The notes: generated by a model from the sequence alone, not told the origin. A stretch of DNA of 64,000 nucleotides from a bacterium (GCA_021806615.1 JAJZRB010000004.1:7664-71663); one strand, 5' to 3'. Shown: positions 1-64,000, numbered from the stretch's first letter. A program made the numbers and translations.

Positions 1-2625
1 GTCTTTTATCAATTGGACATATTCATCGCCTAAGACTTTCAATTTCGGGCTCTTAACGGTCAATTCGCCGAGCATCTGCCTGATCTTGATGCCGGCCGCA
101 TCGCGCTGAGCCAGGCCCAATTCAACGATCCGGCGCGCGAGAGCCATATCGGCTAAGACCGCTTCGGGCGTTGCGCCGGGCAGAAGATGCCTGAATATTT
201 TTTTCAGACTGGCGAGACGGCTGGAAGAAGATGGCCAGCTCTCCAAATGGACTGAGCGGCCAGAATCATGAAAATCATATCCACTCGCTTTCTGCCAGAG
301 ATTTTCCGCCATGAAAGGCATAAACGGAGCCATAAGTTTCGCGAGCTCCATCAGGACATAACGGGTAGTAACCAGGGCGCTATTCTTATCTGCGGCATTC
401 TCCGATTTGAAACGATCGCGGCTGCGGCGCAGGTACCAGGTGGAGAGTTCATCGATGAAATCGGTTATCGGCCTGATGGCCTTAGGCAGATTATACGCTT
501 CCATAGCTTCAGTCACTTCCTGGCTCAAATCCGCCAGCTTCGCCAGGATCCATTTATCTAGAATATTATGGCTCAGCTTTTGGTCGTTTTTAAGAGAACC
601 GTCAGCGTCACGGCTGAACATTTCATAGAATTTATAGACATTCCATAAGATCATGATATTCTTCCGGAGCGCTTCTTCCACGCTTTTTTCAGAAAAATTC
701 AAATTTTCCGCTTGCATGACCGGCGAAGCGACCAGGTAGGCGCGCAGGGCGTCGGAGCCGTATTTTTCCATGATCTGCAAAGGATCCGGATAATTATTCA
801 AGCGCTTGGACATCTTCTTGCCGTCTTCGGCGAGCGCGATGCCGTTAACGATGACATTCTGGTAAGCATGGCTCTTGAAAATGCCGCCGGAAATGACATG
901 CAGATAATAGAACCAGGCGCGGGTTTGATCCACGCCTTCGGCGATGAATTGCGCCGGAAAATTCTTCTCAAACTTATCTTTATTCTCCATGGGATAGTGC
1001 AGCTGGGCGAAAGGCATGGAACCGGATTCAAACCAGCAATCGATAACATCGCTCACGCGCGTCATTTGTCCGCCGCATTTCTCGCATTTGAAAGTCAAAG
1101 GATCGACTTTATCCTTATGGATATCGTTTATTTCCTGCCCGGTTAATCCGGCCAGCTCGGCGACGCTGCCGATGACGCGGCGTTCGCCGCAGGCGCATTC
1201 CCAGATCGGAATCGCGCTTGCCCAGAAACGCTGGCGAGAAATAGACCAGTCGCGCGCGCCCTCCAGCCAATTGCCGAAACGCCCTTCCTTAATATAATCC
1301 GGCGACCAATTTATATTTTTTGCTTTATCCAGGAGCCGGTCTTTTATCTTCGTCACGCCGACGAACCAGGACGAAGTCGCATAATTGATGAGCGGCGTAT
1401 CGCAGCGCCAGCAGTGCGGATAGCTATGTTCATATTTTTCTTTCTTAAATAAGGTCCCGTGGGCGGCCAGATATCTGATGATCTCCACGTCGGTCGCCGT
1501 ATGGTCGTCAATCGGCTTGACATGCCGGCCGCGGAAATCTTTCACTTCCCCCTTGAAGACGCCGTCTAATCCGACATGCTGGATGAAAGGTAATTCTTTC
1601 TCGCGCCCCAGCTTCATATCATCTTCGCCGAAAGCCGGAGCGATATGGACGACGCCGGTCCCGTCCGTCGTCGTCACGAAATCGGCGGCATATATCTTCC
1701 AGCCGCGGACATGGTTAGGCAGAGATTCGTCGGAAGCATAATAATCGAATAACGGCCGGTAAGCGCGCCCGACCAGGTCATCGCCCTCATATTTTTCCAG
1801 GACTTTATAGTCTTCCCGATCAGAGAAAACATCGGCCAGGCGATCGGCCGCCACGATGAATTTTTCCGGACCGCTTTCCACTTTGACGTATCTTATCTCT
1901 CCGCCCACGGCTAAAGCGACGTTCCCGATAAGCGTCCAAGGGGTAGTCGTCCAAGCCAAGACATAAGTTCCCGGCTCATCGACTAATTCAAACTTGGCGA
2001 TGCAGGATAAATCCTTGATATCGCGGTATCCTTCGGTCACTTCCGATTGCGATAAGGTGGTCTCGCAGCGCGGACAGATGTGCATGGACCGATAATCTTT
2101 ATAGATCAAGCCTTCGTCCCAAAGCCTCTTGAAAGCCCACCAGATAGAATCCATGAAAGAAAGATCCATCGTCTTATAAGCGTTATCCATATCCGCCCAA
2201 CGGCCTAATCGCCTGACGACTTTCTTCCATTCATCGACATAAGTCAGGACCCGGGCGCGGCAGAGATCATTGAATTTCGCGACACCCAGATCGATGATTT
2301 CCTTCTTAGTCTTCGTACCTAATTCTTTCTCCACGATGTTCTCTATCGGCAAGCCGTGGCAATCCCAGCCCCATTTACGCTCCACCCGATAACCGCGCAT
2401 GGTCTGATAGCGCGGCATGACATCTTTCATGATGCTCGCGACGATATGGCCGTAATGCGGCGTACCGGTCGCAAACGGCGGACCGTCATAAAAGACATAG
2501 TCGCCTCGCGGCGCGGGCTTAGTCAGGCTTTTATTGAAAATGTCCGCTTTCTCCCAAAAATCCAAAACTTTTTCTTCCAGTTGCGGAAAGGATTCGGAGG
2601 CGTTTTTCTTTTGTGATTCAGGCAT
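1..2625 (-). CDS. ileS: isoleucyl-tRNA synthetase, N-terminal ~875 codons (3' end of the gene lies beyond window position 1)
   Basis: Absent from the ORF track because there is no stop inside the window. Hand translation of the minus strand from ATG at 2625-2623 gives MPESQKKNASESFPQLEEKVLDFWEKADIFNKSLTKPAPRGDYVFYDGPPFATGTPHYGHIVASIMKDVMPRYQTMRGYRVERKWGWDCHGLPIE. It has a class I HIGH-type signature (PHYGH) and a GWDCHGLP block typical of IleRS. I checked that the frame is still open over the last ~16 codons at position 1. Only short shadow ORFs lie on the + strand. Confidence 0.8.
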   Translation of the reverse strand, partial: MPESQKKNASESFPQLEEKVLDFWEKADIFNKSLTKPAPRGDYVFYDGPPFATGTPHYGHIVASIMKDVMPRYQTMRGYRVERKWGWDCHGLPIENIVEKELGTKTKKEIIDLGVAKFNDLCRARVLTYVDEWKKVVRRLGRWADMDNAYKTMDLSFMDSIWWAFKRLWDEGLIYKDYRSMHICPRCETTLSQSEVTEGYRDIKDLSCIAKFELVDEPGTYVLAWTTTPWTLIGNVALAVGGEIRYVKVESGPEKFIVAADRLADVFSDREDYKVLEKYEGDDLVGRAYRPLFDYYASDESLPNHVRGWKIYAADFVTTTDGTGVVHIAPAFGEDDMKLGREKELPFIQHVGLDGVFKGEVKDFRGRHVKPIDDHTATDVEIIRYLAAHGTLFKKEKYEHSYPHCWRCDTPLINYATSSWFVGVTKIKDRLLDKAKNINWSPDYIKEGRFGNWLEGARDWSISRQRFWASAIPIWECACGERRVIGSVAELAGLTGQEINDIHKDKVDPLTFKCEKCGGQMTRVSDVIDCWFESGSMPFAQLHYPMENKDKFEKNFPAQFIAEGVDQTRAWFYYLHVISGGIFKSHAYQNVIVNGIALAEDGKKMSKRLNNYPDPLQIMEKYGSDALRAYLVASPVMQAENLNFSEKSVEEALRKNIMILWNVYKFYEMFSRDADGSLKNDQKLSHNILDKWILAKLADLSQEVTEAMEAYNLPKAIRPITDFIDELSTWYLRRSRDRFKSENAADKNSALVTTRYVLMELAKLMAPFMPFMAENLWQKASGYDFHDSGRSVHLESWPSSSSRLASLKKIFRHLLPGATPEAVLADMALARRIVELGLAQRDAAGIKIRQMLGELTVKSPKLKVLGDEYVQLIKD

Positions 2626-2659
2626 AAGCTTAAAGCTAATAAGCTAAATTGATAAAAAT

Positions 2660-3190
2660 TTATTCTTGCGGACCGGCGGGCGCCTTAAGGGCGCGCAATT
2701 CAAAATATATCTCATCGTAAATATTGGATAAAAAATAATTCAAGATTCTTTTACCGGGCAGAAGATTGCGGAAGAAATGTTTGGCGTCCCGATATTCGGT
2801 TTTCGCGATCAGTTCGGTCTTGAGGACGGCGAAGCGGGCGGCGCTATAAAAATTAAGAGGGTTATCAACAGAAAAATATTTAAAGCTGGTTTCGGTGAAA
2901 AAATGGCGGTGTGTCGGATCGGTAAAAGCGCTGTTGCTCTTGAAATAGGGGACGGAAATCCTGACGAGCGCTCCCGGCGCCGCCAGGCGGTAGACTTCTT
3001 CCATGACCTTGATGACATCATCCAGATGTTCCAGGACATTATCCATGATTATTTCCTCGGCCGAACCGTCCGGAAAAGGATAAGGAAAGATATTAAGGTC
3101 ATGGACAATATCCGTCGCGCCGGCCTGGAGCTTATCCACGCCGATGAATCCGGCTAACTTTTTGGCACCGCACCCGAGATTTAACTTCAT
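2660..3190 (-). CDS. class I SAM-dependent methyltransferase (Methyltransf_11-like), substrate unknown
   Basis: 176-aa ORF. It has an N-terminal LNLGCGAKK...GVD glycine-rich SAM loop, then MDNVLEHLDD and PGALVRISVP blocks typical of small class I MTases. Confidence 0.7.
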   Translation of the reverse strand: MKLNLGCGAKKLAGFIGVDKLQAGATDIVHDLNIFPYPFPDGSAEEIIMDNVLEHLDDVIKVMEEVYRLAAPGALVRISVPYFKSNSAFTDPTHRHFFTETSFKYFSVDNPLNFYSAARFAVLKTELIAKTEYRDAKHFFRNLLPGKRILNYFLSNIYDEIYFELRALKAPAGPQE

Positions 3191-3231
3191 ATGATTGGAA
3201 GCGCCTTATTCGCGCTATTGAACAATAACCT

Positions 3232-3969
3232 TTATTTCCTGGCCGTCACGATAAGATTTTTCTTGCGATGAGGCAATAAGAGGCCGCTTAGATTATTAAA
3301 GGCTCTAGATAGCCAGGCGACCCTTTGATGATTGAAATTACGATATTTTATCTTTTCTACGTTCAGGCCGTTCTTCGTCAATAAGTAGGCGAGATCCGAC
3401 GCGGTGAATTCACAGTAATAATCGGCCGGCAGATTTTTCGCGGACGGGCGACCGCCTCTGGCCGGCACGATCTTGGCCATATTATTGAAGCGCAACAAAT
3501 TGGCCGCGGTCATTATCAGGATCCCGCCCGGCTTGAGCAGGCGGGCGATCTCTGAAAAGAAGCGTTCCGGCTGGTGATTGACTGTCTCCGGGATCTCGCT
3601 GACCAGGATAACGTCAAACTTGCGGCTGGAAAAAGGACTTTTCTTGAGGGCTAAGTCGCTCGCGACATTGTTTATTCCCAGGCGCTTGAAGCGCTTGGAG
3701 AATTCTGCTACCCGTTCGGGCCGATCCAGGCCATAGGAATCATAGCCGATAAGCTTCGCGCCGAAGCAAGGATAACCGAATGACGAGCCGATATCTAAGA
3801 ATTTGGCGCCGGGCCGATAATATTTCTGGCCGATCTTGAACAGATAGCTCAGTTGTCGCTTATGTGCCGCCAGATATTGCTCTTCGCCAGCCGGCTGGCT
3901 CTCGCCGGCCTGGCCGGCCAATCCGCTGGTCGCAAATTCAGCTTGGACGTTCTTCAGGATCTTATTCAT
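3232..3969 (-). CDS. class I SAM-dependent methyltransferase, substrate unknown
   Basis: 245-aa ORF with FLDIGSSFGY (motif I), YGLD acidic loop, FDVILVSE and LLKPGGILIM blocks. No N/D-PP-Y/F motif of DNA amino-MTases was seen. Confidence 0.65.
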   Translation of the reverse strand: MNKILKNVQAEFATSGLAGQAGESQPAGEEQYLAAHKRQLSYLFKIGQKYYRPGAKFLDIGSSFGYPCFGAKLIGYDSYGLDRPERVAEFSKRFKRLGINNVASDLALKKSPFSSRKFDVILVSEIPETVNHQPERFFSEIARLLKPGGILIMTAANLLRFNNMAKIVPARGGRPSAKNLPADYYCEFTASDLAYLLTKNGLNVEKIKYRNFNHQRVAWLSRAFNNLSGLLLPHRKKNLIVTARK

Positions 3970-3982
3970 AAATACATAAACT

Positions 3983-4342
3983 TTAAATTTCTTCTAAACT
4001 AAAGACTAAGATACCATATTCTTTCAGGCGCTGCCCATAACCGGGGAAGCTGAGATACTTTTTCTGCATTGCGGCGGCATCAGATTGATCCGGATTGATC
4101 TCTTGGGGCGCATAGGCGGCAAATAATCCAGCGAAATCCTTGTAATGCTCGACTTGCTTGACCCGCCGGCGGATTTTCTCAGTGCCGCAAGAAAATTCAA
4201 TCATATCGCCCGGCTGGATCTGCAGATAGGCCGGACTCCCCGCCCGAGTTTCTATTTCTTTCCGTCCGGATCTGATCAGTTCAAAGGTCGGCCGATGCTC
4301 GGCTAAAAACGGGAGATGGTGGATGAGCGGTCTGGCTTTCAT
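3983..4342 (-). CDS. ASCH (PUA-like) domain protein
   Basis: 119-aa ORF. The pattern FELIRSGRKEIETR...IQPGDMIEF resembles ASCH beta-barrel proteins. The call is motif-level only. Confidence 0.45.
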   Translation of the reverse strand: MKARPLIHHLPFLAEHRPTFELIRSGRKEIETRAGSPAYLQIQPGDMIEFSCGTEKIRRRVKQVEHYKDFAGLFAAYAPQEINPDQSDAAAMQKKYLSFPGYGQRLKEYGILVFSLEEI

Positions 4343-4396
4343 ATATTTTTAAGCCTATTTCCTAACATTATTCGTTTTTTTAGAAAAATATAAAGA

Positions 4397-4425
4397 TTGT
4401 TAATTAGTTAAGAATATACTATAAT
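4397..4425 (+). promoter_or_regulatory. sigma70-like promoter (TTGTTA-17 nt-TATAAT) for the HNH gene; implies a leaderless mRNA
   Basis: TTGTTA at 4397-4402 and TATAAT at 4420-4425 with a 17-nt spacer. The -10 box ends 6 nt before the ATG at 4432, and no Shine-Dalgarno is possible. Confidence 0.4.
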
Positions 4426-4431
4426 TTTAAC

Positions 4432-5022
4432 ATGCCTAAATGCAAAATCAAAGGATGTCAAAATTATACTCAATATGCCAATACTAAGCATAAATATTGT
4501 CTTATGCATTTAGCCCGTATCAGACGCCACGGTTACCCAGAGTCAAAAAAAGAAAAAGGAGAGCATGCCTTAGAAAAATTACCTCATACCGTAGTTGATG
4601 ATATTATATTAAAAAACTGTAAACGGATGCTAGATAAAGAAATTGCTTCAAAACTGGAGAGTTTGGGTATTAAAGGAGCAACGCCATGGAATGTCAGATA
4701 TCGCCGAAGAAAGTTGGGGGTTAGAAAATACTTATACGGAGAAATACAAAAACATAAAGCCTGGATAAGGGAGCAAGCGATAGAAAAATATGGTAACCGA
4801 TGTGAACTGTGTTATTACCCTTTGTCTATTGATACTCATCATATTATTCCAAAGTACAAAGGTGGACGACATGAAATAGATAATCTTATGGTAGTGTGCC
4901 CCAACTGCCACGCCTTAATTACAAGAAATCTCATAAAAATAAATAATCGTAAAGATATTACAAAAATTGGCAAGTCTATCAGAAAAAAAATAAGAAATAT
5001 CTATACTTTACCATTAATGTAG
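4432..5022 (+). CDS. free-standing HNH endonuclease (homing-endonuclease/phage-like)
   Basis: 196-aa ORF. The C-terminal HNH core reads CELCYYPLSIDTHHIIPKYKGGRHEIDNLMVVCPNCHALI. The N-terminal Cys/His cluster reads CKIKGC...KYCLMH followed by RIRRHG. The gene is visibly AT-rich and is a lone + strand gene in a minus-strand block. Confidence 0.8.
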   Translation: MPKCKIKGCQNYTQYANTKHKYCLMHLARIRRHGYPESKKEKGEHALEKLPHTVVDDIILKNCKRMLDKEIASKLESLGIKGATPWNVRYRRRKLGVRKYLYGEIQKHKAWIREQAIEKYGNRCELCYYPLSIDTHHIIPKYKGGRHEIDNLMVVCPNCHALITRNLIKINNRKDITKIGKSIRKKIRNIYTLPLM

Positions 5023-7800
5023 TTTTTGGGACCGATGATAAGGAGCATTAATCATGCCACATTTCTTGTACTTATAAACCTCTCCGGTTTTAGGATTGAC
5101 TGCCCCACACGGACAGGGATCATTCCGCCCGACTTTTTCTCCGCTTTCATCCTTGACCTTGTCGCGGACCAGATCGATCGTATTCCGGAGAGCCGCTTCT
5201 TTATGCATCTCCTTAGCCGCTCCGGAAAATTCTAATTTTTTCTCCGGCTCGTCGGCAAAAATCTGGATCTGCTGAGCCTGCGCCGTTATCAAAGCGTCGC
5301 CGGTCTTATAAATGGAATAGACGACCTGCCGGCTGATCAGCTGGTTTAATTCTTGATAAAGCTGATAGGCTTCTTTCTTGTATTCTACGAGCGGATCACG
5401 CTGGCCATAACCGCGCAGACCGATGCCGCGGCGCAGATAATCTACGGTCTCTAGATGTTCCACCCACATCTCGTCAATGGATCTGATAAGTATCCCCTTT
5501 TCCACCTCTTTGAATTCTAGGTTGGCCGCTGAAAAATTCTGGCGCAGGGTTTCATATTTAGCTTCCGCCGCGGCGATCAGATAATTGATAATATCTTCCC
5601 GGATGGCGTCTCTGCCTTTCGCCTGTTTAGCCAGTTCGGCCAATTTGCTACTAATCCCTTCGCCTGCCGTCCAGATCGTCCGCATCGTTTCCTCTATTTC
5701 TTTCAGATTCCACTCGCTCACGTTATCAACGGCCGTATGGAAAGTGACGATACTGGCGATTTCTGCGCGCACCATCTCCAAGATGATGCCGGCCAGGCTG
5801 CGTTCGGCGGCTTGATCGCCGGGTTCGGACGCGGCGACGCTGACGCCTTCGGACAATTCCAAGATCTCCCGACGCCGCTTATAGATCGCCGTCCGATGCT
5901 TATTGATGACATCGTCATATTCCACCAGATGTTTCCGGATATCAAAGTTATTGCCTTCCACTTTCTTCTGGGCGCTTTCAATGGATTTAGAGATCATCCG
6001 GTTCTCTATAGGCATATCGGCCGGCACGTTCAAAGTGGTCATCAGGTTCTTCATCCGTTCGCCGCCGAATATGCGCATCAGATCGTCTTCCGTAGAAACA
6101 TAGAATTGCGAAGAACCGGGATCGCCTTGGCGTCCGGCGCGGCCGCGCAGCTGATTATCAATGCGCCGCGATTCGTGGCGCTCGGTACCGATAACGTGCA
6201 AGCCGCCTAAAGCGCGCACGGCTTCCTGTTCGCCTGCTTCCGGCGGGTTGCCGCCTAGGATGATATCCACGCCGCGGCCGGCCATATTCGTCGCTAAAGT
6301 GATCGCTCCCCGGCGTCCGGCTTGAGCGATTATCTCCGCTTCTTTCTGATGATTTTTGGCGTTTAACATCTGGGGACGCAGGCCTTCGCGTTGCATCAGT
6401 TCAGCGAAAATTTCGTTCTTTTCAATAGAAATCGTCCCGACTAAGATAGGCTGGCCGTTCTTATTCCTCTCTTTGATATCGCGGATGACGGCCTGAAACT
6501 TATCCATCTCCGTGCGATAGATAAGATCATTAAGGTCTTTGCGGATATTCGGCTTATTGGTCGGGATGACTATCGTGTCTAACTTATAAATCTTATGGAA
6601 TTCTTCCGCTTCCGTCGCCGCTGTTCCGGTCATGCCGGATAATTTCTTGTAAAGGCGGAAAAGATTCTGGAAAGTTATGGTCGCCATGGTCCGGGATTCT
6701 TTCTGGACTTTGACGCCTTCTTTCGCTTCGATCGCCTGATGCAGGCCCTCGCTATAGCGTCGGCCCGGCATGAGCCGTCCGGTGAATTCATCGACGATGA
6801 TGATTTCCCCGTCTTTGACGACATAGTCCTTATCGCGCTTGAATAAGACGCGCGCCTTAAGGGCCTGTTCCAGATGATGGACTTCTCTCACGCCGCCTTC
6901 CACATAGATATTCCCGAGACCGAGGATCTTTTCTACTTTGGCAATGCCGCCTTCAGTCAGCGTCGCGGCCCGCATCTTCTCATCAACGTTATAGTCATCA
7001 TTTTCTACAAGCCCGGAAACGATCTGAGAAAATTTGAAATACTTATCGGTCGATTCTTCGGCCGGCGCGCTGATAATGAGCGGGGTACGGGCTTCATCGA
7101 TAAGAATGGAGTCTATTTCATCTACGATGGCGTAATGCAGGGGGCGCTGGACGGCCTGGTCCAAGGTATAAACCATATTGTCGCGAAGATAGTCAAAACC
7201 GAATTCATTGTTCGTGCCGTAAGTAATATCGCAATCATAGGCTTCGCGGCGCGGGATGCGGCGGAAATGCTGGAGACGCTCGTCAAATTGGCTTTCGTCA
7301 ACATATTCCGGATCATAAACATAGGCGTTCTCATGGACAATGACGCCGGTAGACAAACCGAGGGCGTGATAGACCGGCGCCATCCAGCCGGCGCCTAAAC
7401 GGGACAGGTAATCATTGACGGTGATCAGATGGACTCCTTCTCCGGTAAGCGCGTTCAGATATAAAGGCAGGGTCGCCACCAAAGTCTTGCCTTCTCCGGT
7501 TTTCATTTCCGCTATCTGCCCGCGATGGAGAACGATGCCGCCTACTAGCTGGACATCGAAATGGCGCTGATTCAAAATACGGCTCGCGGCTTCGCGCGCG
7601 AGAGCAAAAGCTTCAGGGAGAAGATCGTCCAAACCTTCTCCTCCGGCTAAACGTCCCTTGAATTCCGAGGTTTTCGCCTTTAATCCTTCGGCTGATAATT
7701 TCTTGAAATCCGCCTCAAAACTGCCGATTTTATTGATTATCGGCTGCATATTCTTCACGATCTTTTCATTAGCATCTCCGAAGATATTAAATAGATTCAT
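5014..7800 (-). CDS. secA: preprotein translocase ATPase SecA
   Basis: 928 aa with MKTGEGKTL Walker A, IVDEIDSILIDEARTPLII, TNMAGRGVDI, and a C-terminal CPCG...KKCG zinc-finger-like tail. Confidence 0.97.
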   Translation of the reverse strand: MNLFNIFGDANEKIVKNMQPIINKIGSFEADFKKLSAEGLKAKTSEFKGRLAGGEGLDDLLPEAFALAREAASRILNQRHFDVQLVGGIVLHRGQIAEMKTGEGKTLVATLPLYLNALTGEGVHLITVNDYLSRLGAGWMAPVYHALGLSTGVIVHENAYVYDPEYVDESQFDERLQHFRRIPRREAYDCDITYGTNNEFGFDYLRDNMVYTLDQAVQRPLHYAIVDEIDSILIDEARTPLIISAPAEESTDKYFKFSQIVSGLVENDDYNVDEKMRAATLTEGGIAKVEKILGLGNIYVEGGVREVHHLEQALKARVLFKRDKDYVVKDGEIIIVDEFTGRLMPGRRYSEGLHQAIEAKEGVKVQKESRTMATITFQNLFRLYKKLSGMTGTAATEAEEFHKIYKLDTIVIPTNKPNIRKDLNDLIYRTEMDKFQAVIRDIKERNKNGQPILVGTISIEKNEIFAELMQREGLRPQMLNAKNHQKEAEIIAQAGRRGAITLATNMAGRGVDIILGGNPPEAGEQEAVRALGGLHVIGTERHESRRIDNQLRGRAGRQGDPGSSQFYVSTEDDLMRIFGGERMKNLMTTLNVPADMPIENRMISKSIESAQKKVEGNNFDIRKHLVEYDDVINKHRTAIYKRRREILELSEGVSVAASEPGDQAAERSLAGIILEMVRAEIASIVTFHTAVDNVSEWNLKEIEETMRTIWTAGEGISSKLAELAKQAKGRDAIREDIINYLIAAAEAKYETLRQNFSAANLEFKEVEKGILIRSIDEMWVEHLETVDYLRRGIGLRGYGQRDPLVEYKKEAYQLYQELNQLISRQVVYSIYKTGDALITAQAQQIQIFADEPEKKLEFSGAAKEMHKEAALRNTIDLVRDKVKDESGEKVGRNDPCPCGAVNPKTGEVYKYKKCGMINAPYHRSQKLH

Positions 7801-7920
7801 ATTTACCTAGTTTTACATAAAAATAAATAAGACTCAAGTCATCCTTTAGCTCTAATCTTAGTATAATACGGATTATGGATTAAATAAATATTGACTTATA
7901 TAAAAAAAGATGTTTTCTTT

Positions 7921-7956
7921 TTATAAAACTGCTCCGGCCAGCTGGGAGCAGTTTTA
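7921..7956 (-). terminator. rho-independent terminator after nrdB
   Basis: Inverted repeat aaaactgctcc/ggagcagtttt (7925-7935 / 7944-7955). On the minus strand it is followed by a TTTTATAAAAAG run, 33 nt downstream of the nrdB stop. Confidence 0.6.
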
Positions 7957-7988
7957 TGTAGATTTGAGTAGGTTAACGAGAATCGGGA

Positions 7989-8966
7989 TTATTTATGGGC
8001 TCGGTTATCTACTTCATATTTAGTGTTCTGCGCTTCAAAAAAATTAACTAATTCTAAGGTATCGGTTTCCGTCGCCATCCACTGAGCCGGATTGGCATCT
8101 TTGAAATGCGGCTCAAAGCCTAATTCTTCCAGACGGCGATCGGCCACATAGCGCACATACTGATTGACATAGCCGGCGTTGATGCCCAGGATGCCTCGCG
8201 GGAAAAGATCCTGGTTATAAGTATTTTCCAAATTGACGCCGTCAATGACTATCTTCTTTATTTCCGCCGCGAATTCAGGCGTAGCGACTTCTGGGTTCTC
8301 TTCCAGAATAGTTAGGATAAGATTCAAGCCGAATTTAAGGTGTAGGCTTTCATCGCGCACCACCCAGTCGACCATAGAAGCGAAATTTTTCAATTGCTGC
8401 TTCTGACGGAAGCTGAGAGCAACCATGAAGCCGCTATAGAACCATATCCCTTCCATCACGATATTAAACGCTACTAGATTGCGGACTAAATCTTGCTTGC
8501 CGCTTAAGCTGGAAATATCCAGATTCTCGGTCATGCGGCCGAGATAGTAAGCGATGAAATCTTCTTTCGCTTTAATAGACGGCGTTTCCAAATGGACATT
8601 AAAGACTTTCTCCCTATCCAGAGGGAAGGTTTCTAGGACGTATTCAAAGGCTTGGCAGTGGTTAGCTTCTTCCCACATCTGCTTTGCCAGATAAAGATGG
8701 GCTTCCGGCGCCTTCAAGTAAGGGTAGACGCCGAGAGCCAGCGAACGGTTGACGATGAGTTCGGCCGGATTGAAGAAGCTCATCAAGAAACTGACCGCAT
8801 GTTTCTCATCGGCGCCCATCTTCTTGAAGTCTTCCAAATCCTCGCCTAAGGCGATCTCATGCGGGAACCAGGTGTTGGCCACCGCTTGGTTATAAAGATC
8901 ATAAGCCCATTGGTATTTTATCGGCCGCAAGTTCATATCGGCGCTCATCGGTTTTCCTAAAATCAT
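7989..8966 (-). CDS. nrdB: ribonucleotide reductase small subunit, class Ic-like (R2c: Phe at the radical-Tyr position)
   Basis: 325 aa with ferritin-like metal motifs FFNPAE, EEANHCQAF, IVMEGIWFYSGF and RDESLHLKF. The layout closely parallels the Chlamydia-type R2 as I remember it (PIKYxWA..., FFSTAE, EEAVHTHTF). Confidence 0.9.
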   Translation of the reverse strand: MILGKPMSADMNLRPIKYQWAYDLYNQAVANTWFPHEIALGEDLEDFKKMGADEKHAVSFLMSFFNPAELIVNRSLALGVYPYLKAPEAHLYLAKQMWEEANHCQAFEYVLETFPLDREKVFNVHLETPSIKAKEDFIAYYLGRMTENLDISSLSGKQDLVRNLVAFNIVMEGIWFYSGFMVALSFRQKQQLKNFASMVDWVVRDESLHLKFGLNLILTILEENPEVATPEFAAEIKKIVIDGVNLENTYNQDLFPRGILGINAGYVNQYVRYVADRRLEELGFEPHFKDANPAQWMATETDTLELVNFFEAQNTKYEVDNRAHK

Positions 8967-9008
8967 ATGTTTGAATCTAATGAATGAATAAATATTTGAT
9001 AGAACCGT

Positions 9009-11498
9009 CTATTGGCAGCTGTCGCATAGCAGCCTTTCCTGCGGATCCGTCGGACAAGCCATGGGCTTCGGGGCTGGCTGCGCTGCCGGCGCTAAATCCG
9101 GAGTGGACATCATGAGCGAGCCAAAGCCGCGTTTTCCCAAAGAAGCGGCTTTATTTATCTTCAGCGTACTCTGTTCCGCGCTATGGCGCGGCTTCATGTG
9201 CAGATAATAAGTCGTCTTCAGCCCGCTTTCCCAAGCAGCCAGATAAACGCCCATGACCGATTCGATTTCGCGGCTGGCCAGATAAACATTACGGCTGATC
9301 GCCTGGTCGACCCATTTCTGCGCTCGCGCCGCCACTTCTATGAAGGCGCGCGGGTCAATGGAAAACGAATCCTTAAAAATATTTTTCAGCTTATCCGGTA
9401 TATAGGACAAAGAGCTGATGTCCCCGTAATTAGCCAGGAGATCGCCCTTAGCTCTTTCCCATAGGTCAAGCGATTGCAAACGGCGGACCAGATTAAGATT
9501 TAATTCTAAATGCTTGCCGCCCAGGGTGTTACGGCTGAAAATCTGGGCGAAACGCGGATCAATGCCGGTGGAAGTGCCGGCGACGAGACCGATATTAGCG
9601 GTCGGAGCGATAGCCAATAAAGTAGAATTGCGCATACCCGACTTGACGCGCGATCTTAATTTTTCCCAATCGAGCTTATAGCTTTTAGATAATCGCAAAG
9701 CTTCGCCCCGATTCTCTTCTAGGATCCCGAGAGTGTCGAAAGGCACCAAGCCGGCCGACCAGCGCGAACCAGGAAAATTAGGATAACTCCCGCGCTCCTC
9801 AGCTAAGTCAGCGCTGGCGGAAATCGCTTCATAGCTGATGAATTCCATGATCTCATCGGTCAGTCCGGCCGCCTCCGGCGAGTCATACGCTAGGTCTAAA
9901 AGCTCAAATAGATCGGCCAGGCCCATAACGCCGAGGCCGAGCGCCCGGTTCTGGCTATCGAAATTCACCGCTTCTTTAACCGGCGGCTCGTTGATATCCA
10001 CTAAATTATCCAATTGGCGTATGGCGGTCCGCACGCTGGAAGCGAGCTCGGGCCAATCTATTTTTCCGTCCTTGTCTAAATGGCGAGCGAGGTTGAGAGA
10101 AGCCAGATTGCAGACCGCGACATTGTCTTTATCGGCCGGCAAAGTTATTTCGGTACAGAGGTTAGAGCCGTAAATCGGACCGGTATTATTATTCAGGGCC
10201 CGGACGTTAATAGCGTCCTTAAAAGTCAGCCAGGGGTGAGCCGTCGCCTGCAAAGAGACGATTATCTGGCGGAATTGGTCCAAAGCCCGCACTTTCTTAA
10301 AATTCTTGATCGTGCCGTCCTCAGCCGCCGCGCAATACGATTGGTAACGCGTGCTGAATTCCTGGCCGGATAACTTCACGAGATCCGGAGCATCAGCCGG
10401 ATCGAAAAGATACCAATAATCGTCATCCTTGACCCGACGCATGAATTCGTCGCTCAAATAGACGGCGATATCAGCCGTCCGAGTCCGCCGATAATCATCG
10501 CCGGCGTTCTGTTTCAGATCTAAATATTCGGGAAAATCCAGATGCCAATTTTCCATATAGAAACAGAGCGCGCCCATCTTTTTCCCGGCCCGGGAAATAG
10601 CCCGTATGGCGGAGTCAATGATGTGCAGGAACGGAATCGGTCCGGAAGAAAAAGTATTATTCGTGGAAATCGGCGAACCAGCGGCTCGCAGTTTCGTGAC
10701 CGAAAGGCCGATGCCGCCGGTCGCCTTGGACAGTTTTAAGACGTCGGCCACTGTCTTCCCGATATGCTCGATATTATCGTCCATGTCCATGATGAAGCAA
10801 TTGCTCAAACGAGGCTTCAGGGCGCCGGCGTTAATGTTGGTCGAACCGCCCGGAATATAATATAGCTGGGACAGCTTATCATAAAATTGCCGCGCTATCT
10901 TATCGGGATCCGCTTCATTAAGAGCCAGCCCCATCGCCAGGCGCCACCAAAAATATTGTGGCAATTCCATGAGCTTCTGCTCTTTGTCGCGGAGGAAATA
11001 GCGTCTGGATAAAGTCGCTAGGCCGGCGTAAGTAAAGAGCCCATCGCGGCTCATGACAGTCGCCGCGGATAGTTCAGCCCAATCAAAACGGCTAAGGCGC
11101 GGCGACAGCCAGCCGCCGGTGATGCCGGTTTCCAGATTTTTCATGAATCGCTCCTGATAACGAGGCTTAAAATCCGGATCCCGGCTGTCTAGCCCCAAGA
11201 CTTCCCGATATAGATTGTCTAAAAGAAGCCGGGCAGCGAGGCGATCATAAGCCGGATCGTCTTTGATATGCTGGGCGGCGGCCTGCAATAAGGCTTTATC
11301 TACTTCTCTTTCCGGCATATTCTCATAAAGAGTCAGTTCTGCCTCCCGGGCGACCGCATCCAGCTGCGCGGCGCTTAATTCTCCGGCTATCGCCTCTTTC
11401 GAGGCGCTCGCCGCTCCATGTTCCGGCCAAACTAATTTGGCGAGCAGGCTGGCGGCGGAGAGGTCACGGGTCTTCCCCTGGTAATCTAAAATTCTCAT
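9009..11498 (-). CDS. nrdA: ribonucleotide reductase large (alpha) subunit, class I
   Basis: 829 aa with an NLCTEITLP active-site loop, GLGVMGLADL and a C-terminal CDSC cysteine pair. It lies directly upstream of the R2 gene (42-nt spacer). Confidence 0.9.
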   Translation of the reverse strand: MRILDYQGKTRDLSAASLLAKLVWPEHGAASASKEAIAGELSAAQLDAVAREAELTLYENMPEREVDKALLQAAAQHIKDDPAYDRLAARLLLDNLYREVLGLDSRDPDFKPRYQERFMKNLETGITGGWLSPRLSRFDWAELSAATVMSRDGLFTYAGLATLSRRYFLRDKEQKLMELPQYFWWRLAMGLALNEADPDKIARQFYDKLSQLYYIPGGSTNINAGALKPRLSNCFIMDMDDNIEHIGKTVADVLKLSKATGGIGLSVTKLRAAGSPISTNNTFSSGPIPFLHIIDSAIRAISRAGKKMGALCFYMENWHLDFPEYLDLKQNAGDDYRRTRTADIAVYLSDEFMRRVKDDDYWYLFDPADAPDLVKLSGQEFSTRYQSYCAAAEDGTIKNFKKVRALDQFRQIIVSLQATAHPWLTFKDAINVRALNNNTGPIYGSNLCTEITLPADKDNVAVCNLASLNLARHLDKDGKIDWPELASSVRTAIRQLDNLVDINEPPVKEAVNFDSQNRALGLGVMGLADLFELLDLAYDSPEAAGLTDEIMEFISYEAISASADLAEERGSYPNFPGSRWSAGLVPFDTLGILEENRGEALRLSKSYKLDWEKLRSRVKSGMRNSTLLAIAPTANIGLVAGTSTGIDPRFAQIFSRNTLGGKHLELNLNLVRRLQSLDLWERAKGDLLANYGDISSLSYIPDKLKNIFKDSFSIDPRAFIEVAARAQKWVDQAISRNVYLASREIESVMGVYLAAWESGLKTTYYLHMKPRHSAEQSTLKINKAASLGKRGFGSLMMSTPDLAPAAQPAPKPMACPTDPQERLLCDSCQ

Positions 11499-11547
11499 AA
11501 AAAAATATAAAAAAATAAGTAAGCTTCAGGCCGCAATACTGATGATT

Positions 11548-11593
11548 CATACATATTGTGGTCTAATTATATTTATTATACTATATATTGTAT
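11548..11593 (-). promoter_or_regulatory. two putative NrdR boxes overlapping the nrdAB promoter
   Basis: Two AT-rich 16-mers, tcatacatattgtggt (11548-11563) and atactatatattgtat (11578-11593), lie 30 bp centre to centre. They resemble the NrdR palindrome acaCwAtATaTwGtgt. On the minus strand the second box overlaps a TATAAT. They sit 50-95 nt upstream of the nrdA ATG. Confidence 0.35.
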
Positions 11594-11630
11594 TATGAAG
11601 CAAATAGAAAAAATCAGCTAATATTAAAAA

Positions 11631-11658
11631 TAAAAAAAATCCGGCCAACGGGCCGGAT
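11631..11658 (-). terminator. rho-independent terminator after hpf
   Basis: Stem ccggcc/ggccgg (11641-11646 / 11651-11656) with a 4-nt loop. On the minus strand it is followed by a run of T (plus-strand aaaaaaaa at 11632-11639). Confidence 0.7.
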
Positions 11659-11699
11659 CGTAATCTTTTAATTTTCTATTTTTTCATCTCCAGGATAGC

Positions 11700-12023
11700 C
11701 TATTTCCCCCGTTTCTTATCAATCAGCTTCTCCTTATACTTTTTGATCATCATTTCTAGGTCATCTTTGACCTTGTCAATCGCCTTATACAGATCTTTCT
11801 CGGTCTTTTCTACGCGCAAGAGCTTGCGGGGCACTTCCAGATTGACTTCAGCGCGGAAAATTTCTCCTTTCCGCTGACCGCCCACGCTTTTTTCTATCTC
11901 CATATCGCAATTGAGGACTTTCACTCCCCCCAGGTATTTGGAAGCCATGTCCATCTTCTCCTGGCAGTAGCTGCGGATAGCCTCGGTTAATTCTAGCTTG
12001 GTCGCTTTGATCTTGATATTCAT
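11700..12023 (-). CDS. hpf: ribosome hibernation promoting factor / RaiA family (short form)
   Basis: 107 aa. MNIKIKATKLELTEAIRSYCQEKM...EVNLEVP...L matches the sigma-54 modulation/S30AE fold pattern. Confidence 0.85.
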   Translation of the reverse strand: MNIKIKATKLELTEAIRSYCQEKMDMASKYLGGVKVLNCDMEIEKSVGGQRKGEIFRAEVNLEVPRKLLRVEKTEKDLYKAIDKVKDDLEMMIKKYKEKLIDKKRGK

Positions 12024-12040
12024 ATGTTTGGAAATTTTAT

Positions 12041-13201
12041 TTAAAATAATCTGATAATATCCTTAAAAGTGACGAATATGACGAGGGCGATCAGGAGCAA
12101 GAAGCCGATGTTGTGGATGAGAGCTTCTACTTCGCGGCGCACCGGACGGCCCTTCGCCTTCTCTACCAGGAGGAAGATAATGCGTCCGCCGTCTAAGGCC
12201 GGAAACGGAATAATATTGATTACCGCCAGGTTTAAAGACAGGAGCGCCATGAACTGCAAGAGATAAGTAAAGCCGAGCCGAGCGGCTTGGCCGGTGATGT
12301 TGGCGATGCCGACCGGTCCGGCGAATTGCCCGCTCACATCCTGCCCCTTGAAAATCTCCCGGAACAATCCGACGAGCGAAGAGACGATCTCCCCCAGGAT
12401 AAAACCGGTCGTCCGTAAGCCCTCCCAAATAGCCGGGAAAAAAGGGTAGCGGACCAGGCCGGAAGAGAAAATAGCGATCCCGATGGTGGCTCGCCCGCCG
12501 CTCTTCGCCTGCGGCACGACTTTGATCGTCTGTTCTGCGCCACCGCGCTTGATTAAAAGCTGAGCTTCCTGGCCGGCATTAGCCGCCACAGCATCCTGCA
12601 AGGCTTTTTCCGTACCGATAGCGACACCATTGATACGCAAAATAATGTCGCCGTCTTGCAACCCGGCCTGGCTGGCTATAGAATTCGGCAAGACTTGGGC
12701 GACGACCACTTGCGACTCGCTCACTATCGCCTGCGGGCCCAGGGTATCGGTTGACTGCGGCAGGCCGATGAGATAGCCGAACGAGAATAAGAACCAAGCC
12801 AAGAGGATGTTCATAGTCACGCCGGCCGCCAGGATGACGACCCGCTGCCAGATTTTCTTAGCCGCGAAGCTGTCGCCTTCGTTCTTATCTTCGCCATCCT
12901 CCCCTTTGATTTTTACAAAACCGCCGATCGGCAGCCAATTAAGCGACCAGACCGTGGCTTTAAGCTTCGGCCGCAGCTTTTCGTCGGCGGCATTCTCCAA
13001 GCTCTCTACGCTCCTATTGCCGATGACCTGCTGCCAAGAACCGAAACGGTTCTTATACCAGCCGATGGCCCGCGGCGGGAAGCCGAAACCGAATTCTTCA
13101 GCTTTGACGCCGAAATAACGCGCGGTAAAGAAATGGCCGAGTTCATGGGCCGAAACCAGGACAGTCAGGACCAGAACGAAAATAATGATAGTCAGCAGCA
13201 T
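12041..13201 (-). CDS. rseP: RIP (site-2) zinc metalloprotease RseP, M50 family
   Basis: 386 aa with HELGHF in the first TM, a PDZ-like VLPNSIASQAGLQDGDIILRINGV, and a C-terminal NIIPFPALDGG motif. Confidence 0.9.
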   Translation of the reverse strand: MLLTIIIFVLVLTVLVSAHELGHFFTARYFGVKAEEFGFGFPPRAIGWYKNRFGSWQQVIGNRSVESLENAADEKLRPKLKATVWSLNWLPIGGFVKIKGEDGEDKNEGDSFAAKKIWQRVVILAAGVTMNILLAWFLFSFGYLIGLPQSTDTLGPQAIVSESQVVVAQVLPNSIASQAGLQDGDIILRINGVAIGTEKALQDAVAANAGQEAQLLIKRGGAEQTIKVVPQAKSGGRATIGIAIFSSGLVRYPFFPAIWEGLRTTGFILGEIVSSLVGLFREIFKGQDVSGQFAGPVGIANITGQAARLGFTYLLQFMALLSLNLAVINIIPFPALDGGRIIFLLVEKAKGRPVRREVEALIHNIGFLLLIALVIFVTFKDIIRLF

Positions 13202-13234
13202 AAAATATTAATATGGCGGCAGCCTTTAGATAAT

Positions 13235-13789
13235 TTAGATTTCCATGACATCCTTTTCCTTGCGGTCGCGGATATCTCTTAATTCATCATTCTTCTTGGC
13301 GGAAAATTCGTCTAATTCTTTGATAAAGCGGAATTTATCGTCCTCGCTTATCGCTTTATCGTCATAGGCTTTTTCAATCACGTTCTTGACGTTATCGCGC
13401 AGGCCGCGCAGGATTATTCTGGTCTTTTCCATCCTTTCATTGAGCTTTTTCACCAACTCTTTACGATTCTCTTCGGTAAGAGGCGGGACTGTCAAACGGA
13501 TCTTGTCCCCCTCGTTAACTACGCCTAAGCCGAGATTGGCTTCCACGATGGCTTTTTCAATGCTTTTGATGACACTCTTATCCCAGGGAGCGATGATAAT
13601 GCTCCGCGCGTCTGAGACGGCGATATTGCCGACGGCATTAAGAGGATTCAGGATGCCGTACGCCTCTACCTGTACGCTGTCTAAGACCGACGGATTGGCG
13701 CGTCCGGTCCGAAGAGCGCCGATTTCTTTCTTGAAAAAATCCAAGGCGCTCGTAAATTCCTGCTGTTTGCTTTGTAAATATTGATTCAT
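13235..13789 (-). CDS. frr: ribosome recycling factor
   Basis: 184 aa with LRTGRANPSVLD, ITVPPLTEERRKEL-like (LTVPPLTEENRKEL) and a C-terminal DELRDIRDRKEKDVMEI. Confidence 0.95.
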   Translation of the reverse strand: MNQYLQSKQQEFTSALDFFKKEIGALRTGRANPSVLDSVQVEAYGILNPLNAVGNIAVSDARSIIIAPWDKSVIKSIEKAIVEANLGLGVVNEGDKIRLTVPPLTEENRKELVKKLNERMEKTRIILRGLRDNVKNVIEKAYDDKAISEDDKFRFIKELDEFSAKKNDELRDIRDRKEKDVMEI

Positions 13790-13790
13790 A

Positions 13791-14903
13791 TTATTTTAAT
13801 TTTATCGTGCCTAAATAAATATTCTTAGGATTATTAAAGTCTAAGAGCAGGCTGCGCCCGGCGCGGGCGGTCGGCAGTTTTTTGGTCGTCCAGGTCGCGC
13901 CGCCATCCGTAGAGCGGAAAAAGGTGGTATTCGTCACATAGTAAATGTCCGCCGCATTGTCCGGATTGACAGCTACCGCGTTTATCACGGCGTCCTTTTC
14001 CGGTTGGAGCAGCTTGATATTCTCCCAGGTCACGCCATTATCTGGCGACTTCAGGATAAGCTTATCGGTCGCCAGATAAATAATATTATCCGAAGGACTG
14101 ATGAGTATATCCTTAAAGCTGCTTCCCAGGTTAAAATCTTTCAAGACATCGTTCAAATCGGTCCAATTATCCACTAAGAAATTCTTTTCCAGATCGGCGG
14201 AATCAGCCGCGTTAGTATTAGTATTGGAGCTGAAGCGGTAAATCTTATTCTTATTGCTGGCGACAAATATGAGCCGGCTGTCCTGGGGAGAAATGACTAG
14301 CCGCGCTACGCCTTCGTTCAGGCGTTGTATTGTCCGCCAAGATTCGCCAGAGTCTATCGTCTTGATTATTTCTCCGCGCGAAGTGCCGATATATATATTA
14401 CGCGTATTATATTGGTCAATGGCGATGGCCGTCACGATGATGCCGGGATTATTATCGAAATAAACGACGGTCCAAGTCCGCGTACAATCGTTAGAACGGT
14501 ATAAGCGATTGGCCAGAGCCGCATAGATCAAGCACTTATTCTTCGGGTCTACCTGGACATCGTTCACGGTCGCGGTCGGCAGGCTGGCAACCTGGTTCCA
14601 GCCATCGGTGATCTTATAAGTATAATATAAGCCCCGATCAAAACTGGCTAAATAAACAGCCAGGCTGTCCTCCGGATCAAGCCGCATGACATTGACGTTC
14701 AGGTCGGCGATAGTCCCCGGACGGCCGTTTACGCTCGGCACGCTGGCCATCGAATGCCAAATATTGCCGCTATCGGTCGATAAGAAAACGCTGCTATCGG
14801 TGCCGGTTACGCCGCCGGAAGAAGTCGTCGTGACCGAACAGGCCGCCGATAAGAGGGCCACTAAGGCGAGAAGTAAAGATAATCTTAAGATTTTGACTGA
14901 CAT
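13791..14903 (-). CDS. secreted (possibly lipid-anchored) BNR/Asp-box beta-propeller protein
   Basis: 370 aa with a signal peptide ending LLSAAC. It has five SxDxGxxW-type Asp-boxes (STDSGNIW, SNDCTRTW, TIDSGESW, SPDNGVTW, STDGGATW). Confidence 0.7.
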   Translation of the reverse strand: MSVKILRLSLLLALVALLSAACSVTTTSSGGVTGTDSSVFLSTDSGNIWHSMASVPSVNGRPGTIADLNVNVMRLDPEDSLAVYLASFDRGLYYTYKITDGWNQVASLPTATVNDVQVDPKNKCLIYAALANRLYRSNDCTRTWTVVYFDNNPGIIVTAIAIDQYNTRNIYIGTSRGEIIKTIDSGESWRTIQRLNEGVARLVISPQDSRLIFVASNKNKIYRFSSNTNTNAADSADLEKNFLVDNWTDLNDVLKDFNLGSSFKDILISPSDNIIYLATDKLILKSPDNGVTWENIKLLQPEKDAVINAVAVNPDNAADIYYVTNTTFFRSTDGGATWTTKKLPTARAGRSLLLDFNNPKNIYLGTIKLK

Positions 14904-14907
14904 ATTT

Positions 14908-15888
14908 TTATAGATTAACGACTATTTGTTCTAAGATCAAGCGCGGATTAACATTGGCGGCTAAATACTCTTTAGCTTGAGCGAGCAATTTCAATTGCCG
15001 CAGAATGACGGGCGCGCTATCGCCGCCGCTAGCCTCATTAAGCCCAACTAAAGTTTTTTCTAGGCTCGGATTCAGGGCGGAGTGCTGCATCCTTTCCGGC
15101 TGGCCGAGGCTGAGGAGGAAAAGATCGCGGGCCAGACCTTCGGCGATAGCGATCAGTTCGCCGGCTGAATCCAGGGCCTGTTTGCTCCAAGTCTTATCTT
15201 TAAATAACTGGTCCAAGACGCTCAGGCGGGCGTTCAGATCCAAACTCGGCAAGGACAGCCAAGCCTCTGCTTTCGCCAGATAAGCGCTGTACTCTTCAGG
15301 ATGTTCTAATAAATGGAGAGCGGCGAGCGGACGGCCTAGAGCCAGATTAGCCAAATCTTTAGCCAAGGAACGATTAGTGCCATAATTATCAATAAGGTAA
15401 TCATAAATGACCGCCGCCGGCACTGGATAAAAATACAAGATTTGCGCCCGGGATAAGATGGTCGCCGGCAAATTGCTTTCCTCAGAAACAAGCAAGATGA
15501 TAACGACTTTATCTTTCGGTTCTTCCAGAGTCTTAAGGAGAGCGCTTTTCGCTTCGTCGCTGAGAAGCTCGGCCTCTTTGATCACCCCGATCTTATAAGA
15601 ATTGGAAAAAGAACTCAGATTCAAAAGCTTGATAAACTGCCTGGTCGCTTCAATGGAGATGCTTTTCTCGCCCGCTTCCGGCGCGAGCAGGTGCAAATCG
15701 GCGTTAAAGCCGTCCTGATCCCCTTGCAGGTGGCGCGCGAAAGCTAAGGCGATAGTAGATTTTCCTAAGTCATCAACGCCGGTAAAGATATAGGTTTGCG
15801 CTATCCGTCCGCTCTGCAGGCTGCGCGCCAAAAATTCAATGGCCTGGTCATTGCCTATCTTCGGCCAATTGTATTCTGTCTGCGCCAT
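14908..15888 (-). CDS. holB: DNA polymerase III delta-prime subunit
   Basis: 326 aa with an AAA+ clamp-loader N-terminus (AQTYIFTGVDDLGKSTIALAFARHL), LLKTLEEP and a TILSRAQ sensor block. Confidence 0.8.
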   Translation of the reverse strand: MAQTEYNWPKIGNDQAIEFLARSLQSGRIAQTYIFTGVDDLGKSTIALAFARHLQGDQDGFNADLHLLAPEAGEKSISIEATRQFIKLLNLSSFSNSYKIGVIKEAELLSDEAKSALLKTLEEPKDKVVIILLVSEESNLPATILSRAQILYFYPVPAAVIYDYLIDNYGTNRSLAKDLANLALGRPLAALHLLEHPEEYSAYLAKAEAWLSLPSLDLNARLSVLDQLFKDKTWSKQALDSAGELIAIAEGLARDLFLLSLGQPERMQHSALNPSLEKTLVGLNEASGGDSAPVILRQLKLLAQAKEYLAANVNPRLILEQIVVNL

Positions 15889-15895
15889 AAATCAA

Positions 15896-18499
15896 CTAAT
15901 TAGCTCCGGCTGATAATTGGTTCAAATTGCCGGTGCTTATCCCGAGGCCGCGCGCGCGCATGACATTAAAAGCGTCTAGCGGCCGGCCAAGATAATATAA
16001 CTGTAAATTTACCGGGTCAAAATAATAGGCTCTGCCGTTATCCTCGGTCTTAAGCAGGATACGCCCGGCGAGTTTCCGCCAAGCGCTCGGGTTCTTCTCT
16101 AAAGAGGCGAAATCATCATTAGAAATGCCCAAAGAAACCTGGCGCATCAGATTGAAAGCATCTGTCGGCCGGCCAAGATAATAACGTTTCCCGTCTGCCG
16201 GATTGACATACCAGGCCTGTCCTTTATCTTCAACCTGCAGGAGGATCCGCCCTTTCAGGCGGGCGGCCAGAGAGGCGGACGCAGAAGCTGGAGACGTGGA
16301 GCTAGGAACTGCCGGCGAACTTATAGCACCGGATAAATGGAAGGCTTGGCCGGGCGTAAGAAGATACTTGGAATTGGTGGCGAAAGAAACATTCAGGTTA
16401 GAACCGTTCTGGGCGTAAAAAGCCTGGCCGAATTCCTGGTTATCTTTGCCGGAATAGACCGCCAGATAAGGACCGGCAGCGAGAGAAAGAGCGGAACTGC
16501 GCCCGTTAGCGAGTTTTACCGTCCCCGCTTGGCTGCCTCGATAATAGATTCCGCCGGAACCGGTAAGCGAATATAAAGCCAAAGAGGCGCTATTATTCCC
16601 GACCGCCTGGGAATTGGACAAAGTAAAGCTGATGGCGCTCGTGACTAATTTTTTATAATTGCCGCCCGTCTTGATGGCCAGGCTGCCGAAACTATTTTCC
16701 TGGTTCAGATCATCCAGCGAAATGAGGGTATAAGTGCCGGCCGGATATTCAAACTGAAAACGCCCGTTAGCATCGGTCTTGACCTTGAGAAGCTGGCGGC
16801 CGAGGCTGGTATTGGAAGCGACCGGTTCATATAGCCTGATTTCGCGATTTGTAAGTAGGCGCGAGCGGGCGTCGCGCAGTTCGCCATTCACGCCGCTGAA
16901 AGTAGACTCGAAACTATAATCCTTAGTAGTCGGTATCTTTATATTATAGAAAGTGGAAACATTGCCGTTAGCATCCTTCGCGCTCAGGGCATAATCCCCG
17001 CTCTGGCCACGACGATAAGGATTATATGGCGCGACATAGACCGTAGACTTGCCTCCGCCGTCTGTCGTCAGGTTAGCTATCAGGTCGCTAGCCTGGAAAA
17101 ACGGATGATTATCGGCGTCATACTCCTGAGCATATAAGGAGAAATTATAATTACGCCGCAAATTTCCCTGGCTATCGCGCAGGATTATCTCTAAAGCCGG
17201 CAGATGCTCCGTCAGATTGCGGTCATAGCCGCAAACGAAACGCACCGCGCTGAAGAACCAGAATTCTCCCAAGTCGGAACGACGGTCATAGACTTTAAGG
17301 GCATAGAGCTTGCGCGGATCCGGACGGAAGCTGAAAGAGGCTTGGCCGGAACTGCCGATGGTGCCGCTTCCCACGCGCTGGCCGGCGATAGGCAGGCCGT
17401 TAGCGTCGCTCCCCTGTTCATATAGTTCGAACTTCAATCCCGGGATGATATCGCCGCCATAATTACGCAGGGTCAGGATAAATTGGGAATTATTCTGACA
17501 AGCGGTAGAAACGGCCGGCGAATTTTGATCCGAGGTCAGCGTGTATTGGTTGGCTCGTCCTTCTACGGCTTCCACATCCCAGAAATACTGATAGATATTA
17601 TTCTTTCCTTTGATGCCCAGGACGTATAATCCGGGAGGAACTTCAAAATTTCCATAGCCGTCCGAACCTAAGGTGAAATCGCCGACTTTCGTCCCCGCTT
17701 GGCGGTTATTGTCCTGATCGACTTCTTGGTTGAAGACTTCGACTTTAGTCCCGCTCGGATATAGGGCGCCGGTCACATCCTGTAATTTGACGTTCAAGGA
17801 ACTTAAATAATAATTCAGGGTAGTCAGCTGTCCGTCCGTCACTCGGATATTATAATAAATGAATTTCCGTCCGCTGCGGGAAATTTCCAAAGCATAGTGG
17901 TCGCTCCGCGTACCGTCTAGGCTGCGGACGCTGCCTTGTGGGAGATAAACTTTGACCTGGCCGGCTACGCCCGTATTCGGGCTGGCCAATGATTCCCTGA
18001 ATTGCGGCAAAGGATTGCCGCTCGCGTCATAAAGCTGAGAATAAACATTGAAACTGGCATTAGTCAGGAGATTCCCGTCTGAGTCATGCAATATGAATAA
18101 AATACCGCTCAGAGCCTTGCTGAGAGATAGGGTTCCGCCGCAAGGGATCGGCTGGTTATAATACCAGAAGCTGGCATTATCCTTGCTTATGGTCTGGACT
18201 TTGACGGCGTAAGCGCCGTCTTCCTGATTGGCACGCCAGCTTAAATGGACGCTCCCCAAGACCGCGCTGGTATTCGCTCCGGCCACTCTGGTAGAGGGCC
18301 GCGTATCGCCGTTAGCGTCCACTATCTGCTTATAGACTTCGACGCGGGCGTTAGGGATGAAAGAGCCGCTCGGATCCCTGACTACCATGTCTAAATTGCT
18401 ATTGGCGCTGCAAGCAGCCGCTTGGGCGGAGTGCGGAAATATGGCGGCCGCTAAACCGAGCAGGAAAAAATTTAAGATAATCCTAAGATTTTTTGACAT
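15896..18499 (-). CDS. secreted repeat protein: ~6 carboxypeptidase-regulatory/prealbumin-like repeats plus a tandem C-terminal ~55-aa module
   Basis: 867 aa with a signal peptide (...PHSAQAA). It has a recurring ~115-aa unit with a core such as VRDPSGSFIPNARVEVYKQIVDANGD / LHDSDGNLLTNASFNVYSQLYDASGN / LRNYGGDIIPGLKFELYEQGSDANG / LRDSQGNLRRNYNFSLYAQEYDADNH. The C-terminal duplicate reads GRILLQVEDKGQAWYVNPADGKRYYLGRPTDAFNLMR..LGIS. Confidence 0.6.
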   Translation of the reverse strand: MSKNLRIILNFFLLGLAAAIFPHSAQAAACSANSNLDMVVRDPSGSFIPNARVEVYKQIVDANGDTRPSTRVAGANTSAVLGSVHLSWRANQEDGAYAVKVQTISKDNASFWYYNQPIPCGGTLSLSKALSGILFILHDSDGNLLTNASFNVYSQLYDASGNPLPQFRESLASPNTGVAGQVKVYLPQGSVRSLDGTRSDHYALEISRSGRKFIYYNIRVTDGQLTTLNYYLSSLNVKLQDVTGALYPSGTKVEVFNQEVDQDNNRQAGTKVGDFTLGSDGYGNFEVPPGLYVLGIKGKNNIYQYFWDVEAVEGRANQYTLTSDQNSPAVSTACQNNSQFILTLRNYGGDIIPGLKFELYEQGSDANGLPIAGQRVGSGTIGSSGQASFSFRPDPRKLYALKVYDRRSDLGEFWFFSAVRFVCGYDRNLTEHLPALEIILRDSQGNLRRNYNFSLYAQEYDADNHPFFQASDLIANLTTDGGGKSTVYVAPYNPYRRGQSGDYALSAKDANGNVSTFYNIKIPTTKDYSFESTFSGVNGELRDARSRLLTNREIRLYEPVASNTSLGRQLLKVKTDANGRFQFEYPAGTYTLISLDDLNQENSFGSLAIKTGGNYKKLVTSAISFTLSNSQAVGNNSASLALYSLTGSGGIYYRGSQAGTVKLANGRSSALSLAAGPYLAVYSGKDNQEFGQAFYAQNGSNLNVSFATNSKYLLTPGQAFHLSGAISSPAVPSSTSPASASASLAARLKGRILLQVEDKGQAWYVNPADGKRYYLGRPTDAFNLMRQVSLGISNDDFASLEKNPSAWRKLAGRILLKTEDNGRAYYFDPVNLQLYYLGRPLDAFNVMRARGLGISTGNLNQLSAGAN

Positions 18500-18508
18500 A
18501 GCGTTAAA

Positions 18509-19849
18509 TTAGTTTAAAGTATGCGATTCGCTGATATTATTTATTTCCGGGTTAAGCGTCAGATTATAGGTAGCGCCGACCGCCGTCATCTGCAGCATCT
18601 GCAGATTATAAGTGCTCTGGGGGTTATAGGCGTCTATCAGGTCGGCGGAGACTGTCAGGTCGCTGGAGCTCCCTTTCCCGACGCGCAAATAGTTGATATC
18701 AAAGACGATCAGGCCGTCAGAACTGACAGTGGCGGTCCTAGCGACGACCTGGCCGTTCTTCAGCAATCTGAAATTATTCCAATCATGCAGATTGGCTGAA
18801 CCATTATTGATGAAGGTTATTTTCTTGATAAGCGCGTCTTCATTGCCGGAGGTCTCATCAATCGTAAAATGGCTGATATCCCGGCTGCCGCCGATAATGG
18901 AACCGCCCGTACCCAGGCTCTTGGATTGGACTAAGACATGGCCGATGACTTTATCGTTAGAAATCAACTGGAAATTAGTGCCTTGAATAGGCCAGACAGC
19001 CGAAGCCGGCAAAGAAGCATTGACGCGAGCGGCCGATGCCAGCTCTAAACGCATGGTTTGCCCGCTGCAGGTCGTACAGCTTCCCAAATCAGCCAAGATT
19101 TTCACGATCTTCTCGCCGGAAACAGGCAGGTCTAACGGGGTACGGAAATTAACGATTATCTGATGGTCATTCTGGCGCCAATTGACGTTGGCATCGTAGT
19201 CCTGGTTATTACCATCCCTGGCTAAGATATTGCTGACGATACTGCGAGCATACATGCCGTTCAGGTCAAAGGTGACGGAATTGAGCGTCGCCGCCTGGCT
19301 GGGCGAACTGAAACGGAATACTCCCAGCAGATTATGGTTCGTGTTAGGCACTAAGGTATTATTATTCTCGCCGATAACCGGGTCGCTCACGACGGCTACT
19401 TTATTAGTATTAGCTTGCTCCCAGCCGATATCAATATAGGAAGCGTTCTGATATTGGGTTAGATCGCCCTCTCCTACGGTGAGGATGTCTTCGCCGACCA
19501 GATTAAAACGCATCAGGTCGGAAGGGCTCTTGATGAGGACTTTGCGGCTGCCAGCGATATAATATATTTCCGGCTTAGCGGCGATCTGGAATAACTTCGC
19601 CTCCGGCCATTTGGCGAGTTCCGCCGGGCTGATAGTCTTGATATCCGACCATTTATTGCCATAGCTCAGATAGGCGGCGGCATTGATATAAGCTTTCTTC
19701 AAGCCATATCTATAACTCAGGAAATAAACGGTGGGGCTATCTTTAGTTTTCACTTGGTTAGGCGAAGAGGCGACACTCGCCATAAGAGGCATTAGACTAA
19801 AAAATATAAATAAAGCCAGAGAGAAAAGCAAGAGTTTCCAATGATTCAT
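18509..19849 (-). CDS. secreted hypothetical protein (two Ig-like-looking C-terminal repeats)
   Basis: ORF track gives 18509..19882. I prefer the internal start MNHWKLLLFSLALFIFFSL... (ATG at 19849) because it begins the signal peptide. I recognised no family motif. Confidence 0.5.
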   Translation of the reverse strand: MNHWKLLLFSLALFIFFSLMPLMASVASSPNQVKTKDSPTVYFLSYRYGLKKAYINAAAYLSYGNKWSDIKTISPAELAKWPEAKLFQIAAKPEIYYIAGSRKVLIKSPSDLMRFNLVGEDILTVGEGDLTQYQNASYIDIGWEQANTNKVAVVSDPVIGENNNTLVPNTNHNLLGVFRFSSPSQAATLNSVTFDLNGMYARSIVSNILARDGNNQDYDANVNWRQNDHQIIVNFRTPLDLPVSGEKIVKILADLGSCTTCSGQTMRLELASAARVNASLPASAVWPIQGTNFQLISNDKVIGHVLVQSKSLGTGGSIIGGSRDISHFTIDETSGNEDALIKKITFINNGSANLHDWNNFRLLKNGQVVARTATVSSDGLIVFDINYLRVGKGSSSDLTVSADLIDAYNPQSTYNLQMLQMTAVGATYNLTLNPEINNISESHTLN

Positions 19850-20016
19850 TTTTTTATTTAATAATAGCATAATAAAAATCATGGGGATAAAAAAATACCG
19901 GTCTGATTTTATTGTAGCATATTTCCGTTTGATAATAAACCATTTTTTCTGGCTAATTTCATTGATTTTTAGCCTTCAAACTGATATATTTAAAACGTCT
20001 TTAAGCCTTAAGATAA

Positions 20017-21342
20017 ATGTTTTATAACTTCAAAAAAACCATACTATTCATAGGGGATTTGGGCTGCCTGCACCTGGCTCTTTTTGCTACTTTAGCCCTG
20101 CGCTATCCCCAGCCGCTATTAGGCCGTTATTGGCAGAGCCATTGGCCGCTGTTCTGGCCGGTTTTTATAATCTGGCTGCTTATCATATATATCAATGACC
20201 TCTATAACCTTAACTGGCGCGTCATCAGCCGGCGCTTTCTCGGTGCCGCCGCGAGCGTTACTATCATGAGCGGGATCTTATCCGCTCTTTATTTCTATCT
20301 GACAGCGAATACGAATATCGCGCCGAAGACCAATCTCCTCATCTTCAGCGTCATTTTCCTGATTCTCTTCCTAGCCTGGCGCCGTCTCGGACAAGCGGCC
20401 CTGCATTCTTTGCTCCTTAAAGAAAATTTAGGCATCATCGGGCTTAATGACCGGTCAGAAAAACTATTGGCCGAATTAAGAAGCCATCCCGGCGCCGGGT
20501 ATCAGATCGCCTGGACTTGCGAAACATCGGAAGGGCTAAGCGCTTTAGCTGATAATATAAAAAGAAAGAATATCCATACGGTAGTCGTCTGCGATGATTT
20601 TGGCGCGCGCGGCCAAATTAGCGCCGCGCTTTTCGCCTGCCTGGCTTACAAGGTTGATTTCTTCAACTATCCTGATTTCTATGAGATGATAAGCGGCAAA
20701 GTTCCGGTAGAAGCTATCGGCCAGAATTGGTTCTTAGAAAATTTGCAGGAAGGACAAAAGAACTATTTTAATTTTTTCAAACAGATCCTAGATTTCAGCC
20801 TAGCTTTATTTATCCTGGCGGTTTCTCTCCCCTTCTGGCCGATTATCGCCCTGATTATCAAGATTGAGAGCCGCGGACCGGTCTTTTTCCGGCAGACCCG
20901 GGTCGGCAAAGAAGAAAAGAATTTCAGCATCATCAAGTTCCGGACCATGCGGGAAGAAAATAACGACCGTTCGCTCACGACAGATAACGACGCGCGCATA
21001 ACCAGATTCGGTTCCTTCTTGCGCCGGACGCGCCTGGATGAAGTGCCTCAGGTCCTCAATATCCTCGCCGGCGAGATGAGTTTCATCGGGCCGCGGCCGG
21101 AAAGACCGGAAATCATCGCGGAATTAGAACGGCAGATCCCTTTTTATAAGACGAGGCTCCTCATCAAGCCGGGCCTGACCGGCTGGGACCAGATTTCCGG
21201 CCGCTATCATTCCGCCTCTTTGGCCGACAGCCTGGAAAAATTACAATACGACCTGTTCTATCTCAAACGGCGCTCAATCTACTTGGATATTTCCATCACG
21301 CTCAAGACGATAGCCACGATGCTAAGCCAAGCGGGCCGTTAA
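20017..21342 (+). CDS. polyprenyl-phosphate sugar-phosphotransferase (WbaP/bacterial sugar transferase family), priming enzyme
   Basis: 441 aa with N-terminal TM helices and a C-terminal catalytic block PVFFRQTRVGKEEKNFSIIKFRTM...DEVPQVLNILAGEMSFIGPRPERP. Confidence 0.85.
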   Translation: MFYNFKKTILFIGDLGCLHLALFATLALRYPQPLLGRYWQSHWPLFWPVFIIWLLIIYINDLYNLNWRVISRRFLGAAASVTIMSGILSALYFYLTANTNIAPKTNLLIFSVIFLILFLAWRRLGQAALHSLLLKENLGIIGLNDRSEKLLAELRSHPGAGYQIAWTCETSEGLSALADNIKRKNIHTVVVCDDFGARGQISAALFACLAYKVDFFNYPDFYEMISGKVPVEAIGQNWFLENLQEGQKNYFNFFKQILDFSLALFILAVSLPFWPIIALIIKIESRGPVFFRQTRVGKEEKNFSIIKFRTMREENNDRSLTTDNDARITRFGSFLRRTRLDEVPQVLNILAGEMSFIGPRPERPEIIAELERQIPFYKTRLLIKPGLTGWDQISGRYHSASLADSLEKLQYDLFYLKRRSIYLDISITLKTIATMLSQAGR

Positions 21343-21354
21343 AATCTATTATCT

Positions 21355-22056
21355 ATGGGAAAAACCTTCGCCCGGGCGCTGCGGGTCATGAAAAATCCGC
21401 GGCTCATCATCAACTTTATCCGTCATCGCCTTTTCCATCTCGTAGGAGATCGGACTCTTAACGACGGAGAGAGGTTCGACCCGACCATTTTTAAATCTTT
21501 CGGCTTGTCGGAAGCGGCCAGCTTAGCCCGCTACCGTTTTGCGCGTCGGATCATCGTCTCGAGCGGAGATATATTGGATATCGCTTGCGGCACCGGCTAC
21601 GGGACCTTGATGCTCGCCGATATCTGCCAGGCGATAACCGGCGTTGATATCAGCCCGGAAGCGATAAGCTTCGCCAGGAAAAGATACCAGAAGAAAAATA
21701 ATATTCGTTTCCTGGTCGGAGATCTGATGGCTAACCAGATTTCAGCCGACTGCCTGGTTTCTTTCGAGACGGTGGAGCATCTAGAAGACGACCTGGGGCT
21801 CGTCCTCGCGAAACTCGTCTCCCATTGCCGGCAGAAGATGATTTTGAGCGTCCCCTATCAGGAAATGCCCGGCCATAATCGCCACCACCGTAAATTCCAA
21901 CTAAACGAACAGGATTTTTCCGATTTAGCCGCCAGCGGCTCGTTGCGATTCTTCTATCAAGCGCCAAGCGGACAGATAACGAACGAGCGGAAAGACAGGC
22001 CGGAAACCCTGATCATCGTCTGGGAAAGAACGAGTGCTATAAGCGCGTTAATTTAG
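21355..22056 (+). CDS. class I SAM-dependent methyltransferase
   Basis: 233 aa with ILDIACGTGYGTLMLA (motif I), GVDIS, and FLVGDL...CLVSFETVEHL. Confidence 0.7.
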   Translation: MGKTFARALRVMKNPRLIINFIRHRLFHLVGDRTLNDGERFDPTIFKSFGLSEAASLARYRFARRIIVSSGDILDIACGTGYGTLMLADICQAITGVDISPEAISFARKRYQKKNNIRFLVGDLMANQISADCLVSFETVEHLEDDLGLVLAKLVSHCRQKMILSVPYQEMPGHNRHHRKFQLNEQDFSDLAASGSLRFFYQAPSGQITNERKDRPETLIIVWERTSAISALI

Positions 22057-22068
22057 AAATAATAAATT

Positions 22069-23082
22069 ATGGCTTCTGACCGCCGGCCTAAAATATCAAT
22101 CATCATCCCTAATCTGAACGGAGAGCATCTTTTAGGCGCTTGCCTCGCGAGCTTGAAACGCCAAAGCTATCAAGACTTCGAGCTCGTCCTCGTCGATAAC
22201 GCCTCCCAGGATAATTCCTTAAGCCTCGTCGCCTCTGAATATCCGCTCGCGGCCATCTGCCGCTTAAGCGAAAATCAGGGTTTCAGCCGGGCCGTCAATA
22301 AAGGATTTTCTCTAGCTCGCGGCGCCTATATTTTCCTGCTCAATAACGATACCGAATTAGATCCGGACTGCCTGAAGAACCTGAATGATTTCCTGGATGA
22401 AAGGCCGGATCTTTCTTTCGCGGCGGCGAAGATGCTATTTTTTGACGATCGGCAGATAATAAATAATGCCGGCGATACTCTGTCTATCTACGGCCTGGCC
22501 CATCAACGCGGCAAAGGCGAGCTGGACCGCGGCCAATACCAAAAAGCCGAACCTATTTTCAGCGCCTGCGCCGGCGGGGCGATGTACCGCCGGGAATTAT
22601 TGGAACGCCTCAACGGCTTCGCGGAAAATTTCTGGGCTTATTTAGAAGATGTCGACCTGGGATTCCGCGCCCAGCTCTTAGGTTGCCGCGGCTATCTCGT
22701 GCCGCGGGCCGTTATCTATCACCTAGACGGCGGAACTAGTAAAAAAACCAAAAATCTGGTAAATTTTTTAACTATCCGCAACAGCCTATACCTAGTCTAT
22801 CGGAATTATCCGCTCAGCCTGCTTATCCTATTAGCTCCCTGCCTACTAGTCAGCCAAGTCCGGAATATCATGAGCGGACTAAAACATCATTATTTACCGG
22901 AGGTCTTCCGGGCTTATCGCGACTTCACTAGAGCGCTTCCCGAATTAAGCCGCGAAAGGCGGGCTATCCAAAAAAGCAGGGTCATAAGCAGCTACCAAGT
23001 CTTCAAGCTCCTAAGCAAGAAATATCCCTTCTCTTTCAAACGCAATCTCTATGGACTTCTCCATCATCATCGTCAATTATAA
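22069..23082 (+). CDS. glycosyltransferase family 2
   Basis: 337 aa with ISIIIPNLNG, LVDNASQD, FLLNNDTE and WAYLEDVDLGFR blocks. Confidence 0.8.
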   Translation: MASDRRPKISIIIPNLNGEHLLGACLASLKRQSYQDFELVLVDNASQDNSLSLVASEYPLAAICRLSENQGFSRAVNKGFSLARGAYIFLLNNDTELDPDCLKNLNDFLDERPDLSFAAAKMLFFDDRQIINNAGDTLSIYGLAHQRGKGELDRGQYQKAEPIFSACAGGAMYRRELLERLNGFAENFWAYLEDVDLGFRAQLLGCRGYLVPRAVIYHLDGGTSKKTKNLVNFLTIRNSLYLVYRNYPLSLLILLAPCLLVSQVRNIMSGLKHHYLPEVFRAYRDFTRALPELSRERRAIQKSRVISSYQVFKLLSKKYPFSFKRNLYGLLHHHRQL

Positions 23083-23842
23083 AACGCCGGATTTGACCAG
23101 GAATTGCCTGGAATCCATCATCAGCCGCTGGCCGAAAGACCTATGGGAAATCATTGTCGTCGATAACGGTTCCGGGGACGATTCCGCCCGCCGATTAGAG
23201 GCCGAGTTCGGAGCTGATATCAGATTGATCAAGAACAGAGAAAATCTCGGCTTCGCCCGCGCCAACAATCAAGGGGCGAAAATAGCCAGCGGGAAATATC
23301 TCTTCTTCTTGAACAGCGACACGACGGTAAACGATAATTTTTTAGAGGACTGGAGCCGCCGCTTATCCGGAGATAAGACTATCGGACTTATCGCGCCTTG
23401 CTTATTAGACAAGGGCGGCGGGAAACAAGCCAAAGCTTACGGCCCTTTCCCGACTATTTCCTATCTCCTGTACAAGAATCTTATTTCCAGGCGGGACAAT
23501 GATTTTCCGAAACGGGCGGATTGGGTAAGCGGCGCGGCGCTGGCTATCAGGCACGATCTTTTCGCGGCGCTGGGCGGCTGGGATGAAAATTTTTTCCTTT
23601 ACTTAGAAGACGTGGATCTCTCATGGCGGGTGCGTCAGGCCGGCTATCGCGTCGTCAGGGATGAAAACGCGCGCGTTAGTCATCATCAAGGAGGCAGTCC
23701 GGCCCTCAGCCGTGAAAAAAGACAGTATTATTTCGCGTCCCAAGATTATCTCTTCCGGAAATATTACGGCCGATGGGCGCTGATCGTCCTTAAGATCCTG
23801 CGGCTCCCTTACCGGATTCATAAGAACAGCTCTAATAAATAA
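23051..23842 (+). CDS. glycosyltransferase family 2
   Basis: 263 aa with FSIIIVNYKT, VVDNGSGD, FFLNSDT and FLYLEDVDLSWR. It overlaps the preceding GT2 gene by 32 nt. Confidence 0.8.
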   Translation: MDFSIIIVNYKTPDLTRNCLESIISRWPKDLWEIIVVDNGSGDDSARRLEAEFGADIRLIKNRENLGFARANNQGAKIASGKYLFFLNSDTTVNDNFLEDWSRRLSGDKTIGLIAPCLLDKGGGKQAKAYGPFPTISYLLYKNLISRRDNDFPKRADWVSGAALAIRHDLFAALGGWDENFFLYLEDVDLSWRVRQAGYRVVRDENARVSHHQGGSPALSREKRQYYFASQDYLFRKYYGRWALIVLKILRLPYRIHKNSSNK

Positions 23843-23852
23843 ATTCAAAATC

Positions 23853-24956
23853 ATGATTATCGGCGTCAATCTGATACAATATACCGAGCTCCAGGGCATT
23901 GAAACCTTTATCCAGAATATGCTCGCTCACTGGCCGCTGGCTAAGGAGGACAGATTGATCCTGTTCACCAACCAAAAATCTTATCAGCTCTTTGCGGCGC
24001 TTAATCCGCGCGCTGAGATAATAAGCAAGAACCTGAAATCAAGGCGTTTTTCCCTTCTCCTCTATCAGCAATTCCAGCTGCCCCGGCAATTGAGAAAAGC
24101 GGGAGTAGACATCCTGCTCTGCCCTTCGCTCGCCCTGCCTCTCTTCTACCGCCGGAAGATAGTGGTTATCCACGACCTGGCCTTCCGCCGCTATCCGGAA
24201 GAATCAGGCTTCCTATCGCGCTTCTATCTGAACTTGGCGCTCCTTTCCGCTAAATATCTTTCGCGGGGACTAGCGACCGTTTCTGAATATGCGCGCCAAG
24301 AAATCAGCGCCCTCTTAAAGATAGAGAGCGCGAAAATAATCAATATTTCAGAGAGCGTCCCCCTCGCGCCATCCGCTTATTCCGACCCGATGGCGGTCGC
24401 ATTGAAAGATCTGCCGCCGCTCTTTTTTCTTTATATCGGACGTGCCTATCCCCGCAAGAATCTCAACACTCTGATTCATTCTTTCCGAATCTTCATTAAA
24501 AGCCATCCGGATTTTTCCCTGCTCATTGCCGGGCAGTATGATAAGCGCATGGCGGCCTTGCGCCAAACCGCCGAAAAACTAGGCTTAAGCCAGCAAATAC
24601 GTTTTCTGGATTTTATCACGGCCGATGCCAAAAAAATATTGATCAAAGAAGCGCGGGCCCTCGTCCTAATTTCTCACTATGAAGGCTTCGGCCTCCCCGT
24701 TCTGGAGGCCCAAGCAGCGGGCTTGCCGGTCCTGGCGGCCCAGGCTTCGTCTCTGCCGGAAATCGCCGGAGAGGGAGCTCTATTCGTCGATCCGAATGAC
24801 TATAATGATATAGCCGCGGGTATGGCCGAGTTAGCTGATGATGAAAATCTCCGCCAGGAACTTATCCGGCGAGGCTACGAGAATATCCAAAGATATTCTT
24901 GGGAAAAGTCAGCGGAAAAACTTTATGACCTATTAAAAAACAGCCTAAACGCATGA
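23853..24956 (+). CDS. glycosyltransferase family 4 (GT-B, Glycos_transf_1)
   Basis: 367 aa with C-terminal HYEGFGLPVLEAQAAGLPVL (E-x7-E). Confidence 0.8.
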   Translation: MIIGVNLIQYTELQGIETFIQNMLAHWPLAKEDRLILFTNQKSYQLFAALNPRAEIISKNLKSRRFSLLLYQQFQLPRQLRKAGVDILLCPSLALPLFYRRKIVVIHDLAFRRYPEESGFLSRFYLNLALLSAKYLSRGLATVSEYARQEISALLKIESAKIINISESVPLAPSAYSDPMAVALKDLPPLFFLYIGRAYPRKNLNTLIHSFRIFIKSHPDFSLLIAGQYDKRMAALRQTAEKLGLSQQIRFLDFITADAKKILIKEARALVLISHYEGFGLPVLEAQAAGLPVLAAQASSLPEIAGEGALFVDPNDYNDIAAGMAELADDENLRQELIRRGYENIQRYSWEKSAEKLYDLLKNSLNA

Positions 24957-26122
24957 AAATCCTGCAAATAAATAAATTCTATCATCCCTGGCTCGGCGGC
25001 GTAGAGAGTGTGGTCCAGAATATCGCTGAAGGCTTGGACAAGAAGGGCGATCTAGAAATATCAGTCTTAGCCTGCCAACCCCGCGGACCGCGCCGCTTGG
25101 AAAAAATCAACGGCATCACGGTCTATCGCGCCGCTTCTTTCGGGCGCTTCCTCGGGATGCCTCTTTCTTTGGATTTTTTCCGCCTTCTAAAAACCGTTAT
25201 CCGAGATTACGACGCGGTCATCATCCACCATCCTTTCCCGCTCGCCTTCTTAAGCTGGCCGCTTTTAAAAGATAAGAAAATATTCATCTGGTACCATAGC
25301 GATATCGTCCGCCAGAAATTCAGCCGCCTCCTATTCCAGCCGGCTCTAAAGTCCGGGCTGGAAAAAGCCGATAAAATTTTTGTGGGCAGTGAGAAGCTGA
25401 TCCAATCTTCCCCGCTCCTCAAAAAATATGCGAGCAAATGCACGGTTATCCCCTTCGGGCTAGACCTGGATTATTTTACTGCCCAGCCGGAAATTACCGC
25501 TTCCGCCAAGCTTATCAAGGAAACCTATGGCGCTCCTCTGATATTAAGCGTCGGCCGCCTCGTCCCCTATAAAGGTCTCGCCTATCTGATAAAAGCTTGG
25601 CCGAGCATCAAGCTGCCGGCCGGGCCTAAAATTGGAGACGGGCCAAAAGCGAAATTGCTGATTATCGGTTCCGGCCCGGAAGAAAAAAGATTGCGTTCCC
25701 TGATTAAAAAGCTCGATCTAGAAGATCAGATAAGGATCATCAAGCCGGTTCCCGACTTACGTCCCTTCTACGCGGCGAGCGACCTATTCGTCCTGCCCTC
25801 GATAACGGCGAACGAGGCTTTCGGCTTAGTGCAGATAGAAGCGATGGCTTTCGGCAAGCCTATAATCAACACGCGGCTCATGACCGGCGTGACCGAAGTG
25901 AGCCCGCATCTTATAAGCGGATTAACAGCGGCTCCTCGGGACCCCGCCTCTCTGGCGGCGGCTATAAATAAGCTCTTAAGCGACCCGGAATTAAAAAAGA
26001 GCCTGGGAGAAGAGGCTCGGCGGCGCGTGGAAACTATCTTCAATAAAGATGAATTCCGAAAAAGATTATCCGCCGCTCTTCTGGCTAAGGGCTGGCGGGG
26101 CGCTTCTTCGGTTCCAGGATGA
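24953..26122 (+). CDS. glycosyltransferase family 4 (GT-B)
   Basis: 389 aa with GGVESVV at the N-terminus and ANEAFGLVQIEAMAFGKPII (E-x7-E). There is a 4-nt start/stop overlap with the previous gene. Confidence 0.8.
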   Translation: MKILQINKFYHPWLGGVESVVQNIAEGLDKKGDLEISVLACQPRGPRRLEKINGITVYRAASFGRFLGMPLSLDFFRLLKTVIRDYDAVIIHHPFPLAFLSWPLLKDKKIFIWYHSDIVRQKFSRLLFQPALKSGLEKADKIFVGSEKLIQSSPLLKKYASKCTVIPFGLDLDYFTAQPEITASAKLIKETYGAPLILSVGRLVPYKGLAYLIKAWPSIKLPAGPKIGDGPKAKLLIIGSGPEEKRLRSLIKKLDLEDQIRIIKPVPDLRPFYAASDLFVLPSITANEAFGLVQIEAMAFGKPIINTRLMTGVTEVSPHLISGLTAAPRDPASLAAAINKLLSDPELKKSLGEEARRRVETIFNKDEFRKRLSAALLAKGWRGASSVPG

Positions 26123-27386
26123 CGATAAGCGGAATAATGAAATAAGACACTAAGGTGGCGAGCGCCGCGCCTGATAGGCCGAGGCGCGGTATGAGCCATA
26201 GGTTCAGGAGGACATTCACGATGACTGTCGCGAGATTTCCGAAAAAAATTATTTTGATCTTATTCTCCACCAGCAAGTACTGCCCCATGGCCCAAGCCAG
26301 GAATAAGCCGACGCTGGACCAAGCATAAATCTGCAAGACCGGTATCGCCGCCTGATAGGAAGCGCCGAATATAAAACGGATGATGAATCCGGCGCCCAGG
26401 AAGATCGGCCAGACCAGGACTAGCGAGATGGCCAGGATAAAAATATAAAAATTTCTCAAGCGGCTCCGGTATAGATCCTCGCCGCTTTTTTTAGCGTTGA
26501 CTATCGCCGGGAATAAAGAGGCACTAATAATTCCCGGCACGAAATAAATGACTTCGGTCACGCGGACGGCGGCCGCATATATTCCTACGGCCGCGTTGCC
26601 CAAGAGCTGGCCGACGATGACCTGGTCTATCCTGATATAAATGAAGGCGGCGGCTGAAGCTAGCATGAGCGGCCAGGAACTGCGCCAAATTTCCCGTGCT
26701 AACACGCGGTCATAGCGCCACGCCCGTATAGAAAGGCCGCGATGGCGATAAGCGGCCAGATAGCCCAACCCCTGCCATAGGACATCCAGCACATAGATGA
26801 TGACCAAGCCGACGACTCCTCCCCCTAAGATAATCAGGAGTATCTTTAAGAACGAGGTGATGAAATTAGCCGTTACCTGAGCCCGGACACTGTTTTTGGC
26901 GGCGACTTCGGCTTGGAAGAAAGTAGAGATCACATTCAATGATTGCAGGATGAAAATGATGGCGTAAAGGACGACCAAGAGGCGTATCAGCGGGTCGGCT
27001 TTAGATAAGAAAGCGGCGGTTACGGCGGCTAGAAAAGCCAGCCCGCCGCCGATGATCTTCAAACGGAAACTCGTTCCCAGAAGCTGATCGCGCTTAAACG
27101 GATATCTGACTAATTCCCGGCTTAAAATATTATCTACGCCCAAAGGAGCCAGGAAGCTGAATAGTCCGACAAAAGCGACGACATAGTTTATGACCCCGTA
27201 TTTTTCCGGACCCAGATAGCGCGCGACCCAGGCGCCGATGAAGAAAGAGGTAAGGAGCGCGAAAATCTGTCCCGCGAACATCCAGCCCGTATTAGAAAAA
27301 TAACGCCGGAAACCTTCATGGCTTAAGACCCAGCGCCATTTAAGCGGCAATAATTTTTCTATTTTAGCGAATATCTTGTCTAGCAT
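26085..27386 (-). CDS. Wzx-type polysaccharide flippase (MOP superfamily)
   Basis: ORF track gives 26085..27440 as a polytopic membrane protein (>=12 hydrophobic segments). I prefer the start MLDKIFAKIEKLL (27386), which removes the 44-nt overlap with the malic enzyme gene. It is convergent with the last GT4 gene and overlaps it by 38 nt. Confidence 0.6.
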   Translation of the reverse strand: MLDKIFAKIEKLLPLKWRWVLSHEGFRRYFSNTGWMFAGQIFALLTSFFIGAWVARYLGPEKYGVINYVVAFVGLFSFLAPLGVDNILSRELVRYPFKRDQLLGTSFRLKIIGGGLAFLAAVTAAFLSKADPLIRLLVVLYAIIFILQSLNVISTFFQAEVAAKNSVRAQVTANFITSFLKILLIILGGGVVGLVIIYVLDVLWQGLGYLAAYRHRGLSIRAWRYDRVLAREIWRSSWPLMLASAAAFIYIRIDQVIVGQLLGNAAVGIYAAAVRVTEVIYFVPGIISASLFPAIVNAKKSGEDLYRSRLRNFYIFILAISLVLVWPIFLGAGFIIRFIFGASYQAAIPVLQIYAWSSVGLFLAWAMGQYLLVENKIKIIFFGNLATVIVNVLLNLWLIPRLGLSGAALATLVSYFIIPLIVILEPKKRPASP

Positions 27387-27396
27387 CTTGAATATT

Positions 27397-28533
27397 CTAA
27401 TAAATGGCGGCGGCCACCGCTTTAGCGACCGTCTTATCAAGCGGATCAGGCAGGATCTTATCGGGCGTCGGCTCGGAAACTAAGGCGGCCAGATTCTGGG
27501 CGGCTCTTATGAGCATGGCATCGGTTATATCCCTGACCGAATTATCTAAAGCTCCTCGGAAGACTCCAGGAAAAACCAAGACATTATTTATCTGATTAGG
27601 ATAATCGCTGCGGCCGCTCGCCACGATGAACGCTCCGGCCTTTTTCGCTTCTTCCGGCATTATTTCTGGCACCGGATTGGCGAGGGCGAAAATTATCGCT
27701 TTCTCATCCATGCCTCTTACCATGTCAGCCGTCAGCATGTTAGGAGCGCTCACGCCGATGAAGACGTCCGCTCCCTTGAGCGCCGCCGCCAGATCTCCTC
27801 GGACCAAGGCGTGATTAGTAAGCCCGGCTAATTCCTGCTTGGCACCGCTTAACCCCTCGCGCCCCTGGTAAATAGTCCCTTGGCGGTCGCACACGATGAT
27901 ATCTTTGAAACCATAAGCTAACAATAATTTCGTAATGGCCACTCCCGCCGCGCCAGCGCCGCTTATGACCAGGCTGGCCCTATCCGGTTCTAGGCCGCGC
28001 ACTTTCAGGGCGTTTATCAGCCCGGCTAAGACGACGGTCGCCGTACCGTGCTGGTCATCATGCATGACCGGGATATCCAATTCTTCCTTAAGCCGTTCCT
28101 CGATCTTAAAACAACGCGGAGCCGAAATATCTTCCAGGTTTATTCCGCCGAAAACCGGCGCTAAATATTTGACCGTTCGTATTATCTCTTCTTCGTCCTG
28201 CGTATCCAGGCAGATCGGAAAAGCGTCTACGCCGGCGAATTCTTTGAAGAGGATGCATTTCCCTTCCATGACCGGCAAAGCGGCTTCCGGGCCGAGATTG
28301 CCCAGGCCTAAGATAGCGCTGCCGTCGCTGATAACCGCGACCGTATTGCCTTTCAAGGTCAGGGCTCTGGCTTCTTTCTTGTCCCGCGCGATAACCCGGC
28401 AAATTTCCGCGACGCCCGGCGTATAAGCCAAGCTTAGATCAAAGCGGGTAGCCAAAGGGACTTTACTGGCTATAGCCAGCTTCCCTTGCCGCTGACGATG
28501 TAATTCCACTGATTGCTGATAAACGTCGGACAT
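27397..28533 (-). CDS. NAD(P)-dependent malic enzyme (small ~380-aa type)
   Basis: 378 aa with LSLAYTPGVAEICRVI, AVISDGSAILGLGNLGPEAALPVMEGKCILFKEFAGVD and GAGAAGVA Rossmann motifs. Confidence 0.85.
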   Translation of the reverse strand: MSDVYQQSVELHRQRQGKLAIASKVPLATRFDLSLAYTPGVAEICRVIARDKKEARALTLKGNTVAVISDGSAILGLGNLGPEAALPVMEGKCILFKEFAGVDAFPICLDTQDEEEIIRTVKYLAPVFGGINLEDISAPRCFKIEERLKEELDIPVMHDDQHGTATVVLAGLINALKVRGLEPDRASLVISGAGAAGVAITKLLLAYGFKDIIVCDRQGTIYQGREGLSGAKQELAGLTNHALVRGDLAAALKGADVFIGVSAPNMLTADMVRGMDEKAIIFALANPVPEIMPEEAKKAGAFIVASGRSDYPNQINNVLVFPGVFRGALDNSVRDITDAMLIRAAQNLAALVSEPTPDKILPDPLDKTVAKAVAAAIY

Positions 28534-28542
28534 AAATTTATT

Positions 28543-29478
28543 TTAGTTAACTAATCTTTCCAACTCGTCCTTGATCAGGGGGACTATTTGCTTGCGCATC
28601 ATCAGCTGGTCTTTGCGGGCGATGCAACCGCTGAATTCTATACCTAAAACCCGGGTCAAGAGTTCCTGGCAATCTTTATCGCCGGCAATTATGAAATTCC
28701 TTAACTTATCTAGTTCAATCGTATTTTGAAAAACATAATCCAGATTCAGATCAGCTTTCAGTTCCTCCAAGGCGGCGATTATTTCGTCTCCCCGCTGCCG
28801 GATCAGATCCTCCGCTCCAATAATTTCCAGCTGGGCTATCCCGACTCTTTTGGCTCCGAGCGTGAACCAGGCGAAATCCCCCCGGATCCTTTCTTCCAGC
28901 TTAGAGCCGGCCAGATCGGATTTGGCCAGAAAAAGTTCCCGCCAATAATCAGGCGGCACCTGGATAAACTGGGCCAGCCAGGCCGAAGCCTGCCTGTCCC
29001 GCTCAGTCGTGACGCTGCCCTTGAAATTCAAAGTATTGGAAATTATCGCGCTATATAGTAAAAGCGCGGATTCTTTGGAAATCTGGCTTCCGGCGGCTGA
29101 AAATTTTTCGGTTATCAGGGTGGCGGCGGCGCCCACTAGCTCTATCTGCGCTTTGGCTCGGGAAAATTTTCCGGCATCATGTACTTTCCGATGGTCGATG
29201 ATCTCTATGACTTTCTCCTGATTGATCCGGCTCTCTAGGCCGTTAAGGTCGCTCGCGTCGACCAGGATCACCTCCTGGTAATCTTTATCATCGGCTATTT
29301 CTTCGGGACTCGGCAACCTGAACCTGGTTAAGACATATCGCGCTTCATCATGCGGTTTTCCCAAGATCCCGGCCTGCGCCTCGCGCCCCTGGCTATTCAA
29401 AAATTCAGCATAAGCGACCGCGGACGCTACGCCGTCTAAATCAGGGTTTACATAGCAAGTGACTAATTGATTCTTCAT
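28543..29478 (-). CDS. DHH/DHHA2 phosphoesterase, family II inorganic pyrophosphatase-like with altered signature residues
   Basis: 311 aa with NPDLDG (DxD), ILVDASD, IIDHRK (DHH read as DHR), SAIISNTLNFKG, and a C-terminal MRKQIVPL typical of DHHA2. Confidence 0.65.
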   Translation of the reverse strand: MKNQLVTCYVNPDLDGVASAVAYAEFLNSQGREAQAGILGKPHDEARYVLTRFRLPSPEEIADDKDYQEVILVDASDLNGLESRINQEKVIEIIDHRKVHDAGKFSRAKAQIELVGAAATLITEKFSAAGSQISKESALLLYSAIISNTLNFKGSVTTERDRQASAWLAQFIQVPPDYWRELFLAKSDLAGSKLEERIRGDFAWFTLGAKRVGIAQLEIIGAEDLIRQRGDEIIAALEELKADLNLDYVFQNTIELDKLRNFIIAGDKDCQELLTRVLGIEFSGCIARKDQLMMRKQIVPLIKDELERLVN

Positions 29479-29577
29479 TTATTCTAATATTATCACCGCC
29501 AGCCCGGAACTTCAATCTTGCAGTCAAAACAGCGTTAACGCCAGCATGGGCCACCATGAAAAGAACAAAAATCCTCA

Positions 29578-29605
29578 TTGACAAAAAAGGCCATTTTGTT
29601 ATACT
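29578..29605 (+). promoter_or_regulatory. near-consensus sigma70 promoter for the HAL-like gene
   Basis: TTGACA (29578-29583), a 16-nt spacer, then TATACT (29600-29605). A ~65-nt leader ends in AGGAGGTG 5 nt before the ATG at 29675. Confidence 0.5.
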
Positions 29606-29674
29606 CGTAAGAAGTATTTTACTTCAATAACTTGATCATTAATAACCTGAATCTAAACTGATAGGAGGTGTAAT

Positions 29675-31279
29675 ATGAAAACCATCGCTTTAAACGGTTG
29701 CGGCTTAAGTCTGCCAAAAATATCGCAGATAATCTTTGACGGCCTCCGAGTAACAGCTGACCCAAAAGCTATAAAAAGAATGGAGTCATCGCGTCGCAAG
29801 ATAATATCCGAAACGTCCGCCGGAAAACTTATTTATGGCTTTAATATGGGTTTTGGACAAAACCACAATATCCATGTAGACACAGAACGCTTGGCTCAGC
29901 TGCAGATGAACCTGATCAGGAGCCATTCTATCTCTTTTGGCGAACCGACGCCGCGCGAAGTAGTAAAGTTAGCCATGGTTCTTCGCGCTAACGCCCTCCT
30001 CAAGGGCTATTCTGGAGTCAGGTCGGAAGTAGTATACAAACTTCTTGAATTCATAAACAATCAGAATATTTATCCCTTTGTCCCGAAGATCGGTTCGCTC
30101 GGCGCAAGCGGCGACCTCTCGCCGCTTTCCCATATCGCCCTGAACCTTATCGGCGAAGGACAGTGTTTCGCCAAGACACCGGCTGGAGACTATGCCCTCA
30201 CCGATGCCGCTTCAGCGCTTAAAAAAGAAAATATCCAGCCTCTTCAACTAGAAGCTAAGGAAGGATTGGCGCTGAATAACGGCATGCAATTCACTACAGC
30301 TTATTTGATAATGCTCCTATTAAGAGCGGAAAAGATGGTTGTCTCTTCTTTGGCGTTAGCTGCCTGTTTTTCAGAAATCATGATGGCTACGGACCGTCCT
30401 TTCCTTCCGGAAATACAGGAGGTCCGTCCCTATCCCGGACAGCAGAAAGCGGCGCACATACTGTTTGCCCTGCTCAAAGATAGCAGGATCATCAGATCGC
30501 ACCGTTCGCCCAACCGCGACAAGAATACCCAAGATCCTTACAGTTCCCGCTGTCTGCCTCAGATATTCGGGCCTGTCTTCGATGCCATAGAAAGCACCAA
30601 GGACCTGCTGAACATTGAAATCAACTCGGCTACCGATAACCCCTTGGTGTTTGACGGGGCCGTAGTTTCCGGAGGGAATTTCCATGGCATGCCTCTGGCT
30701 CTAGCGGCCGCCAACCTTTTCAACGCTTTCTGCGCCCAGCTCAAAGTCAAAGAAGCCCTGGTGCGACGGATCGTCGATAAAGATAAGAACCGTCTGGACG
30801 TCAGCTGCCTTCTAGACCCGGACTGCGACCATCAAACATCGTCCGGAATGATGATCTTAGAATATTCTTACCATGCGATTTCCAATCTCATCATGTCCTA
30901 TAACAATTCCGCCTTCCTATTCTCGGCGAGCAGCGCTTCCGCTCAAGAAGACCATGTATCGCATGCGCCCACCGTGATACTTAATCTGGAAAAATCCTTG
31001 GAGCTATTCTCCTACTCTTTAGCCCTAGAGGACGCGATGGTCTGCCAAGGCTATAATATATTGGTAAAGATGGAGAAATTCTTCAAAAGATCGGGACGGA
31101 TCTCCCACGCGGACAGATTGCTGCCCGGACCGATAGGATCATTCATAGTAGAAGCCAATAAAGGCGTCTTTACGCCTATACAAGTGGATACCTATCTGCA
31201 ACCAGCCGTAGAAAATATCAGACAGAAAATAATCAACCAGGACATAATCTATAATTTTGTCCAGGGATTGATAACGTAA
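29675..31279 (+). CDS. MIO-dependent aromatic amino acid ammonia-lyase family, histidine ammonia-lyase-like
   Basis: 534 aa with GSLGASGDLSPLSH (the Ala-Ser-Gly MIO-forming triad), YGFNMGFG, and LIRSHSISFGEP (Ser-His at the substrate-selectivity switch, as in HAL). Confidence 0.85.
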   Translation: MKTIALNGCGLSLPKISQIIFDGLRVTADPKAIKRMESSRRKIISETSAGKLIYGFNMGFGQNHNIHVDTERLAQLQMNLIRSHSISFGEPTPREVVKLAMVLRANALLKGYSGVRSEVVYKLLEFINNQNIYPFVPKIGSLGASGDLSPLSHIALNLIGEGQCFAKTPAGDYALTDAASALKKENIQPLQLEAKEGLALNNGMQFTTAYLIMLLLRAEKMVVSSLALAACFSEIMMATDRPFLPEIQEVRPYPGQQKAAHILFALLKDSRIIRSHRSPNRDKNTQDPYSSRCLPQIFGPVFDAIESTKDLLNIEINSATDNPLVFDGAVVSGGNFHGMPLALAAANLFNAFCAQLKVKEALVRRIVDKDKNRLDVSCLLDPDCDHQTSSGMMILEYSYHAISNLIMSYNNSAFLFSASSASAQEDHVSHAPTVILNLEKSLELFSYSLALEDAMVCQGYNILVKMEKFFKRSGRISHADRLLPGPIGSFIVEANKGVFTPIQVDTYLQPAVENIRQKIINQDIIYNFVQGLIT

Positions 31280-31281
31280 CT

Positions 31282-31317
31282 AAAAAGGTCAAGCGTCAGC
31301 TTGACCTTCTTTATTTA
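31282..31317. terminator. bidirectional rho-independent terminator between convergent HAL-like and ABC ATPase genes
   Basis: Perfect 10-bp stem aaggtcaagc/gcttgacctt (31285-31294 / 31299-31308) with a 4-nt loop. It is flanked by an A-run upstream and a T-rich run downstream. Confidence 0.7.
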
Positions 31318-31325
31318 TCAATCAC

Positions 31326-32045
31326 TTACAGGCTATTTTTTACGCTATTTCTTAGGGATCTAAACTCTTCCGAATCTTTGACGGCGATCTTCCTGGGATG
31401 GCTGAGCGCGATCTTCAGTTCGCTTTTTATTGTCAGCGGCCGGCCGGAAATAAGTATTATTTTATCTGACAAGAAGATAGCTTCATCAACGTCATGAGTC
31501 ACCAGCAAGACAGTCTTGCCGGATTCCTTGATGATCTTCAATATTTCTTCCTGCAATTTTTCTCTGATCTTATAATCTAACGAGACGAACGGCTCGTCCA
31601 TGATTATGAATTTCGGATCGGCTAACAGCGCCCGCGCTAAAGACAGGCGTTTTTTCATGCCGCCGGATAATTGCCGAGGATAGTAGCCGGTAAAATCGGA
31701 CAGATTAGTCAATTCCAAATATTTTCTGATCAGAGTTTCATCCTCAGATATGATTTTCATATTTCCCCATACCGTCATCCATCCAAATAAGTCATTTTCC
31801 TGATTGATGACGATACGGTCCTTCCCCGGAGCCGTAACGACATTCCCGTCGACAATGACCCGGCCGCTAATCGGCCGGAGATATCCGGCGATGATATTGA
31901 CCAAAGTCGTTTTGCCGCAACCGGACGGACCGACTAAGGATAGCAATTCCCCCTCGGAAATCTTCAAATTAAAATTATCAAGCAGCCGCCCGCCCGCTGG
32001 CTCTCCTTGGCCATAACTGAAATTAATATTATCTAAATTCAACAT
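31326..32045 (-). CDS. ABC transporter ATP-binding protein, NitT/TauT (SsuB/TauB-like) family
   Basis: 239 aa with GPSGCGKTT Walker A, LSGGMKKRLSLARAL signature and FIIMDEPF Walker B. Confidence 0.9.
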   Translation of the reverse strand: MLNLDNINFSYGQGEPAGGRLLDNFNLKISEGELLSLVGPSGCGKTTLVNIIAGYLRPISGRVIVDGNVVTAPGKDRIVINQENDLFGWMTVWGNMKIISEDETLIRKYLELTNLSDFTGYYPRQLSGGMKKRLSLARALLADPKFIIMDEPFVSLDYKIREKLQEEILKIIKESGKTVLLVTHDVDEAIFLSDKIILISGRPLTIKSELKIALSHPRKIAVKDSEEFRSLRNSVKNSL

Positions 32046-32049
32046 AGTT

Positions 32050-32802
32050 TTAATAAGATGAATCTTTGCTTTGAGGCAGCCAAGGCATTATCTTTTTTTC
32101 TAAAACTGTCAACGATCTAGCCAAGGCCAAGCCGATCGCTCCTATCAAAATCATGCCCACTATCACATTGTCTATCCTCAAGAGTAACCGATTGATCTGG
32201 ATGAAATACCCCAAGCCTGATTGGGCGCCGATCAGTTCCGCGGCGATCAGGCTCATCCAGGCCATGCCGATGCCTATTTTCAAGCCAGTAAAAATATAAG
32301 GCAAGGAAAAATAAAATAATATCTTGGTAATAAATTTATTCCGGCCGACCTCAAAAGATAAGGCGACATTCCTGTAGACGACTGGCAAGGAAACGGAGCC
32401 GAAATAGGTGTTGGTAAAGATCGGGAAAAATGCGCCTAAGAATACGATGAAATACGAAGAGCCGTTGCCGACCCCGAATAATAAGATAGCGATCGGTATC
32501 CAGGCGATCGGCGGAATAGGCCTGAGGATCTCAACGAACGGCTTCAGGAAATCGTTAAACGTCCGGCTATACCCCGATAAGATGCCAAGAGGGATCGCTA
32601 GCGAAGCGGCCAGCAGGAACCCGATAACGACTCGGGCCAAGCTCGTAGCGATATGGAGCCAAATCTCCCCTTGTTGCAGTTGATCAGCCAGAGAAAGAAA
32701 GACCCCGAGGGGCGATGGCAAGAAAGTATTCTTGTCAGGAAGCGCGACAAAAAATAATTGGATGATTATTATAACAGCGGCGAATGTTAACCACTTTTTC
32801 AT
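32050..32802 (-). CDS. ABC transporter permease, NitT/TauT (SsuC/TauC-like) family
   Basis: 250 aa with ~6 TM segments. It has LIAAELIGAQSGLGYFI, an EAA-like loop typical of this permease family. A 4-nt gap separates it from the ATPase gene. Confidence 0.8.
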   Translation of the reverse strand: MKKWLTFAAVIIIIQLFFVALPDKNTFLPSPLGVFLSLADQLQQGEIWLHIATSLARVVIGFLLAASLAIPLGILSGYSRTFNDFLKPFVEILRPIPPIAWIPIAILLFGVGNGSSYFIVFLGAFFPIFTNTYFGSVSLPVVYRNVALSFEVGRNKFITKILFYFSLPYIFTGLKIGIGMAWMSLIAAELIGAQSGLGYFIQINRLLLRIDNVIVGMILIGAIGLALARSLTVLEKKIMPWLPQSKDSSY

Positions 32803-32820
32803 AATATAGACTCTATAGTT

Positions 32821-32855
32821 TTAAAAACGGGTTGCAACTTCCTGTGTTGCAACCC
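32821..32855 (-). terminator. strong rho-independent terminator between the HisRS-like gene and the ABC permease gene
   Basis: Perfect 10-bp stem gggttgcaac/gttgcaaccc (32829-32838 / 32846-32855) with a 7-nt loop. On the minus strand it is followed by GTTTTTAAAA. It lies only ~20 nt before the permease ATG. Confidence 0.65.
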
Positions 32856-32858
32856 AGT

Positions 32859-34160
32859 TTAACATTTTAATAATACGTCGTACAATTCTTCAGGATCATT
32901 GACCAGCGATGAATCTGATTTATCTTCGTCAAGATCGATTATCTTGAGCTGGAGCGCTTCTGGCTCAGCGGACTTAATCATTATAACACGATTTGCCTGC
33001 TTTGTCTTAGCATAGCGCATTACTTTATCAAGATCTCGGCTAGCTAAATCTTCTTCAATGATATATCCGGCTGATCTGAGTTTCCTTAAGATTGGCCGAC
33101 ATCGGTCAGCTAATTCGGAGCCGGCAAAAGCAATGATCATATTCTTCGCTCTAGACGGCAAAGAAATCGTCAGGCCTTCTGCCTCTATGAGCTCCACGAA
33201 CCGTTCAATGCCAAGGCCGATCCCGGTCGCCGGCATCGGACGCCCTTGGATTCTTTCCATCATCTGATCATATCGTCCGCCATCGCCGATTTCTTTCGAC
33301 CCGTTCTTGGAAAATATCCGGTAAGTGAGCCCGGAATAAAAACCAGTACCGTGCAGATTAGAAACATTAAGATGGCAGTTCTGCAAGCCATAGCTCGCTA
33401 ACGACGCTTTAAAGCTCAAGGTTTTTCCAATCTCCGGCGTCAAAGCAGGAAACATCTTGCTCGCTTTATCCAATATTTCATAGATCCTCGGCTCGTCGCT
33501 TCGGCTATGGAACAAATCTAAGATCATAGCTATGATATTCTCCGACAAACCGGACGATCGCAGGATAGCGGCTATCGCCTCTTCATCGGCCGCGAATCGT
33601 ATATCATGCAAGATGCGCTTTATATCTTCGTCCTGGCGCGGCTCCCGATCGGCGGCACAGATAATATCACGAAAAAGATTCAGATTATTGAACTCGATCC
33701 TGTGCCCGGAAAATCCGATCTCTTCCATGACATCGGCGATGATCCTGATGATCTCGACATCAGCCACGAACCCATCAAGACCGAAGGTGCTGAGGCTGAA
33801 CATCTTGAATTCCCGACGATGGATGTTCCAAGAGCGGAAAATGCTGCCGCAGAAAGACAGTTTTATAGGCTTGGGATGATTTACCCAATTATTCGCCACC
33901 AGTCTGACGAGCGGCGCGTCCGGATCGCTCCTGAGGACCATCTTACGCCCCTTGCTATCAGATAGAGAATAACATTTTTCTTCCGGAAATTCAGCGGTAC
34001 TCTTGTAAATTTCAGCTGATTCTAGAATCGGAGTTTGCACCCGCGAAAATCCATATTTAGCGGCGGATTTGAATAATAAAGACTCCACGTATTCCATTTT
34101 AAGCAAATCGGCGGGAAGGATATCATTCATTCCTTTGATAGTTTGGACCTTGATCATCAT
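32859..34160 (-). CDS. degenerate histidyl-tRNA synthetase paralog (HisRS-like, HisZ-like degeneracy but retains a C-terminal anticodon-binding-like domain)
   Basis: 433 aa with an HisRS-type N-terminus (IKGMNDILP), LRSDPDAPLVR and GDGGRYDQM. However, motif 2 reads FRSWNIHRREFKMFSLSTFG (no RxE/GRxREF.Q) and the RGLDYYTG block reads HGTGFYSG. The Shine-Dalgarno AAGGAGGTG overlaps the hisS stop codon. Confidence 0.75.
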   Translation of the reverse strand: MMIKVQTIKGMNDILPADLLKMEYVESLLFKSAAKYGFSRVQTPILESAEIYKSTAEFPEEKCYSLSDSKGRKMVLRSDPDAPLVRLVANNWVNHPKPIKLSFCGSIFRSWNIHRREFKMFSLSTFGLDGFVADVEIIRIIADVMEEIGFSGHRIEFNNLNLFRDIICAADREPRQDEDIKRILHDIRFAADEEAIAAILRSSGLSENIIAMILDLFHSRSDEPRIYEILDKASKMFPALTPEIGKTLSFKASLASYGLQNCHLNVSNLHGTGFYSGLTYRIFSKNGSKEIGDGGRYDQMMERIQGRPMPATGIGLGIERFVELIEAEGLTISLPSRAKNMIIAFAGSELADRCRPILRKLRSAGYIIEEDLASRDLDKVMRYAKTKQANRVIMIKSAEPEALQLKIIDLDEDKSDSSLVNDPEELYDVLLKC

Positions 34161-34168
34161 CCACCTCC

Positions 34169-35500
34169 TTATACGGCTAGAGGGTGATTATTCAAGCCCA
34201 AGCGTTCTAAGACCGCTGGTACGAACTGGTCGCGCTGGACGGTAATCTGAACTCCGGCCCGCATATCCTTAAGCAAGACCTGGGACAGAGAAATTTCGTC
34301 AGGGCCGACTAATACCACCAGAGGGATATATTTCTTGTTGGCAATATCCAGCTGTTTGGCTATTTTAGACTGCTTAGAAAAAATTTCCACTGCGACTCCG
34401 GCTTGGCGCAATTCACCGGCTAACTTCAAATATTCCGAAGATAGCTTCTCGTCAAAATTAGCGATGAACACTTGGGTCGTGGTCTTGAATACAGGCGCTT
34501 TCCCGACGGATTTCATAGCCGCCAATAACCGATCAATGCCGATAGATAATCCAACAGCTGGTAAAAATTCGCCGTTAGGACGTTTGAGCAGGCGGTCATA
34601 TCGTCCGCCGGAACAAACGCTTCCGAACTCAGGATTTTCAACGAATCTAGTTTCGAAGATCAGCCCGGTGTAGTAATCCAGCCCTCTGGCAATGGTCGGA
34701 TCGATCTCAAAATCAACGAGGCTGTGGCTCTGGACTGCGAGAAGATCGGTTATGGAGGATAAGAGAGCGATTCCTGTCTGGAAAGCTCCCGCTTCTCCCA
34801 ATAACCGGGTCAACCCTTGCAGTACTTCGGCGTTAGTCCCGGTAATCTTTAAGTAATCGCCGACTTTATCGATTATTCCCGGCGAAAATCCGATTCCGGC
34901 TAATTCAGCTAAAACGCCGGCTTGGCCTATCTTATCGAACTTATCTATGGATCGCATCAAGCTGACGCTAGTCTCGCTGTCAAGCTGGCACATCTCAACT
35001 AAAGAATCGAGTATCTGCCGGCAATTAAAGCGGATGGTCGAACGCACGCCCAAGGCTTCCATGGCGCTAGCCATCAAAGTCAGGACTTCAACGTCTGCCA
35101 ACACCGACTCGTCGCCGATTATATCGGCATCCATTTGCATGAATTCGCGAAAACGACCTTTGCCTGGCTTATCAGCTCGCCAAGATAAACCGACCTGATA
35201 GCGACGATAAGGAAAAACGATATTGTTGATATACATGTTGATGAATCTGGTCAAGGGCACGGTCAAGTCATAACGCAATGAAACTCGACGGCCGCCATGA
35301 TCCTCAAAACTATAGATCATCTTTTCGTTATCTCCATATTTTCCCGTCAATAGCTCCGTCCTTTCTAGGCACGGCGTGTCTTGAGGCAAGAAGCCGAATT
35401 TTTCGTAACAACCGCGTACGACTGAAACCAGGTTATTACGGGCTAACATGCTCTCAGGCAGAAAATCCTGAAAACCGCTCAATAAATTATGTGTGCTCAT
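34169..35500 (-). CDS. hisS: histidyl-tRNA synthetase (archaeal/eukaryote-like sequence type)
   Basis: 443 aa with LRYDLTVPLTRF, RRYQVGLSWRADKPGKGRFREFMQMDADIIG (motif 2), ARGLDYYTGLIFE, CSGGRYDRLL (motif 3), and a C-terminal anticodon-binding-like VFIANFDEK...PLVVLVGPDE. The Shine-Dalgarno is AAGGAGG. Confidence 0.85.
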   Translation of the reverse strand: MSTHNLLSGFQDFLPESMLARNNLVSVVRGCYEKFGFLPQDTPCLERTELLTGKYGDNEKMIYSFEDHGGRRVSLRYDLTVPLTRFINMYINNIVFPYRRYQVGLSWRADKPGKGRFREFMQMDADIIGDESVLADVEVLTLMASAMEALGVRSTIRFNCRQILDSLVEMCQLDSETSVSLMRSIDKFDKIGQAGVLAELAGIGFSPGIIDKVGDYLKITGTNAEVLQGLTRLLGEAGAFQTGIALLSSITDLLAVQSHSLVDFEIDPTIARGLDYYTGLIFETRFVENPEFGSVCSGGRYDRLLKRPNGEFLPAVGLSIGIDRLLAAMKSVGKAPVFKTTTQVFIANFDEKLSSEYLKLAGELRQAGVAVEIFSKQSKIAKQLDIANKKYIPLVVLVGPDEISLSQVLLKDMRAGVQITVQRDQFVPAVLERLGLNNHPLAV

Positions 35501-35579
35501 TTGAGCCTCCTTCCTTTATGATTTATTAACGAACAATCTTGTTAATTTTGCTTTTTTATTAGGCCTAAATTAACATTTT

Positions 35580-35608
35580 ATTTTACAAGATAAATGCGTT
35601 TATGTCAA
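35580..35608 (-). promoter_or_regulatory. near-consensus sigma70 promoter for hisS and its paralog
   Basis: On the minus strand, TTGACA (35608-35603), a 17-nt spacer, then TAAAAT (35585-35580). This leaves a ~75-nt leader. Confidence 0.45.
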
Positions 35609-35636
35609 ATAGATATAGTGACTAGCCGCCAGGCCG

Positions 35637-37049
35637 TCAAACACGATAACCTAGGTTATGTAGATCGGCGATTATGGATCGGCTGACTTTGTTTATTCTC
35701 CGGCTTTTTTTGGGCTTGATGTGATTATATTTTCTTAACCGTTTCCTGAGGTCGGCTAAAGTGCCGGCGATCGGCTTAGTCAAAACTAATCTTTGCCCAG
35801 TGTTCATATAAAGAGCTTCTCTCGCTAATTCGCCATTACCGTCGTATTCCCGATTCAAAGCAAAACGTCCGCGATAAACCGCTTCCTTCTCTAATTTGGT
35901 GGTAAGCGGCCTGATCATCTTTCGCCCTTTGAGTATCCTCTGCTGATGCTTATAAATCTTCAGCCGGTCGCCGACTCGCCAGACTTGGGCGAAGGCTTCG
36001 CGCGGGAGGGGCGCATAATCAGGTTTTTCCAGACTAATGGGCCGGCCATCGAGATTCGCCGCCGGAATCTTTGAATAGCGGCCAATGGTCGGCATGATAT
36101 CTATCGTCCTTATCAGGTTGGAAACGACCGTATTCTTGGCCACGCCCTTTCCATATACTATGACCGGCACACGCAAGACGGCATCGTTAATCGCATTAGA
36201 GTGCCCTCGGGAATCAGCCGCCCAATTTTCGCCATGGTCGGCGAAGACGATTAGGAGGCTGTTTGTCGTGTCGACGAAATCGATAATCTTCTTGATAAAC
36301 TTATTGAAGCGGTGCTTCAAAAAATAATCTATGCCGTCAACATATAGAGCATGCAGCTCATCGTATTCGCGACGGCTCCACAATGTATCGATTATAGTCT
36401 TATAGCGCAAAAGGAGGTCCTTGTCCCGGCCGTGACGATAGCTTTCGTCCAGCATGTCGGCCTGGTTAGCGGCCGGAGTGATATGGAATTTACGTTCCAG
36501 CGCCTTGACCTTCTTCGGAAAATCAATCTTAGCGAATTTCAATTTATGGAAACCGTAAGGATAATGGATCCCGCCGAAATGGAAAAAGGAGAGCGTATCG
36601 CGATCCTTACTCCTTGATAATTCGGCGAACGCGGCTGATTCTGATTCAATAAAATACTTATCAACGCCGCGCGTAAACCCCAGGCTATCGCCTAAGATGA
36701 TCGGAAAATCGGTTTGGAAGATAGTATGGATCTTTTTTAGATGGGCCAGTTCGAAGATGGTCGGACGGCCGATCTGCCGGTTGAAGAATTCATACACGCC
36801 GTTACGGCGCGGCCAACAACCGGTAAAATAGGCGGCATGGGAGGCGGAGGTATAGGGGGCGGCGGAAATACAATTATTGAAATAGGTCCCGCGCTTGATG
36901 AGGTAATCGAGCATCGTCGTCTTGAATTTAGTGCGGCGGGATAATTTATTAGGAAGATTAGACGGATTAGCGGTTATACAGTCGTTGCGCAAAGAATCCA
37001 GAGAAATCATGATGACGTGTTGATATTGGTGATAGCTTGGTTTTTTCAT
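35637..37049 (-). CDS. sulfatase-family (alkaline phosphatase superfamily) enzyme with Thr at the nucleophile position; cytoplasmic
   Basis: 470 aa with MISLDSLRNDC, AAPYTSASHAAYFTG (T-x-x-x-H where sulfatases have C/S-x-P-x-R) and IVFADHGENW. It has no signal peptide or TM segment. Confidence 0.75.
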   Translation of the reverse strand: MKKPSYHQYQHVIMISLDSLRNDCITANPSNLPNKLSRRTKFKTTMLDYLIKRGTYFNNCISAAPYTSASHAAYFTGCWPRRNGVYEFFNRQIGRPTIFELAHLKKIHTIFQTDFPIILGDSLGFTRGVDKYFIESESAAFAELSRSKDRDTLSFFHFGGIHYPYGFHKLKFAKIDFPKKVKALERKFHITPAANQADMLDESYRHGRDKDLLLRYKTIIDTLWSRREYDELHALYVDGIDYFLKHRFNKFIKKIIDFVDTTNSLLIVFADHGENWAADSRGHSNAINDAVLRVPVIVYGKGVAKNTVVSNLIRTIDIMPTIGRYSKIPAANLDGRPISLEKPDYAPLPREAFAQVWRVGDRLKIYKHQQRILKGRKMIRPLTTKLEKEAVYRGRFALNREYDGNGELAREALYMNTGQRLVLTKPIAGTLADLRKRLRKYNHIKPKKSRRINKVSRSIIADLHNLGYRV

Positions 37050-37051
37050 AA

Positions 37052-38476
37052 TTAAAATCTTATATTTTTTAGTAATTTATTCATCTCCGCCAAGCGGCCA
37101 TGATACCGCTGGGACCAACACCGCAGCTCTAGCAGTTCATAATACTCTCTAAGGTCGCGGAATTCCTCTTTGAATCTTAAAAAGCTCTTTTTAAGGGGAG
37201 AGGAGGCTGGTAATCTGTCTAACTTATCGGAAATCTGCAGCATCCTATTCTTATATTCCCGGCGTATAGGCATCGAATCAAAGGGGTGTGGCATGTGAAG
37301 ATAGAAACCGGTTTCCTCAATCAGTCCGCTAGTTTTCGCCGGGTTAAGATTGAGGCTTCTCTTTAGGATATCGTGGTCCTGGCAGACGAATTTAAAATGG
37401 AACAACCGTACCAGGTCATCCTCGGTCACCAGGGCCGGATCTAAAAAATCATGGAACGAGCGACTCGCAAATCTGCGGAGATTCTTCAGATAGCTATCAA
37501 GCTGCTTCGGCTTAACCTTCGGCCTTCTGTTTTCTCTTTCAGCCAATAGCTTATCAATGCTGTATTTCACGAACGCCGTGCTAGATTCTACTACTATCTG
37601 CCCGACCAGGTCCGGTCGGTTAGAAAACGGGGGCACCTTTCTGCTGCTGAAGACAAAATCAAGCTTAGACTCCCCGACTATCCTGAGGGGGCAGAATAAG
37701 ACACCGATTTTCCAGGCGGCATCCTTATAGAATGATTTAAAAATAATCTCCAGGACATTCAAGGTCCGGCCCCGGCTTACGGCCTCGTCTATAACGTATA
37801 TCCTGTTCCCTCTTATCTCCCGAGCGAATTCAGTTTCCGATAAGACGATATTAAGCAGATCTCTAGTATCATGCGTGATGTCCGATAGGCTGTCTAAGAT
37901 ATAAGCGATGTTTCTCTTCCTAAAATCATAGAATTCCTTAGGACTGCCGTCTTCGGGCAGATAACGCCCGGAACGGCGCGTCTTAGGAATAACCCCGGCT
38001 TCGGCCAGATTAGATTCGTCTTCGCTCGGCACATACAGGCCGATAGTGCCTATCTTCTCTATAATCTCCCTCAGGCTGAGTGATTCGAGCTGGCCGATGT
38101 CTATAGCTTTTAACAACTCTCTTCTGGATCGTACGGGCAAGGCGGCGACGGCTTTTCTAAAACCGGCCGCCTGGGCCCTGGACAAGCGCCGGCGTCTTTC
38201 GCTTGGTTTCAAAATAGTGCAGATCTGCTTACTCAGCGGGGATTTAACGGCCGCGGTCACTTTAGAAGAAAATATCTTCGCCGCAGATTTTTTTTGTCCG
38301 GCCACCAGCTTCTCAAAGACATGCTTCAACGGCAAAGCGCCGGCTTCAGGAAAGAAAAAGACGGCCGCCCCTTCTTTCTCGGCGCGATCAGCCATCAAAA
38401 GAACGGCGGACACCATATCCTTCATCGTGATCTTGGAAACAAACCTTTTTTTATCAGGCTCCGGGTAAATATCCAT
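37052..38476 (-). CDS. hypothetical protein with type I phosphoribosyltransferase-like PRPP-loop motif
   Basis: 474 aa. RIYVIDEAVSRGRTLNVL fits the PRTase pattern (hydrophobic x4, acidic pair, then G/R-x-T). The N-terminal AVFFFPEAGALPL resembles the first PRTase strand-loop. The rest of the protein was not recognised. Confidence 0.4.
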   Translation of the reverse strand: MDIYPEPDKKRFVSKITMKDMVSAVLLMADRAEKEGAAVFFFPEAGALPLKHVFEKLVAGQKKSAAKIFSSKVTAAVKSPLSKQICTILKPSERRRRLSRAQAAGFRKAVAALPVRSRRELLKAIDIGQLESLSLREIIEKIGTIGLYVPSEDESNLAEAGVIPKTRRSGRYLPEDGSPKEFYDFRKRNIAYILDSLSDITHDTRDLLNIVLSETEFAREIRGNRIYVIDEAVSRGRTLNVLEIIFKSFYKDAAWKIGVLFCPLRIVGESKLDFVFSSRKVPPFSNRPDLVGQIVVESSTAFVKYSIDKLLAERENRRPKVKPKQLDSYLKNLRRFASRSFHDFLDPALVTEDDLVRLFHFKFVCQDHDILKRSLNLNPAKTSGLIEETGFYLHMPHPFDSMPIRREYKNRMLQISDKLDRLPASSPLKKSFLRFKEEFRDLREYYELLELRCWSQRYHGRLAEMNKLLKNIRF

Positions 38477-38480
38477 AGAA

Positions 38481-39380
38481 TTATTTCCAAGGATCAGACT
38501 GGCCGATAAATTCTGTCTCCAGTCCTAATTTATTAAAATAATCCTGCATTTCATTGACTAAGACCAGCTTCTCAGTCGCATAGTGAGAGCATTCTACTAA
38601 ATTTATAGGCAAAGAATCTTTTATCGCTTCAAATTCCGCCCGATGGCGCAGTGAATTCTCGGTTTTTACCTTATTCAGGAAATCTCCTGATAGATAAGTA
38701 TCGCAACCGGCGTCGATCGTTTCCTTGATGTATTCCACTTCTGCCCCGCCGCCGGCGATAATGCCGATCCGATAGACATCGGGAAGCCGCTGTATAAAGT
38801 GAACGTCATTAATATTGAATATAGCTTTTACGCGCTCAATGAATCCATGGAAGGGTATTTTCTCTTCCAAGCTCCCGAAAATTCCGGCGAAGCCGACTGA
38901 ACACCGGCTATATTCTTTATAATCCTGCAGCTTGAGAGCCTTGGCGATAGCCCGGCCGGTCGAAATTGTCTGATGTATATCTAGCGGGGAGTGCAAGGAA
39001 TAAACGGATATCCGGCGCCGCCGCATTTCTGCCAGATACCTCTCTTCTAACGGCAGGAAACCACGATTGCCAGACTCCATGTCCATCGGGTGATGTAAAA
39101 AAAACAAGGTATCGGAAATACCTTGAGAAAAGATTTTATCCAATATTTCCCCGCTTAAGAATACGGCGAGATATACTTTAGAGACAGAATCGCCATTTTC
39201 CAACATCAGGCCGTGGAAACTCCGTAAGAATTGCGCCGTCATATAACGACGGAAATCAATCCTGGCGGCATCGTATAATTTCGGCAAAAGGCGCCGGAAT
39301 GGTTCGTCCGGCGGTATATTTTCTATATCAAACTCCGCATCAAGCTGATGGACGATAAATCCTAAATTCATATTAGTCAA
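38481..39380 (-). CDS. NIF3 / GTP cyclohydrolase I type 2 homolog family (dinuclear metal centre protein)
   Basis: 299 aa. LFFLHHP, LHSPLDIH, IIAGGG, TYLSGD and ECSHYATEK align with the YbgI/NIF3 blocks VHHG, WHLPLDAH, TGGG, ITGE and GHHATE. Confidence 0.7.
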   Translation of the reverse strand: MTNMNLGFIVHQLDAEFDIENIPPDEPFRRLLPKLYDAARIDFRRYMTAQFLRSFHGLMLENGDSVSKVYLAVFLSGEILDKIFSQGISDTLFFLHHPMDMESGNRGFLPLEERYLAEMRRRRISVYSLHSPLDIHQTISTGRAIAKALKLQDYKEYSRCSVGFAGIFGSLEEKIPFHGFIERVKAIFNINDVHFIQRLPDVYRIGIIAGGGAEVEYIKETIDAGCDTYLSGDFLNKVKTENSLRHRAEFEAIKDSLPINLVECSHYATEKLVLVNEMQDYFNKLGLETEFIGQSDPWK

Positions 39381-40506
39381 TCAGATTCATTAGCTCGTTA
39401 GGGTCGTCTTCTAAATCATACAACTCGACCTTATCGCTTTTCAAATGAAAGATAATCTTATACTTATTGGCGATACGCAGTGATTTCTTGTTCCTAGCAT
39501 GGGAGAATCTCCCTTTTGTGGCCGCGGTCTGCTCTTCGGGATAGAAGGTCTCGGAGTATCCGGCCAAATGGCGGCGGCTCTTATGGCGCAAAAATGGAAC
39601 CAGAGAAACTCCATCGAATTGCCCGGCTTCATATTTGACGCCGAGCAGGCTCAGGATAGTCGGCGCCACGTCTACCAACCGCACTTGATTGCTGATTGAA
39701 GCCCGCGGCTTGGCATTCTTATCAACGACGATGAACACGACTTTTTGGGTCTGATCATATAGAAGACAGCCGTGCCCGGATTCTTCCGGATGCCCCAGCT
39801 TTTTCCCGCCTTTATCATTAGGATACAATCCGGCTAAGTCTTCGCCATGGTCGGAAAAGCAGACAATGGTCGTATTATCCGAGAGACCGGTTTTTTCCAA
39901 ATAATCAAGGAATTCTTGCAAATAATGGTCGGCGTAGGCGATTTCTGTTTCATAGACATTATGGCCGCCATATTTTTTAGGAGCTTTATACGGCCAATGG
40001 GCGTCGAAAAAATGAAGGAACAGAAAAAAATTCTTGTCCCGATTATGCTCAAGCCATTTGATCCCGCGGCTGACGACCATATCCGCCCTCTTTAAAGCGG
40101 TCCCGCGGACCTTCACATCCACTGTTTTAAGCGGATCTGAACCGTCGGATAATCTCGGAATTTCATCATCATAAATGTCAAAACCCTTAGAAAAACCATA
40201 CCATTTATTCATCCCCGGGCAAGAAACGACCGCTCCGGTCCGATAACCTCGGAGCTTGAGGATCTGAGCCAATGTTTTAACGCCGGGCTTTATCTTTTCC
40301 TTGAAAAGATGGCGCACGCCATGATTATACGGTTGCCGTCCGGTAAAAACCGTCGCATGGCTGACTGGGGTCAGAGGCGAAGATGAAATAGAATTCAGGA
40401 AAGTAGCTCCGAGCTTACGTAAACGATCGATAGCCGGGAACTGGCCGGAATAGGCGACATCGGCTCTCACCGTATCTAAGGAGATTAAAATCAAATTTTT
40501 TTTCAT
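39373..40506 (-). CDS. sulfatase-family (alkaline phosphatase superfamily) enzyme with Thr at the nucleophile position; cytoplasmic
   Basis: 377 aa with LISLDTVRAD, SSPLTPVSHATVFTG (T-P-x-S-H instead of C-x-P-S-R) and VCFSDHGEDL. It has no signal peptide. Its 3' end overlaps the NIF3 gene start by 8 nt. Confidence 0.75.
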   Translation of the reverse strand: MKKNLILISLDTVRADVAYSGQFPAIDRLRKLGATFLNSISSSPLTPVSHATVFTGRQPYNHGVRHLFKEKIKPGVKTLAQILKLRGYRTGAVVSCPGMNKWYGFSKGFDIYDDEIPRLSDGSDPLKTVDVKVRGTALKRADMVVSRGIKWLEHNRDKNFFLFLHFFDAHWPYKAPKKYGGHNVYETEIAYADHYLQEFLDYLEKTGLSDNTTIVCFSDHGEDLAGLYPNDKGGKKLGHPEESGHGCLLYDQTQKVVFIVVDKNAKPRASISNQVRLVDVAPTILSLLGVKYEAGQFDGVSLVPFLRHKSRRHLAGYSETFYPEEQTAATKGRFSHARNKKSLRIANKYKIIFHLKSDKVELYDLEDDPNELMNLID

Positions 40507-40511
40507 AAATT

Positions 40512-41525
40512 TTATTGGCCAATTTTCGCGACATACGATGTATCCACGTGATCTTTCATGATGACGCGCTGATTCACTAATTTTTGAGAATAGATAAAAT
40601 CGGCCGCATCCTGCAGGTTCTTTAGATCATCTTCGCTGAAATTGATGCTTATCCTATTCAGCGGGTTCAAATTCGGTTCTAGGCTGGCGGAAATTTCCAT
40701 GGCTGGCGGAGTGATGTCCAGCTTAGCCTCATCAATGAACCATTTATCCGCTTGTCCGATATTCTGACGGTAAAAATCATAGGTTTCATAGAAAGCTTGT
40801 AAAAATTCCTCCGGCGCTGAGGGGTGTTCGGCGATGAACTTCTTAGACATCATGATAACGGATACGACTTTGCCGACCTGCAGGTTTCTCACCAAGCCTT
40901 TGTCTTCAAAAATGGCCGGCGTCGGGTCAAACCCGGCCATGGCATCTATATTTCCCCATTGAACGGCCTCCTTATCGCGCACTAAATCGCTCTGTTCATA
41001 AATTCCCAAGTTAATATTCTTAACATCTTTTTCTGGATTAAGGCCGGCGTCTTGTTCTGCTTTCAAGGCCATTCTCTGCGCGGCGGCGCCAAAAGGCATA
41101 GCGACCGTCTTCCCTTTCAATTCCGCGACAGATTTAATCGGAGAAAGCGGCGGAACGTACAACGAGACGCGATTATACATCAAGCGTCCGATTATCACCC
41201 AATCGGGATTCTTGGCTAATAGAGTAGCGGCCGGCTGATCGGCTGTGAAGATAACGTCGACATTGCCCGCTAAAGCCGCTTCGTTCAAAGGAGCGCCGGA
41301 AGCAAATCCCTTGAATTCTCCGGCTAAGCCATGGCTATCTAGGAAAGAGGTGTGTTTGAGGATCTGCGCCAGTTGCCCCTCAACGGCCCATGGTATCTGC
41401 CAACCTATCCTGATCGCGGTCAAGGCGCTTCCGTCCTGCTTATGGCCGTTTGATCTCCATAACGCGAAAACACCAAATAAAATAAGCGCTAGAATAACGA
41501 CATAAATAATAACTTTTTTGGACAT
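40512..41525 (-). CDS. ABC transporter substrate-binding protein, NMT1/SsuA/TauA-like, N-terminally anchored
   Basis: 337 aa with an N-terminal TM anchor, IRIGWQIPWAVEGQ, GNVDVIFTADQPA, and LKGKTVAMPFGAAAQ type-2 periplasmic-binding-protein blocks. Confidence 0.6.
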   Translation of the reverse strand: MSKKVIIYVVILALILFGVFALWRSNGHKQDGSALTAIRIGWQIPWAVEGQLAQILKHTSFLDSHGLAGEFKGFASGAPLNEAALAGNVDVIFTADQPAATLLAKNPDWVIIGRLMYNRVSLYVPPLSPIKSVAELKGKTVAMPFGAAAQRMALKAEQDAGLNPEKDVKNINLGIYEQSDLVRDKEAVQWGNIDAMAGFDPTPAIFEDKGLVRNLQVGKVVSVIMMSKKFIAEHPSAPEEFLQAFYETYDFYRQNIGQADKWFIDEAKLDITPPAMEISASLEPNLNPLNRISINFSEDDLKNLQDAADFIYSQKLVNQRVIMKDHVDTSYVAKIGQ

Positions 41526-41557
41526 AAAATTTAAAATTAGATCGGCTTTACTTTACT

Positions 41558-41586
41558 AATTTACATTATTATGGCTATTTAGTCAA
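41558..41586 (-). promoter_or_regulatory. sigma70-like promoter for the SBP-led operon
   Basis: On the minus strand, TTGACT (41586-41581), a 17-nt spacer, then TAAATT (41563-41558), ~30 nt upstream of the ATG at 41525. Confidence 0.35.
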
Positions 41587-41665
41587 TTAACACAACGCTA
41601 AATTTAATTTAATATTATTTACAAATATCTTCTTAAACTCATCCGGGTCATGGATCTAGGACTTA

Positions 41666-41740
41666 CGAAAAACCCCCATAAACAAAAGACGAAGCGAGCA
41701 TATAGCCCCGCTTCGTCCCGATCTCGCGGAGAGTGCGGGA
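41666..41740 (-). repeat. direct repeat copy A: duplicated tRNA-Ser 3' end (~15 nt) plus terminator hairpin
   Basis: Hand alignment to 43366-43437 gives ~63 identical of ~75 columns. It includes gcggagagtg (tRNA acceptor 3' strand), cttcgtcccg and ataaacaaaagacg. On the minus strand it has a 9-bp hairpin GACGAAGCG...CGCTTCGTC followed by TTTTGTTTAT. It serves as the terminator of the HD gene. Confidence 0.75.
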
Positions 41741-41778
41741 CACTATCAGAACTGAAATGAGAAGAAATGCTGATAAAC

Positions 41779-42441
41779 TTATTCAATCCCTCTAACTTCT
41801 TGCCAAAACCTATTAAAATAAGCGGCCATAAAATCATGTCTGGCTTTAGCTATTTTTTTTCCGGTTTTTGTTAGTATTTTATTCTTTATATTTTTTAACT
41901 TGAACTCATATTCCATGATAGCCGTATCGTCAACAGTATAGGCCTTGTCTTTCTTTAACTTAACTAGTTTTTTCTCATTTCCGGTATATAGGGCGTGTCG
42001 TAGATAGCCGGCAAATAGAAAATCACGACCGATGCCGACCGCCCCAATAGAATCAAGCTTATCAGCATCGAATAAGACTTTAGCTTCAATTGTTTTTGGG
42101 ATATTATTATTTCTATATCTGTGGCTAATAATACAATGGAGAATATTATCTAGTATATTTTGATCTAAATTATATTTTTTTAAAATTTTATTAGCCAGTT
42201 CGGCTCCCTTTTCGGCATGACAAAATTTTCCCCGGCTGACCATTTCCTCTTTACGACCGATATCATGTAATAGACAAGCCACCATCAAAACAGATAAATC
42301 TGCTTTCTCTTTTTTACCAATATTCATAGCTAAATTACAGACACGCTCGACATGAGTCCAGTCATGGCAACCGCTAGCACCAATAAAAAACTTCTTAGCT
42401 TCCTTTTCTATTTTTTGAATGATTTCTCGGCTGATTTTCAT
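41779..42441 (-). CDS. HD-domain metal-dependent phosphohydrolase
   Basis: ORF track gives 41779..42489. I prefer ATG at 42441 (MKISREIIQKIEKEAKKFF). It has HDWTHVERV ... LLHDIGR (the H...HD motif) and FDADKLDSIG. The gene is AT-rich. Confidence 0.8.
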   Translation of the reverse strand: MKISREIIQKIEKEAKKFFIGASGCHDWTHVERVCNLAMNIGKKEKADLSVLMVACLLHDIGRKEEMVSRGKFCHAEKGAELANKILKKYNLDQNILDNILHCIISHRYRNNNIPKTIEAKVLFDADKLDSIGAVGIGRDFLFAGYLRHALYTGNEKKLVKLKKDKAYTVDDTAIMEYEFKLKNIKNKILTKTGKKIAKARHDFMAAYFNRFWQEVRGIE

Positions 42442-42534
42442 ATTTTTCAAAACTATTGACCTATTTCTCAGTATATAATATAATAACAATGTAGTTGAAA
42501 GACTACCGTCCCCTAAACGATACTAGGATTGTAT

Positions 42535-43197
42535 TCACACCTCCGCGCAAGCGGAGTGTTTTTTTATTCCGGCGTTTTCTAGCCTTAAAAAGCCACCCAA
42601 TGTTTCAGCGGGGATAAAAACATCAGCTACTGCCTGCAGCTCTTTGCTCATCCTATTTCTAGTGCAAACGACAATAACTTTTTTACCCTTACTTTTTAAG
42701 TAGCTGAGTAGCCCGCCAAAATCGCTATCGCCAGAGAAAAGCATGACCGTATCGTATTTTTCGGACTTGGTGATCATATCCATGGTTATCTCTACATCGA
42801 AATTACATTTTGGAACTTTATTTAAGAAAACACCGGATTCATCATAATGCGGAATCATCTTAATATCTTTAGTCTTAACTTCAAATCCATTCTTTCTGGC
42901 TTTGTCTAATCTGAACATTGAAGCGCGATATTTTTTATTATTATCGTGCTCTTTTGAAAAATTTGTATTTTCTAAATAACGTCCGTAATAAAATAGTCTC
43001 TTTATCGGGAAGACCCAATTAATAATTTCTGCCAATTTTGCAATGTCTACTTCTTGACTAATTCTGAACTTATTTTCTTCCGGCCATAACTCTTTGGCCC
43101 AAGGACGCACATTGCCAAAATCAACAAAAACATAGACACGACCGAAGTCTGCCTTTTTAAATAAATAATATTCGGCTTTTAGTTCAACAAAATTCAT
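42535..43197 (-). CDS. NYN (LabA/DUF88-like) domain protein, predicted RNase
   Basis: 220 aa with VYVFVDFGNV (N-terminal Asp strand), FDVEITMDM and VMLFSGDSDFGGLLSYLKSKGKKVIVV, the typical LabA-like NYN pattern. The gene is AT-rich. Confidence 0.7.
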   Translation of the reverse strand: MNFVELKAEYYLFKKADFGRVYVFVDFGNVRPWAKELWPEENKFRISQEVDIAKLAEIINWVFPIKRLFYYGRYLENTNFSKEHDNNKKYRASMFRLDKARKNGFEVKTKDIKMIPHYDESGVFLNKVPKCNFDVEITMDMITKSEKYDTVMLFSGDSDFGGLLSYLKSKGKKVIVVCTRNRMSKELQAVADVFIPAETLGGFLRLENAGIKKHSACAEV

Positions 43198-43365
43198 ACT
43201 CCCAATATATCACAAGACGAGAGGAAGATAAATCTATTTTTTTGTATTTTGGCTCGAACTGGACTTTGGAAACAGAAAAAATTGAAATGTTAGCATATAA
43301 ATGGTTAATACAATAACAAAAATTACAAACACTCCTTAACGACAAAATAGCAAGGTTGGAACTGG

Positions 43366-43437
43366 CGAAAACCCCTATAAACAAAAGACGGAGCGAGCTT
43401 TTAGACTCACTTCGTCCCGTACTGCGGAGAGTGAGGG
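43366..43437 (-). repeat. direct repeat copy B: genuine tRNA-Ser 3' end plus its terminator
   Basis: Partner of 41666-41740. On the minus strand the hairpin GACGAAGTGAG...CTCGCTCCGTC is followed by TTTTGTTTAT immediately 3' of the tRNA. Confidence 0.75.
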
Positions 43438-43508
43438 ATTCGAACCCTCGATACCTTGCGGTATACGCGCTTTCCAAGCGCGCGCACTCGACCACTATGC
43501 GAACTCTC
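43424..43508 (-). tRNA. tRNA-Ser (anticodon GGA), long variable arm, no encoded CCA
   Basis: Hand-folded sequence: GGAGAGT-TC-GCA-TAGTGGTCGAG-TGC-G-CGCGC-TTGGAAA-GCGCG-TATACCGCAAGGTATC-GAGGG-TTCGAAT-CCCTC-ACTCTCC-G. It has a 7-bp acceptor stem, a 3-bp D stem (Ser type), anticodon loop TT-GGA-AA, a 16-nt variable arm and a TTCGAAT T-loop. Confidence 0.9.
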
Positions 43509-43548
43509 CTTATAGCTGAAGACGCGTCTTAAACGATCAATCGTCTCG

Positions 43549-44316
43549 CTAAATATTGCTTAGCTTCTTCTGTATGACCGTCTTCAAGCCCTCTATCTTA
43601 TCGCCATTAGAATCAGTGAAGTCGGCATATGGCCGGGCGCCGAGTATCATCTCGGAGCCGATGAATAAAGTCGGCGCTCCCTGGACGGAATAAGTCTTAG
43701 CTTCTTCTATGGACTGTTCTATTTTTCCTGATTTTTCTTCATTAGTCAAGCAGGCCTGGAAACTATAATCATTCAAGCCTATCTGCTTAGCATAAGAGGC
43801 GAAATCGGCACTTCCGGCTTGCTGGTTCTTCGCGCGCGCGAATAACAGCGCTCTCATTTCCCGCCACTTCCCTTGCGCGTAAGCGCAGTCTACGGCCGCG
43901 GCCGCCTGGATAGCGGACGAGGAATTACTAAGGGCGAAAGGGCGGATAACGAGCGCCAGCTTATTCCCGACTTCAACGCTGATCTTTTCCAGAGTATCGG
44001 CCAAAGCGGCGCTGTAAGGGTTAGTATAATCTTCATAGACGAAAACCTTAAGCGGCGCGGACGCGGAACCGAAGATCTTATCGTTAGGGCGCACAACCGG
44101 CGCTTGAGAAGCCAGATAGCTCTGGGCTTTTACGCCGGAAGAGCCATCGGCGGCGATAGGCGCCGCGCCGTATTCTGCCGGAGCTGATTTTTGGGCGCTC
44201 TCAAATACTATTATCAAGACGATAATGATCAGTGCCAAGGCTACGACAGTGGGCAAAAGATGGACCTTATTCTTCCGTAGCCAATGGGAAAATGATTTAA
44301 TGACGTTCTCGCTCAT
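43549..44316 (-). CDS. membrane-anchored DsbA/thioredoxin-fold protein lacking the CxxC active site
   Basis: 255 aa with an N-terminal TM anchor. YEDYTNPYSAAL sits where DsbA-family proteins have F.D..CPFC. The downstream blocks AVDCAYAQGKWREM and VQGAPTLFIG match the DsbA/Thioredoxin_4 layout. Confidence 0.65.
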   Translation of the reverse strand: MSENVIKSFSHWLRKNKVHLLPTVVALALIIIVLIIVFESAQKSAPAEYGAAPIAADGSSGVKAQSYLASQAPVVRPNDKIFGSASAPLKVFVYEDYTNPYSAALADTLEKISVEVGNKLALVIRPFALSNSSSAIQAAAAVDCAYAQGKWREMRALLFARAKNQQAGSADFASYAKQIGLNDYSFQACLTNEEKSGKIEQSIEEAKTYSVQGAPTLFIGSEMILGARPYADFTDSNGDKIEGLKTVIQKKLSNI

Positions 44317-44331
44317 ATTTTTATATTTATT

Positions 44332-45771
44332 TTATTCTAAGATCTTAGCGGCTTTCAGGACCAATCCCTCCGCTAAACGCGGCCCGATAATCTGCGCGCC
44401 TATCGGAAGCGGATCGCCCCCCGCGCTTTCTACCAAGCCAGCCGGGACGGAAATGGCCGGCAAACCGGCTAGGGACGCGCCGGTAACAAAGATATCTTCC
44501 AAATACATAGCCAGAGGATCATCAATATGTTCGCCTATTTTAAAGGCCGGATGCGGCGCGGTCGGCGTCAACAACAGGTCCACCTTCTTGAAAGCTTCCG
44601 CGAAATCCCTGATGATTAACGTACGCACGGCCTGCGCTTTCTTATAATAGGCGTCATAGTAGCCGGCGCTCAGGACGTAGGTGCCGAGCATTATCCGGCG
44701 CTTAGCTTCCGGACCGAATCCGGCGCCGCGGCTATGCTTATAGAATTCCTGCAGATTCAAAGCATCATTCTTAGCGAGGCCCCAGCCTATCCCGTCAAAA
44801 CGGGCCAAGTTAGAACTTATTTCCGAGGGAGTGATGATATAATAAACCGGAATTCCATATTTCGTGTAAGGCAGGCTGACTTCCTTCAGCGTCGCGCCGG
44901 CCGCCTGCAATTTTTTCGCCGCTTCCCTTATCCGTTCCGCGACGCGAGCGTCTAATTCCGTTAAGAAATATTCTTTCGGCCAGCCGACAGTCAATCCGTT
45001 CAGATCCTTAACATCGCTGACTTTCTCAAGATAATTTTCTACCGCTTCCGGCGCGGTAGTCGCGTCCTGTTTATCCGATCCGGCGATGACTTGTAAAACC
45101 GCGGCGGCGTCATAAGCCGTCTTAGCCAGGGGGCCGATGACATCGGTGGATGAAGTCATGGATAATAGGCCGAAGCGAGAAACGCGCCCGTAGCTGGGCT
45201 TCAAACCGAAGACGCCGCAAAAGCTGGCTGGATAGCGGATAGAACCGCCCGTATCAGAACCGAGAGCGAAAAGGCACATGTCAGAAGCGACGGCCGCCGC
45301 GCTGCCGCCGGACGAACCTCCGGGTACGCGGCTCAGATCGCGAGGATTTTTCGTCGGGCCATAAGCGGAATTTTCCGTAGAAGCGCCATGCGCGAATTCG
45401 TCCAGATTAGTCTTGCCTAATAGGATGGCACCCGCTTTCTTCAGTCTCTTGATCACGGTCGCGTCATAAGGCGCCCGATAATTTTCAATCATCTTGGAAG
45501 CGGCCGTCGTCAAAAGGCCTTCGGCCATGATATTGTCCTTGCATAGATAAGGAATGCCTAAGAGGCCGCCCTTTTCTCCGGCCTTCATCCTCTTATCAGC
45601 CGCCTCCGCTTCCCGAAGCGCTTCCGGAGCGCAGACTGATAGGCAGGACCGAATAGCGGGATCCGCCTTCTCGATCTGATTTAAGCAGGCGGCCGTGAGT
45701 TCGCGCGCCGTTATTTCTCCGCTGTCTAGCTTCGGCCTCGCTTGCTTTATAGTCAATTCATTCAAATTCAT
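44332..45771 (-). CDS. gatA: Glu/Asp-tRNA amidotransferase subunit A
   Basis: 479 aa with amidase signature GGSSGGSAAAVA, KDNI and GSDTGGSIR. Confidence 0.95.
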   Translation of the reverse strand: MNLNELTIKQARPKLDSGEITARELTAACLNQIEKADPAIRSCLSVCAPEALREAEAADKRMKAGEKGGLLGIPYLCKDNIMAEGLLTTAASKMIENYRAPYDATVIKRLKKAGAILLGKTNLDEFAHGASTENSAYGPTKNPRDLSRVPGGSSGGSAAAVASDMCLFALGSDTGGSIRYPASFCGVFGLKPSYGRVSRFGLLSMTSSTDVIGPLAKTAYDAAAVLQVIAGSDKQDATTAPEAVENYLEKVSDVKDLNGLTVGWPKEYFLTELDARVAERIREAAKKLQAAGATLKEVSLPYTKYGIPVYYIITPSEISSNLARFDGIGWGLAKNDALNLQEFYKHSRGAGFGPEAKRRIMLGTYVLSAGYYDAYYKKAQAVRTLIIRDFAEAFKKVDLLLTPTAPHPAFKIGEHIDDPLAMYLEDIFVTGASLAGLPAISVPAGLVESAGGDPLPIGAQIIGPRLAEGLVLKAAKILE

Positions 45772-45775
45772 ATTT

Positions 45776-46063
45776 TTATAAGACTCTCTTAACTTTCAAT
45801 TGGCCGCCTTCTAATTCTCCCTGGCGCAGGGCGTTTTCCACTTCGCGCTTATCCCATTCTTTGACTTCATCCGGGCGCCAGACGTCAACCAGGCCGCTGA
45901 CTTGGGCCGCGCCTTCTACGTTCTTCGTATCCACCTCGTTCAGCTGGCTGATATATTCTAAGATAGAGCCTAATTGTCTACTGAAGCGGTCTTTTTCTTC
46001 TTCGCTGAGTTCTAGCCGCGCCAGTTCGGCGATATGTTCTATTTCTTTCCGCGTTATGGACAT
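45776..46063 (-). CDS. gatC: Glu/Asp-tRNA amidotransferase subunit C
   Basis: 95 aa. The sequence IEHIAELARLELSEEEKDRFSRQLGSILEYISQLNEVDT is typical of GatC, and the gene sits directly upstream of gatA. Confidence 0.9.
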   Translation of the reverse strand: MSITRKEIEHIAELARLELSEEEKDRFSRQLGSILEYISQLNEVDTKNVEGAAQVSGLVDVWRPDEVKEWDKREVENALRQGELEGGQLKVKRVL

Positions 46064-46064
46064 A

Positions 46065-48206
<2,142 letters not shown>

Positions 48207-48280
48207 TTAAACGGTGATAATAGTAAAAAAATATCTCTATTATAGCCTAATTATAACATAAAGATACAATTTACTGAAAT

Positions 48281-48312
48281 AAAAACTCCGCCTTTAACCG
48301 GGCGGGGTTTTT
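48281..48312 (-). terminator. rho-independent terminator after the small membrane protein pair
   Basis: Stem ccgcc/ggcgg (48288-48292 / 48301-48305) flanked by A-run and T-run, so it is potentially bidirectional. Confidence 0.5.
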
Positions 48313-48336
48313 AGTCAAATCCAAGTCAATAAGAGA

Positions 48337-48576
48337 TTATTTCGTGCTCGGAGCGGCTTGAGTAGCGGCCGGAGTGGCTTGCTTATTAGCTCCTGTGGCG
48401 TTATTGATGAAGGTCACGATATCGCCCACGGTCTTGGTATTCTGATCAGTCGCCTGTTGCAGCTGGCCCACGCCGGCGGCGATATTATTCAAGCGGGCAT
48501 TGAATTGCCAGAACATCATGAGCAAAACTCCGGCGATGACTCCCACGATCAAAGGGAAAACGAATTCTCTTTTCAT
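48337..48576 (-). CDS. small single-pass membrane protein (paralog of the upstream gene)
   Basis: ORF track gives 48337..48654. I prefer the start MKREFVFPLIVGVIAGVLLMMFW (ATG at 48576), which gives 79 aa and no overlap with the upstream gene. Its architecture matches 48632..48838. Confidence 0.5.
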   Translation of the reverse strand: MKREFVFPLIVGVIAGVLLMMFWQFNARLNNIAAGVGQLQQATDQNTKTVGDIVTFINNATGANKQATPAATQAAPSTK

Positions 48577-48631
48577 AGTATTATTATTTAGGGTCTGGCG
48601 AGGGCTAAAGGAGCTCGCCGGACTGATTATA

Positions 48632-48838
48632 TTATTTTTTATTAGTCTGGGCATTAGCGTTAGAGTTAAAGAAGTTAACGATGGCGGTTATTTTTCCCGA
48701 GTCTTCGGAGATAGCCGTGTTAATGGCCGTCAATTGCTTCTCCAGTCGGTTAAGCGACATGTAAAAATAAACGAACATGCCCCCGATAAGGAGCAGGACG
48801 ATAACGGTCAGAATCGGACCGATTAATGTTTTTTTCAT
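48632..48838 (-). CDS. small single-pass membrane protein
   Basis: 68 aa. MKKTLIGPILTVIVLLLIGGMFVYFY forms the TM segment, followed by a short polar helix-like tail ...ITAIVNFFNSNANAQ. Confidence 0.5.
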   Translation of the reverse strand: MKKTLIGPILTVIVLLLIGGMFVYFYMSLNRLEKQLTAINTAISEDSGKITAIVNFFNSNANAQTNKK

Positions 48839-48903
48839 AGATGTTTTTGCCTACTCGCCGCACCGGTAGCGGCGGACGGGTTAATGAGCTATATATTTTA
48901 AAC

Positions 48904-48921
48904 TTGCTATAATTATAGCAA
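48904..48921. promoter_or_regulatory. perfect 18-bp palindrome containing TATAAT (candidate promoter/operator)
   Basis: ttgctataattatagcaa is its own reverse complement. It lies 66-83 nt upstream of the ATG at 48838. Confidence 0.3.
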
Positions 48922-48967
48922 TTTAAAGATGGCGGGTCAAGGAGAAAAAAGATGATCCGCCGGGCGC

Positions 48968-51900
48968 TTATTCTATTTTTTTTAATTCCAGGCTGAGCGG
49001 AGCGAAGATCCGCGGCGCTTCAAACTGCACTCCGGCATCCGTTCCCAGAGCCAGATCCAGAGCGCCTAAATCGCGGCGCGCGCTCGCTTTATCTACATAA
49101 TCTGTCTGATTGCGATAGATCTTGAAAGTGATCAACCGTCCCGGCTCCGGCCCGCCTAGATCAGAGGCGCTGATAATATTTTCCCGATAGCTGTGGACGG
49201 AAATATCCCCTAAAGACGTACCGCCTAAAAATTCTACTCGGCTAGTCCCTAGGCCGGACAGGATGAGCTCTTCTTTGTCGGCTGTTAGAGATGGCCAGCG
49301 GAAACGGAAATAATAAGCGCCGCTCTCTGGCTGGAAACCGTCCGGAAGCGGAGCCCAGCTTTTCGCGTCGCGCGAAAATTCTAAATCATCAACCGCGTGA
49401 TACGGATTATCAAGAGGGATATCTAAGCGCGGAGACGTCCGGCTATAGATTTTTCCGTTCAAGCTGAAGCGTCGCCAAGACTCGGGCAGGACTAGATCCA
49501 AGTGGCTGGAACTGATGAGCCGGCCGCGGATAAAATCCTCTCCCTGCCCTTCGGGGATGAAATCATCGTTCAAAACTGCCGGCGCCGTTCCTTCTATCGG
49601 CAAAAATAAATCGACGCGCGAAACTCCGCTCAAGCCGGCATGAGAATCATAGGCAAATCTTAAAGCGACAGGTCCCGGCGTCCCAGCCGCCCCGAAAGCC
49701 GCCCTTATCGCCTTGGTTTCTCCGGGCTTAAAATCGCCTAGATCCTGGCTTCCGCCAGGCCAAGCTAAAATGACTTGCTTCAGATTATACTCTCTTATAT
49801 TCTTGACCGCCAAATCTAAGGGCGCGGACGCGTCATGGATAACCGGATCTTTGACTTTTACCTCAAAATCAGAAAAAATCTTTTCCAGGGTCTTCAATTC
49901 CGGCTTCGGATTATTTTTCTCATCCCAAAAACCGCGCGTATCATCCGGCTGATCGGCCTTGAAAGGATCGTTATAGCCCCGCACCACCGGCTGGGCCCAG
50001 TTATCATGCGATTCATAAAAATTAGCGCCGAGCGCGCCGGCTCTCATAAGGAGCGTCCAGTCGTTCAATAAGCGGTTGACTCTCAGCTCCGGGTCGTTCT
50101 TTTCCCAAAAAGCGACGAATCCGCCGAATTCGCTGGCGTAAAAAGCCTTATCCGTGCTTTTTACTATAGCCAGAGCCTTTTCCCAATAAGTCCGCCCGGA
50201 ATCCAGCATATTGATGCCGCTGATATCTACCGGATATTTGATGAAAGTATAATAGGTGGAGTAAGACGTCGGCCAATTATAGACGGCTTGGTTGGCTTTT
50301 TCCAAGACCTGGTTAGTCAGGTTGATAAGGGAGGCGGGGCGAGAAGACTTAGCTAATTCCCATTCGTTCCCGAATCCGTCCCAAAGAAGGTAAGGATTTC
50401 CTTCATGTTCTTTGACTAATTCCTCATAGCGCCGGATATAGCTGGAGACCTGGCGGCTACTGGTCAGGTCCAATTCGTCCCAAGTTGATCTATCCGGCTG
50501 GTCAATCACTAAAAGCTGATTGTCGGCAGCCGCCCGCATCAAGCCTTCTCCCGAGCCATGATAAAAACGAACAGTATTGGCGCCGGCCTCTTTTATTTGC
50601 CTGAGCCCGGCGGACATGCTCAGATTTATTTTAGCGTTAGCGAAGGACGGAATAAGGCCTTTGATTAAGAATTTTTCATTATTGATATATAAATCTCTCC
50701 CGCGCAATTCTTTCAAAACCGTAGAGAAAGATAAATTACGATAACAAGCGAGGGGTTGAGCGCTCCCCCGCCCGCTTAAGCTGACCGTGACCGCGTGCTC
50801 AGTCCAGCCCAAAGGATAAGCCAAAGAAAAAAGTTCGCTCTCGCCGGAACTGATATTTTTCGTCCCGACTAATTTCTGATCTATATAATAAGCGGCGACC
50901 AAGTCTCCGGAAGCTCCTGCCAATTCGGAAACGGCGCGCACTTCCAGATCGCCGGAGAAGCCAAGAGCGGAAACCGACCCGGACCTCCCTTCCTTGATTA
51001 ATGATTTCGTTATCCTGACTTGCCAATCGGCCACCGTCGGCGGTTTGAGAATAAGGGGCGGCCAGAGGAAATATTTCATTTCTCCGCAATTATTGACCGC
51101 TAAGAGATCATTCAAGATGACTAAGAAAATTATGCCCGCCACCGATAAAGCCGGCCATAACCCGCGGTTCCGCGCCAGCGCTTTTCCAGAAACGAAATTA
51201 GCGCTCATTTCCGGCGGCAGTAGTTCCGCGGAATAACTATTGCGCCTCCCGATCTTAGACCACCGGGCGCGGCCGAAAATAAAATCAAAGAATCCTAATA
51301 AGGCGGCGTAAATATCCAGGAAAAGATTGAAAAAATAAGTAGGGATAACCCAGAGATTCTTGGCCGGCCGGCTATCACGGAAGAAATATGAGCTCGCCAG
51401 AAGGACGAAAAGCGGCGCGACTAAAAGGACGGAGTGCCAGATAAGCCATTGCTTCTCATACGGAAACGTCAGGATATAATAGTAATTCTCCGCGCCCATG
51501 AACTTATAGACGTAGATCGCCCAGACAGAAAGCTGCGGCCAGAACCATAGGATGCCAATAAGCCAATTGCCCAGTATCCTGCGCCCCGGCGAAGGAAAGA
51601 AAAAAGCGAGGAGACCGCCGAAAAAAACAGCGCTCCATAAGACGCCGAGCTGGAAATTAAAGCCAAGCTGGCCGAAAAAATAAAAACCGTAAATGCTTAG
51701 CAGCAGCCAGACGGCGAGTGGGATAAGATAGAACTGGCCGTGCAGCCACAGGATGAGTTTATCGCCGCCTCTTATAGGCGCTTTAAATATCTCAGCGAGA
51801 TGCCGAAAAAGGACCTGATCATGGCCGGCGCTCCAGCGGCGGCGGCGGGAAATATAATCATTAAAAGACGGGGCCACCTCTTCAAAAGAAACGGCCGACC

Positions 51901-52738
51901 GGTTATAGGCGATCCGATAGCCGGCGCACCACAAGTCATAAGATAAATAGGTGTCTTCGGTAATGCTGTCCCTGAGCCCGAAACGGCGCAGGATTTCCGT
52001 CTTGAAAACCGCGGCCGTTCCGGTGAAGAAAACGCCGCGGCGAAGGGCGGCCAGGAAACTATTCAATAATTCGTTACCGAAATGATTCTGGGCGGAATCC
52101 CAGATCTGAGCCAGATGCCTGACTCCTAAAGGACGACGGCGCGTCTGGACGGCGGCGACATTATCGGCCGTGAATAAAGCCGCGGAAGAACTCAGCCAAT
52201 TTCTAGTCGGACGGTGATCGGCGTCTAAGAGGGCGATAAAAGGCGTCTTGATATCCGGCAGGATAGAATTGAACTTATCTCTTTTTGATTGCTTATCGGT
52301 TAGGACCAGGCTGATGCGGCGTTCTAAGGAATTAAAAAGAATAAAGCTCTCCCGCGAATCCGGCCCTCCGGACGGATTCATATTTAATCTTCTCAATGCC
52401 GAAAAATCCGAGGCTCCCGTATAGAATTTCAGGAGCGCGGGCAAGGAATTATCCTCTCCATCTTTGACTAGGATATAGATTTCCAAACGGCCGGCGTAGT
52501 CCTGCTCCTGGACCGCGATAACGGCGTCAACCAGGCTGTCCCCTTCATTCCAGACGGGTATCAAGATAGAAACCGGCTCTAGAGAAACTGGCTTTTCCGG
52601 ATCGGAAATAGGCGATGCTAAAACCGGCTCCGACCGTCTAAGAAAAACGGCGGCGAGAGAAAGAAAAATGAACGCTAGCGCGTAAACAGATAAATAAACC
52701 AATATCAGGCTGGAAGCGATGAGCAAAAAAGTGGCCAT
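48968..52738 (-). CDS. processive family-2 glycosyltransferase (synthase) fused to a multi-TM region and a C-terminal clan GH-A-like glycoside hydrolase domain
   Basis: 1256 aa. The GT2 part has ILIPVWNEG, LLDADHRP, SITEDTYLS (TED) and SRRRRWSAG (Q/RxxRW). About 8 hydrophobic segments span aa 330-550. The C-terminal part has FLIKGLIP..., ANTVRFYH, GFGNEWEL (NE acid/base-like) and FYASEFGGF (nucleophile-like). Confidence 0.75.
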   Translation of the reverse strand: MATFLLIASSLILVYLSVYALAFIFLSLAAVFLRRSEPVLASPISDPEKPVSLEPVSILIPVWNEGDSLVDAVIAVQEQDYAGRLEIYILVKDGEDNSLPALLKFYTGASDFSALRRLNMNPSGGPDSRESFILFNSLERRISLVLTDKQSKRDKFNSILPDIKTPFIALLDADHRPTRNWLSSSAALFTADNVAAVQTRRRPLGVRHLAQIWDSAQNHFGNELLNSFLAALRRGVFFTGTAAVFKTEILRRFGLRDSITEDTYLSYDLWCAGYRIAYNRSAVSFEEVAPSFNDYISRRRRWSAGHDQVLFRHLAEIFKAPIRGGDKLILWLHGQFYLIPLAVWLLLSIYGFYFFGQLGFNFQLGVLWSAVFFGGLLAFFFPSPGRRILGNWLIGILWFWPQLSVWAIYVYKFMGAENYYYILTFPYEKQWLIWHSVLLVAPLFVLLASSYFFRDSRPAKNLWVIPTYFFNLFLDIYAALLGFFDFIFGRARWSKIGRRNSYSAELLPPEMSANFVSGKALARNRGLWPALSVAGIIFLVILNDLLAVNNCGEMKYFLWPPLILKPPTVADWQVRITKSLIKEGRSGSVSALGFSGDLEVRAVSELAGASGDLVAAYYIDQKLVGTKNISSGESELFSLAYPLGWTEHAVTVSLSGRGSAQPLACYRNLSFSTVLKELRGRDLYINNEKFLIKGLIPSFANAKINLSMSAGLRQIKEAGANTVRFYHGSGEGLMRAAADNQLLVIDQPDRSTWDELDLTSSRQVSSYIRRYEELVKEHEGNPYLLWDGFGNEWELAKSSRPASLINLTNQVLEKANQAVYNWPTSYSTYYTFIKYPVDISGINMLDSGRTYWEKALAIVKSTDKAFYASEFGGFVAFWEKNDPELRVNRLLNDWTLLMRAGALGANFYESHDNWAQPVVRGYNDPFKADQPDDTRGFWDEKNNPKPELKTLEKIFSDFEVKVKDPVIHDASAPLDLAVKNIREYNLKQVILAWPGGSQDLGDFKPGETKAIRAAFGAAGTPGPVALRFAYDSHAGLSGVSRVDLFLPIEGTAPAVLNDDFIPEGQGEDFIRGRLISSSHLDLVLPESWRRFSLNGKIYSRTSPRLDIPLDNPYHAVDDLEFSRDAKSWAPLPDGFQPESGAYYFRFRWPSLTADKEELILSGLGTSRVEFLGGTSLGDISVHSYRENIISASDLGGPEPGRLITFKIYRNQTDYVDKASARRDLGALDLALGTDAGVQFEAPRIFAPLSLELKKIE

Positions 52739-52823
52739 GCGGCAAGGCTTTAAAATTAATATTTTACTTATATATTATATAAAAGATTAAGGAAAATGAC
52801 TAACGTGAACACCGGGCCCAGCA

Positions 52824-52857
52824 AATAAAAAACCCCCGTTGGAAAAACACAGGGGTT
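52824..52857 (-). terminator. rho-independent terminator after the peptidase gene
   Basis: On the minus strand, ACCCCTG...CGGGGGT hairpin followed by TTTTTTATTT, 14 nt after the stop. Confidence 0.55.
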
Positions 52858-52870
52858 TGATCTAATGAAT

Positions 52871-54820
52871 TTATTTCATTAAAATCATTTTCTTCGTAGC
52901 CGTGAAATCATTGGCCTTTAGAACATAGACATAGATTCCGCTGGCTAACCGGCTAGCATCAAATTTGACTTGATGGCTGCCGGCGCTTAATTCCTCATTG
53001 ACCAAGAGTGCAACTTCTTGGCCAAGAAGGTTATAAACCTTCAGAGACGCTGGACCTGACTTCAGGAGCGAGAAAGAGATAGTGGTCGCCGGATTAAAGG
53101 GATTAGGATAATTCTGGGATAGTTCATACTTGTTCGGGAGAGAGAAATGGTCGTCTACGGCAGTGATATTATCCACCTTGACGGTGAAGGTATCAACTGC
53201 GGCGCCATTTCCATCGCTGGCCTGGACCGTAAAAACGAAAGATCCGACTTGCTGGCTAGGATAACTGAATAAACCGGTAGTAGAATCGATCGTGGCTCCA
53301 TGTCCGCCGATTACAGAATAAACTATTTGTTCGCCTTCCGGATCAACTGCCTGGAATTGGAAGGTGACTACGCTATCCTTATAAGCCTTGATAGTATCAG
53401 GAACCGCGGTAAATACTGGAGGAAGATTAGTAGCGACGGTATCGCTTACGGAGAAAGTGATCAATCTTCGTTTAAAAGTACAAGTACTCTTCTTAACAAA
53501 GACCTCAAAACCTCCTTCGTGATAAGTCATCTGGAACGAATAGTAGTTTTCGCAAACCACCGTAGTATCGGGTAAGCTGACTTCTCGGCCGATCACTTTC
53601 TTGCCGCTATCCGTGAACCTAATATACGCGCTTTCTATCTGAGCCTGCGGTGTACGTTGATATTCATAGATGGTGTGGCCGTCACTGCCTGAAAATTTAG
53701 CGGAGATCGGGTCATACATAACCATCTTAGCGGATTGAAAATTACCGGCCTGGCTATAGCTAGATAAATCGCTGATTATCTGATACTTTCCGTCGTGATT
53801 ATGCGCTGGCATGAACAAATTTGTGTTTTTATCTACTATCTTAGTGCCGTTCACTTCCAATAATCTTAGTAGATTAGGGAAAGAAAAATAGGCAGTCATA
53901 TCCGGAAAATCAACCCTTCGGTTAGATTGATCGAGATATAGGGTGTCAACAATGAAATTATTGACTTGGATGAGATCAACGCCAGTGACGAAATTATTGA
54001 TCTTTACGTCTAGGCTCAATCTGGATTGATGGCTGAAATCTTCTTCCAGAAAATAAACATCGAATGTAAAGCCCGGCATGAGATAAAGCCATTTGTAATC
54101 AAGATAGAAAAATCCGTTATCGCCGAACTGAGGCCCCCAGGAATTGATGACTTTAAAGCCGCCGATATTATCGTCATAACCGACGACAGCAGCCATATGG
54201 CTGGCGTACATGCTATCTCTCGATATCCCGGCAGAACATCTATACACAGCCGGAGACTGATTGTACAGATTATTTATATACGGGAATAAAGGAAAACCGA
54301 TAGTAAAACATACGCCTTTGGCTAAAGAGTCTTTCAATTGGGATATGAATAGATGCGCGCTGATCGAATCTGGGTTGCAGCCACGGATATTTTTGAGGCC
54401 GGAAGAAAGAAAAGACAAGGCCTTTTCTCTGCTCTCTGCGCTCGGCATAAGTTCTTGATAACTGAAATCTGGATTATCCACCATCGGGAAATCGGCGACA
54501 GTAGCGGCTCCCTGGGTAGACAAGAAATCAAATGTTCCCCTATATTCGGCCCAATGGTATATCGGGTCAATAATCTGATTCCACACGAAGTATGGAGAAA
54601 ATTGATTTTCCGGCAAACTAGGATTCCGCTGGAAATGCCTATTCCAGTTATATGACTTCAGATAGTATGTCAGAGAAAATATCTGGCAACTATTCCAATA
54701 CTGTGTCTTCGCTGGCGGGAACCAGGCGCTGTTGTCAACGACTGTTGGCAGGTTTTGCCCCCAAAGATAGGAGGCAATGAATAAAACGAGAACGGAAATT
54801 AGCTTTTTCATTTTCATCAC
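52871..54820 (-). CDS. secreted papain-like (C1) cysteine peptidase with cadherin-like/putative Ig domain and a T9SS-type C-terminal sorting domain
   Basis: 649 aa. The track start is GTG, and ATG at 54817 or 54811 is more likely. It has a signal peptide and a C1 triad context (Q..NSCQIFS, SHMAAVVGYDD, VINSWGPQFGDNGFFYLDY). It also has PPVFTAVPD...FQFQAVDPEGEQIVYSV, and a C-terminal LSQNYPNPFNPATTISFSL...GIYVYVLKANDFTATKKMILMK. Confidence 0.8.
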   Translation of the reverse strand: MMKMKKLISVLVLFIASYLWGQNLPTVVDNSAWFPPAKTQYWNSCQIFSLTYYLKSYNWNRHFQRNPSLPENQFSPYFVWNQIIDPIYHWAEYRGTFDFLSTQGAATVADFPMVDNPDFSYQELMPSAESREKALSFLSSGLKNIRGCNPDSISAHLFISQLKDSLAKGVCFTIGFPLFPYINNLYNQSPAVYRCSAGISRDSMYASHMAAVVGYDDNIGGFKVINSWGPQFGDNGFFYLDYKWLYLMPGFTFDVYFLEEDFSHQSRLSLDVKINNFVTGVDLIQVNNFIVDTLYLDQSNRRVDFPDMTAYFSFPNLLRLLEVNGTKIVDKNTNLFMPAHNHDGKYQIISDLSSYSQAGNFQSAKMVMYDPISAKFSGSDGHTIYEYQRTPQAQIESAYIRFTDSGKKVIGREVSLPDTTVVCENYYSFQMTYHEGGFEVFVKKSTCTFKRRLITFSVSDTVATNLPPVFTAVPDTIKAYKDSVVTFQFQAVDPEGEQIVYSVIGGHGATIDSTTGLFSYPSQQVGSFVFTVQASDGNGAAVDTFTVKVDNITAVDDHFSLPNKYELSQNYPNPFNPATTISFSLLKSGPASLKVYNLLGQEVALLVNEELSAGSHQVKFDASRLASGIYVYVLKANDFTATKKMILMK

Positions 54821-54996
54821 TCCTTTGTGAATTGTTAAAGGGCAAAACGCCCGAATACTGATTTTTTATTATGCTATTATTATACTATATTTTATTAAAT
54901 ATGTCAAGACAGCTCATAACTAGCTCTATGAGCCATGATGACGAACTATTTATGAGAGATAGGAATAGCTAATTATTAGCTAAAAATAGACAATTT

Positions 54997-57900
54997 CTAA
55001 TAAGCGACAGAACCCTCGCCCCAACAGAAATTGGTGCTACAACTACCGATATCCGGCAGAAAGGTCATCGCGCACTGGCCGCTGACACAGGAGCCAGAGA
55101 AATTCCCTTGCTGCAACCTCGGCACCCAACAATTTTGGACCAAGCCGCTAGGACAGCCATTACTGCAAGTAGTCACGTGAGTGGCAACAGGACTGCAACT
55201 AAAATCATATTGCGTCCAGGTTGCGCCGCCGCATGCGCGATTGCAAGCGCAATAGTGGGCATCAGGAGCAAAATTCGGGAGACCAACCGCGGCATTGGCG
55301 TCATTACAATCATTTCCATTAGAAACGACATTATAGCTGGAGCTAGTGGGCCAGAATTGATAGGTATTCGGCGCGCCATATCCGTCCTTATCAGCGTCCT
55401 TATAGCCGTAAGCTCCGGCGGTACAAGCATAGTTTATACAATATTCTCCGGCATAACAATCGCTATTCTGCGTACAAGGGACGCAATAATTGAATCCGTA
55501 ATCGCAAGCCATGCCGCCACGGTAATTACAGGTATAAGAATAGAATTGGCCGATAGGCGTATAGTCGCAAGTGCCGGTATAGTTTCCGCAACCGGCGTAA
55601 GTGAACCACATCTGGTTATGGCTATAGCAGGTTGCGCCGCCGACATTGCAATTATAGGTTCCTGAAGCGGCTATACAACTATTATACGCCTGGACCCAAA
55701 CCTGTCCAGCTTGACAGTATTGATAATTATAGTCAGTCCCGATATTAGCCGAACATGAACCGGCCGAACAGCCGTAAATTATGCGCGATTGGCTGGCCCT
55801 ACAATCACCATCATTTCCTGACCAAGCGCCGAAAGCGCCGTAACCGCAGAACGAACCATTATTGACGGCGACCGAGGTCGCTGAAGAACCGGTACACTGC
55901 AGGCAAGCGCTGATAACCGTGCCGGCTGGCTTAAAACTGCCGTTAGAGACATTGCAACAATCGCCGCTTGTGCATTGGCTGTAACCAAAACAAGCTAAGT
56001 TTTGATCATCATTATAAGGGCTACCGGTTTGGCTAGTGCCTCCGCGCGTACAATAATTCACGCAGTTGCTGTAACCGTTAACACACCAGCTAGCCTCAGT
56101 CCCGGCACACGCCGATCCGCTTATGACATTTCCTATGAAAGTACTGCAGCTCCCTGCTCCGTTACAGCCGTAGGTATAAACCTGGGGCGTCTGGCCGCTA
56201 CAGTACCAGGAACCGGTGCCGCAGTAAATGCTGGTAGTATTGGTATACCAATTGCTATTCCACCAGACCTGGCCGTTAGAACCATAGTCGGAACAGCCGA
56301 AGGTTGAACCGCTACAGGCGGCGCTTGAACCGCTACAATATTGGCCAGTACCGCTACGCGCACAGGCGCCGTTACCCGGATTGCTGAGAGTACAAGTGGA
56401 ACAAACCGTAGAACTGCTCTTATAGGTCTGGGCCGGACAAGTATTTCCAACACAGAAAGCGGCATTCTGGCAGGGGCCGGAAGGAGACGCACACAAAGCG
56501 CCGTTATTAGTAACATCGGGCGGACAATTATTATTCACGCCATCGCAGGTTTCAGCCGGATCGCAAGCGGCGCTCACGCTGGCGCGGCAGACAGTGCCGG
56601 CCCCCACTTTGCTGTCGGAACAACCAGCGGAATATCCGGTACAATAATCATTATAATCGCAGACCCCAGCTGAAGAGCTGCAAAGTGTCCCGGCGGCCAC
56701 ATAAGCATTGGTCGGACAAGCCGCGCTGGAACCAGTACAATTTTCAGCTACGTCGCAAGGTCCGGCCGAGGCGTTACAAGTATAAGAAGAGGGGCGGAAT
56801 TGATAAGTAGAAGTGTCGCAGCAAGCTCCGCTTAAACACTGCCGTCCGCAATCAGTATCAGCGGCATCAATATAACCATCCCCATCATTATCTACGCCGT
56901 CAAAACAATCATTAGAACAAGAACCGTTAGTGCAGTAATTATTTTCTGATCCGGGACAAGGGCTGCCGACGCTGACTTTAGATGAACTCTGATAAGTGCA
57001 ATTCCCTAGCCCATTACAGCCTAAAGCATTCCCTTGTGGCTGTTGGGCGCTGCAAGAATTAGTACTGCTTACGCCACAATTAATCGTCGAGCTAACGGCC
57101 GCAGTGGCGGAATTCCACCAGACATTGCCAATTGTGATATAAGAAGTATTATATTCAGTATTGACCGTAGTAGAGCAAGAACCGGCTGAACAAGTATAAT
57201 AATCACGAGATTGGCTTACTGTACAAACGCCGTTAGCGCCGGTCCAGGCCGACCAGGCGGTTTCATTACATCTTGTGCCGTTTGCTATAGATCCACAATA
57301 ATCCCCGGTACCGGAACAATAATTAGACTGGCAAGATGTAGCGGTGCCATAAGCTCCGGTTGAACAATTATTGCCCCAATCTTCGCCTGGCGACTGATTC
57401 ACCGGTATAGCAGAAGTACCGCTGCATTTCAAACAGACGCTGATCGGAGTATTTAACGCCTTGAAATTTCCATTCGCGTCGCAACAGGCGCCGTCCGAAG
57501 GATGGCATTGCTGATGGGCGCTCGCATTACAATCACTATCTAAGCTGTCTATCCAGCCATCAGCGTCATTATCGATCCCATCGGAGCATTGGTTGACGCA
57601 AGATCCTCCTGAACAACGGCTATTTTCTCCGCCGCCGCAGGTTGAACCGTTACAAGTCGCCCGCGCCGTGACCGCATCGCAGGAACCGCTAGTATTACAG
57701 CCATAGGCTGATTGCTGGACCTGTTGCCCGGTACAGAAGACGCCGCTCAAGCTGCCGCAATATAGAGAACAGCTCGCCGCGGCCCAAGCGCTACCATTCC
57801 AGACTTGTCCGGCGGCAGGAGCATATTGAGGGGTATCGTAGTCAGTGCCGGCCGCCGTCGCAGAACAAGAACCGGCCGAACAATTATAATAAGATCTAGA

Positions 57901-58902
57901 ACGGCTAGCGGCGCATGTTCCAGAAGCTCCGCCCCAACCGCTCCAAGCGCCATAATTACAAAGAGTGCCGTCAACTAATGATCCACAATAGTCGCCTGTT
58001 CCGGAACAATTAGAAGCCTGGCAAGACGTTCCACTACCTAAGGCACCGGTCGCGCAATTGTTGCCTAAGTCTTCGCTGGATGCCTGATTGACCGGGCTGG
58101 CCGCCGCTCCGTTACATTTTAAACAGGTGCTGATAGGCGTATTAGCGACCTTATAGTTTCCGCTCGCGTCACAACAGGCCGCCGCGCTTGTCGTACAGGT
58201 AGCGGTCGTTACCCATGATCCGTTCGTACAAGTATCCGTGCCGCTTCCGCCGCAAGTGCCGACGCCGCAGTAAGTGGTTATTGCCGTCCCGTTCTTGATA
58301 GAAGCATTGCTGTCGTCGCAGTCATAATTATTAGAAACGATATTATAGCCTCCGGACGGCATATAGCAGCCATAAGCGCCGGCGCCGTCGCCATCCTTAT
58401 CATAATCGTGATAACCGTTGACGCAGGTATTTAGGGTAGTCAGGTCGCTTTTTCTAGTATAGCCGGCGGGGCAAGCCTTAGACGCTTCGTTAGCGGGTGT
58501 CGTTTCTACCAAGACCCAATTCAGAGAATCAGGGACCTTATCATTATTAGCATCCGGAGCGCACAAAAAACCCTTCTTCACATAGCCGGAGGGGTTCTTA
58601 GAAACGATTATACGGCTGGTGTTAGAAAGGAGGTTTATCTGATGCGTGGCGTTAATCACTAAAGTGGCGCCCGGATCTATGGTCAGCGTTTGACCGGCCA
58701 CGATGCCCAAATCCCCCTTATCAACGCTCTCATAGCCTGAACTGATGTGGCAATCAGCCGTGACCGAGGTCGGGCCAGAAATGACAGAAGCGATATTTCC
58801 GCAAGTCGTAGCCGCCGATGCTGATTGACTGCCGATTATTAAAAAACTGAAAACCGCAGCGAAAAATAATAAGACGCTTGGTTTAAGCTTTTTTGGAGGC
58901 AT
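54997..58902 (-). CDS. giant secreted cysteine-rich modular protein (MopE-like metal-binding motifs, DNDxDG Ca-type loops, repeated ~215-aa Cys modules, disintegrin-like module)
   Basis: 1301 aa with a signal peptide ...SASAA. My hand count gives ~124 Cys. Modules at aa 243-460 and aa 473-687 are clear paralogs (CCDASGNYKVANTPISTCLKCNGAA... / CCDANGNFKALNTPISVCLKCSGTS...), with a third partial copy at aa 981-1060. It has CSDGIDNDADGWIDSLDSDC and CFDGVDNDGDGYIDAADTDC. It also has YDKDGDGAGAYGC...DCDDSNA and KDADKDGYGAP...DCNDANA. Confidence 0.7.
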   Translation of the reverse strand: MPPKKLKPSVLLFFAAVFSFLIIGSQSASAATTCGNIASVISGPTSVTADCHISSGYESVDKGDLGIVAGQTLTIDPGATLVINATHQINLLSNTSRIIVSKNPSGYVKKGFLCAPDANNDKVPDSLNWVLVETTPANEASKACPAGYTRKSDLTTLNTCVNGYHDYDKDGDGAGAYGCYMPSGGYNIVSNNYDCDDSNASIKNGTAITTYCGVGTCGGSGTDTCTNGSWVTTATCTTSAAACCDASGNYKVANTPISTCLKCNGAAASPVNQASSEDLGNNCATGALGSGTSCQASNCSGTGDYCGSLVDGTLCNYGAWSGWGGASGTCAASRSRSYYNCSAGSCSATAAGTDYDTPQYAPAAGQVWNGSAWAAASCSLYCGSLSGVFCTGQQVQQSAYGCNTSGSCDAVTARATCNGSTCGGGENSRCSGGSCVNQCSDGIDNDADGWIDSLDSDCNASAHQQCHPSDGACCDANGNFKALNTPISVCLKCSGTSAIPVNQSPGEDWGNNCSTGAYGTATSCQSNYCSGTGDYCGSIANGTRCNETAWSAWTGANGVCTVSQSRDYYTCSAGSCSTTVNTEYNTSYITIGNVWWNSATAAVSSTINCGVSSTNSCSAQQPQGNALGCNGLGNCTYQSSSKVSVGSPCPGSENNYCTNGSCSNDCFDGVDNDGDGYIDAADTDCGRQCLSGACCDTSTYQFRPSSYTCNASAGPCDVAENCTGSSAACPTNAYVAAGTLCSSSAGVCDYNDYCTGYSAGCSDSKVGAGTVCRASVSAACDPAETCDGVNNNCPPDVTNNGALCASPSGPCQNAAFCVGNTCPAQTYKSSSTVCSTCTLSNPGNGACARSGTGQYCSGSSAACSGSTFGCSDYGSNGQVWWNSNWYTNTTSIYCGTGSWYCSGQTPQVYTYGCNGAGSCSTFIGNVISGSACAGTEASWCVNGYSNCVNYCTRGGTSQTGSPYNDDQNLACFGYSQCTSGDCCNVSNGSFKPAGTVISACLQCTGSSATSVAVNNGSFCGYGAFGAWSGNDGDCRASQSRIIYGCSAGSCSANIGTDYNYQYCQAGQVWVQAYNSCIAASGTYNCNVGGATCYSHNQMWFTYAGCGNYTGTCDYTPIGQFYSYTCNYRGGMACDYGFNYCVPCTQNSDCYAGEYCINYACTAGAYGYKDADKDGYGAPNTYQFWPTSSSYNVVSNGNDCNDANAAVGLPNFAPDAHYCACNRACGGATWTQYDFSCSPVATHVTTCSNGCPSGLVQNCWVPRLQQGNFSGSCVSGQCAMTFLPDIGSCSTNFCWGEGSVAY

Positions 58903-58910
58903 AATTATAT

Positions 58911-58946
58911 TGTAAAAAAATAAAAGCTGGAGAAGATCGCTCTTCT
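58911..58946 (-). terminator. rho-independent terminator after the cupredoxin-like gene
   Basis: Stem agaaga/tcttct (58931-58946) followed on the minus strand by CCAGCTTTTATTTTTTT. Confidence 0.4.
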
Positions 58947-58963
58947 AGCTAAGCGAGCGTGGG

Positions 58964-59476
58964 CTACTGGACATTCAAAACGCCGGTATTCTTCTGATTA
59001 TCAACGTAGAATTCATAGCTGCCGGCGGCCGGGACCGGGAAACTGATGGACTTGTTGCCTTCGGTCTTGCTGAAAGTCACGAGGATGAAAGACAGGCGAG
59101 GATCGCTGAAAGCGAAAGTATGTCGCTTATCGTCAGTCGCGGCGAAAGTCAACATTATCTTAGATCCGGCTTTGGCGCTGAGGCCTTTCGGAGTGAAGCT
59201 GCTGCCGCTAGCGGTAATCGTTCCGCCGTTAGTCGGGGCGGGAGCGCCGGCTTCATCTTTACCCGGGACCGGAAGAGGGGTGGCTGGCGTCTGAGTTGTA
59301 GCCGAGCCATTGGCTAGACCAGAGTTTGCATTGGAAGCGGAGTTTTGCCCTTTTTCGGCTGGATTATTAGTCTCGCCGGTCGGAGCAGCCGGGCCATTCA
59401 AGCTCATGACCAAGTAAACGGCCAGGAGAATGATGACAACGACGGCGCCCAACCAAAGGTAGTTAGTCTTTTTCAT
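58964..59476 (-). CDS. membrane-anchored cupredoxin-like protein lacking the Cys copper ligand
   Basis: 170 aa with a TM anchor and a low-complexity linker. The beta-sandwich-like region SSFTPKGLSAKAGSKIMLTFAATDDKRHTFAF...AAGSYEFYVDN parallels the 61170..61868 protein, but it has Tyr/Val where that protein has FRCDVPGH. Confidence 0.45.
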   Translation of the reverse strand: MKKTNYLWLGAVVVIILLAVYLVMSLNGPAAPTGETNNPAEKGQNSASNANSGLANGSATTQTPATPLPVPGKDEAGAPAPTNGGTITASGSSFTPKGLSAKAGSKIMLTFAATDDKRHTFAFSDPRLSFILVTFSKTEGNKSISFPVPAAGSYEFYVDNQKNTGVLNVQ

Positions 59477-59581
59477 AATTTTTTTTAATTTTTAAATTTT
59501 TTTTAAAAATTATTTTTGAAATTTTTTAAAATGGCTAAATATATTTAAATATTATCCTGTCCATATTATAACATAATTATA

Positions 59582-61054
59582 TCACTTCTGGAAATAGTAA
59601 TCAAAGAAGATAGAGCTCACGGCCGGCGAATAGAAACGATCGGATTCTCCGGAGAAAACCACCTTCAGGAAATAATAATCAATGGAAGAAACCGGGAAAG
59701 CTTTATTCTCGCCGAGAGGGACCGCCTGCCAGATATTTCCGTCTTTAGAAAATAATAACTTTACTGAATTCCGGCTCGGCTCGTCTACGGTTATCTTGCT
59801 CTCCGCGAGGGTCTGTATGCTTATCTTATCGTCCGGCCGGCCGCAGATGATAGGCAAAGATTTCAAAAAGCCCTCCCCAGTATTCTTGAATCCGCGATCG
59901 CTAAAAAGATACCATCTTTCCTTACCATATTTATCTTTAATATTAGCGAAAAAGTTTATACTCTTAGAATCAGATGGCGCGAGCTTGAAAGCAGCCGACT
60001 TATCTCCTTCACGGAAGAAATCAGAGAACACAATCTGTCCGACGATATCCGGACTGCCGTTCTGCCAGAGCTTGATAAGCTGCGGCTGGCCGGAGCTAAG
60101 GCTGAAAATATACCAATTGACGTTAGGCCCGGCCGTAGTTCTGACTACTTCCGGCTTAAAGCCATTAGCCATAACCTTCATGCTGAAAAATTTACTGATA
60201 TCCAACAGGCTAGAACCGCGGATGCGATAGGCTATACCCTGATAGCCGCCATAAATAGCCAAAAAATCGCCCTCTTCCCCGCCGAAACCGAAGAGCCCGA
60301 AATATCGCGAGCTTATCGGCTTCGGAGTCTTGATCTCAGTAAATTTTCCGGCCTCAAAATAGTAGATCAAGCCGCGATAAATCTCGCCGGACTTTCCGCC
60401 CGTATTTTTTAGAGTAAAGCCGACTAAGAAGCGCCGCGTCAAAGAACCGATAGACACGGCGGCTAGGTTAGAACTATCTATGCCGGCCGGAAATCTGACC
60501 GCACGTCCATTATAATATAGGCTATTCCCTTTCTGCTCCAAACAATCAGCTCCCAGGCAACGGCGTTCTTGGTATGGCCCGGAAGAATCATTGAAATTAA
60601 ACGACTCTAAAGATTGCTGGATAGAAGCGGGGACATCTCCGGCGAATCGCCAATCATAGTCGGGCGGAAAACTGATGATGGACGCCGTGTTATCAAAATG
60701 CAGGGTTGACTTAGCGACGTCAAAGTTAGAAGAGCTATAGGCGAAAGAGCCGAGATGCAAAATTGTCCCGGCCGGCGAAGAAGAGCTGGGCTTATTTATA
60801 ACCGGGCCATCGGTTGGAGAAGAAGCGCCACCCTCACCATTCTTATCAGGAGAAATCGGGTAAGTTGATGAAGACAAGTCAATAATATTCGGGTTAGGCG
60901 AGAAAGCGGATGGCGGCAGAAAATCATCAAGATAAGGAACGTTAGCGCGCGGCGATAAAAAATAACTAATCGCTAAAAGAGCCGCTAGAAAAAAAATAAT
61001 GACGATAATGGATCCAATAAGCAATCGGTGCGTTAGCTTGAACAAGTTAGGCAT
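59582..61054 (-). CDS. N-terminally anchored hypothetical extracytoplasmic protein
   Basis: 490-aa ORF with a single N-terminal TM segment (LLIGSIIVIIFFLAALLAISYFL). I recognised no family motif. Confidence 0.4.
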   Translation of the reverse strand: MPNLFKLTHRLLIGSIIVIIFFLAALLAISYFLSPRANVPYLDDFLPPSAFSPNPNIIDLSSSTYPISPDKNGEGGASSPTDGPVINKPSSSSPAGTILHLGSFAYSSSNFDVAKSTLHFDNTASIISFPPDYDWRFAGDVPASIQQSLESFNFNDSSGPYQERRCLGADCLEQKGNSLYYNGRAVRFPAGIDSSNLAAVSIGSLTRRFLVGFTLKNTGGKSGEIYRGLIYYFEAGKFTEIKTPKPISSRYFGLFGFGGEEGDFLAIYGGYQGIAYRIRGSSLLDISKFFSMKVMANGFKPEVVRTTAGPNVNWYIFSLSSGQPQLIKLWQNGSPDIVGQIVFSDFFREGDKSAAFKLAPSDSKSINFFANIKDKYGKERWYLFSDRGFKNTGEGFLKSLPIICGRPDDKISIQTLAESKITVDEPSRNSVKLLFSKDGNIWQAVPLGENKAFPVSSIDYYFLKVVFSGESDRFYSPAVSSIFFDYYFQK

Positions 61055-61111
61055 AGCTAAGACCTAAGAGATGATTTGAGTATTTATATTAACAATTATA
61101 GCATATCGGCT

Positions 61112-61146
61112 AAAATAAAAACACCCGAAATCAACGGGTGTTTTTG
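61112..61146 (-). terminator. rho-independent (bidirectional-looking) terminator after the cupredoxin gene
   Basis: Stem acacccg/cgggtgt (61121-61127 / 61135-61141) with a 7-nt loop. An A-run precedes it and a T-run follows. On the minus strand it is followed by TTTTATTTT. Confidence 0.7.
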
Positions 61147-61169
61147 AATATCCGACTGAATGAATAAAA

Positions 61170-61868
61170 CTATTTCACGATCATAGTTCCGAATTCGCCT
61201 TTATCCTTATGTCCGGGAACGTCGCAACGGAAGTCATAGGTACCGGGAGCGGGGGCATTGAAAGTTATGGCCTTAGTCTGGCCGCCACTAATGCCCATCG
61301 CTATAGCTCCGACGGCGGAATTAGAGAAGATGAAGACATGGACTTGACTATCGGTGGAAGTAACCGCCAGCGAAACCGGGGCGCCAGTCGGGACGGTAAA
61401 GCTGCTCGGCGTAATCTTGCCATTACCGATCTCTAAGCTAATAGTCTGCTTCGGCAATTGGTCCTTAGAAACCAAAACCGGCTTAGGCGCTTCGGGCGTA
61501 TTCGGAATGGCGTCATTCTTGACCGCCTTCCCTTCCGGAGTAACCACTTTCTGGTCTTTGGTGACTAAACTCGCGCCAGGCACAACCGCGGTAGCGCCCT
61601 TTAGGTCATAGACCTTGTTCGCGTCTGCCTGCTGTACCGGAGTAGTCGTGCCGGTCGGCGTAGTCGTTCCGGTCGGCTGTTCTGTCCCTGCAGTCTGGCC
61701 AGTTCCCGCCGGCGTGCCTGCGGTCTGGCTGGATTTCTTCCCCTGCAGAGCGGCCACGATGATGATTATCACGATGACGGCGAGCACTCCCAGGAGGATC
61801 CACATTTTTTTGGACTTATCGTCCATTGGTTTATTGTCCATAAATTTTATGACTAGCACCCCCGACAA
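61170..61868 (-). CDS. membrane-anchored type-1-copper (cupredoxin) protein
   Basis: 232 aa (the start may be the internal MDNKP or MWILLG). It has a TM anchor and a Thr/Pro/Gly-rich linker. The cupredoxin ligand context reads SQVHVFIF ... YDFRCDVPGHKDKGEFGTMIVK (His, Cys, His, Met candidates). Confidence 0.7.
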   Translation of the reverse strand: MSGVLVIKFMDNKPMDDKSKKMWILLGVLAVIVIIIIVAALQGKKSSQTAGTPAGTGQTAGTEQPTGTTTPTGTTTPVQQADANKVYDLKGATAVVPGASLVTKDQKVVTPEGKAVKNDAIPNTPEAPKPVLVSKDQLPKQTISLEIGNGKITPSSFTVPTGAPVSLAVTSTDSQVHVFIFSNSAVGAIAMGISGGQTKAITFNAPAPGTYDFRCDVPGHKDKGEFGTMIVK

Positions 61869-61922
61869 AGCGGGAATTTCGTCTTATTTATATATAAATT
61901 TATAATCTATTTGTTGTCCCTC

Positions 61923-64000
61923 CTATCTTACGAACAATCCATTTTCAGTTTGATCCAGCGGCTTAGTCGGCCACTTACGCCAGTCGAAGCGACGTCCGGT
62001 CAGACGGTAGGAAATCTCCACCGGCCGGTCAGCGCGGAAAATAAGCTTATTATCTTCTATTATATAATAAACTTGGGCTAAACGGCCATAGGGGGTCATG
62101 ATGACTTCAACATTATCCTTATTGAAATCAACGACCTGCCGCCAAACCCAGAGATCGCTGCCTTCCGCGACCTTAGAGAAATCAAGGATCGCTTCGTATT
62201 CTTTGGCGGGAGTCTTCTTATAAATATCCATCTTCCCGGCGTATTCTTCCTTGACGCCGCCCGCTATTGAAGCGGCAAAGGTCGCGTAATTGACGCCGTT
62301 AATCTTATACAACGGGTCGATGGTGTTAACGGTCAATTTATTAACGTTAGTGATATTGCCGGTCACGCCGTTCTGGTTCATATTCAAATCGCCGGTAGAA
62401 ATTGATAATCCAGTAGATTTTATGGAGCCGCCGACTTCTAATTTAGCTCCGGCGGCAGCCGAAGTGACACCGATACCGAAATTCCCTTCTCCGACATAAT
62501 AAACGCCGTCACGAGCAACGCGCATATAATCCAGGGTACCGGCGCCGCAACAATCGGATTGCCGGAAATACCAGCCGTCATTCACGTTGTCAGTCGTATA
62601 AAATATACCGTTAGAAGTATCGGCGCCATTATTCTCGCCTAAGATCCCGACAAAATCATTGTTAGTCGAAGGGAGCGCTATGCCGTACCCAGAAACACCT
62701 CCGGCACCGCTATTTCCTCCACCGATACCTATCCAGCCGTTTACATCTAATTTATAGGCCGGCCCCGTAGTACCGATCCCGACACTGCCATTCGTATCTG
62801 ATTTATAGACCGTCGTGCCGTTAACTGTCCAACCGCTGGTAGCACCCCAGTCTGTTTTACAGACTCCGGCAATACAGAGGCCGGTGCCATTCACTGTTCC
62901 AGAAGCGTTGATACTGCCGACGACGTCTAGATTAGATCCGGGGTTGGTTTTACCGATACCGACGTTTTGTCCGTTACCAATAGATAAATTATTACTCACG
63001 GCGAAGAAAGGATTTTCTGAATTAACTTCTTCTATAACCGGATCAGCGAATAAGACAATCTGCTGACCGACATTATAAGAATAATTATAAAATCTGATTC
63101 TTAAATACTGAGCGTTAGGATCAAACCTCACAGTATACCCGCCAATATTACAGCCGTTACCATTCGCATCCGATGGTTCAGTCCAGCCATTTGGGGTATC
63201 AGAGGCGTAAATATAGCCTGTATACTTATACCAGGTATCATTACCTGGCAACCCTCCACAATGGAAATAAGGGTTGGTCGTTCCAGCGCCTCCAGTATTA
63301 TAGACGGCCGTTTCACCAAAACTACTATTATAGGTATTGATCCCTAAATATTTTGTTCCTCCCGTGCCGCCGCCCTCGCCTTTGATCCAAACACTTATTC
63401 GATAAGTTTTCTTCGGATCAATCTTAATATATTTTGACTGCTCGTATGTTTCGGCGGTTGTACCGACACCGGCGGTAACTGTTCTAGCCGCTCTTGCTCT
63501 CGTGCCATCTGGCAGATTCTGATATACATAGCTGATATTCCCTGATCTATTCCACCAAGTGGTGTCTTGGGCAAACTGGGGATCCTGCACTAGGTTATCT
63601 GCTCGACCAGATTTATAAGCTAAATCGCCGTTAACATCTAAGCTAGCATAAGGATTGGTCAGGCCGATGCCGACAGTACCGCCGGAAGCCTGTAATGAAA
63701 GATTATAGGCGGTAGCAGAATCAGTTCTTCCGGCCTGTATCCATGAATTCCCATTGCCGTAGACGCCAAAATATTGTCCGTAACCAGTATTATCGGAGGC
63801 GGTAACAGCGAATCCCACTCCATTTGTGGATCCTAGGGTCATTTGCGGTATGGAAGCTGGGGCTAAGACATTAAGTCTCCCTTGAGGGCTTAAAGTCCCA
63901 ACTCCAATGTTGCCGCCGGAAGTTATCCGCATAAAAGTATAGCCATCAGTCCCTCCCCAATCTTTATTATAATTAGCAATACCCATATGAGGGTTTGATT
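61923..64000 (-). CDS. tail-fibre-like surface repeat protein, 5'-partial (frame open to window end)
   Basis: The track ORF is 61923..63986, but the reading frame continues without a stop to 64000. It has five copies of a G-x-[VF]GIG-x(4-8)-L-[DNE]-V motif (GGNIGVGTLSPQGRLNV, GGTVGIGLTNPYASLDV, GQNVGIGKTNPGSNLDV, NGSVGIGTTGPAYKLDV, GNFGIGVTSAAAGAKLEV). It also has a central jelly-roll/CBM-looking segment. Confidence 0.55.
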   Translation of the reverse strand, partial: SNPHMGIANYNKDWGGTDGYTFMRITSGGNIGVGTLSPQGRLNVLAPASIPQMTLGSTNGVGFAVTASDNTGYGQYFGVYGNGNSWIQAGRTDSATAYNLSLQASGGTVGIGLTNPYASLDVNGDLAYKSGRADNLVQDPQFAQDTTWWNRSGNISYVYQNLPDGTRARAARTVTAGVGTTAETYEQSKYIKIDPKKTYRISVWIKGEGGGTGGTKYLGINTYNSSFGETAVYNTGGAGTTNPYFHCGGLPGNDTWYKYTGYIYASDTPNGWTEPSDANGNGCNIGGYTVRFDPNAQYLRIRFYNYSYNVGQQIVLFADPVIEEVNSENPFFAVSNNLSIGNGQNVGIGKTNPGSNLDVVGSINASGTVNGTGLCIAGVCKTDWGATSGWTVNGTTVYKSDTNGSVGIGTTGPAYKLDVNGWIGIGGGNSGAGGVSGYGIALPSTNNDFVGILGENNGADTSNGIFYTTDNVNDGWYFRQSDCCGAGTLDYMRVARDGVYYVGEGNFGIGVTSAAAGAKLEVGGSIKSTGLSISTGDLNMNQNGVTGNITNVNKLTVNTIDPLYKINGVNYATFAASIAGGVKEEYAGKMDIYKKTPAKEYEAILDFSKVAEGSDLWVWRQVVDFNKDNVEVIMTPYGRLAQVYYIIEDNKLIFRADRPVEISYRLTGRRFDWRKWPTKPLDQTENGLFVR

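Follow-up and report, generated by a model that had tools for sequence, protein, structure and literature searches.

Integration at tRNA 3' ends is normally the work of tyrosine integrases. In Vibrio, RS1 and TLC are satellites of integrated inoviruses, with integration by XerCD at dif. Among toxin-antitoxin systems, the type I pairs txpA/RatA and bsrG/SR4 have a 3'-overlapping antisense RNA, and the antitoxins of type III (ToxIN) are pseudoknot RNAs. Patescibacteria have tiny genomes, and few routes of gene exchange are known for them. A tRNA 3' end together with a displaced fragment is the hallmark of tyrosine integrase islands (PMC4383910). CIMEs are cis-mobilisable decayed ICE/IME that keep attL and attR and undergo tandem accretion (PMC5704250). 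Cryptic inoviruses have been reported, CPR hosts included (PMC6813254), and in a survey of the PIN superfamily the LabA-like NYN proteins form a class without any functionally studied member (PMC5499597).

Here we describe a segment of a 64-kb stretch of bacterial DNA, called the window below, which a sequence-only reading had picked out as a remnant island. We hold with good confidence that window positions 41726-43438 are an integrase-less derivative of small inovirus-like elements of Patescibacteria, which use a large serine recombinase (LSR) to enter tRNA 3' ends. Only the two ends would be left, together with two independent cassettes, an NYN nuclease gene with a small RNA (sRNA) and an HD phosphohydrolase gene, and the NYN-sRNA unit would have spread non-autonomously. 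The NYN gene (LabA-like, PIN-like; 220 aa) lies at 42535-43197 and the HD gene (YpgQ/YedJ type; 220 aa) at 41779-42441, both on the minus strand, and both earlier gene calls were upheld by Pfam (PF01936 at 2.4e-20 and PF01966 at 9e-15, respectively).

The single tRNA gene in the 64-kb window, tRNA-Ser(GGA) on the minus strand at 43424-43509 (ARAGORN; Rfam tRNA, 57.4 bits), is the integration target; two strains of the same species, L097 and L098, have a 100% identical gene. The att core is formed by the final 15 nt of the tRNA (43424-43438, TCCCTCACTCTCCGC), and a distal copy at 41726-41740 (TCCCGCACTCTCCGC) agrees with it at 14 of 15 positions; the crossover point cannot be narrowed further within this core. 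A repeat search paired 41669-41720 with 43368-43419 (52 nt, 87%) and 41726-41740 with 43424-43438 (15 nt, 93%). Global alignment of 41666-41741 with 43366-43439 gave 63 of 76 identical columns (82.9%; blastn E = 6e-15), very close to the 63 of 75 counted by hand in the sequence-only reading, which had also described the content of the repeat correctly: ARAGORN, terminator calls and folds all placed the last 15 nt of tRNA-Ser, then a hairpin and a U-run, in both copies. Both are terminator-like on the minus strand, and the hairpins fold at -21.3 and -16.3 kcal/mol. With up to three mismatches allowed, a 22-nt repeat core occurred exactly twice in the 64 kb and never in 100 shuffles.

The proximal copy (43366-43423, minus strand) is the element-borne terminator after the tRNA, on the P' side of attL; when aligned with L098 and L015, it runs collinear with the stretch where their intact LSR genes end. 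The distal copy (41666-41740, minus strand) is attR, in which the displaced original tRNA 3' end (41726-41740) is joined to the original host terminator. That the element might have carried a heterologous tRNA flank had been offered earlier as an alternative, and the element-borne nature of the tRNA-proximal copy agrees with it. Because textbook LSR sites have only few bases in common, the 75-nt repeat reflects DNA carried by the element and not the recombination mechanism. The AT-richness of the segment was confirmed by the GC profile, with 0.351 in 41741-43423 against 0.485 in the window and 0.45-0.58 in the flanks. As a sign of recent arrival it is nevertheless weak, because almost every one of 80 NYN loci has an NYN gene that is AT-richer than its surroundings, and the same goes for HD in both other loci checked.

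On the right, the segment is flanked by the gene of an NMT1-like substrate-binding protein (SBP; 40512-41525, minus strand; Pfam), 98.9% identical in L097. On the left lies a DsbA-like thioredoxin gene (43549-44316, minus strand; Pfam), 96.5% identical in L097 and L098 and preceded by GatA, GatC and LigA; this left-flank synteny is preserved in L009 and L199. Among same-species contigs the flanks are 96-100% identical and enclose wholly different DNA between the same two points. In L097, L100 and L102, homology to the window is lost exactly at the tRNA 3' end (43424), and in L097 it resumes at 41733, the intervening 5.1-kb island holding a split LSR, four ORFs and a different NYN. In L098, L099, L101 and L103, homology continues through the terminator and the LSR stub described below to 43246, beyond which comes an intact LSR reading frame, 555 aa or longer. 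Below 41733, the distal copy is 95.7-98.9% shared with same-species L097 and L105, which carry a different island.

Since same-species strains hold different DNA between the same points, the segment is, by this comparison, a real insertion. Relatives in which the tRNA-Ser terminator directly abuts the SBP promoter had been anticipated; the comparison revealed content polymorphism at the same junctions, but no empty tRNA-Ser site among ten same-species contigs (reached via DsbA and SBP cluster members), all of which were occupied. The predicted attB (empty-site) junction is GGTTCGAATCCCTCACTCTCCGCGAGATCGGGACGAAGCGG. One assembly, GCA_027425215.1, contains both L103 and L194, which is, as judged from these two loci, tandem accretion in sister strains. 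The Logan assembly of the source run ends inside the tRNA, so it is the longer assembly, together with L009 and L199, that supports the join from DsbA-tRNA to stub-NYN.

We found the trace of a recombinase in DNA that had been taken as non-coding. The 168 nt from NYN to the proximal repeat include a match to an LSR, and in the 93 nt that separate NYN from HD the plus strand carries promoter, structured RNA and terminator. The C-terminus of the L015 LSR matched 43221-43451 on the plus strand (tblastn: 77 aa, 65%, one stop codon, E 1.5e-23), which marks 43246-43365 (+) as a 3' stub, a pseudogene of the last ~120-145 nt of an LSR gene, with a frame that runs antisense through terminator and tRNA to 43532. 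The stub is collinear in alignment with the intact LSR genes of L098 and L015, and homology stops right after CCAGTTCGAGCC at 43250-43262. The L098 LSR carries Resolvase (PF00239, 3.6e-16), Recombinase (PF07508, 6.4e-10) and Zn_ribbon_recom (PF13408, 1.9e-07) domains and matches the phrog_95 integrase at 1.7e-63. The Resolvase, Recombinase and zinc-ribbon domains are absent from the window itself, and no other LSR match was found in its 64 kb beyond the stub (about 40-77 aa with the stop codon). The earlier statement that no integrase is present thus holds for a functional one and is better put as no intact integrase.

These homologies identify the lost enzyme as a large serine recombinase, whereas tRNA genes are usually targeted by tyrosine integrases. 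A classical tRNA island of the tyrosine integrase kind that has lost its integrase would show the same 3'-end target and displaced fragment, which are its hallmark (PMC4383910), but we give this explanation practically no weight: the sole recombinase remnant is that of a serine recombinase, all intact relatives encode LSRs, and a tyrosine recombinase was seen at the tRNA-Ser site in none of the strains examined.

The other end of the segment carries a conserved far-end motif. Directly before the distal core, and situated after HD, a motif search located the 'P arm' motif TCATTTCAGTTCTGATAGTG at 41741-41760 on the minus strand, with TTTCAGTTCTGATAGTG as its conserved part; the pattern CAGTTC[GT][GA]AT occurs only once in the whole window, at 41745-41754 (minus) at the distal junction. 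Five of 80 intact-element loci (L143, L148, L159, L171 and L188) have the same motif upstream of their LSR, at a distance of 4.3-7.5 kb, and in L132 it stands 9.75 kb upstream, and alignment placed it at the ends of other stub islands. Both element ends are therefore kept in the window, with core, terminator and stub on one side and the unique motif and displaced core on the other. A search for attR in intact elements with the last 16 nt of the tRNA failed in 57 of 59 loci, apparently as displaced ends are decayed or short, and the far-end motif search worked. Taken together, strain occupants, LSR stub and far-end motif bear out the main claim of the sequence-only reading, an integrative island at the tRNA-Ser 3' end without an integrase.

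The intact relatives revealed what the parents are like. In 59 of 80 metagenome LSR loci, the end of the LSR match has a tRNA gene of opposite orientation no more than 200 nt away, mostly at ~62 nt, the targets being tRNA-Ser (GGA, GCT, TGA, CGA), Asp, Gln, Trp, Asn and Glu. The core module of these elements is Rep-p64-p73-LSR. A viral scan with a single LSR sequence yielded nothing, and one with an LSR alignment yielded four loci, among them L195, the source of the Zot/Rep clue: it encodes a Zot/pI-like ATPase and a rolling-circle Rep (phrog_197 at 1.5e-14, phrog_3419 at 1.5e-16). Of about 30 informative loci, 18 gave Zot-like matches, L116 and L122 among them. No coat protein was recognised in the parent family, and Zot and Rep genes are absent from the window. 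On the strength of these matches, the parents form a family of inovirus-like elements, small and integrative, which are found in Patescibacteria and inserted by LSR at tRNA 3' ends. With the inoviruses and satellites such as RS1 and TLC they have in common that the parents encode a Zot/pI-like ATPase, a rolling-circle Rep and an integrase and that a small derivative lacks all of these. In contrast to entry by XerCD at dif, this family enters tRNA genes by LSR, and no Rep or packaging signal was recognised in the window derivative.

This comparison shows that, in the intact element, the LSR gene is convergent with the tRNA and that its 3' end overlaps the element-borne terminator and a replacement tRNA 3' end, so that integration rebuilds the tRNA, while the 3' end it had before, along with the terminator of the host, is displaced to the distal side and ends up beside the conserved far-end motif. 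The remnant in the window consists of core, terminator and ~120-nt LSR stub on one side and TTTCAGTTCTGATAGTG with the displaced core on the other, and between them lie NYN with its own convergent ~75-nt sRNA and a putative HD (d)NTP pyrophosphohydrolase of YpgQ/YedJ type. Islander-type islands are similar in their tRNA 3' end target, the restored gene, the displaced fragment as a far-end direct repeat, the shifted composition and the strain-to-strain differences in content. They differ in that the window family uses an LSR instead of a tyrosine integrase, that the duplication in the window extends past the tRNA into a terminator homologous to that of the host, and that the LSR ORF of the family runs antisense through terminator and tRNA when integrated.

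The decayed unit was found at other sites as well. An identical stub-NYN-sRNA junction is present in L106-L113, at tRNA-Ser(TGA) with a cupin gene as second gene (88.4% over 988 nt), and in L199, at tRNA-Ser(GGA) with an 81-aa ORF as second gene (85.5% over 1218 nt), whose host genes LigA and GatA are only 65-68% identical. The region upstream of NYN (43198-43245, minus strand), with which the NYN block starts at its 5' side, is continuous with the stub in L106 and L199; homology with L009 begins at 43241. As the unit of stub, NYN and sRNA sits at tRNA-Ser genes of distant hosts, mobilisation in trans is suggested. We infer a single origin of the unit, followed by non-autonomous spread from host to host, in which the LSRs of intact relatives probably acted in trans for both excision and integration, in a CIME- or satellite-like manner; alternatively, the unit would have replaced a resident element through homologous recombination at its conserved ends. 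The satellite-type nature proposed earlier is accordingly plausible, in that the same decayed unit is found in distant hosts, but IMG/VR held no attP junction (predicted for the small island as TTTCAGTTCTGATAGTGTCCCTCACTCTCCGCAGTACGGGACGAAG). Nor did IMG/VR contain an NYN relative or the sRNA core, and these empty searches led us to reject a viral origin of NYN or sRNA.

The distribution also bears on two other histories. In the first, the window strain would once have held an intact prophage of the L098 type and deleted its recombinase and phage genes in situ, with NYN and HD as prophage cargo. The sister strains do carry an intact LSR, and the stub aligns collinearly with its 3' end as far as 43246; intact elements also have cargo in the same slot and orientation; in L148 this is a MutH-like endonuclease and an N6/N4 methylase in the slot and strand of the window cargo. 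We consider in-situ decay unlikely, since stub and terminator are only 85.5% identical to sister strain L098, against 96.5-100% for the flanks, L106 and L199, which are unrelated hosts, share the identical stub-NYN junction, the upstream element of the sister strain ends at its far side in something other than HD (L105, positions 1-153), and neither NYN nor HD of the window was found in any of 80 intact LSR elements. The second history takes NYN, and with it HD, as ancestral chromosomal genes downstream of tRNA-Ser, and the repeat as a local terminator duplication or unrelated relic. DsbA-tRNA-Ser(GGA)-NYN synteny in the window, L009 and L199 fits this history, and NYN at this place in the three related lineages could in part be vertical inheritance; the AT-richness of NYN and HD elsewhere means that composition alone is no proof of recent arrival. 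As a whole we rate this history very unlikely: same-species strains lack NYN and HD at the tRNA-Ser site and have other DNA instead, hosts with LigA and GatA at 65-68% identity agree at 85% in the non-coding stub, the unit also occurs at tRNA-Ser(TGA) in a different neighbourhood, an NYN of 92% protein identity adjoins tRNA-Tyr in a 27% GC genome, and the far-end motif is present at the distal junction.

The integrase-less derivative thus resembles CIMEs, in which integration and propagation genes are lost, both ends are kept and intact relatives occupy the same site (PMC5704250); the tandem arrays in sister strains (L103 with L194) are a further likeness. It differs in its parents, which are inovirus-like prophages of Patescibacteria and not conjugative elements of Firmicutes, and in that the decayed unit is found in several distant hosts and its mobilisation is putative.

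The two cassettes appear to be independent of each other. The NYN protein is, by its AlphaFold model (pLDDT 85; best folds 2qip at 1.6e-8 and the MARF1 NYN domain at 2e-5), a predicted NYN/PIN-like nuclease with conserved acidic active-site residues, D26, D134, D157 and D159 being invariant across 37 homologues. The HD protein has full-length PDB matches (5dqv at 1e-25; 3gw7, YedJ, at 7e-18) and the HD motif residues, and scored 96.8 bits (1.2e-27) against PRK10119, the YedJ model, below the curated NCBIfam equivalog cutoff of 286. It is thus similar over its full length to the HD pyrophosphohydrolases YpgQ of B. subtilis (5dqv) and YedJ of E. coli (3gw7), from which it differs in lying below that cutoff and in being cargo of a mobile island; its enzymatic role is predicted from these similarities. 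The homology block of HD (41737-42458), 89% identical over 722 nt to L010-L014, is bounded separately from that of NYN, and the two meet at a 7-nt CAATAGT junction. With just 17 nt of its own upstream DNA in the block, HD is probably expressed by read-through transcription from NYN.

The sequence-only reading had proposed that NYN and HD act together, as a two-gene RNA-targeting defence or toxin system delivered as a pair. The genes are indeed adjacent and co-oriented, the probable co-transcription of HD would suit such a system, a different NYN likewise precedes HD in L010, and the PADLOC NYN model PDLC01154 and HEC-09 match NYN, though they cover just residues about 133-198, its C-terminal third. 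An obligate system is highly improbable all the same. An HD homologue occurred within 8 kb at none of 80 NYN loci; NYN stands without HD in four other contexts at 92-97% protein identity, and HD occurs without this NYN, alone in L015. The gene after NYN-sRNA is exchangeable (HD, cupin, 81-aa ORF or none), the constant partner of NYN is the sRNA and not HD, and HD is a housekeeping-like hydrolase of YpgQ/YedJ type. HD therefore appears to be an unrelated passenger. Membership in known defence systems was rejected for both genes, PADLOC giving the partial NYN matches and, for HD, weak matches to the Cas3/Cas10 HD motif only.

The 93-nt spacer and the 3' end of NYN contain a convergent, antisense sRNA gene (42456-42565, plus strand), supported by promoter and terminator calls and by a covariance model. 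Its promoter, TTGACC-17-TATAAT at 42456-42484, scored 11 of 12, and the predicted sRNA of ~75 nt (~42491-42565) abuts the stop codon of NYN. The structure begins with a helix P1 that is capped by a GAAA (GNRA) tetraloop and also comprises an H-type pseudoknot; its terminator (42541-42556 plus T7) lies across the final ~9 codons of NYN. The covariance model matched 42492-42565 with 77.1 bits (E 2e-14) and found 32 strong matches and one weak match in 1.03 Mb, and none in 0.96 Mb of other loci. Each NYN-B gene has one such match, which without exception adjoins its stop codon and lies on the strand opposite to it. In the alignment 96.9% of cells are paired, against 27-40% in slid controls, and 11 of 20 pairs vary on both sides; the observed values were reached by none of 500 shuffles. 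The P1 counts come from a separate alignment, because the covariance-model alignment mis-registers P1 for sequences with a 6-bp P1. In the pseudoknot, whose helix is not part of the model, pair 17-28 is GC in 15 and CG in 14 sequences. Rfam (E <= 1) returned nothing over 41300-43700 except matches to the tRNA gene, and over 42430-42600 just noise (E > 4, 11-13 bits). The predicted RNA is, on this evidence, a previously undescribed structured RNA that has no Rfam family and is always paired with this NYN subfamily. An integron-like attC reading of the NYN 3' region was dropped because promoter, terminator and G-U pairs fix the RNA on the plus strand. Action in trans on the NYN ribosome-binding site was also rejected, as duplexes with the NYN start region were no better than shuffled or non-cognate ones (mean z -0.39; cognate -17.0 vs non-cognate -17.1 kcal/mol).

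The sRNA may control the nuclease, either through the antisense overlap at the 3' end of NYN or through contact with the protein itself, and the pair may be a self-contained module, addiction- or defence-like, by which the island is retained. Type I and type III toxin-antitoxin systems are similar in that a nuclease gene is tied here to a small, convergent, structured RNA with its own promoter, in the compact, mobile and patchy nature of the module and, for type III (ToxIN), in the pseudoknot. However, NYN is a 220-aa soluble nuclease and not the small hydrophobic membrane peptide of type I, and the predicted antisense overlap in the window is confined to the terminator; with regard to type III, NYN is not of the ToxN fold, and the RNA is single-copy, downstream and convergent, not a set of tandem repeats upstream. 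As a tentative proposal, NYN and its obligatory convergent pseudoknot sRNA might be a new RNA-controlled nuclease module, toxin-antitoxin- or abortive-infection-like, in which the RNA triggers destruction of the NYN message via the 3' overlap or binds and inhibits the enzyme, and which rides on and stabilises integrase-less satellites of tRNA-targeting inovirus-like prophages in Patescibacteria. A further possible element of this proposal is that an internal pseudo-site of the LSR in its own gene, CCAGTTCGARCC, generates the satellites.

In summary, the island itself is ordinary in kind, a decayed integrative element at a tRNA gene. It belongs to a large and coherent inovirus-like family in Patescibacteria that uses a serine recombinase at the 3' ends of many tRNA genes, and its integrase-less derivatives, in which both ends are preserved, seem to travel among distant hosts and to exchange their single-gene cargo. 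The covarying structured sRNA, which lies outside Rfam, is strictly coupled to one LabA-like NYN subfamily, and the NYN-sRNA pair offers a direct, testable handle on the role of bacterial NYN nucleases.

The only tRNA gene of the window, tRNA-Ser(GGA) at 43424-43509 (-), has its last 15 nt and the next ~58 nt repeated ~1.7 kb downstream on that strand. The repeat search of the window returned two matching segments (52 nt at 87% and 15 nt at 93%), and global alignment of 41666-41741 with 43366-43439 gave 63 of 76 identical positions (blastn E 6e-15). Allowing 3 mismatches at most, a search with a 22-nt core hit just these two places in 64 kb and nothing in 100 shuffles, and both copies are minus-strand terminators with a hairpin and a U-run. 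Between them lie the HD phosphohydrolase gene (41779-42441, -) and the LabA-like NYN gene (42535-43197, -), at 35.1% GC compared with 48.5% for the window. The sequence-only reading, which described a repeated tRNA-Ser end and terminator around an AT-rich NYN and HD pair, was thus accurate by alignment, blastn, GC profile and gene calls. Base composition is weak evidence for recency, because the NYN gene exceeds its surroundings in AT content at nearly all of 80 NYN loci, as does HD at the 2 other loci checked. The segment is a genuine integrative island in a decayed state; its general kind is already known, but its type of recombinase is unusual.

That reading had also reported no integrase. 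No intact gene is present, but the supposedly non-coding DNA is the stub of a large serine recombinase (LSR): window 43221-43451 (+) matched the C-terminal 77 residues of the LSR in L015, a complete Falkowbacteria genome (CP066698.1), at 65% identity (E 1.5e-23) with one stop codon. In alignment A4 the window, the intact genes of L098 and L015, and the decayed islands L106 and L010 are collinear over a span that begins at the tRNA 3' end, crosses the terminator and closes with CCAGTTCGARCC, beyond which they part company. The LSR frame extends antisense across terminator and tRNA, and a 58-aa ORF at 43356-43532 (+) is its tail. The integrated ORF meets its first stop codon only after crossing, in antisense, both its own terminator and the entire tRNA gene (window 43356-43532, +; L098 6696-8360, -; L015 9472-11172, -), and therefore its last ~36 residues are host-encoded. 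Separately, the stub is kept to the same point, just past CCAGTTCGARCC, in integrase-less islands that are independent and differ in their NYN genes (window 43250-43262; L010 5330-5352; A4 columns ~185-200). This 12-mer resembles both the tRNA T-loop and the conserved motif at the opposite end of the element, and it may be a pseudo-att site generating the deletions.

Contigs of the same species were reached from the flanking DsbA-like protein and substrate-binding protein (SBP) by way of their protein clusters; flank identity to the window was 96.5% for DsbA, 96.9% for GatA, 100% for the tRNA and 98.9% for the SBP gene. In L097, L100 and L102 the match ends exactly at the tRNA 3' end (43424), and in L097, L105 and L194 it restarts at 41733, within the distal repeat. 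The occupant of L097 between these junctions is 5.1 kb long and carries a serine recombinase split between two reading frames, a different NYN protein of 223 aa, and four small ORFs. In L098, L099, L101 and L103 identity extends past the terminator to 43246, beyond which the sequence continues as an intact recombinase ORF (555 aa or more) that encodes the domains Resolvase, Recombinase and Zn_ribbon_recom; its product, an LSR, matches the phrog_95 integrase at 1.7e-63. No empty tRNA-Ser site was seen among these contigs. Integrative insertion, as first proposed, is upheld by strains holding other DNA between the same junctions, and by this comparison the window segment is an insertion and the tRNA-Ser site a hot spot.

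Assembly GCA_027425215.1 holds both L103, with tRNA and LSR, and L194, where the end of a foreign element is fused to the tRNA 3' end at which the other island starts; this arrangement is tandem accretion. Tandem pairs of different serine-recombinase elements at the same tRNA-Ser were found as L103/L194 and as L099/L105 (ERZ27237554), and the tandem junction TTCCAGTTCTGATAGCG|TCCCTCACTCTCCGC is that of a second element inserted where the first had rebuilt the tRNA end. In the Logan assembly of SRR13189623 there is a break within the tRNA-Ser gene (L001 start and L002 end; window 43462-43473), consistent with several alleles of the site coexisting in the sample. A recurring scar separates tRNA-Ser and terminator from the next island in L097 (7703-7917), L106 (7671-7775), L015 (5769-5935) and L010 (~6750-6870): GAAARGGGAWTTYGAAS, a GC-rich insert of 30-140 nt, then AATCCCYCNCTCTCCGCA, a second tRNA-Ser 3' end. 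It is absent from the window.

A metagenome scan with the LSR alignment yielded 80 loci at 51-96% identity. Of these, 59 have an opposite-strand tRNA gene no more than 200 nt from the LSR match end, mostly at ~62 nt; the types are Ser (four isoacceptors), Asp, Gln, Trp, Asn and Glu. Upstream of the LSR are two small ORFs and a rolling-circle Rep (PF23343; phrog_3419), and 18 of ~30 informative loci, as well as the IMG/VR contig L195, also have a Zot/pI-like morphogenesis ATPase. The family is inovirus-like, since Rep and this ATPase accompany the LSR. Cryptic inoviruses in CPR hosts are already on record, and inovirus integration genes include serine recombinases (PMC6813254).

Five of these loci (L143, L148, L159, L171 and L188) have the far-end motif, TTYCAGTTC[TG][AG]ATA, at 4.3-7.5 kb upstream of the LSR, and L132 has it at 9.75 kb upstream; after the motif come a decayed tRNA-like 3' end and, in most, a terminator (A8). 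Its single occurrence in the window (41745-41754, -) is directly before the distal core, 25 nt past the HD stop codon; with the stub and terminator on the other side, the island therefore retains both element ends. In the intact element L148 the slot between far end and Rep holds, on the strand opposite the LSR, a restriction-modification pair of MutH-like endonuclease and N6/N4 DNA methylase (6868-8279, -), and NYN and HD share its position and orientation. In L004, a 27% GC genome with NYN beside tRNA-Tyr, the motif TTTCAGTTCTAATA is found at 11366-11375, flanked by genes for Bro-N and a methylase and ~1 kb beyond a tRNA-Trp gene, which suggests a further element of this family there.

The stub-NYN junction of the window, and the far-end motif too, recur in L106-L113 at tRNA-Ser(TGA), where the second gene is a cupin, and in L199 at tRNA-Ser(GGA), where it is an 81-aa ORF; L009 looks like a further deletion between two CCAGTTCNANCC repeats. 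Across the window, L098, L106 and L015 the stub, which is non-coding, shows 82-86% identity. The stubs of the window and of its own sister strain are only 85.5% identical; the block shared with L199, stub included, is 85.5% identical over 1218 nt, whereas host LigA and GatA reach just 65-68%. In-situ decay is disfavoured by these identities, which favour acquisition of a pre-formed integrase-less island; such an island would have been mobilised. It fits the concept of a CIME, a decayed element retaining attL and attR (PMC5704250).

The further proposal of a two-gene functional module is not supported by these comparisons. No HD homologue lay within 8 kb of NYN at any of 80 loci in species-representative genomes, and the genes belong to separate homology blocks, each found elsewhere without the other. 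The NYN block (~43241 to 42452) is 84% identical in the relative L009, where LigA-GatCA-DsbA-tRNA-Ser-NYN lacks HD and housekeeping genes are just 68% identical, 84% in L003-L008 (27% GC genome, adjoining tRNA-Tyr), 88% in L106-L113 and 85.5% in L199. The HD block (42458 to 41737, far-end motif included) is 89% identical to L010-L014, where a different, 170-aa NYN precedes HD; in L015 HD stands alone. The blocks meet at CAATAGT (42452-42458). HD is a hydrolase of the YpgQ/YedJ type, and YpgQ is a Mn-dependent (d)NTP pyrophosphohydrolase. Three unrelated NYN subfamilies are cargo of serine-recombinase-derived islands at tRNA-Ser genes (L097 12085-12756; L010 5401-5913; window 42535-43197).

Judged from sequence conservation, the real partner of NYN would be a small RNA gene (42456-42565, +) antisense to its 3' end, which among those three subfamilies is confined to that of the window. 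Its promoter, TTGACC-17-TATAAT (42456-42484, +; 11/12 matches), lies just within the NYN block; a ~75-nt RNA structured by a GNRA hairpin and an H-type pseudoknot follows, and the plus-strand terminator (42541-42556 plus T7) reaches into the final codons of NYN. The arrangement is kept behind every NYN of the subfamily (53-100% protein identity), with promoter, 5-6 bp hairpin with GNRA loop, pseudoknot, linker and terminator conserved. A covariance model found 32 strong matches (62-95 bits) and 1 weak one in 1.03 Mb of NYN loci, always one per NYN gene, on the opposite strand and abutting the stop codon (window 42492-42565, 77.1 bits), and none in 0.96 Mb of other loci. Covariation is strong: in alignment A7, 96.9% of cells were paired compared with 27-40% when partners were slid, and both sides change in 11 of 20 pairs (0 of 500 shuffles reached the observed values). 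In A6, pair 17-28 of the pseudoknot, a helix outside the model, splits GC:15 to CG:14, and pair 24-38 GC:15 to AU:14. Strand assignment follows from the G-U pairs. The RNA has no match among Rfam families, and no trans pairing with the NYN start region was found. The near-invariant loops argue for recognition by a protein. A weak match (L081 8592-8665, -; 29.9 bits) has the same relative position beside a Doudnabacteria NYN of just 31% protein identity, and the RNA may reach to more distant NYN genes.

The NYN protein itself has the four conserved acidic residues and the NYN fold. Its C-terminal tail (residues 205-220; window 42535-42582), disordered in the structure model, is of two types in alignment A2, KKHSACAEV and NTPPxxAEV, and on hand back-translation they look like two reading frames of the same terminator hairpin DNA. 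As of a 2017 survey of the PIN superfamily, bacterial LabA-like NYN proteins had no functional study (PMC5499597). The most interesting content of this locus is the NYN-sRNA module, together with a family of mobile integrase-less islands.
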